DNA of 64,000 nt from Bacteroidota bacterium (GTDB lineage: Bacteria; Bacteroidota; Bacteroidia; Bacteroidales; UBA7960): positions 55,951 through 119,950 of the forward strand of contig REDJ01000108.1 of assembly GCA_007693555.1 (NCBI GenBank). The letters are read 5' to 3'. Below the pieces are notes generated by a model that was not told the DNA's origin, made no database searches, and worked only from the letters and a program-made list of their open reading frames with translations. Made by a program: the position numbers and the translations under genes. Numbering within the stretch: position 1 is the stretch's first letter; the number at the start of each line of letters is the position of its first letter. Shown in pieces: positions 1 through 64,000 of this stretch.

Positions 1-138
1 TTTTTGATTAATCTTTTCAGGTAAAGTATCGATATCGGATTGATATTACTTTTTGGAAAAATTTTACCTTCCTTTTTAAACCTTTCATGATAATATTCAT
101 CAAAGTAACAAATTCTGAATATTAACTTTAAAATTTTA

Positions 139-633
139 ATGATCATGAAAGCAAATAATCTTTTAATTGTTACGCTGGTATTATTTTTCGCATTAAATGT
201 GGATGTTTTTGCCCAAAGAGGACAACGCGGTTATCAGGAAAGAGCAGGCGAATGTTTAAACATTCCTGAACTTAAAGAAGAACAGAAAACAAAAATCCAG
301 GCTATTCGTACACAACGCATTAGTCAAACAACAACACATCGCGCTCAAATGGATGAACTTAGAGCAAAGTTAAGAACTTTGAGGCTTGCGGAAAATCCTG
401 ATATGACACAAATAGAAAGTGTTATTGATCAAATGGCTTCTCTCAGGGCTGAACATATGAAAGCCAATACTGCTCACCACCAGCAAATAAGAGAAATTCT
501 GACTCCAGAACAAAGGGTTGTATTTGACAGTCGTACTGCTAATCGCCCACGTTTTGAAAACAGAAATATAAGGAGAGGAGATGGTGGCCAGGGTCGCTAT
601 CAGGATATGGCACCACGAGGCAGAAGAAGATAA
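139..633 (+). CDS. Spy/CpxP family periplasmic chaperone (heavy-metal-sensor-like)
   Basis: Signal peptide ending VFA|Q; helical body with LxxEQ motifs (LKEEQK, ILTPEQR); Arg/Gly-rich tails. Confidence 0.8.
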   Translation: MIMKANNLLIVTLVLFFALNVDVFAQRGQRGYQERAGECLNIPELKEEQKTKIQAIRTQRISQTTTHRAQMDELRAKLRTLRLAENPDMTQIESVIDQMASLRAEHMKANTAHHQQIREILTPEQRVVFDSRTANRPRFENRNIRRGDGGQGRYQDMAPRGRRR

Positions 634-663
634 AATTAGAATGGCTACTTAGTCCTTTTTGTG

Positions 664-690
664 AAAAAGCCCGCATTGCCGGGCTTTTTT
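664..690 (+). terminator. Rho-independent terminator after the Spy/CpxP gene
   Basis: aaaaagcccg-cattgc-cgggctttttt hairpin with T tract. Confidence 0.8.
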
Positions 691-716
691 ATTTACCTCG
701 GTTGCATTGAATTCCA

Positions 717-724
717 TATCTTTG
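717..724 (+). promoter_or_regulatory. Bacteroidota sigma-A -7 box for the porin gene
   Basis: TATCTTTG matches TAnnTTTG, about 110 nt upstream of the ATG at 837. Confidence 0.6.
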
Positions 725-836
725 CCGCTGAAAATACAGGCTTGCCTTAAGCAGCTTTTTTTTTGTAAAAAACAGATAGGAAATATATAGCGTTGGAGAT
801 TTCTCTCCGCATGAAAAAAAGAGACCACGTTTTGTT

Positions 837-2069
837 ATGATCAAACGAACTATTACACTAATTTTCATAGCTTTTTTAATAAAAACCCTTGTATTTGCAG
901 GAGATAATCCAATTCAAATTAAGCCTTACGGATACATAAGCTACGAAATCATTTATGATACTTACCGATCTGTCGATACACGCGACGGAGAATTGTATCT
1001 CTTTCCCAAAAGACCGGAATTTGATATTCATGGTAATGATATCAACAAAAGAAGTAAATTCAATATGCTCTCCGTACATTCCCGTGTGGGCATGGATATC
1101 AAAGGTCCGGATGCACTGGGAGCAAAAACCTCCGGGAGGATTGAAGCTGATTTTTTTGGTACACGGCAGGAATATGTAAGGATGTTAAGAATGCGACAGG
1201 CTTTTGTGCGATTGAATTGGCAAACAACTGAACTAATTCTGGGCAATACTTTTCACCCGTTTTTTGTGCTGGATTGCTTCCCCAACACTATTTCGTTTGC
1301 AGCTGCAGTACCTTTTCATCCACTAAACCGGTCTCCCCAGCTTCGTTTAACCCAGGATTTCAGTCCCGGTATTTCTGCATCCCTTTCATTTATCGTGCAT
1401 GGATACCACAATAGTGCCGGCCCCAATGATCAGCAACGTGAATCAGGATTACCCGAGTCCGTATTTCAGTTGCGGTTTGGAAACAAATCTGATTTGCTTT
1501 TCGGAATGTCAGCAGGGTATAAATTTTTGTCACCCAGAGATATTACAACCGGAGGAGAGGCAACCGATAAAATAGTTGGGTCCTATCATCTTCAGGCATT
1601 TTCCAGATATGACACTGATTTGCTAAGCATTAAACTTGAAGGAATTTATGGCGAAAACCTGAGCCATTTTGTTATGATTGGCGGGTATGGGGCGAAAGGA
1701 TCTCCTGATGATTTTGACTGGAGCAGCGATTTCGATTATACCAATCTCAGAACCTTATCCATCTGGACTGATATAGAATCTCCCGGAAGCCGGTGGCAAT
1801 GGGGATTGTTTGCAGGATATACGGAAAACTTAGGCGCCGGAGAATTGTATATTCCTATTCCAGGATTGACCAGATATGATGAATTGCATTACCTTTTTCG
1901 CATATCACCACGATTGCTGTATCATTCCAATAATCTCAGTTTTGGTGTTGAGTATTCCTATTACAATGCAGTTTATGCCGAGGAGTATGATGCAAAAGGA
2001 AAGCCCTCCGTTTCCATGGACCCGGCAATTAATAATCACATTATACTTATGGCAAGATACTCTTTCTGA
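837..2069 (+). CDS. DcaP-like outer-membrane porin
   Basis: Signal peptide; SRVGMDIKGP...GRIEADFFG...LRMRQAFVRLNW motif typical of DcaP-type beta-barrels; C-terminal Phe (ARYSF). Confidence 0.7.
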   Translation: MIKRTITLIFIAFLIKTLVFAGDNPIQIKPYGYISYEIIYDTYRSVDTRDGELYLFPKRPEFDIHGNDINKRSKFNMLSVHSRVGMDIKGPDALGAKTSGRIEADFFGTRQEYVRMLRMRQAFVRLNWQTTELILGNTFHPFFVLDCFPNTISFAAAVPFHPLNRSPQLRLTQDFSPGISASLSFIVHGYHNSAGPNDQQRESGLPESVFQLRFGNKSDLLFGMSAGYKFLSPRDITTGGEATDKIVGSYHLQAFSRYDTDLLSIKLEGIYGENLSHFVMIGGYGAKGSPDDFDWSSDFDYTNLRTLSIWTDIESPGSRWQWGLFAGYTENLGAGELYIPIPGLTRYDELHYLFRISPRLLYHSNNLSFGVEYSYYNAVYAEEYDAKGKPSVSMDPAINNHIILMARYSF

Positions 2070-2079
2070 AATCAGAAAA

Positions 2080-3183
2080 TCAAACAGCTGACAGAAGTCT
2101 GGGTATCAATTCTATTAACTCGTTGTATTTCAAATTTTTGGCAACTATAATGCCATCGGGGCCAATGAGAACATTCTGAGGAATACTTCGAATTACATAT
2201 TCACCTGCCGGACCGCTTCTCCAGCCCTGCAGGTCACTTACCTGTGGCCATGTGAGTCCGTCTTCCTCAATTCCCCTTACCCAGGCATCATGATTACGGT
2301 CAAGAGAAACTCCCAGTATTTCAAAGTTCTCAGATGCCAATTCTTCATATGCTTTTACAAGATTGGGATTCTCAACTCTGCAGTAGGGGCACCAGGAGGC
2401 CCAGAAACTGATCAGGACATATTTGCCGGTGAAATCTGAAAGAGATATTTCATTTCCCTGGGGGTCGGGTAAAGTAAAGTCAACCGCCGGTTTACCTATG
2501 GCAACTCTTTCCATATCGACAATGCGCTTGCGAAGATCATCATAATATCGCGAGCCTTCAAGGTCAGCACTAAATAAAGAAACTAACTCATTAAGTTCCT
2601 CATGATCCAAACCGTGTGCAAGCTGGCGCATAGCTATAAACACTGCAGCCGGTTGATCCGGATATTGTTCGATATAGTTTATAATTGCAAGTCTTTTTAG
2701 ATTTTCAGTTTCGGCTGTCTGTTCCCTGAGCCTGTCAGCAAGCACCTCATTTTCTTCCATTATAGCCGTTTGAATTTCCTGTTGTTCAGCTCTAAGTCGT
2801 TCATCATAAGATAAAACCACATCATCCAGCCCTGCATAGATATCATGTGACCGGGAACCGGAAACAATATATTCTGAAGGATTTTGTGAATCAATATAAA
2901 CTTCTATATCAGAAGCTTCCAGGAAAATTGCAAGGCGACTCGCTACTCCGTCGATGTTGAGATAAAACATTTCAGGATGTTCGATTGTACCCGTAAATAA
3001 AAATACTCCGTTAACTATTTCAGCAGAATCAACATTTACCATTAACCCGTCTACTCTGTCTTGAAGAAATACGATTCCTTCATTCAGGCCTTCAACAGTG
3101 CCGGTGATAGTAAATGTGCCTCTTGTTGCAGGCTGGCAGGCGAAAATAGCTGCCGCCATTAATACAATCATTATTTTTTTCAT
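2080..3183 (-). CDS. TlpA-family thiol-disulfide oxidoreductase lipoprotein (DUF4369 + AhpC/TSA domain)
   Basis: Lipobox IFAC; FWASWCPYCR CxxC motif; GVSLD, WPQVSDLQGW and IRSIP motifs. Confidence 0.9.
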   Translation of the reverse strand: MKKIMIVLMAAAIFACQPATRGTFTITGTVEGLNEGIVFLQDRVDGLMVNVDSAEIVNGVFLFTGTIEHPEMFYLNIDGVASRLAIFLEASDIEVYIDSQNPSEYIVSGSRSHDIYAGLDDVVLSYDERLRAEQQEIQTAIMEENEVLADRLREQTAETENLKRLAIINYIEQYPDQPAAVFIAMRQLAHGLDHEELNELVSLFSADLEGSRYYDDLRKRIVDMERVAIGKPAVDFTLPDPQGNEISLSDFTGKYVLISFWASWCPYCRVENPNLVKAYEELASENFEILGVSLDRNHDAWVRGIEEDGLTWPQVSDLQGWRSGPAGEYVIRSIPQNVLIGPDGIIVAKNLKYNELIELIPRLLSAV

Positions 3184-3188
3184 AGTGC

Positions 3189-4700
3189 TTAAGGTTTATT
3201 ATCGTGAATAATCTGGTTAAAAATTTCATCATTGTTTTCAGCCTTTTTCGTATAAAGGCTCACTAACCAGGTTACAATAAGAGCAAAAATAAAGGCAGGT
3301 ACCAGTTCATACATTTCGTCTTTAAGCCCCTCAACCCTGTTCCAGACAATTACAGTAAGTGCACCTGTAATAATACCTGCTATCACACCTGATCGTGTTA
3401 CATTTTTCCAGTATAAAGCCAGAATGGATGTGGGGCCAAATGCAGCTCCCAATCCTGCCCATGCAAATAAAACAAGCCAGAATACAAGTTGTTCTGCCAC
3501 CAAACCAATCAAAAGGGCAGAAAGCACCAAAAGCAAAACAAACCAGCGACTTATAAATACAAGCTTTTGCTGGCTTATCTCCTTTTTCTTGTAAATGGTT
3601 TTTTCATAAATATCTCTTACCAATGCCGATGCAGCTACCAGCAGCTGTGAGTCTGCAGTTGACATTATTGCTGCAAAAATAGAGGCTATAACAACACCAA
3701 ACATAATAGGATGCAGATGCTCGGATGCAAGAGTAGGATAGAGGTTTTCAGGATCTCCTCCGGGTAGTAAATTTACCTCCGGAAAATAAATCCTTCCAAC
3801 CATACCGGTAACCAAAGCTCCCAAACCCATAAGAATATTTGCACCGGTGCCCACCATAGCCGTCATTTTCAAACGTTTTGGATTTTTAATTGACATATAC
3901 CGGGCTATGATGTGTGGATTACCCACAGAGCCCAGACCAATTCCGAGGAAACCCACCAAAGCACCTGCCGACAGGGCAAATGCCCCGGTATAACTACCTG
4001 CCTGATTAGGTATCTGGGAAGCAAGTTCATAGAAAGTACCGAATCCTCCCAGATGCATAATTGCAATTGTGGGTAATACCAAAAGTGCAATGATCATGAT
4101 AAAACCCTGAACGGTATCAGTAACACTAACAGCAAGGAAACCTCCAACAACAGTATAAAACAATACTATAAATGCTGTAAGAAGAATACCCTGCGTTTCA
4201 CTCATTTGAAAACTTGCACTGAATGTTTTACCACCGGCAACAAATTGCGCTGAAACATAGGCAAGCATAAAAATGATAATAATGACAGCGACAACGGTTC
4301 TGATGGTTCCGGTTTTATCAGCAAACCGTTCTTCAAAAAAATCGGGAATGGTTATACAATCCCTGTTCTCACTGAATCTCCTGATACGGGGTGCATAGTA
4401 AAAGAAAAGAAAAAACTCAGCTATGATATATCCTGCAGCAGCCCACAAAGCAGATAATCCCATTGTAAATGCCATACCGGTAAAACCAAGCAGAAGCCAT
4501 GCACTTCTACCGCTTACCACAGCAGACAAAGCAACCACAATCATACTCATTTTACGACCCCCGATAAAAAAATTACTGATCCCCTTTGATGAAAACCTGG
4601 CTGCAAGAACACCAATCAATACAATGAGAATCAGATATCCTATGAAGGCACTTAATGCGTAATTATCAACATGTAAAACAAAGGATTGTATTTCTTCCAT
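3189..4700 (-). CDS. putP: Sodium/proline symporter (SSS family)
   Basis: About 13 TM segments; FFIGGR, SAWLLLGFTG, GNPHIIARYM, AAIMSTADSQLL and WAGLGAAFGP motifs. Confidence 0.85.
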   Translation of the reverse strand: MEEIQSFVLHVDNYALSAFIGYLILIVLIGVLAARFSSKGISNFFIGGRKMSMIVVALSAVVSGRSAWLLLGFTGMAFTMGLSALWAAAGYIIAEFFLFFYYAPRIRRFSENRDCITIPDFFEERFADKTGTIRTVVAVIIIIFMLAYVSAQFVAGGKTFSASFQMSETQGILLTAFIVLFYTVVGGFLAVSVTDTVQGFIMIIALLVLPTIAIMHLGGFGTFYELASQIPNQAGSYTGAFALSAGALVGFLGIGLGSVGNPHIIARYMSIKNPKRLKMTAMVGTGANILMGLGALVTGMVGRIYFPEVNLLPGGDPENLYPTLASEHLHPIMFGVVIASIFAAIMSTADSQLLVAASALVRDIYEKTIYKKKEISQQKLVFISRWFVLLLVLSALLIGLVAEQLVFWLVLFAWAGLGAAFGPTSILALYWKNVTRSGVIAGIITGALTVIVWNRVEGLKDEMYELVPAFIFALIVTWLVSLYTKKAENNDEIFNQIIHDNKP

Positions 4701-4761
4701 GCACGTGTGTTTTGGTCAAACAGAAATCTAATGTACATAATATTTTCACACTCCTGAAATA

Positions 4762-5514
4762 CTATATCACTTCAAGTGTTTCTTTTTTTATCCACCCAAC
4801 ATTGCCATCCGGCAGTCTGATTTCAACCCATTCACCGAGTGTATTTCGTATTTGTACCTTGGTGCCCTCATGCATAAGGAAAAGGTCAGGGCTTTGTACT
4901 GTTGGAGAACTTTTTGCAGCAACACGAGGACTTAGAATGATAGCCTGATCATCAGCAGTTAATCGATTATATTGCTTTTGGGCAAAAATGAGCGAAAGTG
5001 CAGTGAAAATAAGGAACAATAGTGCGGTATAGAAAGATATCTTTTTGATCCCGCGTGTACGGGAAAACAGGAAAAATGATGTAAGCAACAGGAATAAAGT
5101 TAAAAACACGATGCCGGTAATCCCCCAGCCTGTAGCTGATTGCATCATATATGCATTTCTCCACCATTTTTCGTAAAACAACAGGGGTCTTTTTTCTATA
5201 CGATCAACAATTCTGTTTCTGGCTACATGTAGATTATATTGAATATCTTCATCATTAGGACGGAGACGCAAAGCCCTTTCATAATTCAAAATGGCTTTTC
5301 CCAGACGGTTAATTTTGAAATAAGCATTTCCAAGATTATAATACAAATCAGCCGATTCCCAACCTTGTTCTATTACTTGTTGATATAATTCTGCTGCAAA
5401 GGAGTATTCGCTGCGGGAGTATGCCTCATTGGCCTGCTCAATCAGTGTGTGAGGCTGAGTAGTATGAGCATCGAAAAATGCAAATAAAAAAATGAGTAAA
5501 ATCAGATGCTTCAT
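4762..5514 (-). CDS. batE: BatE, TPR + SH3 domain protein
   Basis: YYNLGNAYFK TPR; two TM segments; C-terminal SH3b (HEGTKVQI...GNVGWI); last gene of the bat operon. Confidence 0.88.
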   Translation of the reverse strand: MKHLILLIFLFAFFDAHTTQPHTLIEQANEAYSRSEYSFAAELYQQVIEQGWESADLYYNLGNAYFKINRLGKAILNYERALRLRPNDEDIQYNLHVARNRIVDRIEKRPLLFYEKWWRNAYMMQSATGWGITGIVFLTLFLLLTSFFLFSRTRGIKKISFYTALLFLIFTALSLIFAQKQYNRLTADDQAIILSPRVAAKSSPTVQSPDLFLMHEGTKVQIRNTLGEWVEIRLPDGNVGWIKKETLEVI

Positions 5515-7349
5515 TTCCCGTTCTTTTTACTTCTTAAGTCTTTTTCGATAGTGATAATTGTTTGTAATGCTTTCTGATAAATCTCTGTCATTTTATCCTC
5601 CTTTTCTCCGGGTGCAAAACGTGCAAATTCAGTTTCATTCAATGTATCCAGAAAACTCTTGGAGAGCTCCTGTGGAACCTTCTGCGATTTAAATGCTCCT
5701 GATACCGTATCTTTGTTCAGGATGGAAACAGGTATGCTGAGTTTGTCTGAAAGATATCCCCACAGTGCTTTAAATATCTCATCATAGAAATCATTCTCAG
5801 ATTTCTTATCCATGAAAGTTCTGGCTTTTTTCAATCTTTTCCGTGCAATTTTTTCTGCTCTTTTATTTCTGAGCAATTGCTGGTTGCTTTGAAGTTTGAT
5901 GTGATTTCTCCAGTATACCAGGAAAAAGGAAAACAACATAAATGGCAGCGCAGTCAGAATGTAAAACAATCTGCTTCCATAAAAAACAGTTCCTTTTGGA
6001 ATCAGATTTATGGGATGGGTGCGTATAAACCTGATATCGGTGGTAAGCTGTCGGATATCTTCTTGTCTGGCAGTTCCAGCAGCTGTGCCCGGTTGAGAAG
6101 GATCCCCACTCACCTGTAAAGTAAATTCAGGAGTGTTTCGGGTGATATATTGCTGCCGTGAGGGATCGAAATAAACAAACTGGAATGGGGGAATCACAAA
6201 TTCGCCTCCGGTTCGTGGTATCATAAGATATTCAAAAGTTCTCGAACCACTTACTCCAGAAGTAGTATTACGGATGTTATCGGCCACATTGGGGTCAAAT
6301 ACTTCCAGGTTAGCCGGAAAATTAAAATCCGGTTTTTCCAGCATGCGCATGTTTCCTTTTCCTGAAATGGTAACCCTCAGATTGGTTGCATCATTAGGAT
6401 TAAGCTCTTTATTGGTAATGTGTGCAGAAATTTCAAAATCTGTTCCAACCATACCGGTGAAAGCAGCCGGCCTGTTTTGAACAGGCAGGGGCTTAACATT
6501 CAACCTGAGTGTGTTTGATTTAATTATTTGCCTTACTGACCTTTGATCGAACGGCGAACCGCCAAAAAACTCGTCAAAAAGACTTTGTCTCCTTCTCTGA
6601 CCTGGTAAGTTCACAACTGCTTCCACTTCAAGGGGTTCTATGGTCAATTCTCCGCTTCGTTGTGGAAAAAGCGCAACCCTTCGGATTTCTGCCACCCGAT
6701 AGGTTTCTCCGTCAACAACCTGTGTGCGCGTTTGTGGCTGACCCGGTGCGGTAAGATTTTCAGACCAGAATCCCCTGTAGGATGGTAATTTGTCAACAGA
6801 ATACTGACTTACACTCACCCGGGTAAAAATTTCATAAGTAACAATTACCTGTTCTCCCTGGAAAGGGTTGGTGTTACTGGCCGAAGCACGAATAAAGAGG
6901 TCTCTTGCCGATGCCTCTGTTTGCAGGGCTTCCTGTTGCCGGTCAGGTGCAGGGGGAGGAGTTGCAGTGGCTGCTGTTACGGTAATTGTTACGGAATTGG
7001 ATTGATAGTTTTGGCCATCAATATTAACACGGGCCGGGGGAATGGTAAATTGTCCTTCCGCTGTGGCTTCCAGTTCATAGGTATAAGAGAAGGACTCAAC
7101 ACGGGTAGTTTGATTGTTTATAATCTGTACTGATGTGCTCGATGACTGGCTGGGGCCTGAAAGCGTCCGAAATCCGGCAAATGAAGGAGCAGAAAAATCT
7201 GATGGCCTGGAATTTACCTGGTAGGTAATACGAAATCGTTCACCTACCGCCACACTGGCCGGAGCAGATGCAGTAAATTCAATATCACCGGCATGGGAAA
7301 ACCCTGCGGTTATGAAAATAAGTATGAATATCCCAAATATTCTCTGCAT
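5511..7349 (-). CDS. batD: BatD oxygen-tolerance protein
   Basis: Signal peptide; GPSQSSSTSVQIIN, ALFPQRSGELTI and FEYLMIPR motifs; one C-terminal TM; 4-nt overlap with batE. Confidence 0.9.
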   Translation of the reverse strand: MQRIFGIFILIFITAGFSHAGDIEFTASAPASVAVGERFRITYQVNSRPSDFSAPSFAGFRTLSGPSQSSSTSVQIINNQTTRVESFSYTYELEATAEGQFTIPPARVNIDGQNYQSNSVTITVTAATATPPPAPDRQQEALQTEASARDLFIRASASNTNPFQGEQVIVTYEIFTRVSVSQYSVDKLPSYRGFWSENLTAPGQPQTRTQVVDGETYRVAEIRRVALFPQRSGELTIEPLEVEAVVNLPGQRRRQSLFDEFFGGSPFDQRSVRQIIKSNTLRLNVKPLPVQNRPAAFTGMVGTDFEISAHITNKELNPNDATNLRVTISGKGNMRMLEKPDFNFPANLEVFDPNVADNIRNTTSGVSGSRTFEYLMIPRTGGEFVIPPFQFVYFDPSRQQYITRNTPEFTLQVSGDPSQPGTAAGTARQEDIRQLTTDIRFIRTHPINLIPKGTVFYGSRLFYILTALPFMLFSFFLVYWRNHIKLQSNQQLLRNKRAEKIARKRLKKARTFMDKKSENDFYDEIFKALWGYLSDKLSIPVSILNKDTVSGAFKSQKVPQELSKSFLDTLNETEFARFAPGEKEDKMTEIYQKALQTIITIEKDLRSKKNGK

Positions 7350-7363
7350 AGCATTTTAAAAAA

Positions 7364-8041
7364 TTACCATTCTCTTAAAGGCCTCTGTGGGCGACTTTGT
7401 GTGTCTTCTCTGTCAATTTTTTCCTGAATTTCCTGTTCCTGCTGATTCAAGGCATCCAGTATCCTTTGGGCATCCTCCGGAGAAATCTGGTCTGGTCGTG
7501 GCTGAGGCTGTTGTTGCTGTTCATCATCCGGCTGGTCTTGATCATCCTGGTCAGGTTGTTGCTGTTGATCGTCCTGCTGGTCCTGATTCTGTTCTCCATC
7601 CTGATCTTGTTCCTGCTCCTGTAGCAACTGCATGGCCAAGGCAAGATTATGACGGGTTTCATTATCCTCAGGGCGAATACGCAACGAATTCTTATAAGCT
7701 TCTATGCTTTCTTTGATTTGCTGATTTCCCAATCGTGAATTACCAAGATTATGGTAAACATCAGCCCGCCTGTTATCAGGCAATTCAAGTTTTGATATTC
7801 CATCTAAAATATTCGCAGCTTCTTCATACCGGTTTTGCTTATATAATGCATTTGCCAGATTATATAGCGCTTTGATACTTTGGGGGTTTTGCTCCAGAGC
7901 TTGCCGGTAATTAAGCTCAGCATCCCGGAAATTCTCCGATTTGAATTCACGGTTACCACGTCTTACTTCAGGATTTACATTTTGACTAAAACCCTGTAAA
8001 CCTAAAATAATGAGTATGAAAAACAAAGATAATCGTTTCAT
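7364..8041 (-). CDS. batC: BatC, TPR protein with Q/D-rich linker
   Basis: YNLANALY and HNLGNS TPRs; Q/D-rich linker; C-terminal AQRILDAL...REW. Confidence 0.88.
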   Translation of the reverse strand: MKRLSLFFILIILGLQGFSQNVNPEVRRGNREFKSENFRDAELNYRQALEQNPQSIKALYNLANALYKQNRYEEAANILDGISKLELPDNRRADVYHNLGNSRLGNQQIKESIEAYKNSLRIRPEDNETRHNLALAMQLLQEQEQDQDGEQNQDQQDDQQQQPDQDDQDQPDDEQQQQPQPRPDQISPEDAQRILDALNQQEQEIQEKIDREDTQSRPQRPLREW

Positions 8042-8114
8042 ATTTCTTTCATTGGGTTTTTAAAATCCTGGTTTTTTCTATTGAATTATTGTTTCTAAAA
8101 ATTAACTTAACATT

Positions 8115-9155
8115 TCACGAAATATCAAACAGTTTTATTTTGTTGAGCCATTTATTTTTTCTTTCAAAAATAATGAGTTCAAGTGTAAAAAAGATAAGTG
8201 CCAATGCAATAAAATAGTGAAACCTGCTGTCATATTCCGAAAACCTTGTAGTTTCAAATTCCTGTTGTTCCATCTTTCTTATCTCTTCCAGAATCTGATT
8301 AAGTCCAAGATCCGGACCTGTACCGGTTTGAAAGATTCCTCCTCCGGCACTGGCAATGCTTCTGAGCATATCTTCATCAAATCTGCTGACAACAGTATTT
8401 CCTTCACTGTCGCGCAAAAATCCAGACAATTGATTCCCACGATAAACAGGAATAGGAGCTCCCTGTGGTGTGCCAATACCAACAGTATGTATAATTATAC
8501 CCATATCTGCAGCTCTTTTGGCAACAGGTATTGGATCGTCCTGGTGATTTTCACCATCGGATATAAGAATGATAACCCGGCTACCGGCATCCTGATCAGT
8601 GAATGAAGCAATGCTTCGCTCCAATGCTCTCCCGATTGCAGTTCCCTGTACCTGGACACTATTGGTATTTACAGTCCGAAGAATCATTTTTGCAGCCTCA
8701 TGGTCGGATGTCATAGGTACCTGCGTAACAGCAGAACCTGCAAATGCCACCAGGCTTACACGATCGTTGTCCAGTCTGTCAATCAGCCTTGAAACGGCAA
8801 GCCTGGACCGCTCAAGACGGTTAGGCCGAATATCTTCTGCCAGCATACTCCTGCTCACATCCAAAGCAATCACAATGTCAATTCCTCTGCTTTTTGCTTC
8901 TTCAGTTTTATAGCCGATTTGTGGATTTACTGCGGCCATGATAAGCGAAGCAAAAGCGAGTAAAAAAAGGCTGAATTTTAACCAGGGTCTGCGGTCTGAA
9001 CGCATAGGCATCATGCGACTTACAACCTGCCAGTTACCCAGTTTTTTTAGCTTGCTTTTGCCAAAGTAAAGGGCAAAAATAAAAATCAAAAGCAATATAG
9101 GTATTACTGCAAAAAGAACAAAAAATTGCTGATTTTCAAATATTAAAATATCCAT
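8115..9155 (-). CDS. batB: BatB, VWA-domain membrane protein
   Basis: MIDAS DVSRSM; PNRLER and ISDGENH motifs; N- and C-terminal TM segments. Confidence 0.9.
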   Translation of the reverse strand: MDILIFENQQFFVLFAVIPILLLIFIFALYFGKSKLKKLGNWQVVSRMMPMRSDRRPWLKFSLFLLAFASLIMAAVNPQIGYKTEEAKSRGIDIVIALDVSRSMLAEDIRPNRLERSRLAVSRLIDRLDNDRVSLVAFAGSAVTQVPMTSDHEAAKMILRTVNTNSVQVQGTAIGRALERSIASFTDQDAGSRVIILISDGENHQDDPIPVAKRAADMGIIIHTVGIGTPQGAPIPVYRGNQLSGFLRDSEGNTVVSRFDEDMLRSIASAGGGIFQTGTGPDLGLNQILEEIRKMEQQEFETTRFSEYDSRFHYFIALALIFFTLELIIFERKNKWLNKIKLFDIS

Positions 9156-9181
9156 ACCTTAATAATTACTTTAAGATAAGC

Positions 9182-10177
9182 CTAGGTTGTGACCCTAAGC
9201 CATGTATTTCTCAAAATAAATTCAATCATAATCAGAAACATGGCCAGAAATATAAGTGGCAAATACTCGTCACTTTTCCTGGCAAACTCAATCACATCAA
9301 TTTTAGACCTTTCAAGTTGATCAATTTCTTTATAAATTTCATTCAGAGTATTAATATTATCAGCCCAGAAATAAAGACCACCGGTCATATCAGCCATTTT
9401 CTGTAATAATGCTTCATCTACGGGTATTTCCACATCACGGTATTGCACACCAAATGGTGTTTGAAAAGGATAGGGTACCGGACCTGAGCTTCCCACTCCA
9501 ACGGTATACACCCGGATATTGTATAATTGTGCAATTTCAGCTGCAGTAAGTGGATCTATAACACCTGTATTGTTAATTCCGTCAGTTAACAATATGATAA
9601 CTTTGCTGATAGCATCACTTTCTCTGAGTCTGTTAATAGCTGTGCCAAGACCATCACCAATAGCGGTTCCATCTTCTACCATACCAGTGTGAACAGTTCT
9701 GAGCATATCTTTAAGCAGTAAATGGTCTGTAGTGAGGGGAACCAGCGTAAAACTCTGACCACTGAATATCGTAATTCCTATCCGGTCGCCAGGTCGCATA
9801 TCAATAAAATCAAGGGCTGTTTGCTTTGCTGCCTCCATTCGATTGGGTTTAAAGTCTTCGGCAAGCATGGAACCTGAAATATCCAGTGCAATAACTATAT
9901 CTATACCTTCGATGGTTATATCCTGTGTGCGTGAAGTGGACTGGGGGCGGGCCAATGCAATTATCAGTAAAGCCAATACAAACATTCTCAATACAAACGG
10001 AAGATGCACCAGATGTATTCTAAGGCTTTTATTCACATTTTTCAAAAAACCCGAATGGGAATATTGCATATCGGAATACAATCTTTTCCGTTGCCATATA
10101 TAATAGGCCACGAGAAGCGGTATAACCAGGAGGAAATACAAAAAGGGTTGATATGCAAATGTAATTTCAGGTATCAT
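9182..10177 (-). CDS. batA: BatA, VWA-domain membrane protein
   Basis: LARPQ, DISGSMLAEDFKPNR, GTAIGDG and LLTDG motifs. Confidence 0.92.
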   Translation of the reverse strand: MIPEITFAYQPFLYFLLVIPLLVAYYIWQRKRLYSDMQYSHSGFLKNVNKSLRIHLVHLPFVLRMFVLALLIIALARPQSTSRTQDITIEGIDIVIALDISGSMLAEDFKPNRMEAAKQTALDFIDMRPGDRIGITIFSGQSFTLVPLTTDHLLLKDMLRTVHTGMVEDGTAIGDGLGTAINRLRESDAISKVIILLTDGINNTGVIDPLTAAEIAQLYNIRVYTVGVGSSGPVPYPFQTPFGVQYRDVEIPVDEALLQKMADMTGGLYFWADNINTLNEIYKEIDQLERSKIDVIEFARKSDEYLPLIFLAMFLIMIEFILRNTWLRVTT

Positions 10178-10191
10178 TATTAAGAATTCAT

Positions 10192-11163
10192 TTAATCGTT
10201 TTCAACTTTATGAACCGATTCTTTTTTGTTTTCCTGCTCCCTCTTACGAGTCAGGTTTACAAATTCTAAGGCAATTTCCATCGATTTTTCATTGTCGTGC
10301 GCTTCAGGAGAATACTTTGCAAACTTTACAAGGTCTGCAAGTTGCATGCATTGACCTAAGATTTCTTCTGCTTCTTTCTTATCAGGTTTCCCATTGATGG
10401 CAACCATAATTTCCGAACTAGTCATTTCCATGGCATGGATTCTATAAAGTTTTTCGATGTATTGCCTCAGGATATCAGTGAGTTCGCTATGATATTGTTT
10501 TATTTTGCCTTGTTGCCATAACTTCTGGGCTTTCAATTTCTCCAGGCTGCTGATAGCGGCTATATGCGCCGGTATATCCGGTTTTTGCCAAATGGTTTGC
10601 GGTTGGGCGCGTGGTTTCCGTTTTTTTAAATACAGAACAATGCCTGTAATAATTGCTGCCAGTAACCATAACGCAAGCAGCCAGGGAAGTATTTCACCCA
10701 AAGTCAAAGGAGCTGAAATAATAGACTTAATATCCTTAATATCCGCGTGCTCATCCAATATAAAAGGATCTACCTCAAGCAAAACTGGCTCACTCTCTAC
10801 TTCCAGTGTATCTGTGGCCGATATAAACCTGAAAACAAACGGTTTAATGGGATGAAATCCTTCTTCCCAAGAGGTAATCCTTAATGTTTTCAGGACTTTC
10901 AGATGGTTGGGTTTGGTTGAGGGTAATGTATCTGTTGTCCCGTAATGAAGAATTTCGGCTTTATCAGTAATCTTCTCATTAAAAACAGGCATTTCCAGCC
11001 TGAAGCTATCAGCAAACTCTATGGTAAAGGATAGTTGAACCGGCTCTCCCATAAGAATTTTATGAGGTTCCAGTCCCGTAGTGATGTTTTGCCCGGTAAG
11101 CGGCAATATGCCCGTTAAAAAGGACAACAAGCACAATATTATATAACGATATCCAATCTTCAT
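10192..11163 (-). CDS. bat-operon membrane protein (BatD-like/DUF4381-type)
   Basis: Signal peptide, DIKDIK + TM, then TDILRQYIE...EMTSSE...ADLVKFAK; conserved position between DUF58 and batA. Confidence 0.8.
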   Translation of the reverse strand: MKIGYRYIILCLLSFLTGILPLTGQNITTGLEPHKILMGEPVQLSFTIEFADSFRLEMPVFNEKITDKAEILHYGTTDTLPSTKPNHLKVLKTLRITSWEEGFHPIKPFVFRFISATDTLEVESEPVLLEVDPFILDEHADIKDIKSIISAPLTLGEILPWLLALWLLAAIITGIVLYLKKRKPRAQPQTIWQKPDIPAHIAAISSLEKLKAQKLWQQGKIKQYHSELTDILRQYIEKLYRIHAMEMTSSEIMVAINGKPDKKEAEEILGQCMQLADLVKFAKYSPEAHDNEKSMEIALEFVNLTRKREQENKKESVHKVEND

Positions 11164-11193
11164 TCAAAGTAGTTTATTTAATCTAATGGCCTC

Positions 11194-12063
11194 TTAGTTT
11201 ATTCTTCTTCTAAACAAATCAATGAGAGGTGGAACATAATCCTGATCAGTAGCTATAGATGTAAGGTCAACAGAAGCTTTTGTAAAGGCATTTTTCAGAA
11301 ATATTTCGTGATTTTTTCTCCATTTCCTGATGTTTTCCCTGAAGCTTTTGCTGGAGGTATCTGCCCAAATCATTTGTCCGCTTTCTGCATCGCGCAGGCG
11401 AACCAATCCCACAGGGGGTATTTCCTGCTCGAGCGGATCAAACACTCTTATGCCCACCAGGTCATGTTTTTTACTTACAATAGTTAAAGCATCATCAAAT
11501 CCTTCATCCTGCATATCAGAAATCAAAAATGCCACTGATTTCTTTTTGATTACGTTACGCATGTATTTCAATGCGCCTGAAATATCTGTTCCCTGCCGGG
11601 CAGGTTTAAAGTCAAGCAACTCTCTGATTATCCTTAATATATGTGTGGTTCCTTTTTTCGGAGGGATGAATTTTTCAATGATACTACTGAAAAAGATAAC
11701 TCCCACTTTGTCATTATTGTTTATGGCAGAAAAGGCCAGTACAGCGGCAATTTCTGTAATCATTTCTTCTTTGAGTTGGCGTTGCGAGCCAAATTCGTTG
11801 GAGCCGCTTACGTCTATCAGCAACATAACAGTAAGTTCACGCTCCTCTTCAAATACTTTTACATAGGGATGATTGAAGCGGGCTGTCACATTCCAGTCAA
11901 TAGACCTGATATCATCGCCGAACTGATATTCACGCACCTCGGTAAAAGCCATGCCGCGCCCTTTGAAAGCACTCTGATAGCTTCCGGCAAAAACCTGGTT
12001 GGAAATCCCACGGGTTTTTATTTCAATCTTTCTTACTTTTTTTATCAGTTCTTTGGTTTCCAT
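11194..12063 (-). CDS. DUF58 protein (MoxR-associated, VWA-like)
   Basis: FKGRGMAFTEVREYQFGDDIRSIDWNVTAR and EEERE motifs. Confidence 0.92.
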   Translation of the reverse strand: METKELIKKVRKIEIKTRGISNQVFAGSYQSAFKGRGMAFTEVREYQFGDDIRSIDWNVTARFNHPYVKVFEEERELTVMLLIDVSGSNEFGSQRQLKEEMITEIAAVLAFSAINNNDKVGVIFFSSIIEKFIPPKKGTTHILRIIRELLDFKPARQGTDISGALKYMRNVIKKKSVAFLISDMQDEGFDDALTIVSKKHDLVGIRVFDPLEQEIPPVGLVRLRDAESGQMIWADTSSKSFRENIRKWRKNHEIFLKNAFTKASVDLTSIATDQDYVPPLIDLFRRRIN

Positions 12064-12068
12064 AAGTT

Positions 12069-13052
12069 CTAGGGAACTTCAACAGTATTTAAAATATCGT
12101 TGATTATATCTTCAGAAGTAATGTTTTCGGCTTCCGCTTCGTAGGTAAGTCCGATACGGTGTCTGAGAACATCAGGACAAATTGCTCTTACATCTTCAGG
12201 AATTACATAACCACGACGTTTGATAAACGCAAAAGCCTTGGATGCCAAAGCCATATTTATACTTGCACGCGGTGAACCGCCGTAACTTATCAGATGCTCC
12301 AACTGGTCAAGTTTGTAATCTTTGGGATTACGGGTAGCAAAAACTATATCGGTAATGTAATTTTCAATTTTTTCATCGAGGTATACATCTCTCACCACCT
12401 GCCGGGCCTTGATAATATCGCGTGGGTTAAGCACCGGAGAAGTTGTGGGAAAAGTACCGGTTACATTCTGCCTGATGATAAGCTTTTCTTCTTCTTTGTC
12501 AGGATATCCAATCATGACCTTGAGCATAAAACGGTCAACCTGTGCTTCGGGAAGAGGGTAGGTGCCTTCCTGCTCCAGTGGGTTTTCGGTAGCCAGCACA
12601 AGAAAAGGTTCATCTAACATAAAAGTTTGATCACCTATGGTTACCTGGCGTTCCTGCATGGCTTCGAGCAAAGCACTCTGAACCTTGGCCGGAGCACGGT
12701 TTATCTCGTCGGCCAGGATAAAGTTGGCAAAAACAGGACCTTTTTTGACCAGGAATTCTTCCGAACGTTGCGAGTATATCATGGTACCGATAAGGTCAGC
12801 AGGTAAAAGGTCAGGAGTGAATTGTATGCGCGAAAACTTTGCCTTGATGGAATTGGCAAGAGATTTTATAGCAAGGGTTTTGGCAAGGCCCGGAACTCCC
12901 TCAAGCAAAACATGACCATTGGCCAGCAAACCAATCAGTAATCTGTCAACCATACCTTTCTGACCTACTATTACTTTTTTCATTTCCATGGTGAGGATAT
13001 CCACAAAGGCACTTTCCTGCTGAATCCGTTCATTGAGTTCTTTTATGTCCAT
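12069..13052 (-). CDS. moxR: MoxR-family AAA+ ATPase
   Basis: Walker A GVPGLAKT; RIQFTPDLLPAD; DEINRAPAKVQSALLEAMQE; EGTYPLPEAQVDRF. Confidence 0.95.
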   Translation of the reverse strand: MDIKELNERIQQESAFVDILTMEMKKVIVGQKGMVDRLLIGLLANGHVLLEGVPGLAKTLAIKSLANSIKAKFSRIQFTPDLLPADLIGTMIYSQRSEEFLVKKGPVFANFILADEINRAPAKVQSALLEAMQERQVTIGDQTFMLDEPFLVLATENPLEQEGTYPLPEAQVDRFMLKVMIGYPDKEEEKLIIRQNVTGTFPTTSPVLNPRDIIKARQVVRDVYLDEKIENYITDIVFATRNPKDYKLDQLEHLISYGGSPRASINMALASKAFAFIKRRGYVIPEDVRAICPDVLRHRIGLTYEAEAENITSEDIINDILNTVEVP

Positions 13053-13084
13053 AATACAGATAGGTTATTTAGAAATTTGTGCTG

Positions 13085-13092
13085 CAAAAATA
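13085..13092 (-). promoter_or_regulatory. -7 box of the moxR-bat operon promoter
   Basis: Reverse complement reads TATTTTTG, 33 nt upstream of the moxR ATG. Confidence 0.6.
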
Positions 13093-13405
13093 GGCTATGT
13101 ATCGACTGATACAGTGTTTCTTTAGTTAATATATGTTAACATTTAGGTTAAATATTTTATGCAAAATATTTCTAAAACTGTTGATAATAATAATATATCG
13201 AGTTATTATGATTTAAATAAAAGGGTAGGGGAGTTCTCATGAAAAAAGTATTATGAATGCCAGAATCCGGATATTAAAATCTCCGGATTAGTTTAATGGT
13301 AAGCATAATATAATTAACTTACAAAATATGCCAGAAAATCAGAAAACAATGAACAGATTTGTTTATATTAGCCCGTCAAACAAAATTATAACCAAAATTA
13401 AAAAG

Positions 13406-14005
13406 ATGTTACGAAATTATTTAACTGTTGTGGTCATAGCGTCTGTGATAGCATTGGCCGGATGCGGGCCGCGCACCCAACCTGCAGAAGATTTTACTGA
13501 GCCGGCGCCTGGTTTACTTGAAAATGATGCCCACCAGGCTTTCTTTAATAACCTTGCCAGTTTGTGCGGCCAATCTTTTATTGGTGAGCAGGTTTACCGC
13601 AGTCATCACGGCGAAAGCTGGGCCGGCAGGGATATGATTATGCATGTCACTGTTTGCGAGGATGATCATATCCACATTCCTTTCCATGTAGATGAAGACC
13701 ATTCGCGCACCTGGATGTTTCTTGCTGAAGATGGGCAGTTACGTTTCCGCCATCAGCATCTTTATGAAGACGGTACTCACGAAGAAGGATCAATGTACGG
13801 TGGTTATGCCGATGACAGGGGTAATGCATTTGTACAGTATTTTCCTGCCGATGAATACAGTGCACAGGTTATAGAAGACGGAGGAGGAAATGTGTGGACG
13901 GTAAGCATGGATCAAGCCCTAACCACTTTTTCCTATCGTCTGGATCGTGATGGAGAAAAACGATTTGAAATCGTATTTGATCTTACCAATCCACTGGTTC
14001 GCTAA
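13406..14005 (+). CDS. Hypothetical lipoprotein
   Basis: Start moved to ATG 13406 (MLRNYL...), which gives a lipoprotein signal LAGC; motifs SRTW, LRFRHQH and MYGG resemble a conserved secreted hypothetical family. Confidence 0.7.
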   Translation: MLRNYLTVVVIASVIALAGCGPRTQPAEDFTEPAPGLLENDAHQAFFNNLASLCGQSFIGEQVYRSHHGESWAGRDMIMHVTVCEDDHIHIPFHVDEDHSRTWMFLAEDGQLRFRHQHLYEDGTHEEGSMYGGYADDRGNAFVQYFPADEYSAQVIEDGGGNVWTVSMDQALTTFSYRLDRDGEKRFEIVFDLTNPLVR

Positions 14006-14208
14006 AATATTTTATGGTTTAATATTTAGCCGATAAAAGATGCATATATTCAATTGAAAAGCAAAAAAGTTATCACCAATCATTAAAAATTTATCATTTT
14101 TTTTTAGTTTTAAAGGAAAACTTTTTTACTTTTGAAAGTGCATGTTCAAATAATATGCATGTATTGAAATTGTTTGCATGTTTTCTAAAAGGGTAGGAGG
14201 TAAACTCT

Positions 14209-14577
14209 ATGATCCAGAAGCTTAATATAACCGAGGCATTCAGAAAAAAATATTCTGATTGGGTTAACCCCGAACTCGTATCGCTGAAATTTTGCTGCGA
14301 TGATATGGATTGTTTTTTGGAACTGGTTTTTAAAAATAATCCGGAAAATATAATCATACAGAATTTATCCTTTATTGCAGATGATTACAATGATACCCTT
14401 ATGGATGAGGAAATGTATGATATTTCCCGTTTATTTCATCCAGGAAAAGACTTTGTTGACAATGCAACCCAATTTCTCAATATGGACCCCTATAGCATAA
14501 TTCATTGTGTAAGCAACCTAATAACTGAAGAGGCTGCTAATTTTATAAGTGATAAACACATGAATGAAATCATGTAA
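14209..14577 (+). CDS. Hypothetical acidic protein
   Basis: 122-aa ORF in an AT-rich region; AGGAGGT 7 nt upstream of the ATG; no recognised domain. Confidence 0.6.
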   Translation: MIQKLNITEAFRKKYSDWVNPELVSLKFCCDDMDCFLELVFKNNPENIIIQNLSFIADDYNDTLMDEEMYDISRLFHPGKDFVDNATQFLNMDPYSIIHCVSNLITEEAANFISDKHMNEIM

Positions 14578-14814
14578 AATTATTTTCTTTTATTTTTTCT
14601 TATTCGTATTTCCGGTAAAATATTTTTAGAATATTCAATTCTCAGGGAGATATTGCATCAATTATGCATATTTTTTTTTAGTCGATATTATTTATAGATA
14701 AGAATTCGAAATAAACAATTAAATGTCGTATAATTTATATTATGTTAAATTATGCTTTCATAAGAAAGGGTGAATAAAACTATCCACCCCCTATTAAATT
14801 TCTATTGTATATCA

Positions 14815-16041
14815 TTAAAAATCTTCATCGTCCGGACTACCGAACTTTTCTTTCCATATCTCATTGGTTTCTTCAAGTTTTTCTTCCTGGCCTGTTCGCA
14901 TATAAAGTTCGCGTAATGATCTCAGAACAACCTCAAAATTTTCATCATCAGCATCAATCATATCAAATGCTTCTTCAAGGTATGGCTGAGCCTGTAGCCA
15001 TATTTCCTTTATTTTTGCTTCTTTCTTTTCATAGGCTCTGAAATCCATGTCTTTTCTGAGCTGATTTTCTGCTTCAACAAACAATTTGATTCCTTCATTG
15101 AAATAGAGAGCTCCAAGATTGTAAATTGCATCAAAATAATCAGGCTTCAGTTCTATAGCTTCTTGGTAAGCCTTGATTGCTTCTTCGTAGGCAAACTCTC
15201 GTTCCTCTTTGCTGAATAATGTATCTCTTGACATCTGGTCGTAATTGACCGCGAATGCATAATGCAGATTGGGATTGTCAGGGTCTCGTTCAATTGCAAT
15301 CTGAAGTATTCTTCTTGCTTCAGGGATATTTCCGGTAGTCAGGTAAATGTTGGCTTCTGCAAAGATCATCTCAAGGTTGTCGGGATATCTTTCCCTGCCT
15401 TTGGAAATCCATTTTGAGGCCTCTTCTTCGTTCTCCCTGGCTAAAAAAATATTTGCCAGCGAACTATAGAGAAATGGCTGGTCATAGTCCATTTGCACTA
15501 CCTGCATGTAAATATCAAGTGCTCTGTCAAGATCACCTGCTATTTCTGCTGCCAGCCCTGCATTATATAGTGTTGCAGTATCTGTTGAACCAAAAGTTTC
15601 ACTAACTTTATACGAATACAAAAAGTATTTACTAGCATCTGCAAAGCTGTTTTCATTGTATTTGATGGCTCCTGCATTGAAGAAAAACTCCGAAAGGATG
15701 AGGTTGGTTTGTTGGATATCAAGTAAGTTGCGGTTATCTTCATCCAATTCATCTGCTTTTTTCATGGATTCAAATGCAAGAACCAGAGGGTCATCAACCA
15801 GATTTGCATGCTGGGGTTCCTCAGAGCCTGCTATTTCCATAAGTATCTGAGCATGAAGTATATGCGTTTCAGCATCACTTTTGGTAGACTCATCCTGTAT
15901 GGCATTCCTGATGTGCTGCAGAGCTTCTTCCAGGTTGCCTCTGTTCAGGTTGCGGTTGGCCCTTCTTACCTCTCCTCTTTGCGCGCTTACCATTTCAACG
16001 GCAAACACACTTATTATTAATAATAATGCGATTTTTTTCAT
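14815..16041 (-). CDS. Tetratricopeptide-repeat periplasmic protein (gyrA-linked)
   Basis: Start at ATG 16041 (MKKIALL, signal peptide VSA|Q), supported by a TAAATTTG -7 box at 16084-16091; multiple TPRs (YNAGLAA, YNLGALYFN). Confidence 0.85.
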   Translation of the reverse strand: MKKIALLLIISVFAVEMVSAQRGEVRRANRNLNRGNLEEALQHIRNAIQDESTKSDAETHILHAQILMEIAGSEEPQHANLVDDPLVLAFESMKKADELDEDNRNLLDIQQTNLILSEFFFNAGAIKYNENSFADASKYFLYSYKVSETFGSTDTATLYNAGLAAEIAGDLDRALDIYMQVVQMDYDQPFLYSSLANIFLARENEEEASKWISKGRERYPDNLEMIFAEANIYLTTGNIPEARRILQIAIERDPDNPNLHYAFAVNYDQMSRDTLFSKEEREFAYEEAIKAYQEAIELKPDYFDAIYNLGALYFNEGIKLFVEAENQLRKDMDFRAYEKKEAKIKEIWLQAQPYLEEAFDMIDADDENFEVVLRSLRELYMRTGQEEKLEETNEIWKEKFGSPDDEDF

Positions 16042-16154
16042 TTGCTTTTCATTTTTAGTGTTTTGGTAAACTTTGTCGCTATGCAAATTTAGCATAATTT
16101 AAAAATACAATGCAACATAATTAGAGTTATTGAATTAACTTTTATTAACTAGTG

Positions 16155-18662
16155 CTATTCTTTTATTTCGTTATCGTTTAAATCTTCAGGTAAATCTTCC
16201 GGTTTTAAAATTTCATCAACCTCTGATTTTTCCTGCACTTTTGCAACCGCTGCAATAGTATCTCCATTACGCAGATTTATTAGTTTTACTCCCTGTGTAG
16301 CTCTACCCATATTTCTGAGTCCGGAGACTGACGTTCGGATCGTAATACCTGATTTATTTATGATCATCAGGTCGTCATCATCACTAACGTTTATCATTGC
16401 AATAAGCTTGCCTGTTTTTTCAGTTACGTTGATGGTTTTCACACCTTTACCTCCCCTATTGGTAATCCTGTATTCTTTAAGGAAAGATCTTTTACCAAAA
16501 CCGTTTTCAGAAACCACAAGCAATGAGCTTTCAGGATCATTTACGCAAACCATGCTTACTACTTCATCAAATTTATCTGCAAGCGTTATGCCTTTAACCC
16601 CAGATGCATTTCTTCCTATAGGTCGAATAGTTTTTTCAGGAAATCGTATGGCTTTTCCGTTTTTGGCAGCCAGCAGGATTTCGTTTTCACCGTCAGTTAG
16701 ATTAGCTTCCAGTAATTCATCACCCGGACGAATATTGATGGCAATGATACCATTGGCACGTGGTCTTGAGTATGCTTCAAGAGAAGTCTTTTTAATGATA
16801 CCTTTTTTCGTGCAGAGAATGATGAAGTTATTGCTGATATATTCTTCATCTGTCAAATCCTGAACCTTGACAAAAGCTTTTACTTTATCATCTGTCGGAA
16901 TATTTATCAGGTTCTGTATAGGTTTTCCCCTCGAACTTTTTGTTCCTTCAGGAATTTCAAAAACTCTCTTCCAATAGCATTTTCCCTGCTCTGTAAAGAA
17001 TATCAGGTAATTGTGATTGGTAGCATGGAAAAGATATTCAACAAAATCTTCCTCCCTGGTGGTTGATCCTTTTGAACCTGTTCCTCCCCTTGCCTGGGTT
17101 CTGAACTCCGTAAGATTGGTTCTTTTAATATAACCCATATGTGAAATGGTAATAACCATATCTTCATCTGGAATGGTATCTTCTATGCGGAAATCATTTG
17201 CAGTATATTCTATCTCTGAGCGGGTTTTATCCCCGTATTTTTCTCTGATTTCAAGCAGTTCATCCTTGATGATCTGCATCCTCATTTCCAGACTACCCAG
17301 GATGTCTTTATAATGCTCAATTTTTTTGAGGATTTCATTATACTCTTCCCTGATTTTCTCAATTTCGAGTCCGGTGAGCCTTTGCAACTGCATTGACAGA
17401 ATGGCTCTTGCCTGCAAATCTGACAGGTCGTAGGTGTCAATAAGTCCGTTTCTGGCTTCTTCAGGAGTTTTAGATTTTTTTATGAGTTCGATAACATCAT
17501 CAATGTTATTTAGAGCAATGATAAGACCTTCAAGAATATGAGCCCTTTTTTCAGCTTCGCGCAATTCGAATTCTGTGCGGCGGGTCACCACATTATGCCT
17601 GTGTTCAACAAAGTATTTTATGATCTCCTTCAAGTTAAGCAGCATGGGCCTGCCATTTACCAATGCAATATTATTTACATTGAATGCCGTCTGAAGACCG
17701 GTATACTGGTAAAGTAGGTTTAGTACCACATTGGGTACAGCATCTTTTCTTAATTCATAAACAATTCGCAATCCGCTGCGGTCAGATTCATCCCTGATAT
17801 CTGTAATACCATCAATTTTTTTGTCATTTACAAGGTCGGCAGTTCGTTTTATCATTTCTGCCTTATTGACAAGGTATGGAATTGAAGTTACGATTATAGT
17901 CTGCTTTCCGCCTTCTTCTCCTTCAAAGGTAGCTTCTCCCCTCATAACGATACGACCTTTTCCCGTGTTGTAGGCCTCTCTTACACCTTCGTATCCGTAA
18001 ATAAGTCCACCGGTTGGAAAATCAGGCCCCTTGATAAAGTTCATCAATTCTTCAATGGTAATTTCAGGGTTATCAATGTATGCTACGGTACCATCAACTA
18101 CCTCTGTAAGATTATGCGGCGGCATGTTGGTTGCCATACCAACGGCAATACCACTTGCTCCATTTATAAGCAAATTGGGAACCTTGGCCGGTAAGACAGT
18201 AGGCTCTTCTATGGTATCATCAAAATTTAGCTGAAAATCAACAGTTTCCTTGTTAATATCCGCAAGCATTTCCTCAGATATTTTTCTGAGTCGGGCTTCT
18301 GTATAGCGCATGGCTGCAGGGCTGTCACCGTCAATACTTCCAAAGTTTCCCTGTCCGTCAACCAGAGGATAACGCAACGACCAGGGCTGCGCCATTCTTA
18401 CCATTGCATCGTATACCGAACTATCGCCATGGGGGTGATATTTACCCAATACCTCCCCTACTATCCTGGCAGACTTTTTATAAGGCCTGTTACTTAATAT
18501 ACCAAGTTCCGACATTCCGAAAAGCACCCGACGATGAACCGGTTTAAGCCCGTCGCGAACATCAGGTAATGCACGGGAGACAATCACCGACATTGCATAG
18601 TCGATGTAAGCGCTTTTCATTTGATCTTCAATGTTAACCTTTGTTATTTTTTCTTCTGACAT
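16155..18662 (-). CDS. gyrA: DNA gyrase subunit A
   Basis: [24 protein letters not shown]; HPHGDSS; catalytic AAMRYTE; GyrA-box QARGGTG; C-terminal beta-pinwheel repeats. Confidence 0.98.
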
Positions 18663-19000
18663 ACTTGTTTTATTAGTAGTTTTCCAACGTTTGGCTTATC
18701 TGTTTTACAAGCCACGAAATTACGCTTTTTTTGTGGAAAAAGAATGTTCAGGCTACTCCCATTTCAACCAATTTGCTAACAAAACGGCATTTTTTTTGTT
18801 AATAAAATATGTTCATGAAAATTAGAGGTAAACGACTTGTTTTTTAGATGTGCAAAACATAATAAAAAAATCGGCACAACTTTGTAACAGTTATTGTGAA
18901 TAAAAATTGCAAATCTTTCGTTCGTTTTACTTAATATTGTACATAAATTTGAATGAATTATAGTTTTTTAATATAGTTACCTATTATCGCAAATAAAATT

Positions 19001-21553
19001 ATGGAAGCGAAATTTTCTCCAAGAGTTAAAGATGTTATTACCTACAGTCGTGAAGAAGCGGTTCGTAATGGTAATGATTACATTGGTATAGAGCATCTTT
19101 TACTCGGACTAATCAGAGAAGGTGAAGGCCTTGCCGTTCAGATACTGATCAACCTGGGCGTTGATCTTTCCCGAATAAAATCTCACATAGAAAGAACCAT
19201 CCGCACCGATTCAAAAAAGAGTCGCAGCGTTGATAATATTCCTTTGGTAAAACAAGCTGAACGTGTACTAAAAATTACCTATCTTGAAGCAAAAGTTTTT
19301 AACAGTGATATTATAGGAACCGAACACTTGCTGTTATCTATCCTGAAGGATAAGGAAAACCTTGCCACCAGATTATTGTTACAGCAAGGTGTGGATTATG
19401 ATAGCATTAAGGAAGAAATAGTTCATCTCAGGAATAATCCTGGTGACGAAGCCCGTTTGGGAGATATAAATCCGCGTAGTGAATTGTCTCAGGGATCTGA
19501 AGATGATGAAACCAGTGAAGGTGGTGGCTTTGGAGGAGGAGGGTTTAAAAAATACTCTGATAAATCCAAAACTCCGGTACTTGACAATTTTGGACGCGAT
19601 CTTACCAAAGCGGCCGAAGAAGACCGCCTTGACCCCGTTGTGGGCCGTGAGAAAGAACTTGAGCGCATTGCCCAGATTTTATCACGTCGCAAAAAAAACA
19701 ACCCCATCCTTATTGGTGAACCCGGAGTAGGTAAATCTGCAATTGCCGAAGGATTGGCCCTGCGTATTGTTCAGAGAAAAGTATCCAGAGCATTGTTCAA
19801 TAAGCGCATTGTAACCCTTGATATTGCATCTCTGGTTGCCGGTACCAAATACCGTGGTCAGTTTGAAGAGCGTATGAAAGCCCTGCTCAATGAACTGGAA
19901 AAAACTCCAGATGTAATTCTCTTTATTGATGAATTACATACAATAGTTGGTGCCGGTGGTGCAAGTGGTTCGCTTGATGCATCTAACATGTTTAAACCTG
20001 CCCTTGCAAGAGGTGAAATTCAGTGTATAGGTGCCACAACACTTGATGAGTATCGTCAGCATATTGAAAAGGATGGTGCCCTGGAACGGCGTTTCCAGAA
20101 GGTTTTAATCGATCCCACAACGGCAGATGAAACTATTGAAATTCTCAATAATATCAAGAAAAAGTACGAGGATCATCATCTTGTAACATATGCACCTGAA
20201 GCCATTAAGGCTTGTGTAAGCCTTACCAGCAGATATGTAACCGATCGTTGCCTGCCTGATAAAGCTATTGACGCAATGGATGAAGCCGGTTCACGTGTGC
20301 ACATTACCAATATAAAAGTACCGGAGAACATTATCAATATTGAGGCTAAGATAGATACAGTGCGCGAAGAAAAAACACGTGCCATCAAAAGCCAGAAATA
20401 TGAACAGGCAGCCAAATTCCGCGATCAGGAGCGAGAATTACTTGATTTACTGGAAAAAGAAAAACGTGCCTGGGAAGAAGAATCTCAGTTGCATCGTGAA
20501 ACAGTTTCTGAGCACAATGTATCAGAGGTTGTTTCCATGATGACAGGCGTACCTGTGCAGCGTATTGCTCTCAATGAAAGTCAGAGACTTGTAAATATGG
20601 AATCTGACCTGGAAAAAAGTGTAATTGGTCAGCAAGATGCAATTAAAAAAGTCGTACAATCTATCCGGCGTAACCGTGCCGGACTGAAAGATCCTGCCAA
20701 GCCCATTGGTAGTTTTATTTTCCTCGGACCTACAGGTGTTGGTAAAACACACCTGGCTAAAGTATTGTCCAAGCATCTTTTCGACTCAGATGATGCCATT
20801 GTACGTATCGATATGAGTGAATACATGGAAAAATTCGCGGTTAGCCGTCTCATTGGTGCACCTCCCGGATACGTCGGTTATGAAGAAGGTGGACAACTTA
20901 CGGAAAAAATCAGACGTAAGCCCTATTCTGTTGTTTTACTTGACGAAATAGAAAAGGCTCACCCTGATGTATTCCACCTGCTTCTTCAGATGCTTGATGA
21001 TGGTCAACTGACCGATAGTCTTGGCAGACGAATTGATTTCAAAAACACAATTATTATAATGACCTCCAATATCGGGTCACGTCAGCTCAAAGATTTTGGC
21101 ATGGGCGTCGGATTTAATACCAGCGCCAAAAAAACAGGCAGTAAGGACTACACACAGGGAGTTATAGAAAACGCCCTAAAGAAATCATTTGCACCTGAAT
21201 TTCTTAACAGGGTAGATGATATCGTAATATTTGAAAATCTTGAAAAAGAAGATATTTTCAAAATTATTGATATAGAACTGGCCAAGCTTTATACCCGTAT
21301 AGAAGATTTGGGTTATAAGGTGATCCTTTCAGATACTGCAAAAGAATATATTGCAGAAAAAGGATGGGATTCAGCTTTTGGCGCAAGACCGCTTAAGAGA
21401 GCTATCCAAAAATATCTGGAAGATCCCCTTGCTGAAGAGATCATAAGAGCCAAAGTGGAAGAAGGTGATGAGATCTATGTTGATTTCGACAGTGAAAACA
21501 GCGAAATTACAGTAAAAGCGCAAAAAGCTGCCAAAGAAAAAGCAGACTCGTAG
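19001..21553 (+). CDS. clpC: ATP-dependent Clp protease ATP-binding subunit ClpC
   Basis: Clp-N repeats; two AAA modules ([16 protein letters not shown]); UVR motif ([13 protein letters not shown]); VGF ClpP-binding loop. Confidence 0.93.
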
Positions 21554-21584
21554 ATTTATATGCATTGAAGATTAGATTATTCTT

Positions 21585-21620
21585 AAAAACCGGACTACCA
21601 TTGGGGAGTCCGGTTTTTTT
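21585..21620 (+). terminator. Rho-independent terminator after clpC
   Basis: aaaaaccggact...agtccggttttttt stem with T tract. Confidence 0.85.
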
Positions 21621-21872
21621 AATTCCTCTTGCTCAATTACCTTAACACCAAGGATTTTATTATAACATCAACATACCTTCATTTAGCAATACCTAACTTC
21701 GTATTTCTTAATATTTTATTAATGCAATATTGTGAAAAAAATTTTCAAAAACACTTACTAGTTTATAAGAGTTATTGTAGATTTGAATTTTTATTTCTAT
21801 TAGCTGAATATTGAAATATCCTTGCAATAATTCTCCTAAAATATTAAGTCAATTAATCAAAAATCTATCAAC

Positions 21873-24641
21873 ATGAAGAAAAGAATATACCTGAGTTTTT
21901 TGATTTTCGCAATTATGGCCTGTACAGGTCAGATTTTCGCACAGGAAATGGAAATCAGAGGTACTGTAAGAGACGTTTCTGATCAACAAACCTTACCTGG
22001 TGTGAATGTTACTGTAAAAGGAACTACAATTGGTTCGGTTACCGATATCAATGGTCAATACCGAATTACAGCACCGATTGGTTCTGTAATTGTATTCACC
22101 TTTGTGGGAATGCAAACCAAGGAGGTAGAAGTGGATGGCAGAACAAATATTATCAATGTAGATCTGCGTAGCGAAGTGGCGATACTTCAAGAATTTGTTG
22201 TAGCTGTTTCGGCCATTGCACGCGACAGAGAAACGCCGGTTGCCATTTCTAACATAAGTGCTGAAGTAATCAGCGAGCGATTGGGTTCACAGGAGTTTCC
22301 TGAAATTCTCAAATCCACACCCAGTGTCTATGCTACAAAAGATGGCGGTGGTTTTGGTGATGGCCGTATCAACCTAAGGGGCTTCGACTCCAACAATATT
22401 GGAGTATTGATCAATGGAGTTCCGGTAAATGATATGGAGAACGGTCGTGTTTACTGGTCAAACTGGGCCGGACTATCTGACGTCACTCAGACTATGCAGG
22501 TGCAACGTGGCCTTGGTGCTTCCAGGCTGGCAATCAGTTCAGTAGGAGGTACCATTAATATAGTTACTCAAACTACTGATGCCAGAAAAGGGGGAACGGT
22601 TTTTTATGGATTCGGACATGATGGTTATCAGCGCAGATCCATTTCACTATCTACCGGAATGCTTGAAAATGACTGGACAGTTACCGCACTTGGAGGACGA
22701 ACAACCGGTCATGGTTTCGTGGATGGCACTGAGTTTGACGGCTGGTCTTATTTTCTTAATGCATCAAAAAAAGTAAACGACCAGCATATACTCAGCTTCA
22801 CTGCCTTTGGAGCACCGCAATGGCATAACCAACGCTGGCCACGTCAATTGGTACAAACCTATCGTGATCATGAGAAGGGAATTCGTTATAATCCTTCGCG
22901 GGGATTGCTTAACGGGCAGTATTTCAATGCTTCTCACAATGAGTACCACAAACCTCAGCTTTCGCTGAATCACTTCTGGTCAATCAACCCCTCCACTACC
23001 CTATCAACTGCATTGTATGCTTCCATTTCTTCGGGTGGTGGACGCAGAACTCTTGGACCTCAAAACTCATGGTTTCAATATGATCGCAATACGGGAAAAC
23101 CTGTTCAGGGCACAACAAAGCTTACTCCAGATGGGTATCTCGATTTTGACTATGCCCTGGAGCATAATGCAAATTTGCTCAATGGTTCTGAAGTTATTAT
23201 TGGGAATGCCATGAATGAACATGACTGGTACGGTATGTTGTCAACCATGCAGCATGAAATTCAAAATTTGCGTTTCACCGGAGGTCTTGATTTACGGTAT
23301 TACAGGGGGTATCATTATCAGATGGTAACGCATTTACTGGGTGGCACTCACTACCAGGACAACAGAACTATGAGAGATTACCAGAACAATGATTCAATTG
23401 TTTCAAGAAACGTAAACAGGGCCCCTTACGAAAGGCTGGGTGTTGGAGATAAAATAGGATATCATGATTTGGGTGAAGTTGGATGGGCTGGTATGTTTAC
23501 ACAGGCAGAATATGTTACTCCTGAATATTCCGCATTTATTTCTGCTACCCTTTCCAATACCAGCTATCGTCGTACAGATTATTTTCTCTATTTTGATGAT
23601 GACTCTCCGCACAGACCTATGTTTTTAGACAAAGCAGAGTCACTTTTAAATCAGGCCAATGAAGCATTTGCAGCAGGTGACACGGCTACGTACGATGAGC
23701 TATTGACACAATCCAACAGAATTAATAATATGCAGGCGCTGGAACCCCAGAGGTCTGACTGGGTTGATTTTCTGGCCTTTAGCATAAAAGGAGGTGCCAA
23801 TTACAATATTACTGACAATCATAATGTTTTTGCGAACGCCGGTTATTTCACCCGGGCACCATTTTTCAGATTTGCTTTTGTTGGCTTTACCAATGTCATC
23901 AATACCGGAGTAAACCATGAAAGAGTATTTTCATCCGAAATAGGATATGGTTATCGTTCTCCTTTTGCAGCTGCCAATGTTATACTATACCGCACCGAAT
24001 GGCTTGACAAAGCACTGGTAAGAAACCTGGGTCAGGGACTCATTGCCAATATTACCGGCCTGGATGCATTACACCAGGGACTTGAAATAGATTTTACGCT
24101 ACGTCCGGTTAAAGATCTTGAAATAAGGGGTATGTTCTCTTACGGTGACTGGAAATGGCAGGATGATGTAATTGCGGAAATTTATGACGATAACCAGGAG
24201 CTTCAGGATGTGGTTGAAGTTTATGCCGGAGGCCTAAGAGTGGGTAACTCAGCACAAACTACTGCTGCATTGGGTGCAAATTATGAGGTTCTTCCGAACG
24301 TGAGACTGGGATTTGATATCAATCATTTTGACAGGAACTTTGCCAACTTCAATGTAGAAGATCGCGGTGACCCAAGATCTATTGGTCAGAATGCATGGCA
24401 AATGCCTTCACATCAGCTGGTTGATTTGTATCTGAGATACAGGTTTAAGATAGCCGGACTGGATGCCACACTTATATCCAATATCAATAACCTGTTTAAT
24501 ACAAGTGTGATAAGGGATGCTACTGACGGTGTAAAATTTGATGATGATACAAATGCCCCTATTTATGGTTTACCCGAGACAGCTATTGTATACTATGGCT
24601 GGGGACGAACATGGACAACCTCTATCAGGGTGAGGTTTTAA
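21873..24641 (+). CDS. TonB-dependent receptor (CarboxypepD_reg-like N-domain, plug, beta-barrel; non-SusC type)
   Basis: LPGVNVTVKGT...TDINGQY N-domain; plug INLRGF...INGVPVNDMENGRVYWSNWAGL...VQRG...GGTINIVT; INNLFN; C-terminal GRTWTTSIRVRF. Confidence 0.93.
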   Translation: MKKRIYLSFLIFAIMACTGQIFAQEMEIRGTVRDVSDQQTLPGVNVTVKGTTIGSVTDINGQYRITAPIGSVIVFTFVGMQTKEVEVDGRTNIINVDLRSEVAILQEFVVAVSAIARDRETPVAISNISAEVISERLGSQEFPEILKSTPSVYATKDGGGFGDGRINLRGFDSNNIGVLINGVPVNDMENGRVYWSNWAGLSDVTQTMQVQRGLGASRLAISSVGGTINIVTQTTDARKGGTVFYGFGHDGYQRRSISLSTGMLENDWTVTALGGRTTGHGFVDGTEFDGWSYFLNASKKVNDQHILSFTAFGAPQWHNQRWPRQLVQTYRDHEKGIRYNPSRGLLNGQYFNASHNEYHKPQLSLNHFWSINPSTTLSTALYASISSGGGRRTLGPQNSWFQYDRNTGKPVQGTTKLTPDGYLDFDYALEHNANLLNGSEVIIGNAMNEHDWYGMLSTMQHEIQNLRFTGGLDLRYYRGYHYQMVTHLLGGTHYQDNRTMRDYQNNDSIVSRNVNRAPYERLGVGDKIGYHDLGEVGWAGMFTQAEYVTPEYSAFISATLSNTSYRRTDYFLYFDDDSPHRPMFLDKAESLLNQANEAFAAGDTATYDELLTQSNRINNMQALEPQRSDWVDFLAFSIKGGANYNITDNHNVFANAGYFTRAPFFRFAFVGFTNVINTGVNHERVFSSEIGYGYRSPFAAANVILYRTEWLDKALVRNLGQGLIANITGLDALHQGLEIDFTLRPVKDLEIRGMFSYGDWKWQDDVIAEIYDDNQELQDVVEVYAGGLRVGNSAQTTAALGANYEVLPNVRLGFDINHFDRNFANFNVEDRGDPRSIGQNAWQMPSHQLVDLYLRYRFKIAGLDATLISNINNLFNTSVIRDATDGVKFDDDTNAPIYGLPETAIVYYGWGRTWTTSIRVRF

Positions 24642-24676
24642 TTCATTGATTTTGTAATCTTATAAAACTCAAAGAT

Positions 24677-25996
24677 ATGAATACAATTAAAAAGCTATTA
24701 TTGATATTGGTTCTTATGGCCGCACTTTTCTCAGCCTGTGATCCAAACAGAGAATTATATGATCTTCTCGATGATATGCAAGATCCTCATAATGAAGGGA
24801 TTGAATATACTCTTGTAGAAGCTGATTATACACGGTTTCCCGGATTCATAAGAGATAACCTGGCTTTTAATGATACTTTGCCGGCTATGGATTTTGTACC
24901 GGATATATTGAAGGTAAGGTTTGTTACACTCAGGCAGGAAAGCAGCGCAATGGTCACATATAACCATTTTCTGATTCATCCTCTTTGGTGGGATGCAGGA
25001 TTTGGGTATGAAATGACCGAGGAAGATTATGGTGAAGATGGAGTAAACATTGATGGAAATGCCTTTACAGAAAACAATCCTGCAAAGAATCACCTGCCTT
25101 CATTCTTACGCATTTTGTTTCCGGGAGCAGATGAAGGAGATATAGTACATATTATCTACAATTTTATTACAGAAGGAGAAACGATCAAGAATCTTGATAA
25201 ATACGAATTTAACGGCCAGATATGGATATGGCAGGAAACCATTTCTGATATACCTTACGTTGGCTATGAGCTTACTGCAGAAGATTACGAGAATTTTGGC
25301 GGTACAGTAGCAAGATTCGGAAATTTCAGTGAAAGTTATCCGCCTGAAACACATTTGCCTGTATTATTAAAAAACTTGTTCCCATTTGCACTTGAAGGTG
25401 CCGAACAGGTTGTGAAATACAGATATCGCGATGGCAGCCAGGTAGTAAACCGTATTGACAAATATGAATTTGACGGCACACATTGGATAAAAATCCCATA
25501 CATTGAAGAGCGGTCAGAACAGTATATTTTTGGGGCTCTTGGTTGGGCATTTGATCCCACAGTTACCTTCCAGATGGGCTGGAGTGATTATATGTACCTG
25601 GCAGAAATTGACCCCATTCCCCATGAAACTTTCAGTGACTTTGGGTACTATTATGGTGCCAGTGCGTTCTTCAGGAATTTTGATATCAGGTTAATTGGCA
25701 GAAGACTTAACAAAGATGATGATGGAAACTACAGAGACCCGCAGCTGGGAGAGATTTATGAGAATGAAGGCTCGGAAGCTGCCATGGATGAAATGTTGCG
25801 TAGAATAAAAGAAGAAGGAATTATTTTGCTTTTACAGCATAAATTTCCCGATGCTACACCCCAGGTTGGAGGCATTGATGTGCACTATATAGTACATTTT
25901 GAAACATTTGCCGATAACTGGGTAAGAAACTACCCGGTAGCCGAATATATTTGTGTTGCAGCAGGCAATCCGCCGCAATTTGAATTGATCGAATAA
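24677..25996 (+). CDS. Surface lipoprotein with three internal repeats (TBDR partner, not SusD)
   Basis: Lipobox FSAC followed by acidic residues; three YxLxxxDY...F...P...L...F repeats; 35 nt after the TBDR. Confidence 0.8.
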   Translation: MNTIKKLLLILVLMAALFSACDPNRELYDLLDDMQDPHNEGIEYTLVEADYTRFPGFIRDNLAFNDTLPAMDFVPDILKVRFVTLRQESSAMVTYNHFLIHPLWWDAGFGYEMTEEDYGEDGVNIDGNAFTENNPAKNHLPSFLRILFPGADEGDIVHIIYNFITEGETIKNLDKYEFNGQIWIWQETISDIPYVGYELTAEDYENFGGTVARFGNFSESYPPETHLPVLLKNLFPFALEGAEQVVKYRYRDGSQVVNRIDKYEFDGTHWIKIPYIEERSEQYIFGALGWAFDPTVTFQMGWSDYMYLAEIDPIPHETFSDFGYYYGASAFFRNFDIRLIGRRLNKDDDGNYRDPQLGEIYENEGSEAAMDEMLRRIKEEGIILLLQHKFPDATPQVGGIDVHYIVHFETFADNWVRNYPVAEYICVAAGNPPQFELIE

Positions 25997-26019
25997 ACTT
26001 AATTGCAATAGTTTTTAAT

Positions 26020-26057
26020 AAACAAAGAGGCAAGCCGACCAGCTTGCCTCTTTGTTT
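26020..26057. terminator. Bidirectional terminator between convergent genes
   Basis: Perfect 16-bp stem aaacaaagaggcaagc / gcttgcctctttgttt. Confidence 0.88.
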
Positions 26058-26080
26058 GGGATATAATTAAAAACTAAGGA

Positions 26081-28339
26081 TTATCTCTGAATTTGTAATT
26101 TGTAATTCAAATGATTGTTGCTATATACAACCTGAACAATATAAATTCCTGTTTTTAAATCACTCACATTGATAACAGTTGAATTGTCATCAACCCGCTC
26201 CTGCAAAACCAACTGTCCGTTCATATTATATACGCGCACATAATCAATGGTATGCTCTCCTGATATGGTAAATTGTGTTACCGCGGGATTGGGAAACATG
26301 CTGAAGCCTGCAGCTTCAATTTCCTGTATGCTTGTTGGCTCAAGAAAATCTTCAAGTGACCTGGGTTGTAGTCTGGTTACTTCCCAACGCTGATGTAATA
26401 CTCCAATAAGGTCTTTGGGTTCGGTGGGTATGGGTGTACCGAAATAGTCAAGCAAATCTGCGAAATTGGGCGTTCTTATTACCCCTTCACCTGAGTCATC
26501 AAAAATAAAATAAGACCGGTTATGTGCAAAGTTAGGGTCATCAGGAAAATCAGGATGGTCAAAGTCAAATGAAACGTTTTTTACAAGTACAAGCATACCC
26601 TGCATGTCCTCATTAAGGTCAGCCAGTGTAAACACCATGGGCTCAACAGTGTTCCCGGTTGAACTGGGGGCTCCAAAATCCTCAACAGGGACAAATTGCA
26701 GCATATTCTGAAAAACATCAAGTTTACCCCTGATATTGGTAAGACCTTCATAAGTATTGTATTCAGTAGTAATTATACCATCATCGTCATCAATCATGAT
26801 AGCTCCTGTTTCATCCTGAATGTAAAACTGTCCACGATATGCCTGCTGCACATGTGTTATAACTACCTCTCCGGTAACCTCGTAAACCAAATCACCATCT
26901 TCCTGTTCTCTTAATGAAGCAATATCGTCTACCAGGATAGCTTCAGGAGCCTGCTCAATTACAATATCATCAATGAACCACTGATGTGCATCTTCGCCCT
27001 GGTAAACAAATGCAATGTAAACAACTTTTCCGGCAAAGTCTCCAAGGTTTACAATGCGTTCTGCATAACTGGCAATTCCTGTGGATGATTCATATACTTC
27101 AACAAACTCATTTTGCTCAGGATTTCCACTACCCGTAGAAACTTTAACTCCGCTGTAATCATATCTGCCAGTCATAAAAGCATTTCTCTGGAAGAATTTC
27201 AACAGCATGTTTTCTTCTTCAGGAAGCTGGATTTGTGGCGATACAAGCCACGAGTCTGCCTCATCTGCGAAGAAATCATGAAAAGCTGCTTTTTCTCCGC
27301 TATGGGCAGTTGAAGTTGATGCCCAGCCTCCGTCACCATATGCATAATGGCTCCAGGTTAATGGAGGAAATTCTTCACCTTCAAAGTCTTCTTCCCATGG
27401 GAATTCAGTTACAAGATTGGGCGATATTTCTACCAGTACCACGGTAATGGTTGCATCTTCAGAAACAGCGATCATTCCTTCACGGGTAAAATATCCTTCT
27501 TTTACAATAGTAAAGGGATGACTACCACCGGGTACTTCTTCAAACAGATAATCTCCGGCATCGTTGGTCTGATCTCCCAGGGTAATTACCGCATCTGTAA
27601 CAGGGTCATTGTTTTCATCAATAACATCAAAGGTTATATCATAAGTAGCCAGTGACTCAAAATCTGAAAGAAAACGTGCAGTCAGAAAATCACCTTCAGC
27701 CCGTGAATTTGGTAATCCTGTAATATTAAATGGCCCTCCGGGAATGGGTGTTCCGATGTAATCTTCACCAAAGAAGGTTGTTCTGAATTCGGCTATTATC
27801 TCTCCATCAGTAATTTCGTATACCTGACCGTTGGCAAAGTTACCGGTAGGTTCAACAAAGCTTATATCCAATACTTTTACCAGTCTTGACTGGTAATCCA
27901 TAAAATTATCAACAAACTCTGAAAGACTGATTTCCAGTGGTATTACTTCATTATCCTCTGATGTTGCTTCACCCGGATCCTCAGCCGGTACAAACTGACG
28001 CATATTGCCAAAAATACTTATGGTACCCGTGAGACCGGTAATACCATCATAAAGGTTATAAGAGGTGGTAATAACTCCAGGGTTGTCATCAATAAGGATT
28101 CCTCCGGTTTCGTCCTGGATGTATTTGTGATTTCGGAAACTTTGTTGGTAGGTAAGCACTACTTCTCCTGTTACCTCGTAAACAGTGTCATTGTCAATAA
28201 AATCCATTTCCAGAAGTTCGCCAAGATTTTGTACCTGCACAACATCATTGTTTTCCTTTGGTGTTTGTGAAAAAACAGCGCTGTTTATTGCACCTGCAAA
28301 TATTATCAGCAAAATGTTTAAAATTGTAATTTTTTTCAT
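26081..28339 (-). CDS. T9SS-secreted protein: two tandem OB-fold-like (DUF5689/YhcR-type) modules flanking an Ig-like and a cleaved-adhesin (choice-of-anchor J) domain
   Basis: Signal peptide; duplicated VYEVTGEVV...YIQDETG module; EDFEG...DSWLVSPQI...YIAF...WFIDDI adhesin motif; type A CTD (MFPNPA...VYNMNGQLV...LKTGIYIV). Confidence 0.8.
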   Translation of the reverse strand: MKKITILNILLIIFAGAINSAVFSQTPKENNDVVQVQNLGELLEMDFIDNDTVYEVTGEVVLTYQQSFRNHKYIQDETGGILIDDNPGVITTSYNLYDGITGLTGTISIFGNMRQFVPAEDPGEATSEDNEVIPLEISLSEFVDNFMDYQSRLVKVLDISFVEPTGNFANGQVYEITDGEIIAEFRTTFFGEDYIGTPIPGGPFNITGLPNSRAEGDFLTARFLSDFESLATYDITFDVIDENNDPVTDAVITLGDQTNDAGDYLFEEVPGGSHPFTIVKEGYFTREGMIAVSEDATITVVLVEISPNLVTEFPWEEDFEGEEFPPLTWSHYAYGDGGWASTSTAHSGEKAAFHDFFADEADSWLVSPQIQLPEEENMLLKFFQRNAFMTGRYDYSGVKVSTGSGNPEQNEFVEVYESSTGIASYAERIVNLGDFAGKVVYIAFVYQGEDAHQWFIDDIVIEQAPEAILVDDIASLREQEDGDLVYEVTGEVVITHVQQAYRGQFYIQDETGAIMIDDDDGIITTEYNTYEGLTNIRGKLDVFQNMLQFVPVEDFGAPSSTGNTVEPMVFTLADLNEDMQGMLVLVKNVSFDFDHPDFPDDPNFAHNRSYFIFDDSGEGVIRTPNFADLLDYFGTPIPTEPKDLIGVLHQRWEVTRLQPRSLEDFLEPTSIQEIEAAGFSMFPNPAVTQFTISGEHTIDYVRVYNMNGQLVLQERVDDNSTVINVSDLKTGIYIVQVVYSNNHLNYKLQIQR

Positions 28340-28524
28340 GATATTTTTTTTGGTTAGTAATTAATTAAATGCTTTTTTTAACAACTTTTTTTATGATCAT
28401 CAGATAACAAATTTAGAAAAAACTTCATGCCTTAAGAAATTTATTCATTAAAGTTTTATTAAATATTTTCCACTGTCGGAAAGGATTATCTGAATCATGC
28501 GTCATAGCTGTAAATCTTATTTTG

Positions 28525-28532
28525 TACCTTTG
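28525..28532 (+). promoter_or_regulatory. -7 box for recF
   Basis: TACCTTTG 17 nt upstream of the ATG; a divergent TAAATTTG box for the T9SS gene lies at 28408-28415 (minus strand). Confidence 0.55.
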
Positions 28533-28549
28533 ACATTTCAGAATAAATT

Positions 28550-29665
28550 ATGCATTTACAATCCCTCACATTACTAAATTTTAAAAACTACCATGAGGTA
28601 AAACTTGACTTTCTCTCGCGGATCAATTGTTTTGCCGGTAACAACGGATCAGGTAAAACCAATCTGCTGGATGCCATATATTATCTCTCATTTTGCAAAG
28701 GCTTTTGTAATCCTTCTGATATACAGAATATACTTTTTGATGAAGAATTCTTTGTTATTCAGGGACAATACAAAGTAAACGGAAACAAAGACGAACTCTA
28801 TTGTGCTGTTAAAAAGGGGCAAAGAAAAGTTTTTAAAAGAAATAAAAAGGAGTATGACCGCTTAGCGGATCATATTGGATTCTATCCGTTGGTTTTGATT
28901 TACCCCGGGGATGTGCATCTTATTCAGGGTGGCAGTGATGAAAGAAGGAAATTTGTGGATGGGGTAATTGCCCAATATAATAAAGAATACCTGCACAGAT
29001 TGCTTGATTATAATAAGGCCCTGCTTCAACGGAATATATTGCTGAAAACTTTTGCTGAAAAGAGATATTTTGATGAAGCGAGTCTGGAAATATGGGATGA
29101 ACAATTAAAAATAAACGGTATCTATATTTTTGAGGAGAGAAAAAGTTTTTTTGAACGTTTTAAACCTGTTTTTCAGAAAAATCATGATGAACTTACAGGT
29201 AAAGCAGAGAGTATTGATATCGATTATGAATCGCAGTTAAAGGAATCCGATCCCGGTGAATTGCTTTTACAATCGCGTAATAAAGACCGGATTCTGCAAC
29301 ATACCACTACGGGTATTCATAAGGATAACCTGGTTTTTTTGCTAAACGGGCAAGCCATGAAAAAATTTGGCAGCCAGGGCCAACAGAAATCCTATGTAAT
29401 TGCCCTGAAGCTGGCACAGTTTCAGTTTACAAAACAATTAAAGGGCTTTAATCCCATTCTTTTATTCGATGATATATTTGATAAACTGGATCCACGTCGG
29501 GTTGAATTGTTGGTACGAATGGTGAGCGAAAATGATTTCGGACAGGTTTTCATAACAGATACGCATACAGAAAGACTTGTTGAAATTCTGGAAAAACTGA
29601 AAGTAAAATCTCGTATTTTTGACATAGTATATGGTGAAATAGCAGCCATTAAGGAATTTGGTTAG
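28550..29665 (+). CDS. recF: DNA replication and repair protein RecF
   Basis: NFKNY; Walker A GNNGSGKTN; GIHKD; GSQGQQKS; LLFDDIFDKLD; QVFITDT. Confidence 0.95.
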   Translation: MHLQSLTLLNFKNYHEVKLDFLSRINCFAGNNGSGKTNLLDAIYYLSFCKGFCNPSDIQNILFDEEFFVIQGQYKVNGNKDELYCAVKKGQRKVFKRNKKEYDRLADHIGFYPLVLIYPGDVHLIQGGSDERRKFVDGVIAQYNKEYLHRLLDYNKALLQRNILLKTFAEKRYFDEASLEIWDEQLKINGIYIFEERKSFFERFKPVFQKNHDELTGKAESIDIDYESQLKESDPGELLLQSRNKDRILQHTTTGIHKDNLVFLLNGQAMKKFGSQGQQKSYVIALKLAQFQFTKQLKGFNPILLFDDIFDKLDPRRVELLVRMVSENDFGQVFITDTHTERLVEILEKLKVKSRIFDIVYGEIAAIKEFG

Positions 29666-29692
29666 AGCACATTAAATCTTCCGGACGAAAGA

Positions 29693-29983
29693 ATGCAAAA
29701 AAGCAACGAACAAAGCCTTGGTGAAATTATCAAACAGTGGTTGAAACAATCAAACACTGAGGAAAAGATTGTTGAAGTAAGGATACATGCATCCTGGGCG
29801 AAAATAATGGGAGGTGACATCAACAGGCTCACAGAAAAACTGGTTTATAAAAACAAAACTCTTACTGTTTACTTGCGTTCTGCTCCCCTGCGTGAAGAAC
29901 TATCTATGGCAAGAACAAAAATCATCAAAATGATAAACATAGAATTTGATTCAAAAGTTGTAGAGGAGGTTATTTTCAGATAA
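29693..29983 (+). CDS. DUF721/DciA family protein
   Basis: W..IMG...LTVYLRSAPLREELSM motif; typical position directly after recF. Confidence 0.85.
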   Translation: MQKSNEQSLGEIIKQWLKQSNTEEKIVEVRIHASWAKIMGGDINRLTEKLVYKNKTLTVYLRSAPLREELSMARTKIIKMINIEFDSKVVEEVIFR

Positions 29984-30911
29984 TTTCAAGTTCAAGCCGG
30001 CTTTTTCGGATTCTATCCACTTTGCACCTCACCTTTTTTTTATTGCTGAGAAGTTTGGTCTGCTCAGGTTCAATGAAGGTTTTAATGTCATCGCTATAAG
30101 GGTCTTCCAATACCAGGACATCCTGTACCGATCCGTCAGAAAAATGTAGTTTTTGAATTTCCCTTATCGTAAATTCATATTCTTCTCCCTGAATATACCA
30201 AGGATTTTCGGGTTCAAGAAAAAAGAAACCTTCACTGGTAAATTTATCTACACGGCAATTGATCTGCATCCCCTTTTTCAGGCCATAATGGGTATAGTAC
30301 TTTTTGGTAAGCAAATGTTTGTTGTTGTTTCCATCTAGCAAAACAAAATAGGAAAGTTTATCACGAGGATTTATACGGTCATTAACAATTGTAAAAGTGT
30401 AGGTTTTGCCGGTTTCAAGCCCGGCATGTATGGGTTTATCTGATGCAAGACTTAGAAACAATTTCCCTTTTTTAATGCGCTCGAGTCTGCATTTAGCGAT
30501 GTCTGAATTTTCTTCCAGATACTTTTGAGAATAAACTTTCACAGGCCATTTTAATCCAAAAACATCTCTTACCGTTATAAAATACTCGGGCTCATCCAGA
30601 ATATTTATGCGTACACCTGAGCTTTCAACATCAAAAAAATATTCCTCACTTTCCTTATACCGGGGATGCAGAGGTTCAAGAAACATACGCCCATTGCAAT
30701 TGATTTTGTCAACCCTGCATTCAATTATTTGTCCGGCCTCAAAGCCATAATGGGGATAAAAATGTGCCGGCATCAATACTTTGTAACCCATCGGATCCTG
30801 CATAACAAAAAAGGATTCATCGCCCAACTCCATGGTTTTGAGAATCCGGAAAGGATAATATTTTCCTTCTGTTAATCTGGAATTGGAGACTTTTAGATTT
30901 CTGATACGCAT
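29976..30911 (-). CDS. Hypothetical cytoplasmic protein with four S1/OB-fold-like repeats
   Basis: Four ~75-aa units, each ending in C-[RK]-[VL]-[DE]-[KR]-[IF]...L; no signal peptide. Confidence 0.65.
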   Translation of the reverse strand: MRIRNLKVSNSRLTEGKYYPFRILKTMELGDESFFVMQDPMGYKVLMPAHFYPHYGFEAGQIIECRVDKINCNGRMFLEPLHPRYKESEEYFFDVESSGVRINILDEPEYFITVRDVFGLKWPVKVYSQKYLEENSDIAKCRLERIKKGKLFLSLASDKPIHAGLETGKTYTFTIVNDRINPRDKLSYFVLLDGNNNKHLLTKKYYTHYGLKKGMQINCRVDKFTSEGFFFLEPENPWYIQGEEYEFTIREIQKLHFSDGSVQDVLVLEDPYSDDIKTFIEPEQTKLLSNKKKVRCKVDRIRKSRLELEII

Positions 30912-30987
30912 ATTCTGAATCAGGTTATATTTTTTGGCTGACCAGCAGATTAGTTGATATTTCTAAATTCGCGAAACACAGAAGGTT

Positions 30988-31599
30988 TTATTCGGAAATT
31001 TCTTCTGAAAGAATTATTTTACCTCCATTTTTAAGAACAGTTTTCTTCATGTTCTCCCAACCCTTCTTATCGATTGGCCTGGTGGCATCTTCAATAAGAT
31101 TCGTATCAAAACCCAGTCCGAGAGAATCGAGTGTTGTAAAACCAACACAAAAGTCTGCAGCTAAACCCCCGATAAAAACACGGGTAACTCCCCTGCCCTT
31201 CAGGTAATCACCCAACCCGGTTGATTTCTTTTTACCATTATCAAAAAAACCGCTGTATGAGTCAATTCCCGTGTCTGTTCCCTTACGGAAAATGGCTTCA
31301 ACTAAATGCATTTCGAGCTCTGAAGAAAAATCCGCACCTTTTTGACCCTGCACGCAATGGTCTGGCCATAGTATCTGGTCTAATCCTCCAAGCTGGGTTT
31401 GTTCAAATTCATTTTTACCGGGATGATTGGAAGCAAAACTTCCATGATCCTGAGGATGCCAGTCCTGGGTTGCAACTACCAAAGGAAATTTTTTGCTTAT
31501 ACGATTCAGTACAGGAATAATTTTATCTCCTTCAGGCACGGCAAGAGCTCCTCCGGGTAAAAAATCATTTTGTACGTCTACTAATAATAATGCATCCAT
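30988..31599 (-). CDS. pncA: Nicotinamidase/pyrazinamidase
   Basis: VDVQNDFLPGGALAV; QDWHP; WPDHCVQ; KG...DSYSGF; GLAADFCV. Confidence 0.95.
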   Translation of the reverse strand: MDALLLVDVQNDFLPGGALAVPEGDKIIPVLNRISKKFPLVVATQDWHPQDHGSFASNHPGKNEFEQTQLGGLDQILWPDHCVQGQKGADFSSELEMHLVEAIFRKGTDTGIDSYSGFFDNGKKKSTGLGDYLKGRGVTRVFIGGLAADFCVGFTTLDSLGLGFDTNLIEDATRPIDKKGWENMKKTVLKNGGKIILSEEISE

Positions 31600-31653
31600 T
31601 TTTCCTGGTTTTTAAGTTAATATATCTGGGTTTGTAGCGATCAGGTCAAAATT

Positions 31654-33060
31654 TTATTTGTATTTCAATAATAAATCATCTCTGATTTTAAGAACTTTTT
31701 CACTTATACCCACTTTGTAAATGTGCGGAAAATCAAATCTCTGGTGCTCGGCAGGAAGCAGATTTAAGCGTGTTCTTAACCTTTCATTTATTTTTTGTGG
31801 ACTTTCTGCCACTTCGGTAATCTTACCCTTTTTCATAGCCGTAAACATCAATTCTTCGCACCTAAATCCTTCAAGACTTAAAGTTTTAAGTTTTTCAAAA
31901 GGATCGATCATTCGACTAACATCTGTTTCATCAATCATAACAACAGCATCAGCATAATAATATCCCTCTCGGTCAAAATATCTCAATATTTTCTTCCTGC
32001 CGGGCAATGTGGTTTTTTGAAGGTTATCTGAGATCTTAAGCACATTTCTGTTATTTACGTGCGCAAGCTTGTAAACGCCATCTAATGCTGCATCAGGTTT
32101 TCCGGTAATAAGATTGGTACCTACTCCGAAAATATCGATAGGTGCTTTTTGTTCTATCAAACTTCTTATAACATATTCATCCAACTGATTAGAAACAATT
32201 ATTTTAACTTCATTAAACCCGTCATAATCCAGCATTTCCCTTGCTTTCTTTGACAAATAAGCAAGGTCGCCGCTATCTAGTCTGATTGCTTTAAGCATGT
32301 GCCCTTTTTCCCTCATTTCTTTGGCAACTTTGATTGCGTTAGGAATTCCACTCATGAGTGTATTGTAGGTATCTACAAGAAAAGTGGCATTATTGGGAAA
32401 AGTTTTGGCATAAGCCCGGAACGCTGATATCTCATCCCCAAAGCTTTCGATAAAGCTATGTGCCATTGTGCCGGCATGGGGGATTCTGTAATTTCTTGCT
32501 GCCAACACATTGGATGTACTGTTAAAGCCACCGATTATAGCGGCTCTCGAAGCTTGTATAGCACCAAATGACTGTGCCCGGCGAAGCCCAAAATCGCTTA
32601 ATGTGCGGTTACCTCCTGCAAATCTTATCCTGCTTGCTTTGGTGGCAATGAGGGATTGAAAGTTCAAAACATTGAGTAGCAATGTTTCAACAAGCTGGGT
32701 TTCCAATAAGCTACCTTCTACCCTGACTACCGGTTCGAAAGGAAAAACAACATCGCCCTCTCGCACAGAAATAATATCGCCTTTAAATGTGAATGATTTC
32801 AGATGATTGACAAAATCTTTATCGAAGCCAGATTCAAGTAAATAGTCCAGATCACGATCCGTAAAACGTAAATTTTCAGTAAGTTCCAGAAAGTCCTGTA
32901 AACCTGCAAATACAACATAGCCCCCTTTAAAGGGAAGTTTTCTGAAAAAATAATCAAAAGAGGCATGCTCTTCGTGCATTCCTGTTTTAAAATAAGCTTG
33001 TGCCATTGTAAGCTGATACAAATCGGTATACAATGGTGAAACCTCTTGATAAGTGTACAT
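31654..33060 (-). CDS. pncB: Nicotinate phosphoribosyltransferase
   Basis: TDLYQLTM; DFGLRRAQ; GTMAHS (phospho-His); LVDTY; IRLDSGDL; FGVGT. Confidence 0.95.
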   Translation of the reverse strand: MYTYQEVSPLYTDLYQLTMAQAYFKTGMHEEHASFDYFFRKLPFKGGYVVFAGLQDFLELTENLRFTDRDLDYLLESGFDKDFVNHLKSFTFKGDIISVREGDVVFPFEPVVRVEGSLLETQLVETLLLNVLNFQSLIATKASRIRFAGGNRTLSDFGLRRAQSFGAIQASRAAIIGGFNSTSNVLAARNYRIPHAGTMAHSFIESFGDEISAFRAYAKTFPNNATFLVDTYNTLMSGIPNAIKVAKEMREKGHMLKAIRLDSGDLAYLSKKAREMLDYDGFNEVKIIVSNQLDEYVIRSLIEQKAPIDIFGVGTNLITGKPDAALDGVYKLAHVNNRNVLKISDNLQKTTLPGRKKILRYFDREGYYYADAVVMIDETDVSRMIDPFEKLKTLSLEGFRCEELMFTAMKKGKITEVAESPQKINERLRTRLNLLPAEHQRFDFPHIYKVGISEKVLKIRDDLLLKYK

Positions 33061-33086
33061 GAGGATATTTTTACCGGTTTTATGAA

Positions 33087-33626
33087 TTAAAGTTTTTTTA
33101 AGGCTTTAACATGTTCATCATAATCTTTATCAGACCATATAACCAATCTGATTCTTTTCAGACTTTTTAAATTTTGCATTTCTTTGTAAATTGTCTGAAC
33201 GGCAACGGGGGCAGCCTCTTCAACAGGATATCCAAATACTCCGGTTGACACTGCGGGGAAAGCGATACTTTTTAAATTATATTCTTCGCACAATTTCAAT
33301 GCATTGATATAACATTTGGCCAGCAATTGGTCATGTGGAATGTCTCTGTCATAAACAGGCCCTAACACATGTATAACATGCTTATTGGGGAGGTTGTAAG
33401 CTTTTGTAATTACAGCCTCTCCGGGTTTTATGGGTCCTTTTTTCATTGCTTCGTTTTCCAAATCAGGACCGGCTGCTTTGTGGATAACCCCTGCTACTCC
33501 TCCACCGATGCGTAAAAATGCATTTGCTGCATTTACAATGGCATCCATGTCATTTTGTTTTACTATATCACCCTTTGTAATTTCAAAGCAGGTTTTACCG
33601 CGCAGTATTTGTTCTTTCTTAAACAT
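33087..33626 (-). CDS. MacroD-type macrodomain protein (O-acetyl-ADP-ribose deacetylase / ADP-ribosylhydrolase, YmdB-like)
   Basis: GDI; AIVNAAN; GGGVAGVIH; VIHVLGP; AFPAVSTGVFGYP. Confidence 0.9.
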   Translation of the reverse strand: MFKKEQILRGKTCFEITKGDIVKQNDMDAIVNAANAFLRIGGGVAGVIHKAAGPDLENEAMKKGPIKPGEAVITKAYNLPNKHVIHVLGPVYDRDIPHDQLLAKCYINALKLCEEYNLKSIAFPAVSTGVFGYPVEEAAPVAVQTIYKEMQNLKSLKRIRLVIWSDKDYDEHVKALKKL

Positions 33627-33631
33627 CTTAT

Positions 33632-35014
33632 CTAAGCTTTTATGACAAAAATCTGTGAAGTTTCGTATTTAACAACTTTTACTGTTTCACCTCTATCAAT
33701 GAATCCGGTGAGTGCAGTAGCATCATATATATCATCGTCAATTTCCACTTTTCCACTGGGGCGGAGAATAGTGGTTGCAATACCTGTTTTACCCATCAGA
33801 TCTCTCATTTTCACGTTAGCAGATGAATAACCTGCTGTGGTATCCTGTATCGTATTCAAAGCAAGAGTGCTTCCCAGCCTGCCCCTTGAAGTTAGCACTT
33901 TTGCTCCAAGATACATGGAGGAGGATAATGATACAAAAAATGCTATTATAACGATAAGAAATGCTCTTCCAACATCTGAAAGAGGAACACCGGTAAAATC
34001 CGGTCCCTGATTGCCAACCATAGCAAAAGCGAGTCCTGAAATGACAAAAACAATTCCTAATATCCCTGCCACGCCAAAGCCGGGCAGGGCAAATATTTCA
34101 ACAGCAATCAATACCAGGCCTATTACAAAGAGAATAATTTCCCAGTGAGTAGCCAAACCTTCGAGGTACAATGGTGCAAAATAAAACATGGCAGCTGTAA
34201 AGGCGGCCATAATTGGAAAGCCTACCCCTGGTGTTTGCAGTTCAAAATAAATCCCTCCGAGGATCAGCATGATAAGTATTCCGCTAACCAGGGGATGAAT
34301 CAGGAAGTTAATGACCCTGTCAATGGGTGTAAGAGCCTGCTCAATAATTGTATAATTTTCGAATCCTGCGATTTCAAGTATTTCTTCAATGTTTTCACCC
34401 ATCCCTTCGGCAAACCCCCATCGCATGGCTTCAGATGCTGTAAATGTTAGCACTTTACCGGCTTCAATTACCCCTTCAATTTCGATGGAAGGGTCAACCA
34501 TGGCCTGTGCAATATCCTGGTCACGTCCTCTGGCCTCGGCTGTTGAGCGCATCATGGAGCGCATATAAGACTGAAACTTATCGGGGACAACCTCTCCGGT
34601 TTGATCCACAACAGTAGCTGCACCGATATTTGAACCCGGTCGCATGTATATCCTGTCAGTGGCTATAGAGATCAATGCACCGGCCGAGGCTGCATTGTTA
34701 TCAATAAATACCATAACAGGTATACGCGATTGAAGAATTCTTGTACGAATGGAGTCGGCAACATCAACCTGTCCGCCGTAAGTATTCATGTGAATGAAGA
34801 TAACATCAGCATTCAGGGTGTCGGCGGCCATAAATGCACGTTGCGTTCTGCGCAGAGCCGGAGCTGCTATATTTTCTTTAATGTCAAATTTATAGATGAG
34901 AAATTCCTTATCGGGATTTTCTTCCAGTAGTCGACTGATTCTGTCGTCCCGCTCCATTGCAAGTGTTGTGAATGCAATAAGCGCAAATAAGCATGTGAAA
35001 AATATTTTATTCAT
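33632..35014 (-). CDS. nfeD: Long-form NfeD membrane-bound serine protease (ClpP class, YqeZ-like)
   Basis: NTYGGQV; AASAGALI (Ser); IGAA; DKFQSYMR (Lys); TM bundle with PGFGVAGILG; C-terminal OB domain LRPSGKV. Confidence 0.88.
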   Translation of the reverse strand: MNKIFFTCLFALIAFTTLAMERDDRISRLLEENPDKEFLIYKFDIKENIAAPALRRTQRAFMAADTLNADVIFIHMNTYGGQVDVADSIRTRILQSRIPVMVFIDNNAASAGALISIATDRIYMRPGSNIGAATVVDQTGEVVPDKFQSYMRSMMRSTAEARGRDQDIAQAMVDPSIEIEGVIEAGKVLTFTASEAMRWGFAEGMGENIEEILEIAGFENYTIIEQALTPIDRVINFLIHPLVSGILIMLILGGIYFELQTPGVGFPIMAAFTAAMFYFAPLYLEGLATHWEIILFVIGLVLIAVEIFALPGFGVAGILGIVFVISGLAFAMVGNQGPDFTGVPLSDVGRAFLIVIIAFFVSLSSSMYLGAKVLTSRGRLGSTLALNTIQDTTAGYSSANVKMRDLMGKTGIATTILRPSGKVEIDDDIYDATALTGFIDRGETVKVVKYETSQIFVIKA

Positions 35015-35256
35015 CTGTAGTGAGATTATGAGAATAGATTAAGTGCCTTATAAAATAACTTCAATCTTTTTAATAAATTACGGATTTATTCCATCATCAT
35101 AACAATTTAAGCTAATCTTTGTTCCAAAAGTTATTTTATAAAACAGCCTGAAAGAATGCTTTTGAGAGTACGAATTTAAAAATAAAAAACCACCCGAACA
35201 TAATTTTATTCAATATGTTCAGGTGGTTGTTTTTATAATGGAAAGGATACTGTTTC

Positions 35257-35904
35257 TTATTTGTTGTGGTCGGCCAAAAACTTTTCAAGTCCAATATCGG
35301 TAAGTGGATGTTTGAGCAACCCCAAAATAGATTCAAGGGGGCAAGTTACCACATCAGCACCCGCTTCCGCACATTTAACAATATGCAGGCTGCTGCGAAT
35401 ACTTGCTGCAAGTACTTCTGTTTCAAAACCATGTATTGCATAAATATTGGCTATCTGTTCAATAAGTTCAACTCCATCATACACAATATCATCAAGCCGT
35501 CCAATAAAAGGGGAAACATATGTTGCACCGGCTTTAGCTGCCAGTATGGATTGTCCGGCTGAAAATACCAGAGTGCAATTGGTTTTAATTCCTTTTCCTG
35601 AAAGATATTTGAGAGCCTTGACGCCATCTTTTATCATAGGAATCTTCACTACAATATTGGAATGAAGTTCTGCAAGTTCCTCCCCTTCCCGGATCATACC
35701 ATCAAAGTCAGTTGCAATCACTTCTGCGCTTACATCACCGTCCACAATATTGCAAATGTCAATGTAATGTTGCATTATTCTGTCTTTGCCTTTAATTCCT
35801 TCTTTTGCCATAAGGGAGGGATTGGTGGTAACACCGTCAAGAATTCCCAGATCGTTGGCTTCATTTATATGATCAAGATTGGCTGTGTCAATAAAAAATT
35901 TCAT
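35257..35904 (-). CDS. fsa: Transaldolase / fructose-6-phosphate aldolase (TalC/FSA family)
   Basis: FFIDTAN; GVTTNPSL; VVKIP Schiff-base Lys; TNCTLVFS; [11 protein letters not shown]; LAASIR. Confidence 0.92.
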
Positions 35905-35940
35905 CAGAATATATTTAAAATGAATATTTTCAATAGAAAA

Positions 35941-36033
35941 AGTGAGCCTGATATCGCACCGCTACGACCGCCTACCCTTGCTACCTTCCGGTCCTGGGGG
36001 AGTTCAGCAGGAGCTGGTCGTACCAGACTCACG
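35941..36033 (-). ncRNA. ffs: Bacterial small signal recognition particle RNA (4.5S)
   Basis: Minus strand gtgagtctg...ctgctgaactcccccaggaccGGAAggtagcaagggtagg...caggctcac: helix-8 CAGG-ccGGAAgg-AGCA motif, paired ends, TACTTTTG promoter box at 36038-36045; ends approximate. Confidence 0.95.
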
Positions 36034-36216
36034 GGTGCAAAAGTATAAAAAAAATATGGAGGGCACAAGAGCATGAAAGAATTTATTCCGGTCTCTTTTT
36101 CAAGAATTAAAAAAAAAGTAAAACAGCATTTCAACCAAATTTTAATATTTTCATTTTATATTTGTTAAAAGAATTAACTTCAATTCAAAACCAATTATTG
36201 AGAAAAAGTTATAATC

Positions 36217-36774
36217 ATGGAAGAAACTAAAATGAATGTTAAGGAAGAAGGAATGTTTAAACCTGCCCTGAATTCCGGTCTGATAATCGCAGTTCCAATA
36301 ATAGTAATTAGTCTTGTCTTTTATCTTTTAGGACAAGCAACCAGTTCTGTTCAATCTTACATTGCCATTGTAGTTTTGATTGCCGGCCTGGTTTACGCGG
36401 CTATTAGTTACCGGAAAGATTCAATGGGTGGATACATAAGCTATGGCCAGTCGCTCGGATTTATAGTCCTCACAGGTCTGATAGCAAGTCTGGTCATCGC
36501 AGTTTACAACTATATATTTCTGGCAATTCTTGCACCCGATGTAATGCAATTAATGAAAGAACAGGCCATTGAAGGAGCTTATGAAACTTTGTTACGCTTT
36601 AATCCAAATGCCACGGATGCTGAAATTGATAGAATGATTAGAATGCAGGAACGTTTACAAACACCCTTAATAATTTCTTTTTTCAGCATTTTTGGTAATG
36701 TGCTGGTTGCGTTTATAACAGGATTGATAGCATCTATCTTCATCAAGCGACGGAATCCTGAGTTTCCAGCTTAA
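36217..36774 (+). CDS. DUF4199 family membrane protein
   Basis: Four TM segments; GGYISYGQSL; YNYIF...PD; C-terminal IASIFIKR; TATATTTG box at 36157-36164. Confidence 0.8.
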   Translation: MEETKMNVKEEGMFKPALNSGLIIAVPIIVISLVFYLLGQATSSVQSYIAIVVLIAGLVYAAISYRKDSMGGYISYGQSLGFIVLTGLIASLVIAVYNYIFLAILAPDVMQLMKEQAIEGAYETLLRFNPNATDAEIDRMIRMQERLQTPLIISFFSIFGNVLVAFITGLIASIFIKRRNPEFPA

Positions 36775-36801
36775 ACAGATTTAACAGGGTTTCCAGAATA
36801 C

Positions 36802-37572
36802 TTATTTATCTGTAAACCCTATTGCGTATTTTATAATGTATGACATTCTGAACCGGGGATGCTCTTGAATAGCTACTCCTACATACCTGTATTCGGGGTC
36901 CATCATGTTGATTCTGTGTCCGCGGTTTTTTACACCATCATCTACCATAAGGCTGATAATGGCGTCATGAGCATTTGATGCTCCCCAGTGCAGGTTTTCG
37001 GCAATGGCTCCATGCCACTGGCCATGTCTTGAAAGTCTGGCACCCATACCTCCCCTTCCCTCATGGCTGGCTGTACCACGGTTTTTCATGTATCGGGCAT
37101 GATCTGAAGCGGCACGGCTCATACCAGGTGATGGGTTAAATACAGGTAATGGACTTGCTTTTTTTAGCTCATTATACAATTCTTTCACAGCCGAGGTTCC
37201 CTCCTGGGTTCGCAGAGGAATTCTTCCCGGGAAACGAAGAAGAGTCCCATCAAAATATCTGATAAGCGGATAAATATATAATTCAGCGTACCTTGGCGGA
37301 TTGTATCTTATGAGGTTCATGGCAAGTATAAGGTTCTTTTCATCGTCTGTCAGGTAAGCTACATCTGATGCAGTATTTAGCTCTTCAACCGGCCAACCGT
37401 CATTTTGAAGATAAACGGCATATTCAGCATTGGTAAAACCATCAAAATCCTGTAAATGTATTTGTTCATTTTCCTGGGCGCTTAATATGCCGGTTATCAA
37501 CATACTTGCAAACAGGCAAGTGAAATAAACAATATTTTGTTGATGCTTTAAACTTTTATGAGAAGGGATCAT
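36802..37572 (-). CDS. CAP (SCP-like) domain secreted protein
   Basis: NLIR; AASDHA; SHEG; AENL; LMVDDGVKNRGHRINMMDPEYRYVGVA. Confidence 0.85.
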   Translation of the reverse strand: MIPSHKSLKHQQNIVYFTCLFASMLITGILSAQENEQIHLQDFDGFTNAEYAVYLQNDGWPVEELNTASDVAYLTDDEKNLILAMNLIRYNPPRYAELYIYPLIRYFDGTLLRFPGRIPLRTQEGTSAVKELYNELKKASPLPVFNPSPGMSRAASDHARYMKNRGTASHEGRGGMGARLSRHGQWHGAIAENLHWGASNAHDAIISLMVDDGVKNRGHRINMMDPEYRYVGVAIQEHPRFRMSYIIKYAIGFTDK

Positions 37573-37785
37573 GGCAAATAAGATATTTTAAAACATTATT
37601 ATAAACCCTTCTGACTTAAAATTATTGTTTTGTTCGGATAAACTGAAAAATGTTAAGAAAAATCCACTTCATCGTTTTGAGGAAAACCTTTTTCAGACTA
37701 GTTTTGCCGAATAATTATTAATCTGATAATGACAAACACATAAAATTAAATTTGTAAGTCATTTTCTTAAAATTCAAAATACAAT

Positions 37786-38154
37786 ATGGAAATAAAAGGC
37801 AGACTCATAGAAATTCTTGAACCCAAAACCGGAAAATCCTCACGAGGAGATTGGAAGAAGCAGGATTTTGTCATTGAAACAGATGAACAGTTTCCCAAAA
37901 AAATCTGTATCAGTAACTGGAATGACAAAGCGGATCTCTCATCAATTAAACCCGGAGATATATTAACTGTAAAAGTAAATATTGAAAGCAGAGAATATAA
38001 CGGAAACTGGTATACTGATGTTAAGGTGTGGCAACTTGAATCAGAAAATAAAGAATCTGTTGAAGGAAGCGACCTGCCCGGCCTGGGTGAAGCTGAAAGT
38101 GCACCTCCCTGGGATCCAGAGCCTGAAAACCCTGATGAAGATCTGCCATTTTAG
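37786..38154 (+). CDS. DUF3127 protein (SSB/PriB-like OB fold)
   Basis: WKKQDFVIET...FPKKI; IESREYNGNWYTDVKVW; acidic tail ending EDLPF; TAGTTTTG box at 37699-37706. Confidence 0.88.
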   Translation: MEIKGRLIEILEPKTGKSSRGDWKKQDFVIETDEQFPKKICISNWNDKADLSSIKPGDILTVKVNIESREYNGNWYTDVKVWQLESENKESVEGSDLPGLGEAESAPPWDPEPENPDEDLPF

Positions 38155-38205
38155 GACTACAATTACCTTTCGAACAGATATTATAAACTCAGAATAATTT
38201 CATAG

Positions 38206-40089
38206 ATGATGCAAAATGCAAATGTCAGGAAGTTTTTGAAAAAGGTAGAGCTTTTTCGCGAACTCGGAGAAAAAGAACTGGATGTGGTAATGAAAGAAGT
38301 TCAGGAAAAGACTTATAATCCCAGGGCCTACCTTTTTCAGGAAAACAGCCCCCGAAACAAGTTTCTTTTTCTGATTTATGAGGGTGAGGTAGAACTTTTC
38401 AAAAAAACTCCCTTTGGTGAAGAAAAGCGTTTAAGCTACTTTGGCACCTACGACTTTTTGGGCGAAGGGACTATTATGGCTGATACCCCCCACTCTACCA
38501 CAGCACGCGCATTAAAAAAGACAAAAGTCCTGTGCATATCGAAAGAGGGGTTTACGCATTTATTTGATACGGAAACTGCCATTGCACTTAAGATATTTAA
38601 GCAAATATCAAAGGTGATATCGCGCAGAATGCGCCAAAGCAATTCGAAAATAGTAAATGTAGGAGCACAATACGAATCAGGGCGCACACGTACGGAAAAG
38701 GATTTATTAGGTACACGCGAAGTTCCCGCTGAGGTATATTATGGTATACAGACATTGCGTGGAATAGAAAACTTCACAATGAGCGGGGTTACACTCAATT
38801 TTTATCCTGAACTTATTGTTGCCCTTGCTCAGGTAAAAATGGCATCTGCCCTTACCAACCATGAATTGGGATTACTTTCTGAGGAAGTCGCAAACGCAAT
38901 AATCAGAGCCTGTCATGAAATCATCAATGGCAAGTATCATCATCATTTCGTGATAGATATGATACAAGGTGGTGCCGGTACTTCAACCAACATGAATGCC
39001 AATGAGGTGATTGCTAACCGTGCATTGGAACTGATGGGATATGAAAAGGGAGAATATAAATACTGCCATCCCAATACACATGTCAACATGTCGCAATCTA
39101 CCAATGATGCATATCCTACTGCGTTTAAAATTGCTCTGATTGCCAGCAATGTAAAACTCGTGGAAGTCCTGCAAATGCTCATTGACGGTATTAAAGAAAA
39201 AGAAACTGAATTTGCAGGTGTAATCAAAATGGGTCGCACCCAGCTTCAGGATGCAGTACCTATGACACTGGGTCAAACTTTTGGGGCTTATGCCACCACC
39301 CTTGAAGAAGAAATTGAAAGATTAAATAGCAATTCATTGTTACTCAAAGAAGTGAATATGGGTGGTACGGCTATTGGCACCGGAATAAATGCAGCACCTC
39401 AATACAGCGAAAAGGTTATAAAACATCTCCGGAAAATAACCGGCTTGAATATAAGATTAGCCAGCAACCTTGTGGAGGCCACCCAGGATACGGGAGCTTT
39501 TGTAATGTACTCGGCAAGCGTAAAACGACTGGCAGTAAAATTATCCAAAATATGCAATGACCTCCGTTTACTTTCTTCGGGGCCACGAGCGGGTATCAAC
39601 GAAATAAATCTACCACCCATGCAACCGGGTTCTTCCATAATGCCCGGAAAGGTTAATCCTGTAATTCCTGAAGTAGTAAATCAGATTGCTTTTAAGGTAA
39701 TTGGGAATGACCTTACCGTAACTCTGGCAGCAGAAGCGGGTCAACTTGAGCTCAATGTAATGGAGCCTATCATGGTGCAGAGTCTTTTTGAATCCATTGA
39801 AATGCTCAAAAATGGCATGACTACCCTGCTTCACAGATGTATCAGCGGTATTACAGCTAATGAAGAACATTGCCGCTCAATGGTAATGAACAGCATAGGG
39901 TTGGTTACGGCTTTAAACCCTCTGCTGGGCTATGAAACCTGCACAATCCTTGCAAAGGAAGCATTACAGCAGAATAAAGGCGTATATGAACTGGTTCTGG
40001 AAAAGCAACTCTTATCCAAAGAGGAGCTCGAAGAGGTATTGAAGCCTGAGAATATGATTGGTCCTCAATCTGTTAAAAGGAAAAAATAA
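38206..40089 (+). CDS. aspA: Aspartate ammonia-lyase with N-terminal cyclic-nucleotide-binding domain
   Basis: aa ~1-150 cNMP-type (LFREL, LFQE, LIYEGEVEL, LGE); from aa ~160 aspartase (EKDLLG, YYGIQTLR, QGGAGTSTNMNANE, KMGRTQLQDAVP, GSSIMPGKVNP). Confidence 0.9.
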   Translation: MMQNANVRKFLKKVELFRELGEKELDVVMKEVQEKTYNPRAYLFQENSPRNKFLFLIYEGEVELFKKTPFGEEKRLSYFGTYDFLGEGTIMADTPHSTTARALKKTKVLCISKEGFTHLFDTETAIALKIFKQISKVISRRMRQSNSKIVNVGAQYESGRTRTEKDLLGTREVPAEVYYGIQTLRGIENFTMSGVTLNFYPELIVALAQVKMASALTNHELGLLSEEVANAIIRACHEIINGKYHHHFVIDMIQGGAGTSTNMNANEVIANRALELMGYEKGEYKYCHPNTHVNMSQSTNDAYPTAFKIALIASNVKLVEVLQMLIDGIKEKETEFAGVIKMGRTQLQDAVPMTLGQTFGAYATTLEEEIERLNSNSLLLKEVNMGGTAIGTGINAAPQYSEKVIKHLRKITGLNIRLASNLVEATQDTGAFVMYSASVKRLAVKLSKICNDLRLLSSGPRAGINEINLPPMQPGSSIMPGKVNPVIPEVVNQIAFKVIGNDLTVTLAAEAGQLELNVMEPIMVQSLFESIEMLKNGMTTLLHRCISGITANEEHCRSMVMNSIGLVTALNPLLGYETCTILAKEALQQNKGVYELVLEKQLLSKEELEEVLKPENMIGPQSVKRKK

Positions 40090-40091
40090 TA

Positions 40092-40646
40092 TCAGGAATT
40101 AAGATACAGGTAAAGCAGAAGTACAGGAATGAGAATTCCTGTAACAACAAAATATACACCTCTCCGGGAAAAACTGTTTTTGCCTTTTAGCACAAACAGC
40201 CCGGTAATAGCAAGAATTATCAATCCTGCGGCAAACATATCCGAGAACCATGTCCATAGCTTTCGGGGAGTATTGTAATGCAGGAAGTTAATTTGATGAA
40301 AAACAGGTCTCTTTCTTATGGTTTCCATATTACCAGAGCCATCCTGAAGGTTTATATTGATAGTTCCCCCATCAATAAAAATACGCATATTATAACCACT
40401 GATAAGATGTGTCCGGTAGCTACCTTTCTCATTTAATTCTTTAAGGATATTATCAATCAATAACCTTTCTTCCTGAATCTCTGATGGCAATGAAATCTGA
40501 AAAGATTCCTGTTTGATAATATAGTTTGGATTCCACTGGTGGCGGTGATTTAGGGCAATACCTGATACGCCATAAATGATACACATGCCAAAGAAAAAGT
40601 AACCGATGTCCCTGTGTAAAGCACGATTTATTCGTCTCCAGTTCAT
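40092..40646 (-). CDS. PepSY-associated TM-helix protein
   Basis: RALHRDIGYF; SGIALNH; NFLHYN; WTWFSD; ITGL; downstream of the FecA-like receptor; own TATATTTG box at 40691-40698. Confidence 0.85.
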   Translation of the reverse strand: MNWRRINRALHRDIGYFFFGMCIIYGVSGIALNHRHQWNPNYIIKQESFQISLPSEIQEERLLIDNILKELNEKGSYRTHLISGYNMRIFIDGGTININLQDGSGNMETIRKRPVFHQINFLHYNTPRKLWTWFSDMFAAGLIILAITGLFVLKGKNSFSRRGVYFVVTGILIPVLLLYLYLNS

Positions 40647-40706
40647 AATTAATGATAAATATTGAAATGATTCTTAGTCATAGGCAGCGGCAAATATAAG
40701 TAAAAT

Positions 40707-40738
40707 TGCCTTCAGGGTTCATTGAATCCCTGAAGGCA
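40707..40738 (-). terminator. Terminator after the FecA-like receptor
   Basis: tgccttcaggg...ccctgaaggca 11-bp stem followed by a T-rich run on the minus strand. Confidence 0.7.
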
Positions 40739-40765
40739 GCTGTTAAATAAAACAAAGAGTTTTTT

Positions 40766-43234
40766 TTAAAAACCATAGGATATTCCTGCAGAAATAAAAC
40801 GGGGCAGTCCAACTCTTATTCCCTGTGGTCTGCGCGAAGCAATGTATCTTTCATTTGTAAGGTTTTTAATGCTCAGGCTGAATTCCAGACCACTTCCCCC
40901 TAATCGATACCAAATGTGCATGTTTGTGACAAAATAGGGATCCAGTTTTCCAATTCTGCCATTGGCTGTTGCCTGTGCATATCTGTAATCCGTATCCTGG
41001 GCATTGATATTTATCCAATCATAAACATTTTCAGTATTTAGCACATCGGTATATTGACTTCCCACATAATTTCCTGATATTCTAAAACCTAACCCAAATG
41101 GTGTTTCCAATTGAAATGCTCCTGAAAAACTCAATGATGGTGAGTAAGGGGTTCTGTTACCTTTAACGTTTTGATAAACATTTTCATTTTCAGAGTTTAA
41201 AGATGATTTAAACAAAACATAACGGTCGCCTGAGAATTTTGCATTTACCCATGTTGCGTTCCATAAAAACCCTGCATTCCAGTTTTCTGGCAATATATGG
41301 CCAAAAGGCAGTAAAAAGGATGTTTCCAAACCTGTATGCACTGTTTTACCTCCATTTATATAACCTGTACCTGCGCCACCTGATGATTCTGATACCGGTA
41401 TAACCTGGTTTGAAAAGTCCATGTGAAAAGCGGTGAGTTCGAATTCTACAGCACGAAGGTTTCCTCTAATACCCATTTCCATATTCCAGCTTTTCTCTGC
41501 CTCAAGTTGCAGGTCAGCACCCTCATTACTAATGGCATCTTTGGTTCTGGGAGGTGCAAAGCCCCTGTGAATACCGGCGAAAATACCCAGATTATCAGTG
41601 AAGTTATAATTTAAACCAGCTCCCGGAATAATCTCAAATACAGAGCTTTGAGCAACTATTAAAGTATCTTTGAAGTTACGTCTCATAATTTCCCTTTCAT
41701 AACCAATGAGCTCACTTCTTAGCCCGGCCGTAAAAGAAAGTTGTGTATTAATCATAAATTTATTCTGCAGATATGTGCTAAAAGCATTACCTGTTCTTAT
41801 TTCATCATCACGCAAATCGCCTGACATTACACCGGCCGATGTACCGTTAACTCTTTGTTCAAAGGCCCTTTCATAGAGATAACGCAAACCTGCATCCATA
41901 TAAGCATTGGTGCTGCCAATATTATATTTATAATGAAGCCTGGGTTCAATACCTGCTACTTCAAATTGCCTGTTTCGCTGACCTGTGGAATTTCTCATAA
42001 AAATGGCACCATCTCTATTATCAGGGAAACCATGCATTTGTCCGGTAAGATTGGAAGCCGAAGAAGAATAAGTAAAATCCTGCCTGTTCCAGTTTCGGGT
42101 GGTGGTATAAGCAAAAGCAGTGGTATTAAGCTGGAAACCATCGGCCAACTGGTATTTATGATTTATGCTCGCAGCATATCTCCTAATCTTCAGAATATCA
42201 TCGGGTGCAATTCTCAGATCATCCATGCTCCCTGCTTCATACATGGGTTGTGTAAGGCCAACATAAGTTGAATTGGAAACTTCATCATAAATACTCAGTT
42301 TGAATCCTAATTGAGAGATAGGTGATAAGTCAGTTTGCAGTTTTGTATTTAAGTCATGGAGCAAAAACTGCGTAGGTCCAAAATTTTCTGCCTGTTTACG
42401 GGTAAAATCAATATAATACCCGGTTCTGTTTAATGTATTACCATGGGTAATCCTTGAATTAAAATAACCTAAATCACCTCCCCTGAAAGAAATGTTTCCG
42501 GTTGACTCCTGTGGAGGATCTGCTGTAATGTAGTTTATTACACCACCGATGGTTTGGGGACCAAAAAGTATAGATCCATTTCCCTTCAGGATCTCAATTC
42601 CACTCATGCGATCTATATTGGGAGTAAAGTACATTTCAGGTTCTCCATAAGGTGCAAGTGCAACCGGAATTCCATCTTCAAGAATAAGCACATTGCGGCT
42701 TTTGTCAGGATCCAGTCCCCTGATGCCTATATTTGCTCTCAGACCAGCACCCTCCTCCTCTACCACATGCACACCAGGAATACTTCTGAGTATCTCATTA
42801 CCACTAATGGGTTGTGCTTTTCTCAGGTCGTCATTTCTTACTATGGCAACTGAGCCAGGCAGGTATCGCAATACTCCTACCCTGCTTCCGGAAACAACTA
42901 CCTGCTGAAGCAATTGAATTTCAGGTTCAATTTCAATAGTAAAAAAATCCTTATTGTCAGCATAAGATAAATTGTAAGAGGTGGTTTTGTATCCAATTCC
43001 TTTTATATTCAAGCTAACATCCTGATTGTAAGGAATTGAAATATGAAAGATACCCTTTTCATCAGTAGTTGTGCCCTGTGGGCTACCTTTGATATAAACT
43101 GCCACAAAAGGAACAACAGCTCCCTCACTTTTTACCTGCCCGGATATATTGCGCATAAGCTCCCCTGCGTTGACCTGAAAAGAAATCAATATTCCCAATG
43201 TGGCAAATTTGAGTTTCCGGAAACTATTTTTCAT
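40766..43234 (-). CDS. TonB-dependent receptor, FecA (ferric citrate)-like
   Basis: Plug EEEGAGLRANIGIRGLDPDKSRNVLILEDGIP...PYGEPEMYF...IEILKG...FGPQTIGGVINYIT; KNLTNERYIASRRPQGIRVG; C-terminal Phe. Confidence 0.88.
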   Translation of the reverse strand: MKNSFRKLKFATLGILISFQVNAGELMRNISGQVKSEGAVVPFVAVYIKGSPQGTTTDEKGIFHISIPYNQDVSLNIKGIGYKTTSYNLSYADNKDFFTIEIEPEIQLLQQVVVSGSRVGVLRYLPGSVAIVRNDDLRKAQPISGNEILRSIPGVHVVEEEGAGLRANIGIRGLDPDKSRNVLILEDGIPVALAPYGEPEMYFTPNIDRMSGIEILKGNGSILFGPQTIGGVINYITADPPQESTGNISFRGGDLGYFNSRITHGNTLNRTGYYIDFTRKQAENFGPTQFLLHDLNTKLQTDLSPISQLGFKLSIYDEVSNSTYVGLTQPMYEAGSMDDLRIAPDDILKIRRYAASINHKYQLADGFQLNTTAFAYTTTRNWNRQDFTYSSSASNLTGQMHGFPDNRDGAIFMRNSTGQRNRQFEVAGIEPRLHYKYNIGSTNAYMDAGLRYLYERAFEQRVNGTSAGVMSGDLRDDEIRTGNAFSTYLQNKFMINTQLSFTAGLRSELIGYEREIMRRNFKDTLIVAQSSVFEIIPGAGLNYNFTDNLGIFAGIHRGFAPPRTKDAISNEGADLQLEAEKSWNMEMGIRGNLRAVEFELTAFHMDFSNQVIPVSESSGGAGTGYINGGKTVHTGLETSFLLPFGHILPENWNAGFLWNATWVNAKFSGDRYVLFKSSLNSENENVYQNVKGNRTPYSPSLSFSGAFQLETPFGLGFRISGNYVGSQYTDVLNTENVYDWININAQDTDYRYAQATANGRIGKLDPYFVTNMHIWYRLGGSGLEFSLSIKNLTNERYIASRRPQGIRVGLPRFISAGISYGF

Positions 43235-43418
43235 GGATTTTAATGTTTAGAAAAGAATAAAATGTATTAATTTAATATGCTAATGGGTATTAAAATGCTA
43301 AATTTTTTTCTAAAAAACACCCAAAATCTGCCGCTCAATCAGAGTATTGTATAAATATTAAGATTAGGCGATTCTTATGGGTGTATTTTTTGTTTTGGAA
43401 TTAACAATAATAGCGATA

Positions 43419-43447
43419 CAAAATTAAGACGTGCATTTATTATGCAC
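43419..43447 (-). promoter_or_regulatory. -7 box plus adjacent palindrome upstream of the FecA-like receptor
   Basis: TAATTTTG (minus, 43419-43426) next to gtgcat-N5-atgcac (43431-43447). Confidence 0.4.
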
Positions 43448-43530
43448 AATCCCTATTTATAAGGAAAATTAGTATTGAAGAATCTTCTTTTCTCTTATAA
43501 AATCATTAAAACATGGGAATATGCAAGAAA

Positions 43531-43686
43531 AAAGAGGTTGTCTCAAAAGCCTGAATCAGAGTGATTTTTTGAAAATCAGGTTACCCCTTCCCTAAAGGGA
43601 GTATGATTTTCAGCACTTTCCCCTTTAGGGGTAAGGGGTTAAAAGTGATGAAAATCAAATAAGCGGACTTCTGAGACAGCCTCTTT
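43531..43686. mobile_element. MITE-like element with 19-bp terminal inverted repeats and an internal REP-like palindrome
   Basis: aaagaggttgtctcaaaag (43531-43549) vs cttctgagacagcctcttt (43668-43686), 17/19 match; internal ccccttccctaaaggga...tcccctttaggggtaagggg; no ORF. Confidence 0.75.
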
Positions 43687-43710
43687 ACAATCGGGGTTTT
43701 CAGAATTTTA

Positions 43711-45540
43711 TTAAAACTTATTGTTTTCCTTATCAGAGTTCTCGACAGGAATTGGTTCAGCTTTTGAGTTGTAGATTGCTTCTACAAGGTCTTTATATTT
43801 TTGAATGATAAATTGTCTTTTAAGCTTCAGGCTTGAAGAAAGCTCACCGGTAATAGGACTCCATTCATCGGCAATAAGTATAATCTTTTTTACCTGGTCA
43901 TTTTCACCTAGTTTTTTATTGAACTTTCGGATTTCTTCCTGAAAATGCTTAATAACCTGTGAGTTTTTGATAAGTTCGGTATTATCCTGAAACTGAATTT
44001 TCTTTTTTCGGCACCAAAGAGCCAGTTCCTGGAAATTGGGACTGATAATAGCTGCCGGATATTTCTGATTTTCCCCTACAACCATTAATTGTTGTATGTA
44101 AAAGCTCTCTTTGAGTTTGTTTTCTATTTGCTGTGGCGCAACATATTTTCCATTGGACATTTTGAAGATTTCCTTTTTCCTGTCGGTGATTTTCAGAAAT
44201 CCCTCAGGGGCAAATTCACCAATATCACCACTATGAAACCATCCATCTTTATCAATAACATCAGCAGTACCTTCAGGGTCTTTATAATAACCCATCATCA
44301 ATCCGGGGCTTTTAATGAGTATTTCGCCATCATCAGCAATTTTTACCTCTACATCCTTTAAGATTTTACCAACTGTTCCAGGCATTACAAATCCAGGTTG
44401 AGAATAATTTACAGCAACAACCGGAGATGTTTCAGTAAGCCCATAACCCTCATAGACAGGCAAACCTGCTGCCCAGAAAATTCGGGCAAGCCTGGGCTGT
44501 AATGCCGAACCACCGCACCCAATGAAAGTAATATTCTTGCTGAGTGCATCGCGCCATTTGCTGAAAACAAGCTTGTCTGCGAGATAATGCCGTATTCGGA
44601 AAGAAAGTGAATGCTTTTTGTAAGGAGTAAAACTTTCGGCCAGCTTCAGAGATTGCAGGAAAATATATCGCTTTACAGGGCTAAGTTTCCTTGCTTTTTG
44701 AATAATCTTGTCGTAAATTGACTCCAGCAGACGCGGAACAGCTATGAAACCATCTACCTGAAGGTCTTTTATATCCCTGGCTATTGTGTTGATGCTTTCT
44801 GCGTAATAAATGCTTATACCCAGATAATGGTACATATAATTTACCATATGCTCAAAAACATGCGACAAAGGCAGAAAGCTCAAAGCTTTATGATTATGGT
44901 TCAGGTGTTGGACCTGAGCGCTTGCAATTGCATTACTCAGCAAATTCTTATGAGATAACATTACTCCCTTGGGTAAACCTGTGGTTCCTGAGGTATAAAT
45001 GATTGTAAGCAGATCGTTTTCAGTTATATTCTCACGTATGCGCATTACCTCATCATAATATGTGATAGCTTGTTTTTTACCTGCATCCGTAATCACAGTC
45101 CAGTTTTCAGCATCTTCTACCTTATTGAATGTGAGGATTTTCTTTGTAAAAACGAGTTTTTCAGATATGCTCTTAATTTTTTTATAAAGACTGGTATCAG
45201 AAACAATAACCAATGAAGATTCGGAATGATTTAAAATGTAAGTAAACTCCTCCTCAGATAAAGTGGGATGCACAGGAACATGCACCATGCCGGCCATAGC
45301 AATGCCCATTTCCATAAAATTCCATTCAGGACGATTATTGGTGATTGTAGCTATTTTTTCGCCCGGTTTCATTCCCATAGCCAATAAGCCCATACTAACA
45401 TTCCAGACTGAATCATTATATTCACTGGTATCGTATTCTCTCCATTTGCCATTTTCAACGCCGGCAAGTTTGAACCGGCCTACCGTATCGGGCAATGCCT
45501 TGAACCTTCCCAAAAGGTCAAAAATTCTCTTGATTTCCAT
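43711..45540 (-). CDS. fadD: Long-chain-fatty-acid--CoA ligase (FAA1/FadD15 type)
   Basis: IIYTSGTTGLPKGVMLSH; FLPLSHVFE; EGYGLTETSP; GWFHSGDIG; ITDRKKE; TACTTTTG box at 45672-45679. Confidence 0.9.
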   Translation of the reverse strand: MEIKRIFDLLGRFKALPDTVGRFKLAGVENGKWREYDTSEYNDSVWNVSMGLLAMGMKPGEKIATITNNRPEWNFMEMGIAMAGMVHVPVHPTLSEEEFTYILNHSESSLVIVSDTSLYKKIKSISEKLVFTKKILTFNKVEDAENWTVITDAGKKQAITYYDEVMRIRENITENDLLTIIYTSGTTGLPKGVMLSHKNLLSNAIASAQVQHLNHNHKALSFLPLSHVFEHMVNYMYHYLGISIYYAESINTIARDIKDLQVDGFIAVPRLLESIYDKIIQKARKLSPVKRYIFLQSLKLAESFTPYKKHSLSFRIRHYLADKLVFSKWRDALSKNITFIGCGGSALQPRLARIFWAAGLPVYEGYGLTETSPVVAVNYSQPGFVMPGTVGKILKDVEVKIADDGEILIKSPGLMMGYYKDPEGTADVIDKDGWFHSGDIGEFAPEGFLKITDRKKEIFKMSNGKYVAPQQIENKLKESFYIQQLMVVGENQKYPAAIISPNFQELALWCRKKKIQFQDNTELIKNSQVIKHFQEEIRKFNKKLGENDQVKKIILIADEWSPITGELSSSLKLKRQFIIQKYKDLVEAIYNSKAEPIPVENSDKENNKF

Positions 45541-45986
45541 TTGATTGTTTTCCTTGTAATTGCAGCAGTTGGGTATACTGCTGTAATTTTCATTTAAATA
45601 CTGTTACTTATAATTAAACAACACAACCACATTTTTGTTGATTTGTCAGACTTTTTATGTAAACCTCTGCACAAAAGTAATTGAATATTACAAGCAAAAT
45701 AAAATTTATTAGCAAGCATCAATTACAATCATGGGCTTTTCAGATGAGCTTTATAGTCCTCAATTCTTTGAATAGCTTTTCAATATAATGGCAAAATGCA
45801 TTGAATACATGTATATTGGTTTAGTGAACGGGGCACTTAAATTGCAACTACTCCAGGAAATCATCTCGGGATTAAAATCTGAGAAATAGCTTATTAACAT
45901 AATTTAACCAACATTTAAAGCCTGAAACAGTGAATTACCCGCTTCAGGCTGTTAACTTTATGGTTTGGAAATAAAAAAAATAAATT

Positions 45987-47105
45987 ATGAAATTTAGAAA
46001 AACTATTTTTGGCTTCTTAATAATTTCTTTTGCATTCATATCATGCAGTTCATCAGATAAAAATGAATTGCAAATGGGTGACTTGAATTTTACAATTGAT
46101 ACTCTTGCAACAGGCCTTCAAAATCCATGGGGTATGGAATTTTTGCCCAATGGGCAGATTCTTATAGTTGAGCGACCCGGCAGATTACGTATCTGGGAAA
46201 ATGGACAATTACTTAATGAGCCGGTACCTGGAATGCCTGAAATATGGGCTCATGGGCAGGGAGGATTACTGGATGTGATAATGCACCCCGATTATGAAGA
46301 AAACGGATGGTTATATTTTGCATATGCTTCTCCCGGCCAGGGAGGTGGTAATACTGCCATAGGCAGGGGCCGATTGCAGGGAAATCAACTGGTTGATTTT
46401 GAAAAAATATTTCAGGGACAACCCTATTCTTCTGGTGGAGCACACTTTGGCAGCCGTATTGTTTTTGACGAAAACAATTATTTGTTTACCACTATTGGAG
46501 ACAGGGGTATAATGAATACCGCTCAACAACTTGACAATCATAATGGTACTGTATTAAGGTTGTTTGACGATGGTTCAGTACCACCTGATAATCCATTTGT
46601 TAATGAACCGGGAGCAATGCCCGAAATCTGGTCCTACGGCCACAGAAACATTCAGGGAATGGTCTTTCATCCTGAAACCGGAGATCTTTGGACCCATGAG
46701 CATGGCCCAAGAGGTGGCGATGAAATAAATGTTGTTTTTAAAGGCGAAAATTACGGATGGCCACTTGCCACACATGGAATTAACTATAACGGTACCGTGA
46801 TTACGCCTGATACCACATTACCCGGAATGGTTGACCCCATTTTACACTGGACTCCTTCCATTGCCCCTTGCGGATTAGACATAGTAACCAGTGACTTATA
46901 TCCGGAATGGCAGGGAGACCTTATGGTAGGTGCACTTGCCGGTCAGCATATTCACAGGGTTGTGATTGAAGGCAGACAAGTAGTGCATACTGAAAAACTA
47001 TTGCAGGGATTCGCCCGCTTCCGGGCAATAAGACAAGGCCCGGATGGATATTTGTATGTGCTGACAGAATCTCCCGGTTTATTTATAAGATTGATACCTG
47101 AATAA
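45987..47105 (+). CDS. PQQ-dependent aldose sugar dehydrogenase lipoprotein (YliI/Asd-like)
   Basis: Lipobox FISC; PWGMEFLP; GQGGLLDV; HFGSRI; WSYGHRNIQG; EHGPRGGDEIN; NYGWP. Confidence 0.9.
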   Translation: MKFRKTIFGFLIISFAFISCSSSDKNELQMGDLNFTIDTLATGLQNPWGMEFLPNGQILIVERPGRLRIWENGQLLNEPVPGMPEIWAHGQGGLLDVIMHPDYEENGWLYFAYASPGQGGGNTAIGRGRLQGNQLVDFEKIFQGQPYSSGGAHFGSRIVFDENNYLFTTIGDRGIMNTAQQLDNHNGTVLRLFDDGSVPPDNPFVNEPGAMPEIWSYGHRNIQGMVFHPETGDLWTHEHGPRGGDEINVVFKGENYGWPLATHGINYNGTVITPDTTLPGMVDPILHWTPSIAPCGLDIVTSDLYPEWQGDLMVGALAGQHIHRVVIEGRQVVHTEKLLQGFARFRAIRQGPDGYLYVLTESPGLFIRLIPE

Positions 47106-47155
47106 AGAATTAGGATACTTTACCGGATGTATAAGGAATTTTTGCAGCAATCAGG

Positions 47156-47761
47156 TTAAAACCGTTCCTGGTTATCTTTGAGTATATTAAACAGGAACTC
47201 CCTGGCCCTGAACAATTGAGCCTTTACAGTACCCAACGGCAGGTCAAGCTCTTCGCAGATTTCTTCGTAAGAGTATTCATCAAAATACCTTAACTGAATG
47301 AGCTTTTTATAACGTGGCTTGAGTTTTTCGACAACCTTTCGCATGAGTTCAATTTTTTGTGATTTGATAAGGTTCTCTTCCGGGTCAAGACCTTCAGAAG
47401 CCATACTTTTTACATGGTATGATTCATTTACATCGTCATAATTGTCATTGGCAAGAACATTTTTCTTCTTCTTGCGCATGAAATCAATACAATTATTTGA
47501 TGCTATTTTAAACAACCAGGTGCTGAAGGCATAATCGGGGGTGTATTGCGAAAGGTTTTTGAAAGCCTTGCCAAATGCTTCAAGAGTTAAATCTTCAGCA
47601 TCATCAACATTTCCTGTCATTTTTACAAGCATAAAATAAATGGTATCGCGGTAAAGCCCCATGAGCTCAGTAAATGCCATCTGGTTGCCGTGTTCAACAG
47701 CTTGCTTTACCAACTCAAAATCTCTTTGTGCCTTTTCAGTGAGATTGGGGTTTACTTCCAT
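47156..47761 (-). CDS. ECF RNA polymerase sigma-70 factor
   Basis: DAEDLTLEAF; FSTWLFKIASNNCIDF (region 2); SYEEI...LPLGTVKAQLFRAR (region 4). Confidence 0.93.
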   Translation of the reverse strand: MEVNPNLTEKAQRDFELVKQAVEHGNQMAFTELMGLYRDTIYFMLVKMTGNVDDAEDLTLEAFGKAFKNLSQYTPDYAFSTWLFKIASNNCIDFMRKKKKNVLANDNYDDVNESYHVKSMASEGLDPEENLIKSQKIELMRKVVEKLKPRYKKLIQLRYFDEYSYEEICEELDLPLGTVKAQLFRAREFLFNILKDNQERF

Positions 47762-48903
47762 TTATTTTTCCTGTAAAATAGATTTGAAATTGCAAAAACA
47801 GGGTTTAAAAATGCAAAAATCACATCAAGTATTGGCGAATATAGAAATAATTTCGCTTCTTTAAGTTTTTTACCTGCATAATAAAAAATCAACAGCTGTG
47901 TTAATAACTTTACCAAAAATACAGCCAATGCAACGTATAAAGATAATGAGGATTGAGCAATTGCCAAAAATACAATCAGTGTAATGTAAAACATAGTATT
48001 GGAAAGGGCCAGTAACCCCAATCTTAACTTATCACTTATTTTATAATATTTGCCCGTAGAAAGATGCCTCTTCTTCTGCTTAAACCAGCCTGAAAAGGTT
48101 CTTTTGGGTTCGGAAATGGTAAAGCTTTCCGGATCGATTGCAACTCTTGTATTACGCTTATTGGCTGCCTTGTTTATAAACAGATCATCATCGCCAGAGC
48201 TGATTTTATAATGGGAAGTAAATCCTCCTGATTTAAAAAACAAATCTTTTTTGTAAGCCAGATTTCTGCCCACTCCCATGTAAGGTTTTCCTGCAAGAGC
48301 ATATCCCAAATATTGCATGGCAATAGTAATTGTATCAAATCGAATCAGCTTATCAAGTAAACCTTTAGTTTTACTGTAAGGACCATAACCAAGAACTATC
48401 TCTGTCTTTTCATCAAAGGCAGCCATCATACTTTTAATCCAGTTTCTTCCTGCGGGTTTACAATCTGCATCTGTAAGCAGAATATTTTCGTACCTGGCAG
48501 ATTTAATACCAACGGCAAGGGCCAGTTTTTTACCTTCAAAAAAGTTAACATTTTCCCGCAGGTTCACAACTTTGAGATAGTTATATTTTTCACTGAGTGA
48601 TTTTAATAAAAAATAGCTTTCGTCTTCTGAAAAGTCATTTACCAAAATAACTTCAAATATAGGATAGTCCTGCTCCAGAATAAGCGGAAGATTCTTTTCC
48701 AGGTTGTCATATTCATTTCTTGCACAAATAACTACCGATACCGGTTGCTTTAAAGAATCATCCTGTTTAATCTTTTTTTGCGACCCGAAAGCTAAACGGC
48801 TGTAATACCACAAATAATTAAACAGAATAACAATCGTAAAAAAAATCAGCACAGACAGGCTGATCCACTCATTTTTCTCCAATAATTCAGTATAATTTAA
48901 CAT
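47752..48903 (-). CDS. Family 2 glycosyltransferase, membrane-bound
   Basis: SVVICARNE; VNDFSED; GKKLAL; LTDADC; SGDDDL; QKKRH; start taken at ATG 48903, just downstream of a minus-strand TAATTTTG box at 48930-48937; overlaps the sigma gene start. Confidence 0.88.
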   Translation of the reverse strand: MLNYTELLEKNEWISLSVLIFFTIVILFNYLWYYSRLAFGSQKKIKQDDSLKQPVSVVICARNEYDNLEKNLPLILEQDYPIFEVILVNDFSEDESYFLLKSLSEKYNYLKVVNLRENVNFFEGKKLALAVGIKSARYENILLTDADCKPAGRNWIKSMMAAFDEKTEIVLGYGPYSKTKGLLDKLIRFDTITIAMQYLGYALAGKPYMGVGRNLAYKKDLFFKSGGFTSHYKISSGDDDLFINKAANKRNTRVAIDPESFTISEPKRTFSGWFKQKKRHLSTGKYYKISDKLRLGLLALSNTMFYITLIVFLAIAQSSLSLYVALAVFLVKLLTQLLIFYYAGKKLKEAKLFLYSPILDVIFAFLNPVFAISNLFYRKNKWK

Positions 48904-48993
48904 ATCAGTTACAGATGGTTTGAAAGCTGCAAAATTACCCAATCTTAAGATATATCAACTATCTTTGGAAAATTTTTAAAAACCGGGTATTTC

Positions 48994-50124
48994 ATGCAAT
49001 TTCAGATTAAACATAATGATAAGTCAAGCAACGCAAGAAGCGGAGTAATTATTACTGATCATGGAAAAATACATACCCCGGTTTTTATGCCGGTGGGCAC
49101 TGCAGGTACAGTAAAAGCTATACATAACAAAGATTTACTTGAGCAGGTAAAGGCAGAAATAATTCTCGGTAATACTTATCATCTTTATTTACGGCCTGGC
49201 CTTGAAATACTTAAAAAAGCCGGTGGCATTCATAAATTCAATGCCTGGGACAAACCCATACTCACCGACAGTGGTGGTTACCAGGTATATTCACTCGCAC
49301 ATCGCAGAAAAATGAATGAAGATGGGGTGGTTTTCCAGTCTCATATTGACGGTTCCAGGCACATGTTTAGCCCCGAAGGTGTAATGGATATTCAGCGTAT
49401 TATTGGTGGCGACATTATAATGGCATTTGATGAATGCACTCCCTATCCATGTGAATATAACTATGCAGAAAGCTCCATGCACCTTACACATCGTTGGCTA
49501 AAAAGATGTTGTGAACATTTTGACAATTCAGAAGGTCATTATGGTTACAACCAGACACTTTTCCCTATAGTTCAGGGAAGCGTTTATAAAGATCTTAGAA
49601 AACAATCTGCTGAATTTGTGGCTTCATGTAATCGTGAGGGAAATGCCATTGGAGGACTCTCTGTGGGAGAACCGGCAGATATCATGTATGAAATGACCGA
49701 ACTGGTGTGCTCCTTTTTACCCAAAGATAAACCAAGGTATCTCATGGGTGTTGGCACTCCGGTAAATATACTGGAAAGCATTGCTCATGGTATAGATATG
49801 TTTGATTGTGTTATGCCCACAAGAAATGCCCGTAATGGTATGATATTTACCAGTGAGGGGATCTTGAATATGAGAAATAAGAAATGGGAAGATGATTTTT
49901 CAGCTATCGATTCTGCAGGTTACACCTTTGCTGACACAATGTATTCAAAAGGCTATTTACGACATCTGTTTATATCCAATGAAATTCTTGCTTCCATAAT
50001 TGCAACTATGCATAATCTGGGATTTTATATCTGGTTGGTAGACCAGGCAAGGGAGCAGATCAAGAATGGAACTTTTTCAAGCTGGAAGAACAAAATGGTT
50101 GGCAAACTATCTAAAAGGTTATAA
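48994..50124 (+). CDS. tgt: tRNA guanine(34) transglycosylase
   Basis: TPVFMPVGT; ILGNTYHLYLRPG; LTDSGGYQV; AFDEC; IVQG; AIGGLSVGE; RYLMGVG; DMFDCVMPTR; TATCTTTG box at 48960-48967. Confidence 0.97.
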   Translation: MQFQIKHNDKSSNARSGVIITDHGKIHTPVFMPVGTAGTVKAIHNKDLLEQVKAEIILGNTYHLYLRPGLEILKKAGGIHKFNAWDKPILTDSGGYQVYSLAHRRKMNEDGVVFQSHIDGSRHMFSPEGVMDIQRIIGGDIIMAFDECTPYPCEYNYAESSMHLTHRWLKRCCEHFDNSEGHYGYNQTLFPIVQGSVYKDLRKQSAEFVASCNREGNAIGGLSVGEPADIMYEMTELVCSFLPKDKPRYLMGVGTPVNILESIAHGIDMFDCVMPTRNARNGMIFTSEGILNMRNKKWEDDFSAIDSAGYTFADTMYSKGYLRHLFISNEILASIIATMHNLGFYIWLVDQAREQIKNGTFSSWKNKMVGKLSKRL

Positions 50125-50265
50125 AATGGCAGTTTACCCTCGAATTGAATGAACACGAAAAGTATTAATTTTACGTTTTGTAAAAACAACAAATAACATT
50201 ATTGACTGATTCTGCTGAGAGCATTATTTATATTTTCAGCAACATTTCCATCATAAATATTGCAA

Positions 50266-51348
50266 ATGAATCTGAAAAAACTGGACTGGTATATTATCCG
50301 TAAATTTCTTGGAACGTTCTTTTATGCCATAACATTGATCCTGCTCATAGTAATTATATTTGATTTATCCGAGCGAATAGATAACTTTATTGAAAACCAG
50401 GCTCCGCTCAATGAAATCCTTTTCGTTTATTATTTGAATTTTATCCCTTATTTTGCCAATCTCTTCAGTCCGCTTTTTACTTTTATTGCGGTTATTTATT
50501 TCACTTCACGAATGGCATTCAATACTGAAATCATTGCCATTCTCAATGCAGGAATAAGTTTTAAGCGTATGCTTGTTCCTTATTTTATTTCCGCGATTTT
50601 TCTTGCTTTTGTTTCAGTTTATTTATCTAATTTTTTGATTCCGGAGGCAAATCGCAAAAGAATAGAATTTGAGGAACAATACTTTCGCAGACAAAGCCAG
50701 TTTCGCGAAAGAAATATACACCTTCAAATACGACCTGGAGAATTTGTATATATGGAATCTTTCAATGAGAGAATCAATGTTGGTTATAAATTTACACTTG
50801 AAAGAATTTCAGATGGTCAGCTAACCTTTAAATTATTTGCTGATCGTGCCGAGTGGATTGATAGTATCCAAACATGGTCTTTCAGGAATTATCACTACAG
50901 GGAAGTGGATGACTTAAACGAAAAGCTTAGTCGGGGAAGCAGAATGGATACGATTATACCCTTAACACCTGATGATTTTATTCAAAACTTACGTGAAATT
51001 GAAGGGTTAAATTTCAGGGAGCTACGGGATTTTATTGAAAGTGAAAGACTCAGAGGTTCGGAAAACATAAAGTTTTACCAGGTAGAGAAGCACCGGCGGG
51101 TTGCCTTCCCTTTTGCCACGCTCGTACTTACTGTAATAGGTGTATCTTTATCCAGCAGGAAAGTAAGAGGTGGGCTGGGATTGCATTTGGGTATGGGGCT
51201 TACATTAAGTTTTGCATTTATATTGTTTATGCAGGTCTCCACAACATTTGCCACCAATGGGAATCTTCCGCCGGCTATTGCAGTCTGGATACCAAATATT
51301 ATATTTGCTGCTTTGGGCGCTTATCTCTTAAAAACCGCTCCCAAATAA
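50266..51348 (+). CDS. lptG: LptF/LptG family LPS export permease
   Basis: KKLDWYIIRKFL; NTEIIAILNAGISFKR; periplasmic beta domain; RKVRGG; AVWIPN; ATG 50266 preferred over TTG 50260. Confidence 0.85.
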   Translation: MNLKKLDWYIIRKFLGTFFYAITLILLIVIIFDLSERIDNFIENQAPLNEILFVYYLNFIPYFANLFSPLFTFIAVIYFTSRMAFNTEIIAILNAGISFKRMLVPYFISAIFLAFVSVYLSNFLIPEANRKRIEFEEQYFRRQSQFRERNIHLQIRPGEFVYMESFNERINVGYKFTLERISDGQLTFKLFADRAEWIDSIQTWSFRNYHYREVDDLNEKLSRGSRMDTIIPLTPDDFIQNLREIEGLNFRELRDFIESERLRGSENIKFYQVEKHRRVAFPFATLVLTVIGVSLSSRKVRGGLGLHLGMGLTLSFAFILFMQVSTTFATNGNLPPAIAVWIPNIIFAALGAYLLKTAPK

Positions 51349-51368
51349 ACCTGAGACATAAATGCATC

Positions 51369-51395
51369 AAAAAAAAAGGCCGCTTTTGCGACCTT
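51369..51395 (-). terminator. Probable terminator of the thioredoxin cluster
   Basis: Minus strand aaggtcgc-aaaa-gcggcctt followed by a long T tract. Confidence 0.6.
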
Positions 51396-51399
51396 GGTT

Positions 51400-51651
51400 T
51401 TATTCTTCTTTTTTAGGTTTGAGAAATATATCCGGCAAAAGATATCCCATGGCGCCACCCCAAATCATTGAAAGATAAGGATTGGATTGTATGGTACATC
51501 CACTTTCGCATCCTATAAATGTATAGTAAGCAAACCCACCCAAAACTCCGATTAGCGTAAAAGAACCTATGACCCACAAATAATTTTTACGGGAAATATT
51601 GCCTACACGGGCCTTTTTGTCTACATTTTCTGTTCCTGTGTTGTTTTCCAT
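51400..51651 (-). CDS. DUF6132-like small membrane protein
   Basis: Two TM segments around GGFAYYTFIGCESGCTIQSNP...WGGAMG with two Cys. Confidence 0.75.
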   Translation of the reverse strand: MENNTGTENVDKKARVGNISRKNYLWVIGSFTLIGVLGGFAYYTFIGCESGCTIQSNPYLSMIWGGAMGYLLPDIFLKPKKEE

Positions 51652-51703
51652 ACTTGAATTTATTTTACTTAAATAAAGAAATAGTAATCAATTCAATTTA
51701 CTT

Positions 51704-52063
51704 TCAGGATTGTTTTACACCCAAAACGTCTTCGATAGCTTTTTCAAATGCAGCTTTGGGTAAAGCTCCTGCTGCCATTTGAGGCTGGGAATCTTTGGGT
51801 ACAAACAAAATTGAAGGAATACTACGAATACCAAATATTGCGCTTAATTCGCGCTCTTTTTCAGTATCTACTTTATAAATATCAACTTTGCCTTCATACT
51901 CTTTTGAAAGTTCTTCCAATACGGGAGCCACCATTTTACATGGTCCGCACCAATCAGCATAAAAGTCAATTATGCAGGGTTTATCGCCTTCAAATTTCCA
52001 ATCTTTGTTTTTTTCGAAATCAAAAACCTTTGTTTTGAATGTTTCCAGAGTTAAATTTTCCAT
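51704..52063 (-). CDS. trxA: Thioredoxin
   Basis: IDFYADWCGPCK; IRSIPS; start taken at ATG 52063 (MENLT). Confidence 0.92.
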   Translation of the reverse strand: MENLTLETFKTKVFDFEKNKDWKFEGDKPCIIDFYADWCGPCKMVAPVLEELSKEYEGKVDIYKVDTEKERELSAIFGIRSIPSILFVPKDSQPQMAAGALPKAAFEKAIEDVLGVKQS

Positions 52064-52128
52064 AATGTAATTATAATTGGAAGCAAGTATTTGCCTCCTT
52101 TTGTTCAACTTTTAATGATTTACGATTT

Positions 52129-52611
52129 TTAGAGATGGTTTTTGATTGCTGCTATCAGGGTTTCTTTTTGCTGAACACCCACAAAACGTTCTACCTGCTT
52201 GCCATCCTTATAAATAATTAATGTGGGAATGTTTTGTACACGATTCAGACTGGCAGAACGAGGATTATGATCAACATCAAGTTTGGTAATTTTTGCAAAC
52301 TCGCCTATTTCCTGGGCTACTTCTTCAATAATGGGATTTTGAATTCTGCAAGGAGGACACCAGACAGCCCAAAAATCAACAAGTGTTACACCTGCGGAAA
52401 TAGTTTCTTCAAATATATCATCTGTAATGTTTAAAACCATGCTTCCCTCAGGCGATATTTCAGTGAATGTGTTTCCTGCGGTGCCATTGCCCCTGTTAAA
52501 GAGCATCATTGTACCAATGGCAACTGCTATGACAAGAACTGCAATTTGCATGGGTCTGGTTTTACTCCAGAAATTTTCTTTTTCCTGATTGTTCTGTTGT
52601 TTTATGTTCAT
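52129..52611 (-). CDS. Membrane-anchored thioredoxin
   Basis: N-terminal hydrophobic segment; VDFWAVWCPPCR; NIPT; TATCTTTG box at 52706-52713. Confidence 0.88.
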   Translation of the reverse strand: MNIKQQNNQEKENFWSKTRPMQIAVLVIAVAIGTMMLFNRGNGTAGNTFTEISPEGSMVLNITDDIFEETISAGVTLVDFWAVWCPPCRIQNPIIEEVAQEIGEFAKITKLDVDHNPRSASLNRVQNIPTLIIYKDGKQVERFVGVQQKETLIAAIKNHL

Positions 52612-52923
52612 CTTTTATTATGAAATTATTTTGATTAATAAGTGAAATTACAAAAGAAAAATGACTTAATAGTATTTTTGCATTACCTGTTTTTATTTTC
52701 CATTACAAAGATATCTAATTATCTAGATATGTAAAAGTTAATTTTTGTTAGCCACTTTAACAATTCAGTATTTACCCTAATTTTGTGTGTGATAAAAACC
52801 AGAACTTTGGATCGTACTTTGATAAAAGAATATTTAGGTTGTATTGTTCAATTAAAAACACATTAACCCTGAATAGCTAACAAATAAAACCATTTTACCA
52901 TAATCACCAAAATTATTTTTCAA

Positions 52924-53643
52924 ATGAGAGCCTTTATACTAATTGCATTTATATCACTGAGTTTAAATTTTCATTCCTGTGATGAAGACGGAAATCTGCT
53001 TCTGCCAATTCCACTTACCGAAGCTGAGGTAGCCCAGGGATTACGTGAAGCTTTGAAAGTAGGAACCAATAATTCTGTTGAGCAAACCAATAAACTTGAC
53101 GGATATTTTGGAAATCCTGACATAAAAATTCCCTGGCCACAGGATGCTATGGGAGCTTACAATTATATCAGCAATAACCTATCTGTAATAAAACCCCTTT
53201 TAGATGAGGTAGTGCTCTTAATGAACCGGGGTGCAGAGCAGGCATCCGAAAAAGCCGGACCTATTTTTATAGATGCTATTATGAGCATTACAATTCTTGA
53301 TGCATGGGAAATATTGAATGGGGCTGATAATGCTGCTACAATGTATCTGTATCAAACAACTTTCAGCAGTCTTCATACAGAGTTCAAGCCTGATATACAT
53401 TCAGCCTTGCAAACTGTGGGGGCAGCAACTGCCTGGAATGAAATAATCAGCGTTTATAATCCTATAGCCAATGTTTTGCCAACGCTCAACCCTCTTAATC
53501 CTGATTTGGCTGAGTATGCCACTGAAATGGCGCTTGAAGGGTTATTCTTTTTAATAGCCGAAGAAGAATTAAAAATCCGTACCGATCCTTTGGCAAGAAT
53601 CAATGATATTTTGAAAAGGGTTTTTGGAACCCTGGATAATTAG
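52924..53643 (+). CDS. DUF4197 family lipoprotein
   Basis: Lipobox FHSC; EVAQGLREALKVG; DGYFGNPDIKIP; MNRGAEQA; IAEEELKIRTDPLAR...LKRVFG. Confidence 0.9.
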   Translation: MRAFILIAFISLSLNFHSCDEDGNLLLPIPLTEAEVAQGLREALKVGTNNSVEQTNKLDGYFGNPDIKIPWPQDAMGAYNYISNNLSVIKPLLDEVVLLMNRGAEQASEKAGPIFIDAIMSITILDAWEILNGADNAATMYLYQTTFSSLHTEFKPDIHSALQTVGAATAWNEIISVYNPIANVLPTLNPLNPDLAEYATEMALEGLFFLIAEEELKIRTDPLARINDILKRVFGTLDN

Positions 53644-53664
53644 TTTCGCTAATAAGATTAATAA

Positions 53665-53700
53665 ATAAAAAAAGCGCAGTTTTATATTGCGCTTTTTTAT
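53665..53700. terminator. Bidirectional terminator
   Basis: aaaaaagcgca...tgcgctttttt between convergent genes. Confidence 0.8.
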
Positions 53701-53720
53701 ATTTGTTTATAATAAACATA

Positions 53721-54707
53721 TTATTCGATCCCTGCAAAATGTTTCATAAACTGAACCCGATGAAAAACAACCGGATTATCAGATTTCTTATAACTTAACC
53801 TGCCCCTGAAATCTTCAATTTTTTCAAAGTTGTTTTTCTCCATCCAAAGGCTGAGCTGTTTAACTATAAAAGATATATGGTCAAATCCATGCTTATACAA
53901 GGCGCTGCATACCTGCACTGCTTTAGCTCCTGCCAATAATTGCTTCACAACACCATAACCATCATGTACCCCTGTGGATGCGCATAAATCAGTCTGTACC
54001 CTATCTGCCAGAATAGCTATCCAACGCAAGGATGTTGATATTTCCTCAGGAGTGCTGTATAAATTGCCCGGTTTTATGGTAAATTTATCAATATCAACAT
54101 CGGGGTTGTAAAATCTGTTAAATAATACCATTCCCTGAATGCCTGACCAGGAAAGCTTTTTAACCAATTCTGCAAGCCCTGAGAAATGGTAGGAGATTTT
54201 TAATGCGATGGGAATCTTAACCTGCTTTTTAACCGTTTCAATAATTTCAAAATACAGCTTTTCGTATTCCTGGCCGGGAGTATCAATATCAGCCGGTAAA
54301 ACAAATACATTCAGTTCAAGTGCATCTGCTCCGGCTTTTTCAATCTCCTTTGCGAATGCAGGCCACTCATCTGAAGTGACACAATTGATACTTGGTATTA
54401 CCGGTATTGAAATTTTACTTTTAGCATCCTGAATTAATCTCAGGTACTCATCTATTGTTTGAGCTCTCGAATAATTTCTTATGTAGTCATCAGCTTCTGT
54501 ATAAGCACTTTGCACATCATCGTAAGAAAACACCTTTCGAATCTCAAATTTAATTTGCTCTTCAAACAATGATTTCAAAACCACTGCACCGGCTCCTTTA
54601 TCTTCGACTTTTATGAGGTTGTCAAGTGTACGGGTTAAACCAGAACTACCTACGATTACAGGGTTTTTGAGAGTTAAGCCCATGTAGTTGGTTGATAAAT
54701 CAATCAT
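53721..54707 (-). CDS. Dihydroorotate dehydrogenase-like FMN protein (DHOD_like)
   Basis: LKNPVIVGSS; GAVVLKSLFEEQI; ADALELN; LFNRF; STGVHDG; LLAGAKAVQVCS. Confidence 0.88.
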   Translation of the reverse strand: MIDLSTNYMGLTLKNPVIVGSSGLTRTLDNLIKVEDKGAGAVVLKSLFEEQIKFEIRKVFSYDDVQSAYTEADDYIRNYSRAQTIDEYLRLIQDAKSKISIPVIPSINCVTSDEWPAFAKEIEKAGADALELNVFVLPADIDTPGQEYEKLYFEIIETVKKQVKIPIALKISYHFSGLAELVKKLSWSGIQGMVLFNRFYNPDVDIDKFTIKPGNLYSTPEEISTSLRWIAILADRVQTDLCASTGVHDGYGVVKQLLAGAKAVQVCSALYKHGFDHISFIVKQLSLWMEKNNFEKIEDFRGRLSYKKSDNPVVFHRVQFMKHFAGIE

Positions 54708-54995
54708 GAGTTTGGATTTTGGTTAAAAATAATATTTAGAATGTAAAAAACAGCTTTTGGGAAAATAATTTATTACGATTGACAAACCTACATAAAATTT
54801 GAAAATATTGAACATATCTTTTCAAAAAAAAATTACACTTAAGTTTAATTCGTAAAAACCTTTAAAAACCGAATTTCACTGAAATACTATAGAATTTATA
54901 AATTAACTTTGATGCCTGTTTTATTCATACTCAAATAACAGAAACTCCTGTTTTCTGCAAGATGCATATAAAACCGGCCAGGAAACCCGAATTGG

Positions 54996-56513
54996 ATGGA
55001 TACAGTTAAACTCAAGGGAAAAAACGAAACTCATTTCTCCAAAAAAGCTTTCAGAAGCCTGATGGAGCCTTTACTCGTTATATTTAACAAGGCAATTTCA
55101 GAGGTTTTTGAGAATAAAGAATATTACATTGCTTATAGCATACCTGGTGGGGTATACGGTTATTTTAAGGATTATACTTTGGATGATAACGATGTTTTAA
55201 AAATAAGAAATAAGATAAAAAATCTTATTTCAGAGAACCTGGACTTCAAGCAGGAAATACTTCCCAATGAGAAATTGCTAAGGTATTTCAATGAAAGCAA
55301 ACGCTCTGATATTGAGGAGTTGTTATTGTCTAAACCTGGTGAAATAAATGAAGGACTGCATCTGGCGCATCTAAACGGAAACGGTGAGTTGTTTTTTAAT
55401 CATGTCAATGAGCATTATGATCGCTTGGATAGGTTTCGTTTTTTTCGCTTTAAGAATGGATTTTTCCTGATTGCTGATCCTGATTTTTTTGGAAGGATAA
55501 TGCCTGAAAGACTCGAACTTAGTAAGTATCTGAAAAGATTTGACGAATCAGAAGAAAGTATGAAGCAACTGGGTATTGAAAGTTTTGCCCAGTTAAATGA
55601 TGTAATTGATAACGGGCAGCTACCTGAGTTTATAAAAATTTCTGAAGCATATCAGGCAAAAAGGATTGGCAGAATAGCTGATAATATTGTCAGTCATCCT
55701 TTAAAACCGCGGATTATTTTCCTTTCCGGCCCAACATCTTCGGGTAAAACCACATCGGCCAATCGGCTTGCCATTGAACTGAAAGTCCTGGGTAAAAAAG
55801 TTCTCATAATGTCTCTTGATAATTTCTATTTGCCCCACTCAAGAATACCTTTTGATCCTGATACAGGATTACAAAATTTTGAATTAATTACAGCCCTGGA
55901 CCTGGAACTGTTTTGCACAACCATACATCAACTTCTGGATGGTGAAAGTATACACATGCCCAAATATCATTTTGATGGCAAAGGTGCTGTCCCTGAATTG
56001 AATCCAACGCAAATCACACAGGATACTTACATCATTGTTGAAGGTATTCATGGCCTTAATCCCGACCTTTGGAAAAACAAACTTGGTATTGATTCTTACA
56101 GGTTATATGTTTCGGCACTTAATACATTAAACATACATGACCACCTTCCGCTATCCACAAGTGACCACAGGCTTATCAGACGGCTGGTGCGTGATCATCT
56201 TTTCAGGGGTTACAGTTTCAATGAAACCATAAAGCGCTGGCCCGATGTAATGGAAAATGAATACCACAGTATTTTTCCGTTCCAGGAAAGTGCACACGCC
56301 ATTTTTAATTCTTCTCTTATTTATGAGATTGCTGTTTTTGCTCACTACGCGCCGGGAATATTAAAAGCTGAACTTGCAGAAAACGAAGTTATCAAAGAAG
56401 AGGTAAAAAGGTTAAACCGCATATTAAGCCTTTTGAAACCAATTAACCCCAATGACATCCCACCTACCAGCATTCTTAGGGAATTTATAGGGGGAAGCAG
56501 TTTTACATATTAA
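54996..56513 (+). CDS. Nucleoside (uridine) kinase-family protein with ThrRS-N-like N-terminal region
   Basis: P-loop SGPTSSGKTT; SLDNFY; VEGIHGLNP; RLIRRLVRD; IFPFQE; FNSSLIYE; IPPTSILREFIGGS; TAACTTTG box at 54904-54911. Confidence 0.85.
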   Translation: MDTVKLKGKNETHFSKKAFRSLMEPLLVIFNKAISEVFENKEYYIAYSIPGGVYGYFKDYTLDDNDVLKIRNKIKNLISENLDFKQEILPNEKLLRYFNESKRSDIEELLLSKPGEINEGLHLAHLNGNGELFFNHVNEHYDRLDRFRFFRFKNGFFLIADPDFFGRIMPERLELSKYLKRFDESEESMKQLGIESFAQLNDVIDNGQLPEFIKISEAYQAKRIGRIADNIVSHPLKPRIIFLSGPTSSGKTTSANRLAIELKVLGKKVLIMSLDNFYLPHSRIPFDPDTGLQNFELITALDLELFCTTIHQLLDGESIHMPKYHFDGKGAVPELNPTQITQDTYIIVEGIHGLNPDLWKNKLGIDSYRLYVSALNTLNIHDHLPLSTSDHRLIRRLVRDHLFRGYSFNETIKRWPDVMENEYHSIFPFQESAHAIFNSSLIYEIAVFAHYAPGILKAELAENEVIKEEVKRLNRILSLLKPINPNDIPPTSILREFIGGSSFTY

Positions 56514-56727
56514 TCAACTTGAAATAATTTAATTACACGTTTGTATAAACTTTTTTATACTTTTGTGCTGGTATTGGAAAAAAACTGGTGAGACTGATAT
56601 TATTTTCGAATATCAAACGTTATTTGAGTTGCAAATTTCAAACCTTTGTAACCTGATGACTTGTTTTACCGTATTACAACTACTATTTAAGCAATCAAGT
56701 CAAATCTTCATTTAAACAGTAAACAAC

Positions 56728-58272
56728 ATGAACAAACGTGGTATTAAAATTCTATTTCTGGCAGTTTTTATGCCCTTTGCGGCCTGGTCAGGCGGCATTG
56801 TGACCAACACCAACCAAAGCGCATCTTTTATACGTAAGCCCGCTCAGGATGCTGTAATAGATGCTACAGGTACTTACTACAACCCTGCAGGTCTGGCCTT
56901 TCTCAGGGATGGATTTCACCTTTCTGTAAGTAATCAGACTATATTACAAAACAGAAAAGTAAGCAGTACATTTCAGGGATTAGCCAATACTGAATTTGAA
57001 GGTGATGTAAGTGCGCCTTTATTTCCTACGTTATATGCTGTATATAAGACCGGTCCACTTGCACTCTCATTTGGCGTAAACCCGATTGGTGGCGGAGGAA
57101 CAGCTAACTTTGAGGAAGGCTTGCCTTCTTTTGAGCAGGAAGTAGCAATTTTGCCTCCCAGTCTTACAGCAGCCGGAATAAATACAACTGCATATTCAAT
57201 GGACGCAGCATTTGACGGTAGTTCTCTTAACTGGGGTGTTCAGCTTAATGCTTCTTATGCCCTCAATGAGTTTTTTGCAGTAAGTCTTGGTGCACGTTTT
57301 ATCACAGCCACCAACACTTACAAAGGGCATTTACGTGATATTATGATTAATCCGTTACATCCGCTTAATGCCAACGGACCAGGCAATATGGTTTCAGCAC
57401 CCCAATTCTTTGGAACAGTTGAATTTGCTGCAAATTCTGCAGTTCAGCAATTGCAGCCCATAATTGATAATAGCGCAGGTGAAATGACTTTAAATCAACT
57501 GGTAAACATTGGAGCATTAACCCAGGAACAGGCTGACCAGTTAGCAGGAGGGCTGGGAGGAATATACAATCCTGATATGCAGGTAGTTGAGATTCAAACT
57601 GCTTATGCAGGTATTGCTGCTCAGATGAATGATCTTGCACAGGCAACACAAGACAGGGAACTTGACGCTAAACAAACCGGTTGGGGTATTGCTCCTGTTC
57701 TTGGTATAAATATTCGATTTTCGGATGAATTAAACATGGCAATCAAATACGAACACAGGGCTTCTATTACAATGACCAACAACACCACAGTTGATGATGT
57801 AGGTATGTATCCTGATGGTGTGGAAGTTGCAAATGACATGCCCTCAATGTTGTCTTTAGGATTAAACTACAGGCCCACCAGGGCATTGAGTTTATCTGCC
57901 GGAATGCATTATTACTTTGACAGAAGTGCAGATTATGGTAAAGCACTACCCAATGATCAAATCATTGATAACAACTTTATTGAACTTGGGTTTGGGGCAG
58001 AGTATTTCTTCGATAACGGATTCAGTATCAGTACAGGTTATCTAAGAACTCAAACAGGTGCAAATGACAGATTTCATAGTGACTTAAGCCATAGTTTAAG
58101 CACCAACTCCATAGGTATAGGAGGAAGCTACAGATTTAGTCCGAACATGGCTGTTAACTTTGGTTTCATGAATACAATGTATGAGGCTTATACAAAGACA
58201 TTTAACGGATACTCAGAAACCTACGACAGAAGTGCAATTGTTTTTGCAGTGGGAATGGATTTCAGGTTTTAG
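56728..58272 (+). CDS. OmpP1/FadL/TodX family outer-membrane transporter with a long loop insertion
   Basis: Mature N-terminus GGIVTNTNQSA; YYNPAGLAFL; C-terminal GMDFRF; TACTTTTG box at 56558-56565. Confidence 0.85.
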   Translation: MNKRGIKILFLAVFMPFAAWSGGIVTNTNQSASFIRKPAQDAVIDATGTYYNPAGLAFLRDGFHLSVSNQTILQNRKVSSTFQGLANTEFEGDVSAPLFPTLYAVYKTGPLALSFGVNPIGGGGTANFEEGLPSFEQEVAILPPSLTAAGINTTAYSMDAAFDGSSLNWGVQLNASYALNEFFAVSLGARFITATNTYKGHLRDIMINPLHPLNANGPGNMVSAPQFFGTVEFAANSAVQQLQPIIDNSAGEMTLNQLVNIGALTQEQADQLAGGLGGIYNPDMQVVEIQTAYAGIAAQMNDLAQATQDRELDAKQTGWGIAPVLGINIRFSDELNMAIKYEHRASITMTNNTTVDDVGMYPDGVEVANDMPSMLSLGLNYRPTRALSLSAGMHYYFDRSADYGKALPNDQIIDNNFIELGFGAEYFFDNGFSISTGYLRTQTGANDRFHSDLSHSLSTNSIGIGGSYRFSPNMAVNFGFMNTMYEAYTKTFNGYSETYDRSAIVFAVGMDFRF

Positions 58273-58300
58273 AAATTAGAAGTTATAATTCTTATTTTAT

Positions 58301-58337
58301 GCCGGGTAGATCTCTGATGATTTACCCGGTTTTTTTT
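58301..58337 (+). terminator. Rho-independent terminator
   Basis: gccgggtagatc...gatttacccggt followed by a T tract. Confidence 0.8.
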
Positions 58338-58462
58338 ATTTAACATTCCGCTATCGCTAATGTAAAGCCGAAATACAGATTATTTATTAATTTTGAAAAT
58401 TCTTTTTGTACCGACAAAATCAGATATTCGTTTTTAATTGCTCCAGTTATCAATTTCATTTG

Positions 58463-59692
58463 ATGAGAAATATCCTTATTATCCTTATCTTTTTTTTGTT
58501 CCATTTTTCTGCAGTATTTGCCGGAGGTTACCAGGTAAGTTTGCACAATCAGAAAAATATTGGAATGGGATTAATAGGTACTTCGTTGATAGATGACGCC
58601 AGTTCAGTATTTTACAATCCCGGAGCATTGGCAAAGATTCCTTCGGATTACAGCTTTCTGGCAGGTGTAAGTGGAATTCGATCCATAACCAAATTTCAGC
58701 TTGAAAGTCCTTCCATATATCAGGCAGCAACTGATAATCCAATCGGGTTTCCATTTTATTTTTATGCATCAGCCAGAATAAACCCTTCCGTTAGTTTCGG
58801 ACTGGCAATTAACACACCTTTTGGAAATCGTTTGAAGTGGGAAGATGGATGGGCAGGACGTTTTATTATTCAGGAGATATCTCTTCAGGCAATAACTGTT
58901 CAGCCTTCCATTTCTTATAAAATAAACGAAATGATTTCCATAGGAGCCGGACTTGTGGTTGCCATGGGTTCTGTTGATATGAAAAGAAAACTGCCTGTAC
59001 AGGATGACTCAGGTGAAGGTCAGGTAAACATCAATGGAAGCACTACAAACTATGGTTTTAATGCCGGAATATTGATTACACCTTTAGAAAATCTTAATCT
59101 TGGTCTGTCATACAGATCACTTATAAATATGAAGGTTGAGGATGCAGAAGCCCGTTTTTCCGTACCTGCTTCATTGGCAAATAACTTTCCGGAGAACAAT
59201 ACAGTAGCCACTTCTCTCCCATTGCCTGCCAATCTGGATTTTGGTATTTCCTATAGGTTTTCAGAAAACATCACAGCAGGCATTTCATTGAATTATGTTT
59301 TCTGGGATGCATATAAAAGTCTGGATTTTGACTTTGAAACAAACACAGCTGTTGTTACTGATACCCAAAATCCGAGAGAATATAAAAACAGACTGATTTT
59401 TCGACTTGGCGCAGAATACAAAGTAATTGAAAATGTATATCTCAGAGCAGGCTCATATTATGATCCTTCGCCTGTAAATGAAAAGTATTTTTCACCTGAA
59501 ACCCCTGGTTTAAATAACCTGGGAATCACAGCAGGAATGTCTTTTTTTCCTTTGCCTGAATTAAGCATTGATTTGAGCTTTATTTATATTGTGGGATTTA
59601 AAAAGGAAGCAATTTATACACCGGATAATTTTGGTGGCATTTATAAATCCAGGGCATACATCCCTGGCATTGGAGTAAGTTATAGTTTTTAA
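58463..59692 (+). CDS. FadL-family long-chain fatty acid outer-membrane transporter
   Basis: Start at ATG 58463 (MRNILII, signal VFA|GGYQV); DASSVFYNPGAL; TPFG; SPETP; C-terminal VSYSF. Confidence 0.88.
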   Translation: MRNILIILIFFLFHFSAVFAGGYQVSLHNQKNIGMGLIGTSLIDDASSVFYNPGALAKIPSDYSFLAGVSGIRSITKFQLESPSIYQAATDNPIGFPFYFYASARINPSVSFGLAINTPFGNRLKWEDGWAGRFIIQEISLQAITVQPSISYKINEMISIGAGLVVAMGSVDMKRKLPVQDDSGEGQVNINGSTTNYGFNAGILITPLENLNLGLSYRSLINMKVEDAEARFSVPASLANNFPENNTVATSLPLPANLDFGISYRFSENITAGISLNYVFWDAYKSLDFDFETNTAVVTDTQNPREYKNRLIFRLGAEYKVIENVYLRAGSYYDPSPVNEKYFSPETPGLNNLGITAGMSFFPLPELSIDLSFIYIVGFKKEAIYTPDNFGGIYKSRAYIPGIGVSYSF

Positions 59693-59709
59693 ATAGGAAA
59701 CGATAGTTA

Positions 59710-61005
59710 ATGTTTAAATGTAAGAATATATTACTATTTCTGCTGTTGGTTATTATTCATTCCTGTGAACCGGAAATTAAGTCTTTTAAACCTGCAGCCG
59801 GAGACGCAGATTTTGCAGTTTATGTTGCTATTGGAAACTCCTTAACTGCTGGTTTTGCAGATAATGAATTATTCAAATCCGGTCAGATTTTATCATTTGC
59901 CAATATTATGGCAAAACAAATGATACATACTGGTGGCGGTGAATTCAAACAACCTCTGATGAGAGATGAATTGGGTTTCGGAAACAAATTAAGGTTGGGA
60001 TATTCAACTGACTGCCTTGGAAACGAAAACCTTGGACCTGTATTTGTTGGCGGAACACCCGACCCTTCAAATACTGAAAATATTTTTTCTGAAGAAGGCC
60101 CCTTCCACAATCTTGCTGTACCCGGGGCAAGAATTTCGCATATTACAGATCCTGCGTTTAGCCAACAAAATAGTTATTTTGCAAGATTTGCCAGTTCTTC
60201 ATCTGCAAGTATAATAAATGATGCACTGGATCTTGACCCAACCTTCTTTTCACTGTGGATAGGTGGTAATGATATCCTGGGCTTTGCCCTCAGCGGCGGA
60301 ACCTCAGGGTATATTACATCAATTGAAGATTTTAATTTTTACTATCAGAACATATTGAATAAAATTACATCAAAAGCATCACGGGGAGTATTGGCAAATA
60401 TACCTGATATCGCCAGTATACCATTCTTTAATACGATTCCCTCCGTGGGTCTGATAATTACAAATCAAACAGATGCAGATAACCTGAATGATTACTATTC
60501 ATGGCATCCTGAGGTTAGCTTTCAAATTGGTTTAAACAGATTTGTAGTAATGGATGAAGGTTCTCCTCATGGGGGTTTAAGGCATATAAAGCCCGGTGAA
60601 CTTCTCTTGTTAAGCCTTCCTCAAGACAGTATATTATGCGGAGGTTGGGGCTCTTTAACCCCAATTCCCGGGCAGTTTTATTTATCAGAGAATCAAATTT
60701 CAGATATTCAAAATACTACAAATGAGTATAATAGAATAATCAAGGGTTTTGCTGATGAATACAACCTGGCATTTACTGATGTAAATAAGCTATTAATGGA
60801 GGCAAGTAGTGGTATAACCTTCGATGGCATTTCATTCAATACGCAATATGTAACGGGAGGAGTGTTTTCGTTGGATGGGGTACATTTAAGCCCCAGGGGA
60901 AATGCCATTGTAGCAAATTATTTTATTGAGGCCATAAATGAAAAATATGGCTCTACGATTCCCAGGGTCAGCCCTACTCAATTCCCGGGAATTCTTTTTC
61001 CCTGA
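59710..61005 (+). CDS. SGNH/GDSL hydrolase lipoprotein
   Basis: Lipobox IHSC; block I GNSLTAG; NLAVPG; block III GGND; block V FSLDGVHL. Confidence 0.9.
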   Translation: MFKCKNILLFLLLVIIHSCEPEIKSFKPAAGDADFAVYVAIGNSLTAGFADNELFKSGQILSFANIMAKQMIHTGGGEFKQPLMRDELGFGNKLRLGYSTDCLGNENLGPVFVGGTPDPSNTENIFSEEGPFHNLAVPGARISHITDPAFSQQNSYFARFASSSSASIINDALDLDPTFFSLWIGGNDILGFALSGGTSGYITSIEDFNFYYQNILNKITSKASRGVLANIPDIASIPFFNTIPSVGLIITNQTDADNLNDYYSWHPEVSFQIGLNRFVVMDEGSPHGGLRHIKPGELLLLSLPQDSILCGGWGSLTPIPGQFYLSENQISDIQNTTNEYNRIIKGFADEYNLAFTDVNKLLMEASSGITFDGISFNTQYVTGGVFSLDGVHLSPRGNAIVANYFIEAINEKYGSTIPRVSPTQFPGILFP

Positions 61006-61012
61006 TTCAATG

Positions 61013-61783
61013 CTATTCAATGATTGCATATCTTTCCCTGGCTTCTGCACGGGTGCATGCATTAAAATGCCACCATTCGCTTTGAATACCCCAAAAGCCG
61101 GCATGACGCATTACTCTTCGAAGAAATCTTCTGTTGGCGATATGTTGTGGGGTTAGTCTGTCTTGCTCAAGCATTTCTTCCTCCTTTGAAGGATAAGCCA
61201 ATTCGCCCATATGATCAAACTCGGTACCCATATCAAGAGGTACTCCGCTCTTGTCAACAATACTCACATCTACTGCAGCACCAAAATTATGAATGGAGCC
61301 GTTTGCCGGATTGGAAAGAAACCTGATCTTTTCGTGGAAAGGTGCATCAACAGCATCCCACATCTTTTGCTGTATGCTTCTTGGGCGGGCAGCATCATAG
61401 ACTATAAGTGAAAGTTCCGGGTTTAATGATTTGAGATATTTCTGTGCATTCACGAGCATTTCAGCTATATCAGGCTGTAAATATGCATTTTTCATTCCTC
61501 CGTATACATCCTTACCCAAAAAATTGTCTGTGGTACTGTATTTCAGCTCTACCACAATGGATGTATCCAAATCGTGAATATTAACAAGGCCGTGTTCGAT
61601 CATTTGCTTTTCGATTGGTGAAACAGTAGGAATAACTTCAACTATAATTTCTGTTAATGTATCTTTTTCCGGTAAAATCTCCTCAGCTATTTCCTGTGTT
61701 GAAGTATCACTGCCACCACAAGAAATAAATAAAGTGAACCAGGAAAACAAAAACAATGAGGTATATTTTTGATAAAAATTCAT
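61013..61783 (-). CDS. D-Ala-D-Ala dipeptidase, peptidase M15D (VanX/DdpX-like) lipoprotein
   Basis: Lipobox FISC; LKYSTTDNF; YDAARP; SIHNFGAAVD; DMGTEFD; SEWWHF. Confidence 0.9.
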   Translation of the reverse strand: MNFYQKYTSLFLFSWFTLFISCGGSDTSTQEIAEEILPEKDTLTEIIVEVIPTVSPIEKQMIEHGLVNIHDLDTSIVVELKYSTTDNFLGKDVYGGMKNAYLQPDIAEMLVNAQKYLKSLNPELSLIVYDAARPRSIQQKMWDAVDAPFHEKIRFLSNPANGSIHNFGAAVDVSIVDKSGVPLDMGTEFDHMGELAYPSKEEEMLEQDRLTPQHIANRRFLRRVMRHAGFWGIQSEWWHFNACTRAEARERYAIIE

Positions 61784-61917
61784 AATAAATCAAGCTATGG
61801 TAGATAAATTATGGCTTCCATTTTGTTAATTTAGCAAATATTCTGTTAATTGAAATTATCTGAAATCAAATCATTCATCTGTCAAAAATATTCAAAATTT
61901 AAAACTTAGTATCAGCC

Positions 61918-62484
61918 ATGGAAACCAAAGATTTTAAAATAGGAGCCAAAGTTGAGCATCCACAGTTTGGCCCAGGAATCATTACAAATGTTACATTAAC
62001 TTCTTATACCATTTATTTTGGCACCAAAGGTGAGAAAAGCATTGCAGCTGGTTTTCAGGGATTAAAACTTCTGAAACCATCAAATTTACCGGAAAATGAG
62101 GGTGAGGCTACCAGCCAATCAGGAATAAGCATCCAGGACCTGGAAAAAGTTTTTACCAATGTTCTCAGACGTTATGCCGATTTTCCGGAAATCGTTGAAC
62201 TTGGCGATAAGTGGAAAAAGGGAATGATGATCCTCAAACCCGGAGATGCCAGTCTTAAGCCCAAGGAAATACCGGTTGAATCCTTTTTCCATAAAATCGT
62301 GCTTGTTCGCGACAGATTGAGGGTGCTGGAGCAACGCATCAATTCAAATGAATCGCTTAGCGATGAAGAAAAGGTAAACCTTCAGCAATACATTACCCGC
62401 TGCTACGGGTCACTGACTACTTTCAATGTCTTATTCAAACACAAGCAGCAATATTTTGTGGGTGAAAAAGGCCAGACAGAGTAA
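61918..62484 (+). CDS. Conserved hypothetical protein with N-terminal Tudor/SH3-like domain
   Basis: FKIGAKVEHPQFGPGII N-terminus; C-terminal FFHKIVLVRDRLRVLEQ...LQQYITRCYGSLTTFNVLF. Confidence 0.75.
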   Translation: METKDFKIGAKVEHPQFGPGIITNVTLTSYTIYFGTKGEKSIAAGFQGLKLLKPSNLPENEGEATSQSGISIQDLEKVFTNVLRRYADFPEIVELGDKWKKGMMILKPGDASLKPKEIPVESFFHKIVLVRDRLRVLEQRINSNESLSDEEKVNLQQYITRCYGSLTTFNVLFKHKQQYFVGEKGQTE

Positions 62485-62578
62485 TTAAAAACCCCATAAA
62501 GAAATCCGGGGATCAATGCAATGTATGCTTATTTCCGGATTCCTTTATTTTTAATCATTATTCTCCGGTAAAAATTGC

Positions 62579-62725
62579 GAGATGCTTCGCTTTGCTCAGC
62601 ATGACAGGCTTTTCCAGAGATCAACAGTTGAGAGGGGTTGGATGGGGCTTCGCCCCATCCAACCCCTCCCTTGAATTTATAGCTATCTGTCATTCTGAGC
62701 GCTACGCAGTAAAGCGAAGAATCCC
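62579..62725. repeat. REP/REPIN-like composite palindromic element
   Basis: gagatgcttcgctttgctcagcatgaca (62579-62606) is inverted relative to tgtcattctgagc..aaagcgaagaatccc (62688-62725); between them a perfect 17-bp hairpin at 62632-62668. Confidence 0.8.
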
Positions 62726-62771
62726 TTAATTTTTCAACACTTTTTGCGAACAACAAAGTTTTTTGATTTAA

Positions 62772-63527
62772 CTAACTGTTATTCATAAAACCCTGCTGCT
62801 CCAGCACTTTTAGCAGTACTTTGCTAAAGTGCACATTATCGGCTTTTTTATACCTGTTTTGCGTAAAAATCTGGGCCAGTGTTTCCAGTTGATTTTCTTC
62901 GAGCAATTTCTTTGTCTCAGGCAGACTTTCCTTTTCAGCATAGATTTCATCTATGTCCTGTGGGGTATAATCAGCGTATTTCTCATAATGCACAACACCT
63001 TTTGCGGGAAGCCGATCCACCTGATCAGGGTCTTCAGCCGGGTAACCTACCACCACAGTGGTAACCGGAACAACACCTTTGGGAAGATCAAAAAAATCAA
63101 TCAATTTATCAGCCTGGTAGGTGGTAGTTCCCAGGTAACAAATACCCAGGCCAAAATCTTCTGCTGCAACGCATGCATTTTGAGCAACCAGCAATGCATC
63201 TATGGCAGCTGTGAAAAATGACAGGAAATTATCATAACCGGGCTCTGCTTTTCTTTGTTTGCACCATTTATTAAAACGATTAAAATCGGCACAAAATGTC
63301 AGAAGCACCGGTGCCTGCTCAACCATTTTCTGGTTAAAGTGCAATTTGCAAAGTTCTTTGCGCTTTTCCTCGTCTTTGGTAACAATTACACTGTAAACCT
63401 GCATGTTTCCCGTGGTAGACGCCCGAAAACCGGCTTCAAGGATTTTATCAAGGACTTTATCGTCAATGGGATCAGGTTTATAATTTCTGATGGTTTTATG
63501 TTCTAAAAGCGTTTTAAGGGTTTCCAT
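62772..63527 (-). CDS. Nitroreductase family flavoprotein (NfsA/Frp-like)
   Basis: HKTIRNY; ASTTGNMQVYSVI; FCADFNR; AQN...GLGICYLG; VVGYP; RLP; TAGGTTTG box at 63554-63561. Confidence 0.9.
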   Translation of the reverse strand: METLKTLLEHKTIRNYKPDPIDDKVLDKILEAGFRASTTGNMQVYSVIVTKDEEKRKELCKLHFNQKMVEQAPVLLTFCADFNRFNKWCKQRKAEPGYDNFLSFFTAAIDALLVAQNACVAAEDFGLGICYLGTTTYQADKLIDFFDLPKGVVPVTTVVVGYPAEDPDQVDRLPAKGVVHYEKYADYTPQDIDEIYAEKESLPETKKLLEENQLETLAQIFTQNRYKKADNVHFSKVLLKVLEQQGFMNNS

Positions 63528-63606
63528 AACTGTAAGTTTAAATTTTGAGAGTGCAAACCTACAATTTTTCGGTCTCTTATAAAAAAATTATTCAAGTGAT
63601 TTGGGG

Positions 63607-63683
63607 AAGTTTCCAATTCCTCCGGAAGCCTGTCCCGATGCTTCGGGGTTGGAAGTTCCTACCCTATCAGGAACTGGAAACTT
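63607..63683. repeat. Small inverted-repeat element
   Basis: aagtttccaattcct (63607-63621) vs aggaactggaaactt (63669-63683), 14/15 match, enclosing the hairpin cccgatgcttcggg. Confidence 0.55.
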
Positions 63684-63826
63684 GCGGAGCATTTTCCAGC
63701 TTCGGGGACAACGCAAACTTAGCATACCTGCGCACCTTCAATAAATTACATCAAAACCCCCGAAAAGATGGCGGATGACTGTTTTCTTAAGTAACCAGTT
63801 TTATACAAACCAAACCCATTTGAGTT

Positions 63827-64000
63827 TTAAAGCCGTGATTGAGAATACCCAGTTGGGAATTCCGATGTAAAAAATTCAATGTACTCCCCAAGCCTGGTGC
63901 CCATATAATATGGAAGATTCATAAGCAGAAACTCTTTTCCCCCAGGCGTTTTATGCTGCTCGATCCTGAATGAATTGGCAAATATCCTTACAGCATAAGG
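63827..64000 (-). CDS. 3' end of a CDS running off the window, probably an AAA ATPase/DUF4143-type protein
   Basis: My translation of the open frame: PYAVRIFANSFRIEQHKTPGGKEFLLMNLPYYMGTRLGEYIEFFTSEFPTGYSQSRL*; the LLxLPYY-type tail resembles DUF4143 proteins. Confidence 0.55.
   Translation of the reverse strand, partial: PYAVRIFANSFRIEQHKTPGGKEFLLMNLPYYMGTRLGEYIEFFTSEFPTGYSQSRL

Follow-up and report, generated by a model that had tools for sequence, protein, structure and literature searches.

A three-gene surface module without a nuclease in a soda-lake Bacteroidales genome: a candidate variant of the Bacteroidota outer-membrane DNA-uptake systems

A three-gene surface module, comprising a TonB-dependent transporter, a lipoprotein and a cargo protein of the type IX secretion system (T9SS), was found in a soda-lake Bacteroidales genome, in a 64,000-nucleotide stretch of DNA that was analysed as a whole (the window). 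The module is probably a nuclease-less variant of the outer-membrane DNA-uptake systems of Bacteroidota (ddbABCDEF and the Riemerella genes), and its putative substrates are DNA or RNA fragments, oligonucleotides or nucleotide phosphodiesters. Extracellular DNA is a major pool of phosphorus and nitrogen. The three genes are located as follows:

21873..24641, + strand: TonB-dependent outer-membrane transporter gene; 922 aa, with signal peptide, CarboxypepD_reg-like N-terminal domain, plug and atypical barrel
24677..25996, + strand: lipoprotein gene; 439 aa, starting 35 nt past the transporter gene
26081..28339, − strand: T9SS cargo gene, non-catalytic by family content; 752 aa, convergent to the transporter/lipoprotein pair

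The preliminary description of this DNA had reported a non-SusC receptor followed after 35 nt by a non-SusD lipoprotein with three repeats, and each of these elements was recovered. Likewise, searches of the three module proteins against Pfam and NCBIfam returned no glycosidase, peptidase or nuclease family, upholding the claim that no such motif is visible at the locus; the flanking housekeeping genes were free of nuclease families in the same kind of search. A functional role of the recF/DciA (recF-DUF721) neighbourhood was considered and rejected. Because 19 relatives hold the module between sucC and gcvT, the proximity of recF/DciA is coincidental, as had been suspected.

The two transcription units converge on a single hairpin, and a weak promoter-like motif lies upstream of each:

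21778..21785, + strand: TAGATTTG, Bacteroidota-type −7 promoter-like motif, 88 nt 5′ of the receptor start; weak
26020..26057, no strand assigned: bidirectional hairpin terminator with a perfect 16-bp stem and 6-nt loop, between the two convergent stop codons
28408..28415, − strand: TAAATTTG, promoter-like motif, 69 nt 5′ of the T9SS gene start; weak

The predicted folding energy of the hairpin was −30.5 kcal/mol (z = −6.9), a value equalled by 0 of 200 shuffled sequences, which bears out the proposal of one 16-bp terminator common to both strands; the hairpin is absent from the list produced by a simple terminator scan. The Bacteroidota −7 element is TAnnTTTG. Motifs of this type were not enriched across the window (88 matches against 80 ± 9 expected), and TAGATTTG is therefore a mere candidate promoter element. 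A sigma-70 promoter scan gave 18 sites, below the number in shuffles (23 ± 4.7), and an Rfam search of 21400-28700 at E ≤ 0.1 gave no match. In one metatranscriptome library, contigs cover the transporter gene and the T9SS gene in part, at 90-95% likeness, and contigs from that sample's DNA run match these regions too (192, 304 and 468-546 nt). The lipoprotein gene had no coverage in that RNA library at 90% likeness, and the contigs give a weak hint that the module is expressed. Soda-lake metagenome runs, possibly the source of the sequence, carry the stretch almost whole; other runs contain less than a tenth of the sampled words.

The T9SS protein contains five recognisable domains:

28258 to 27635 (27635..28258), − strand: DUF5689 module 1, aa 28-235; predicted tandem OB fold
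27437..27625, − strand: CarboxypepD_reg-like beta-sandwich, aa 239-301; Pfam E 6e-5, under the curated cut-off, and absent from the preliminary description
26957..27397, − strand: choice-of-anchor J/Cleaved_Adhesin (MAM-like) domain, aa 315-461; NF038128, 56.7 bits against a cut-off of 30
26330..26956, − strand: DUF5689 module 2, aa 462-670; found by Pfam, 43% identical to module 1
26093..26299, − strand: type A T9SS C-terminal sorting domain (Por_Secre_tail), aa 681-749; Pfam/NCBIfam

The match to Pfam DUF5689 (PF18942) reached 65.3 bits (cut-off 28.6) in two stretches, and these flank the domain at aa 315-461, in agreement with the earlier view of a T9SS cargo built of two module copies around a cleaved-adhesin domain. 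Module 2 is the better match; module 1 alone scored 21.8 bits in the genome scan, below threshold. The C-terminal tail exceeded the cut-offs of both TIGR04183 (47.2 bits vs 23) and PF18962 (47.5 vs 27), and PorV is encoded in the genome (E 1e-71).

Module 1, the sole module modelled, was predicted with AF2 to form a tandem OB fold (pLDDT 93). All nine Foldseek matches at E ≤ 0.001 (E 9e-5 to 9e-4) were to Teb1 AB, to RPA70-ssDNA, alone or in a repair complex, or to HIN-200 proteins including IFI16 and p202. Among the last was entry 4jbm, the p202 entry used for the DdbD comparison (PMC12478041). Alignment with VIA-align gave Z 10.5 over 87 residues with an rmsd of 2.1, and each half of the module matched OB folds. 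Together with the identity between the modules, these results support the earlier assignment of both as tandem OB folds rather than Ig or carbohydrate-binding folds. The modules resemble HIN-200 (p202, IFI16, p204, MNDA), RPA70 and Teb1 in having two consecutive OB barrels per ~200-aa module, and differ in sequence (8-17% identity), in their acidity and in TM-scores of 0.32-0.40 over the pair, which are low because the two barrels differ in orientation. The fold held in common with HIN-200 and RPA70 leaves the identity of the ligand putative; OB folds bind oligosaccharides and proteins too. The protein is strongly acidic (pI 4.05, net charge −94), as had been pointed out, and this caveat is weakened since the genome's canonical DUF5689 proteins are acidic to the same degree (pI 4.2-4.3).

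The lipoprotein has a lipobox ending at Cys21, three alpha/beta repeats (about 41-100, 108-190 and 194-275) and a C-terminal domain at 298-439. The second and third repeats share 42% identity (E 4e-17), and the first is a shorter version of them; weak alignment was seen for a fourth stretch. No family, SusD/RagB included, was matched in Pfam or NCBIfam at E ≤ 0.1. Structural comparison of the model gave nothing at E ≤ 0.001 in Foldseek against the PDB, and with VIA-align against 48,161 chains the best Z was 4.6, at noise level. When the lipoprotein profile, the T9SS protein and the canonical DUF5689 protein were compared with the sequences of solved structures, only T9SS-tail matches or noise were returned. 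The possibility that the lipoprotein is a degenerate DUF5689/OB protein was rejected, there being no DUF5689 match, no BLAST similarity and an hhalign probability of 0.2% against the DUF5689 module alignment.

The lipoprotein family is nevertheless large as measured by representative clusters, of which 984 (at 50% identity) were found at E ≤ 0.001. In the ESM Atlas only Bacteroidota clusters were returned, named as hypothetical, DUF4270 or DUF5017 proteins. Residues ~160-439 are homologous to relatives of 600-840 aa bearing one or two DUF5017 domains (PF16409); DUF5017 was detected in 8/13 long representatives and in 2/7 and 2/12 of other sets, and no Pfam match to it was obtained in the window lipoprotein itself. 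A search for longer fused forms among proteins of 770-2195 aa found none, which is weak evidence, and DUF5017 forms of 700-840 aa came from the representative search. The lipoprotein has a net charge of −44. Seven of its eight conserved Arg/Lys positions fall in the C-terminal domain, though this domain is acidic overall (11 K+R vs 25 D+E). Its N-terminus, CDPNRE, departs from the strict form of the surface-export motif, C(x/xx)(D/E)(D/E) (PMC12478041), so surface exposure remains putative. Complex prediction with pieces of the transporter (112-922) and lipoprotein (296-439) scored 0.00 in two runs and is evidence neither way.

The transporter matched Pfam CarbopepD_reg_2 (PF13715) at residues 28-110 and Plug at 118-227, and the standard barrel Pfam model gave no match. 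It is not a SusC protein, because its NCBIfam SusC/RagA (TIGR04056) score was 84.4 bits against a cut-off of 368.25, with the match limited to N-terminal residues 27-187. The transporter encoded in this genome's ddb-like locus shares 25% identity with it over residues 128-921 (E 5e-71) and, among the best 25 tblastn rows in this genome, was alone in aligning past the plug. Eight transporters of ~800 aa were considered as ddb-type relatives and rejected, their match being generic and confined to the plug region. In the phylogenetic tree the window transporter fell outside the ddb-type clade, in a lipoprotein-linked clade that is sister to a clade linked to NPP phosphodiesterases; the ddb-type transporters join next (node support 70%, with the root chosen by the analyst). 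NPP follows the transporter in 8/14 of the sister-clade loci fetched, and one transporter of the lipoprotein-linked clade adjoins an S1/P1 nuclease.

Gene neighbourhoods were consistent with a dedicated pair. In 77/79 related loci the transporter gene immediately precedes that of the lipoprotein, the other two ending at a contig edge, and the T9SS protein is linked to the pair in 41/55 close loci, or in 16/17 where both flanks could be assessed. Of the linked loci, 22 have the T9SS gene downstream in convergent orientation and 19 have it upstream in the same direction as the pair; the two arrangements represent two genomic contexts with different flanking genes. By tblastn at 1e-5 the T9SS protein was found beside 0/24 distant lipoprotein loci, and its linkage is therefore limited to one subclade. 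Co-conservation of the three genes, on which the earlier proposal depended, thus holds for the pair throughout and for the T9SS protein among close relatives.

A survey of neighbourhoods for nuclease-type genes, as had been recommended, was likewise positive. Phosphoesterases acting on nucleic acids or nucleotides, all with signal peptides, adjoin the pair in 5/12 distant loci, and neither a glycosidase nor a peptidase was beside the pair in the 12 scanned. A Marinifilum locus has an EEP nuclease, a ddb-like transporter and DUF5689 beside the pair, another an Endonuclease I with a T9SS tail, and a further one a 5′-nucleotidase; NPP lies directly past the lipoprotein in two of the 12. In the genome under study, a profile scan identified four further DUF5689 loci. 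One of these is of the canonical ddb-like kind and encodes an EEP nuclease, a transporter, a DUF5689 protein and a protein that combines DUF6359 with two DUF5689 modules. In another the DUF5689 is joined to a PLD domain and carries a T9SS tail, and a third adjoins Endonuclease I. The nuclease had been expected to be encoded elsewhere or absent; nucleases are indeed encoded elsewhere in the genome.

These data suggest the following model. The 752-aa protein would be exported through Sec and then the T9SS and would either stay exposed at the cell surface or be shed from it; its four OB folds, in two HIN/RPA-like tandem modules, may hold nucleic acid uncut. To judge from its family and context, the TonB-dependent transporter would carry the substrate across the outer membrane. 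Invariant adjacency points to the lipoprotein as the transporter's dedicated partner, in the position of DdbD in the ddb locus; the Arg and aromatic residues conserved in its C-terminal domain are a candidate ligand site. Cutting may fall to nucleases encoded elsewhere, namely the EEP of the canonical ddb-like locus, the Endonuclease I and the PLD-type DUF5689 T9SS protein, as gene presence would allow. The imported material would serve as a source of phosphorus, nitrogen or nucleobases; ComEC/DprA-dependent transformation is a less likely fate.

A bolder proposal joins this partnership to a different outcome. Lipoproteins of this family, distinct from both SusD and DdbD, would serve as substrate binders for a separate clade of nucleic-acid or nucleotide TonB-dependent transporters to which they are dedicated. 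In the present subclade, where the module adds a T9SS-displayed tether of four OB folds and has no nuclease, long DNA would be taken in uncut, making the module a gateway for natural transformation in uncultured soda-lake Bacteroidales and not a feeding system. As a whole this proposal is rather unlikely.

Unlikely, too, is general scavenging of organic phosphorus, in which the pair would import other phosphodiesters (lipid head groups, teichoic-acid fragments, nucleotide sugars) with the OB protein as an accessory that binds polyanions. The NPP genes that follow the sister-clade transporters and, in distant loci, the lipoprotein would fit such a role, as would the clustering of conserved Arg/Lys in the acidic C-terminal domain. 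There is also a precedent in Flavobacterium johnsoniae, where pairs of a transporter and a non-SusD hypothetical lipoprotein are reported to be induced by phosphate depletion, the transporters carrying PF07715 and PF13715 without PF00593 (Lidbury et al. 2020, PMC8115612), a Pfam profile identical to that of the window transporter. However, the neighbours of the pair and its relatives include true nucleases (Endonuclease I, EEP, S1/P1), and the nearest solved relatives of the linked protein's folds are DNA-binding.

Also unlikely is uptake for natural transformation as such, with the DUF5689/choice-of-anchor-J protein binding long double-stranded DNA and the barrel passing it intact to the periplasm, then to a ComEA-like protein, ComEC and DprA; the absence of a nuclease from the locus would then be the point. 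The domain make-up equals that of two Riemerella anatipestifer proteins described as essential for natural transformation: RA0C_RS04920, with DUF5689 and choice-of-anchor J/DUF5017, and RA0C_RS04915, a CarboxypepD_reg-bearing outer-membrane barrel encoded by the adjacent gene (Huang et al. 2021, PMC8459023). In the 19 relatives with co-directional T9SS and transporter genes, the gaps are 23-205 nt. The genome also carries ComEC, DprA and a protein with three HhH motifs, but their presence is not specific, since these families match in 10-11/14 control genomes. Moreover, the degradative enzymes NPP, 5′-nucleotidase and Endonuclease I accompany the distant relatives and the sister clade, which points to catabolism.

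It is likewise improbable that the pair is an unrelated importer of peptides, glycans or metal complexes lying beside an adhesin with sugar- or protein-binding OB folds and linked to it by common surface biogenesis rather than by substrate: the versatility of OB folds, the lipoprotein's lack of a recognisable ligand-binding fold, a DUF5689 protein of this genome fused to RCC1 repeats with a subtilase adjacent, and M16 peptidase pairs after the NPP gene in four sister-clade loci would suit it, but the linkage survives rearrangement into another genomic context, in the 12 distant loci scanned phosphoesterases lie beside the pair in five and glycosidases or peptidases in none, and the closest transporter relatives are ddb-like or NPP-linked.

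Import of nucleic-acid fragments or nucleotides thus stays the preferred reading. That Bacteroidota take up DNA across the outer membrane through TonB-dependent transporters became known only in 2021-2025, with descriptions from gut Bacteroidales and Riemerella. The module would extend this picture by a partner that replaces DUF5689 and comes from an unannotated lipoprotein family (roughly a thousand clusters at 50% identity), by the possible delivery of a predicted DNA-binding OB-fold component by the type IX system, and by a wider transporter group, with a clade sister to a widespread one tied to NPP phosphodiesterases. If correct, the model would give a large family of hypothetical proteins a function and help to chart the recycling of extracellular DNA, or gene acquisition, by sediment Bacteroidota.

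Finally, the module was compared with known systems. The literature on Bacteroides ddb loci and on DUF5689/DUF5017 proteins to which the preliminary description alluded does exist (PMC12478041; PMC8459023). Similarity to the outer-membrane transporter, surface lipoprotein and accessory binding proteins of SusCD-type PULs and of F. johnsoniae is one of organisation; the window pair is neither SusC (84 bits vs 368) nor SusD (no match), and likeness to F. johnsoniae, judged by Pfam profile (Plug and CarbopepD_reg_2), extends to the hypothetical-lipoprotein partner. By domain composition alone, the module resembles the Riemerella pair in its DUF5689 and choice-of-anchor J protein and CarboxypepD_reg barrel. 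In F. columnare a DUF5017 protein is described between the two transformation genes (PMC8459023), and DUF5017 recurs in the longer relatives of the window lipoprotein. The window module differs from Riemerella in its invariant third gene, the lipoprotein, its two DUF5689 modules and its T9SS tail.

The closest counterpart is ddbABCDEF, the DNA-utilisation locus of Bacteroides thetaiotaomicron, with its DdbC transporter and DdbD DUF5689 lipoprotein (Sharan et al. PNAS 2025, PMC12478041). In that work DdbC and DdbD are a predicted complex, depletion of exogenous DNA depends on the locus, the subtypes are Bt1, Bt2, Pv1 and Pv2, and membership is assigned at >50% identity and >75% coverage to their DdbC proteins. 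Both systems have a PUL-like organisation, a non-SusC TonB-dependent transporter with a non-SusD partner gene immediately downstream, and a DUF5689 tandem-OB protein resembling p202 HIN. They differ in the transporter's neighbour, here an unannotated repeat lipoprotein without DUF5689 in place of DdbD, and in the DUF5689 protein, here a two-module T9SS cargo encoded convergently (upstream in relatives) and not a lipoprotein. The transporter, at 25% identity to the own-genome ddb-like transporter used as a proxy for DdbC, belongs to a separate clade. The window locus has neither a secreted nor a periplasmic nuclease, and Pv2 is likewise described as without a secreted nuclease.

The preliminary description had placed three genes in this part of the window, and all three were confirmed as open reading frames. 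Together with the hairpin that separates them, they are arranged as follows.

21873-24641, + strand: TonB-dependent transporter, 922 aa, with a signal peptide, a CarboxypepD_reg-like domain (residues 28-110) and a plug (118-227)
24677-25996, + strand: lipoprotein, 439 aa, starting 35 nt past the transporter, with a lipobox ending at Cys21
26020-26057, between both convergent stop codons: hairpin terminator with a perfect 16-bp stem (-30.5 kcal/mol, z -6.9)
26081-28339, - strand: T9SS protein, 752 aa

The transporter gave no match to the standard Pfam barrel model and scored 84 bits against the SusC/RagA NCBIfam model, for which the cut-off is 368. The domain order of the T9SS protein was a signal peptide, DUF5689, a CarboxypepD_reg-like sandwich, a choice-of-anchor J/cleaved-adhesin domain, a second DUF5689 and a type A T9SS sorting domain; PorV is encoded in the same genome. 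No catalytic family was detectable in the transporter, the lipoprotein or the T9SS protein. The genes flanking the module are housekeeping genes, gyrA and a Clp ATPase at one end, recF and DciA at the other. TAnnTTTG motifs were located 88 nt and 69 nt ahead of the two transcription units, a motif without enrichment across the window, and an Rfam search of the module region returned no family. The only indication of expression came from the contigs of one metatranscriptome library, which were 90-95% alike and covered parts of two module genes.

The length of the transporter varied among its relatives, being 906-923 aa in 9 of 11 at ≥73% identity and 847-880 aa in 43 of 52 more distant ones. 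An insertion of ~40-50 residues at residues ~575-625, missing from a ddb-like paralogue in the same genome, explains much of this difference. Elsewhere in the window, positions 38206-40089 (+ strand) encode an unusual fusion of a class II fumarase/aspartase-type lyase with an N-terminal cyclic-nucleotide-binding domain (627 aa), and a run of isochorismatase-family (nicotinamidase-like), nicotinate phosphoribosyltransferase and macro-domain genes at 30988-33626 (- strand) looks like an NAD-salvage/ADP-ribose cluster.

The AlphaFold2 model of the first DUF5689 module of the T9SS protein (aa 28-235; pLDDT 93, pTM 0.88) contained two consecutive beta-barrels. Foldseek comparison of this model with the PDB returned 9 matches at E ≤ 0.001 (TM-scores 0.32-0.40), and all were to Teb1 AB, RPA70 with ssDNA (1jmc, and also inside a repair complex) or the HIN domains of IFI16, MNDA, p204 and p202. 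The p202 entry matched, 4jbm, is the same entry used for the DUF5689 lipoprotein DdbD of the Bacteroides ddb DNA-utilisation locus in PMC12478041. Likewise, VIA-align matched the model to 47 chains at Z ≥ 8, including the p204 HIN domain at Z 10.5 (87 residues, rmsd 2.1), and OB folds were matched by both halves of the model. Module 1 is therefore predicted to be a tandem OB fold, as had been proposed, and not an Ig or carbohydrate-binding fold, neither of which was found. The T9SS protein was strongly acidic (pI 4.05, net -94), a property that does not distinguish it from the canonical DUF5689 proteins encoded in this genome (pI 4.2-4.3). Alignment of 38 DUF5689 modules from the window and 18 relatives identified three conserved basic and about ten conserved aromatic positions per module.

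The lipoprotein had zero matches in Pfam and NCBIfam. Its second and third repeats were 42% identical (E 4e-17), and the first was a shortened copy. In the AlphaFold2 model (pLDDT 86) the repeats are small alpha/beta units, and the C-terminal domain combines helices with a sheet. Foldseek, VIA-align (best Z 4.6) and sequence profiles against the PDB revealed no relative of the protein. The C-terminal domain (298-439) carried 7 of the 8 conserved Arg/Lys positions of an otherwise acidic protein. A relationship to DUF5689 was ruled out, as comparisons of the two showed none. The family was large: 111 homologues were found at E ≤ 0.001 in a 90%-clustered collection, none functionally named and the few with names called hypothetical protein, and a profile search recovered 984 representative clusters at E ≤ 0.001, 391 of them at E ≤ 1e-30. 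No description of the family was found in full-text searches on DUF5689, RA0C_RS04920, or Bacteroidota transformation and TonB-dependent DNA uptake, which led only to the articles cited here. Long family members (600-840 aa) contained one or two copies of DUF5017 in 8 of 13 scanned and in two other scans; the same type of domain occurs in the Riemerella anatipestifer transformation protein and in accessory proteins of the ddb-like kind encoded in this genome. The N-terminus, CDPNRE, misfits the strict export motif quoted in PMC12478041, and exposure of the lipoprotein at the surface is assumed here by analogy only. A 294-aa probable lipoprotein on another contig of the genome (C133, 8054-8938, - strand) shares 56% identity over its C-terminal 142 residues with the C-terminal domain of the window's lipoprotein; it is not adjacent to a transporter, its neighbours being a T9SS-tailed protein and BamD.

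Conservation of the module was determined in 79 lipoprotein loci, taking one genome per species. In 77 of them the lipoprotein gene was immediately preceded by a transporter homologue; in the remaining two the contig breaks off within the lipoprotein gene. Among the 55 close relatives (≥50% lipoprotein identity), 41 encoded a homologue of the T9SS protein. Its gene was convergent and downstream in 22 of these loci, as in the window; in 19 it immediately preceded the transporter gene and shared its strand, the two being 23-205 nt apart. Among the close loci whose sequence extended far enough on both sides for a decision, the T9SS protein was present in 16 of 17 (the exception being locus L053). 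The module occupied two contexts, one between Clp ATPase and recF and the other between sucC and gcvT. The two arrangements between different flanking genes indicate that the three genes travel as a unit and that the recF neighbourhood is incidental, in agreement with both the linkage and the possible coincidence raised in the preliminary description. Some relatives encoded T9SS proteins of ~940 aa; of three scanned with Pfam, one had three DUF5689 stretches, the others had two, and none had a catalytic domain. In two close relatives (L014 and L030) a ~6-kb efflux-type operon (TetR, ABC, FtsX, FtsX, LolA-like) was inserted between the lipoprotein and OB-protein genes. A Bacteroidales-type OB protein, transporter and lipoprotein (51-67% identity) were also present on a contig in a Candidatus Nealsonbacteria bin (L074), probably a binning error.

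At the 24 distant loci, where the lipoprotein is 23-44% identical, no T9SS-protein homologue was detectable. A scan of 56 ORFs from the 12 distant loci that had complete flanks revealed several phosphoesterases among the neighbours, all with signal peptides or lipoboxes. In Marinifilum flexuosum DSM 21950, a cultured relative with a long form of the lipoprotein, genes for an HU-like protein, an EEP nuclease, a ddb-like transporter and a DUF5689 protein come after the transporter-lipoprotein pair, and tblastn indicated the same layout in a second Marinifilum; in another, an Endonuclease I bearing a T9SS tail was convergent. An NPP-type phosphodiesterase was directly past the lipoprotein gene in two loci (L075 and L084), and a 5′-nucleotidase was nearby in one (L091). 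Ribonucleotide reductase was downstream in four distant loci, three of which are not independent because they have a common gene order.

Of 201 Bacteroidota genomes sampled, 109 contained matches to the transporter profile at E ≤ 1e-40, many of them limited to the plug. Among 14 full-length matches hand-picked, and thus non-randomly, from the profile list, an NPP gene was directly 3′ of the transporter in 8, with a pair of M16 peptidase genes behind it in 4 of the 8. The remaining picked loci had a divergent S1/P1 nuclease (one), a lipoprotein homologue (two), a T9SS-tailed protein (one) or nothing recognisable (two). The transporter-NPP(-M16) operon type is not known to have been described. 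In a quick IQ-TREE analysis of 38 selected transporters rooted on six generic ones, the lipoprotein-linked clade and its sister NPP-linked clade each received SH-aLRT support of 98, and their join 85. The ddb-like transporter pair was the next branch out, with support of only 70; the deep nodes are uncertain because two outgroup sequences have very long branches. The sister-clade transporters (~30% identity; L098-L109) come from other Bacteroidota classes, and in two genomes two of them are in tandem.

Four further DUF5689 loci were found in the genome of the window.

Contig C171, 6526-14103: canonical ddb-like locus with a divergent EEP nuclease, a transporter (853 aa), a DUF5689 lipoprotein (435 aa) and a further protein of 751 aa
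Contig C54, 3-3128: PLD-domain protein with DUF5689 and a T9SS tail
Contig C91, 1-6366: DUF5689-containing protein of at least 1718 aa, adjoining a secreted Endonuclease I
Contig C236: RCC1-repeat protein with DUF5689

Nucleases are thus encoded elsewhere in the genome, at other DUF5689 loci, one of the two possibilities that the preliminary description had allowed. The C171 751-aa protein has two DUF5689 modules and DUF6359, the 853-aa transporter lacks a CarboxypepD_reg domain, and a hybrid histidine kinase lies upstream of the locus. The window transporter was 25% identical to that of C171 across residues 128-921 (E 5e-71); among the best 25 tblastn rows from the same genome, all other transporters aligned only over the first ~290 residues. 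The C54 and C91 genes probably also belong to the set with which the organism handles extracellular nucleic acids. ComEC, a three-HhH-motif protein and DprA are also encoded, and say little because these families are also found in 10-11 of 14 control genomes.

Several published systems have related components. According to PMC12478041, DdbD resembles p202 and is predicted to form a complex with the transporter DdbC, the ddb locus and the Riemerella genes are related, DdbC identity between subtypes is ~25%, and subtype Pv2 is without a secreted nuclease. In PMC8459023, both RA0C_RS04920 (DUF5689, DUF5017, choice-of-anchor J) and RA0C_RS04915 (a CarboxypepD_reg barrel) are essential for transformation. 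Phosphate starvation induces transporter and hypothetical-lipoprotein pairs in F. johnsoniae (PMC8115612). The genes, their domains, the predicted OB fold, the co-conservation and the nuclease and phosphodiesterase context of the relatives support, as far as computation goes, the nucleic-acid capture and uptake role first suggested. The transporter and lipoprotein would form a complex, and nucleic acid bound at the cell surface would be the substrate, with its fate after import likewise conjectural. The best interpretation of the module is a nuclease-less version of the systems by which Bacteroidota take up nucleic acids through the outer membrane, differing from those known in having another transporter partner and an OB tether delivered by the T9SS.
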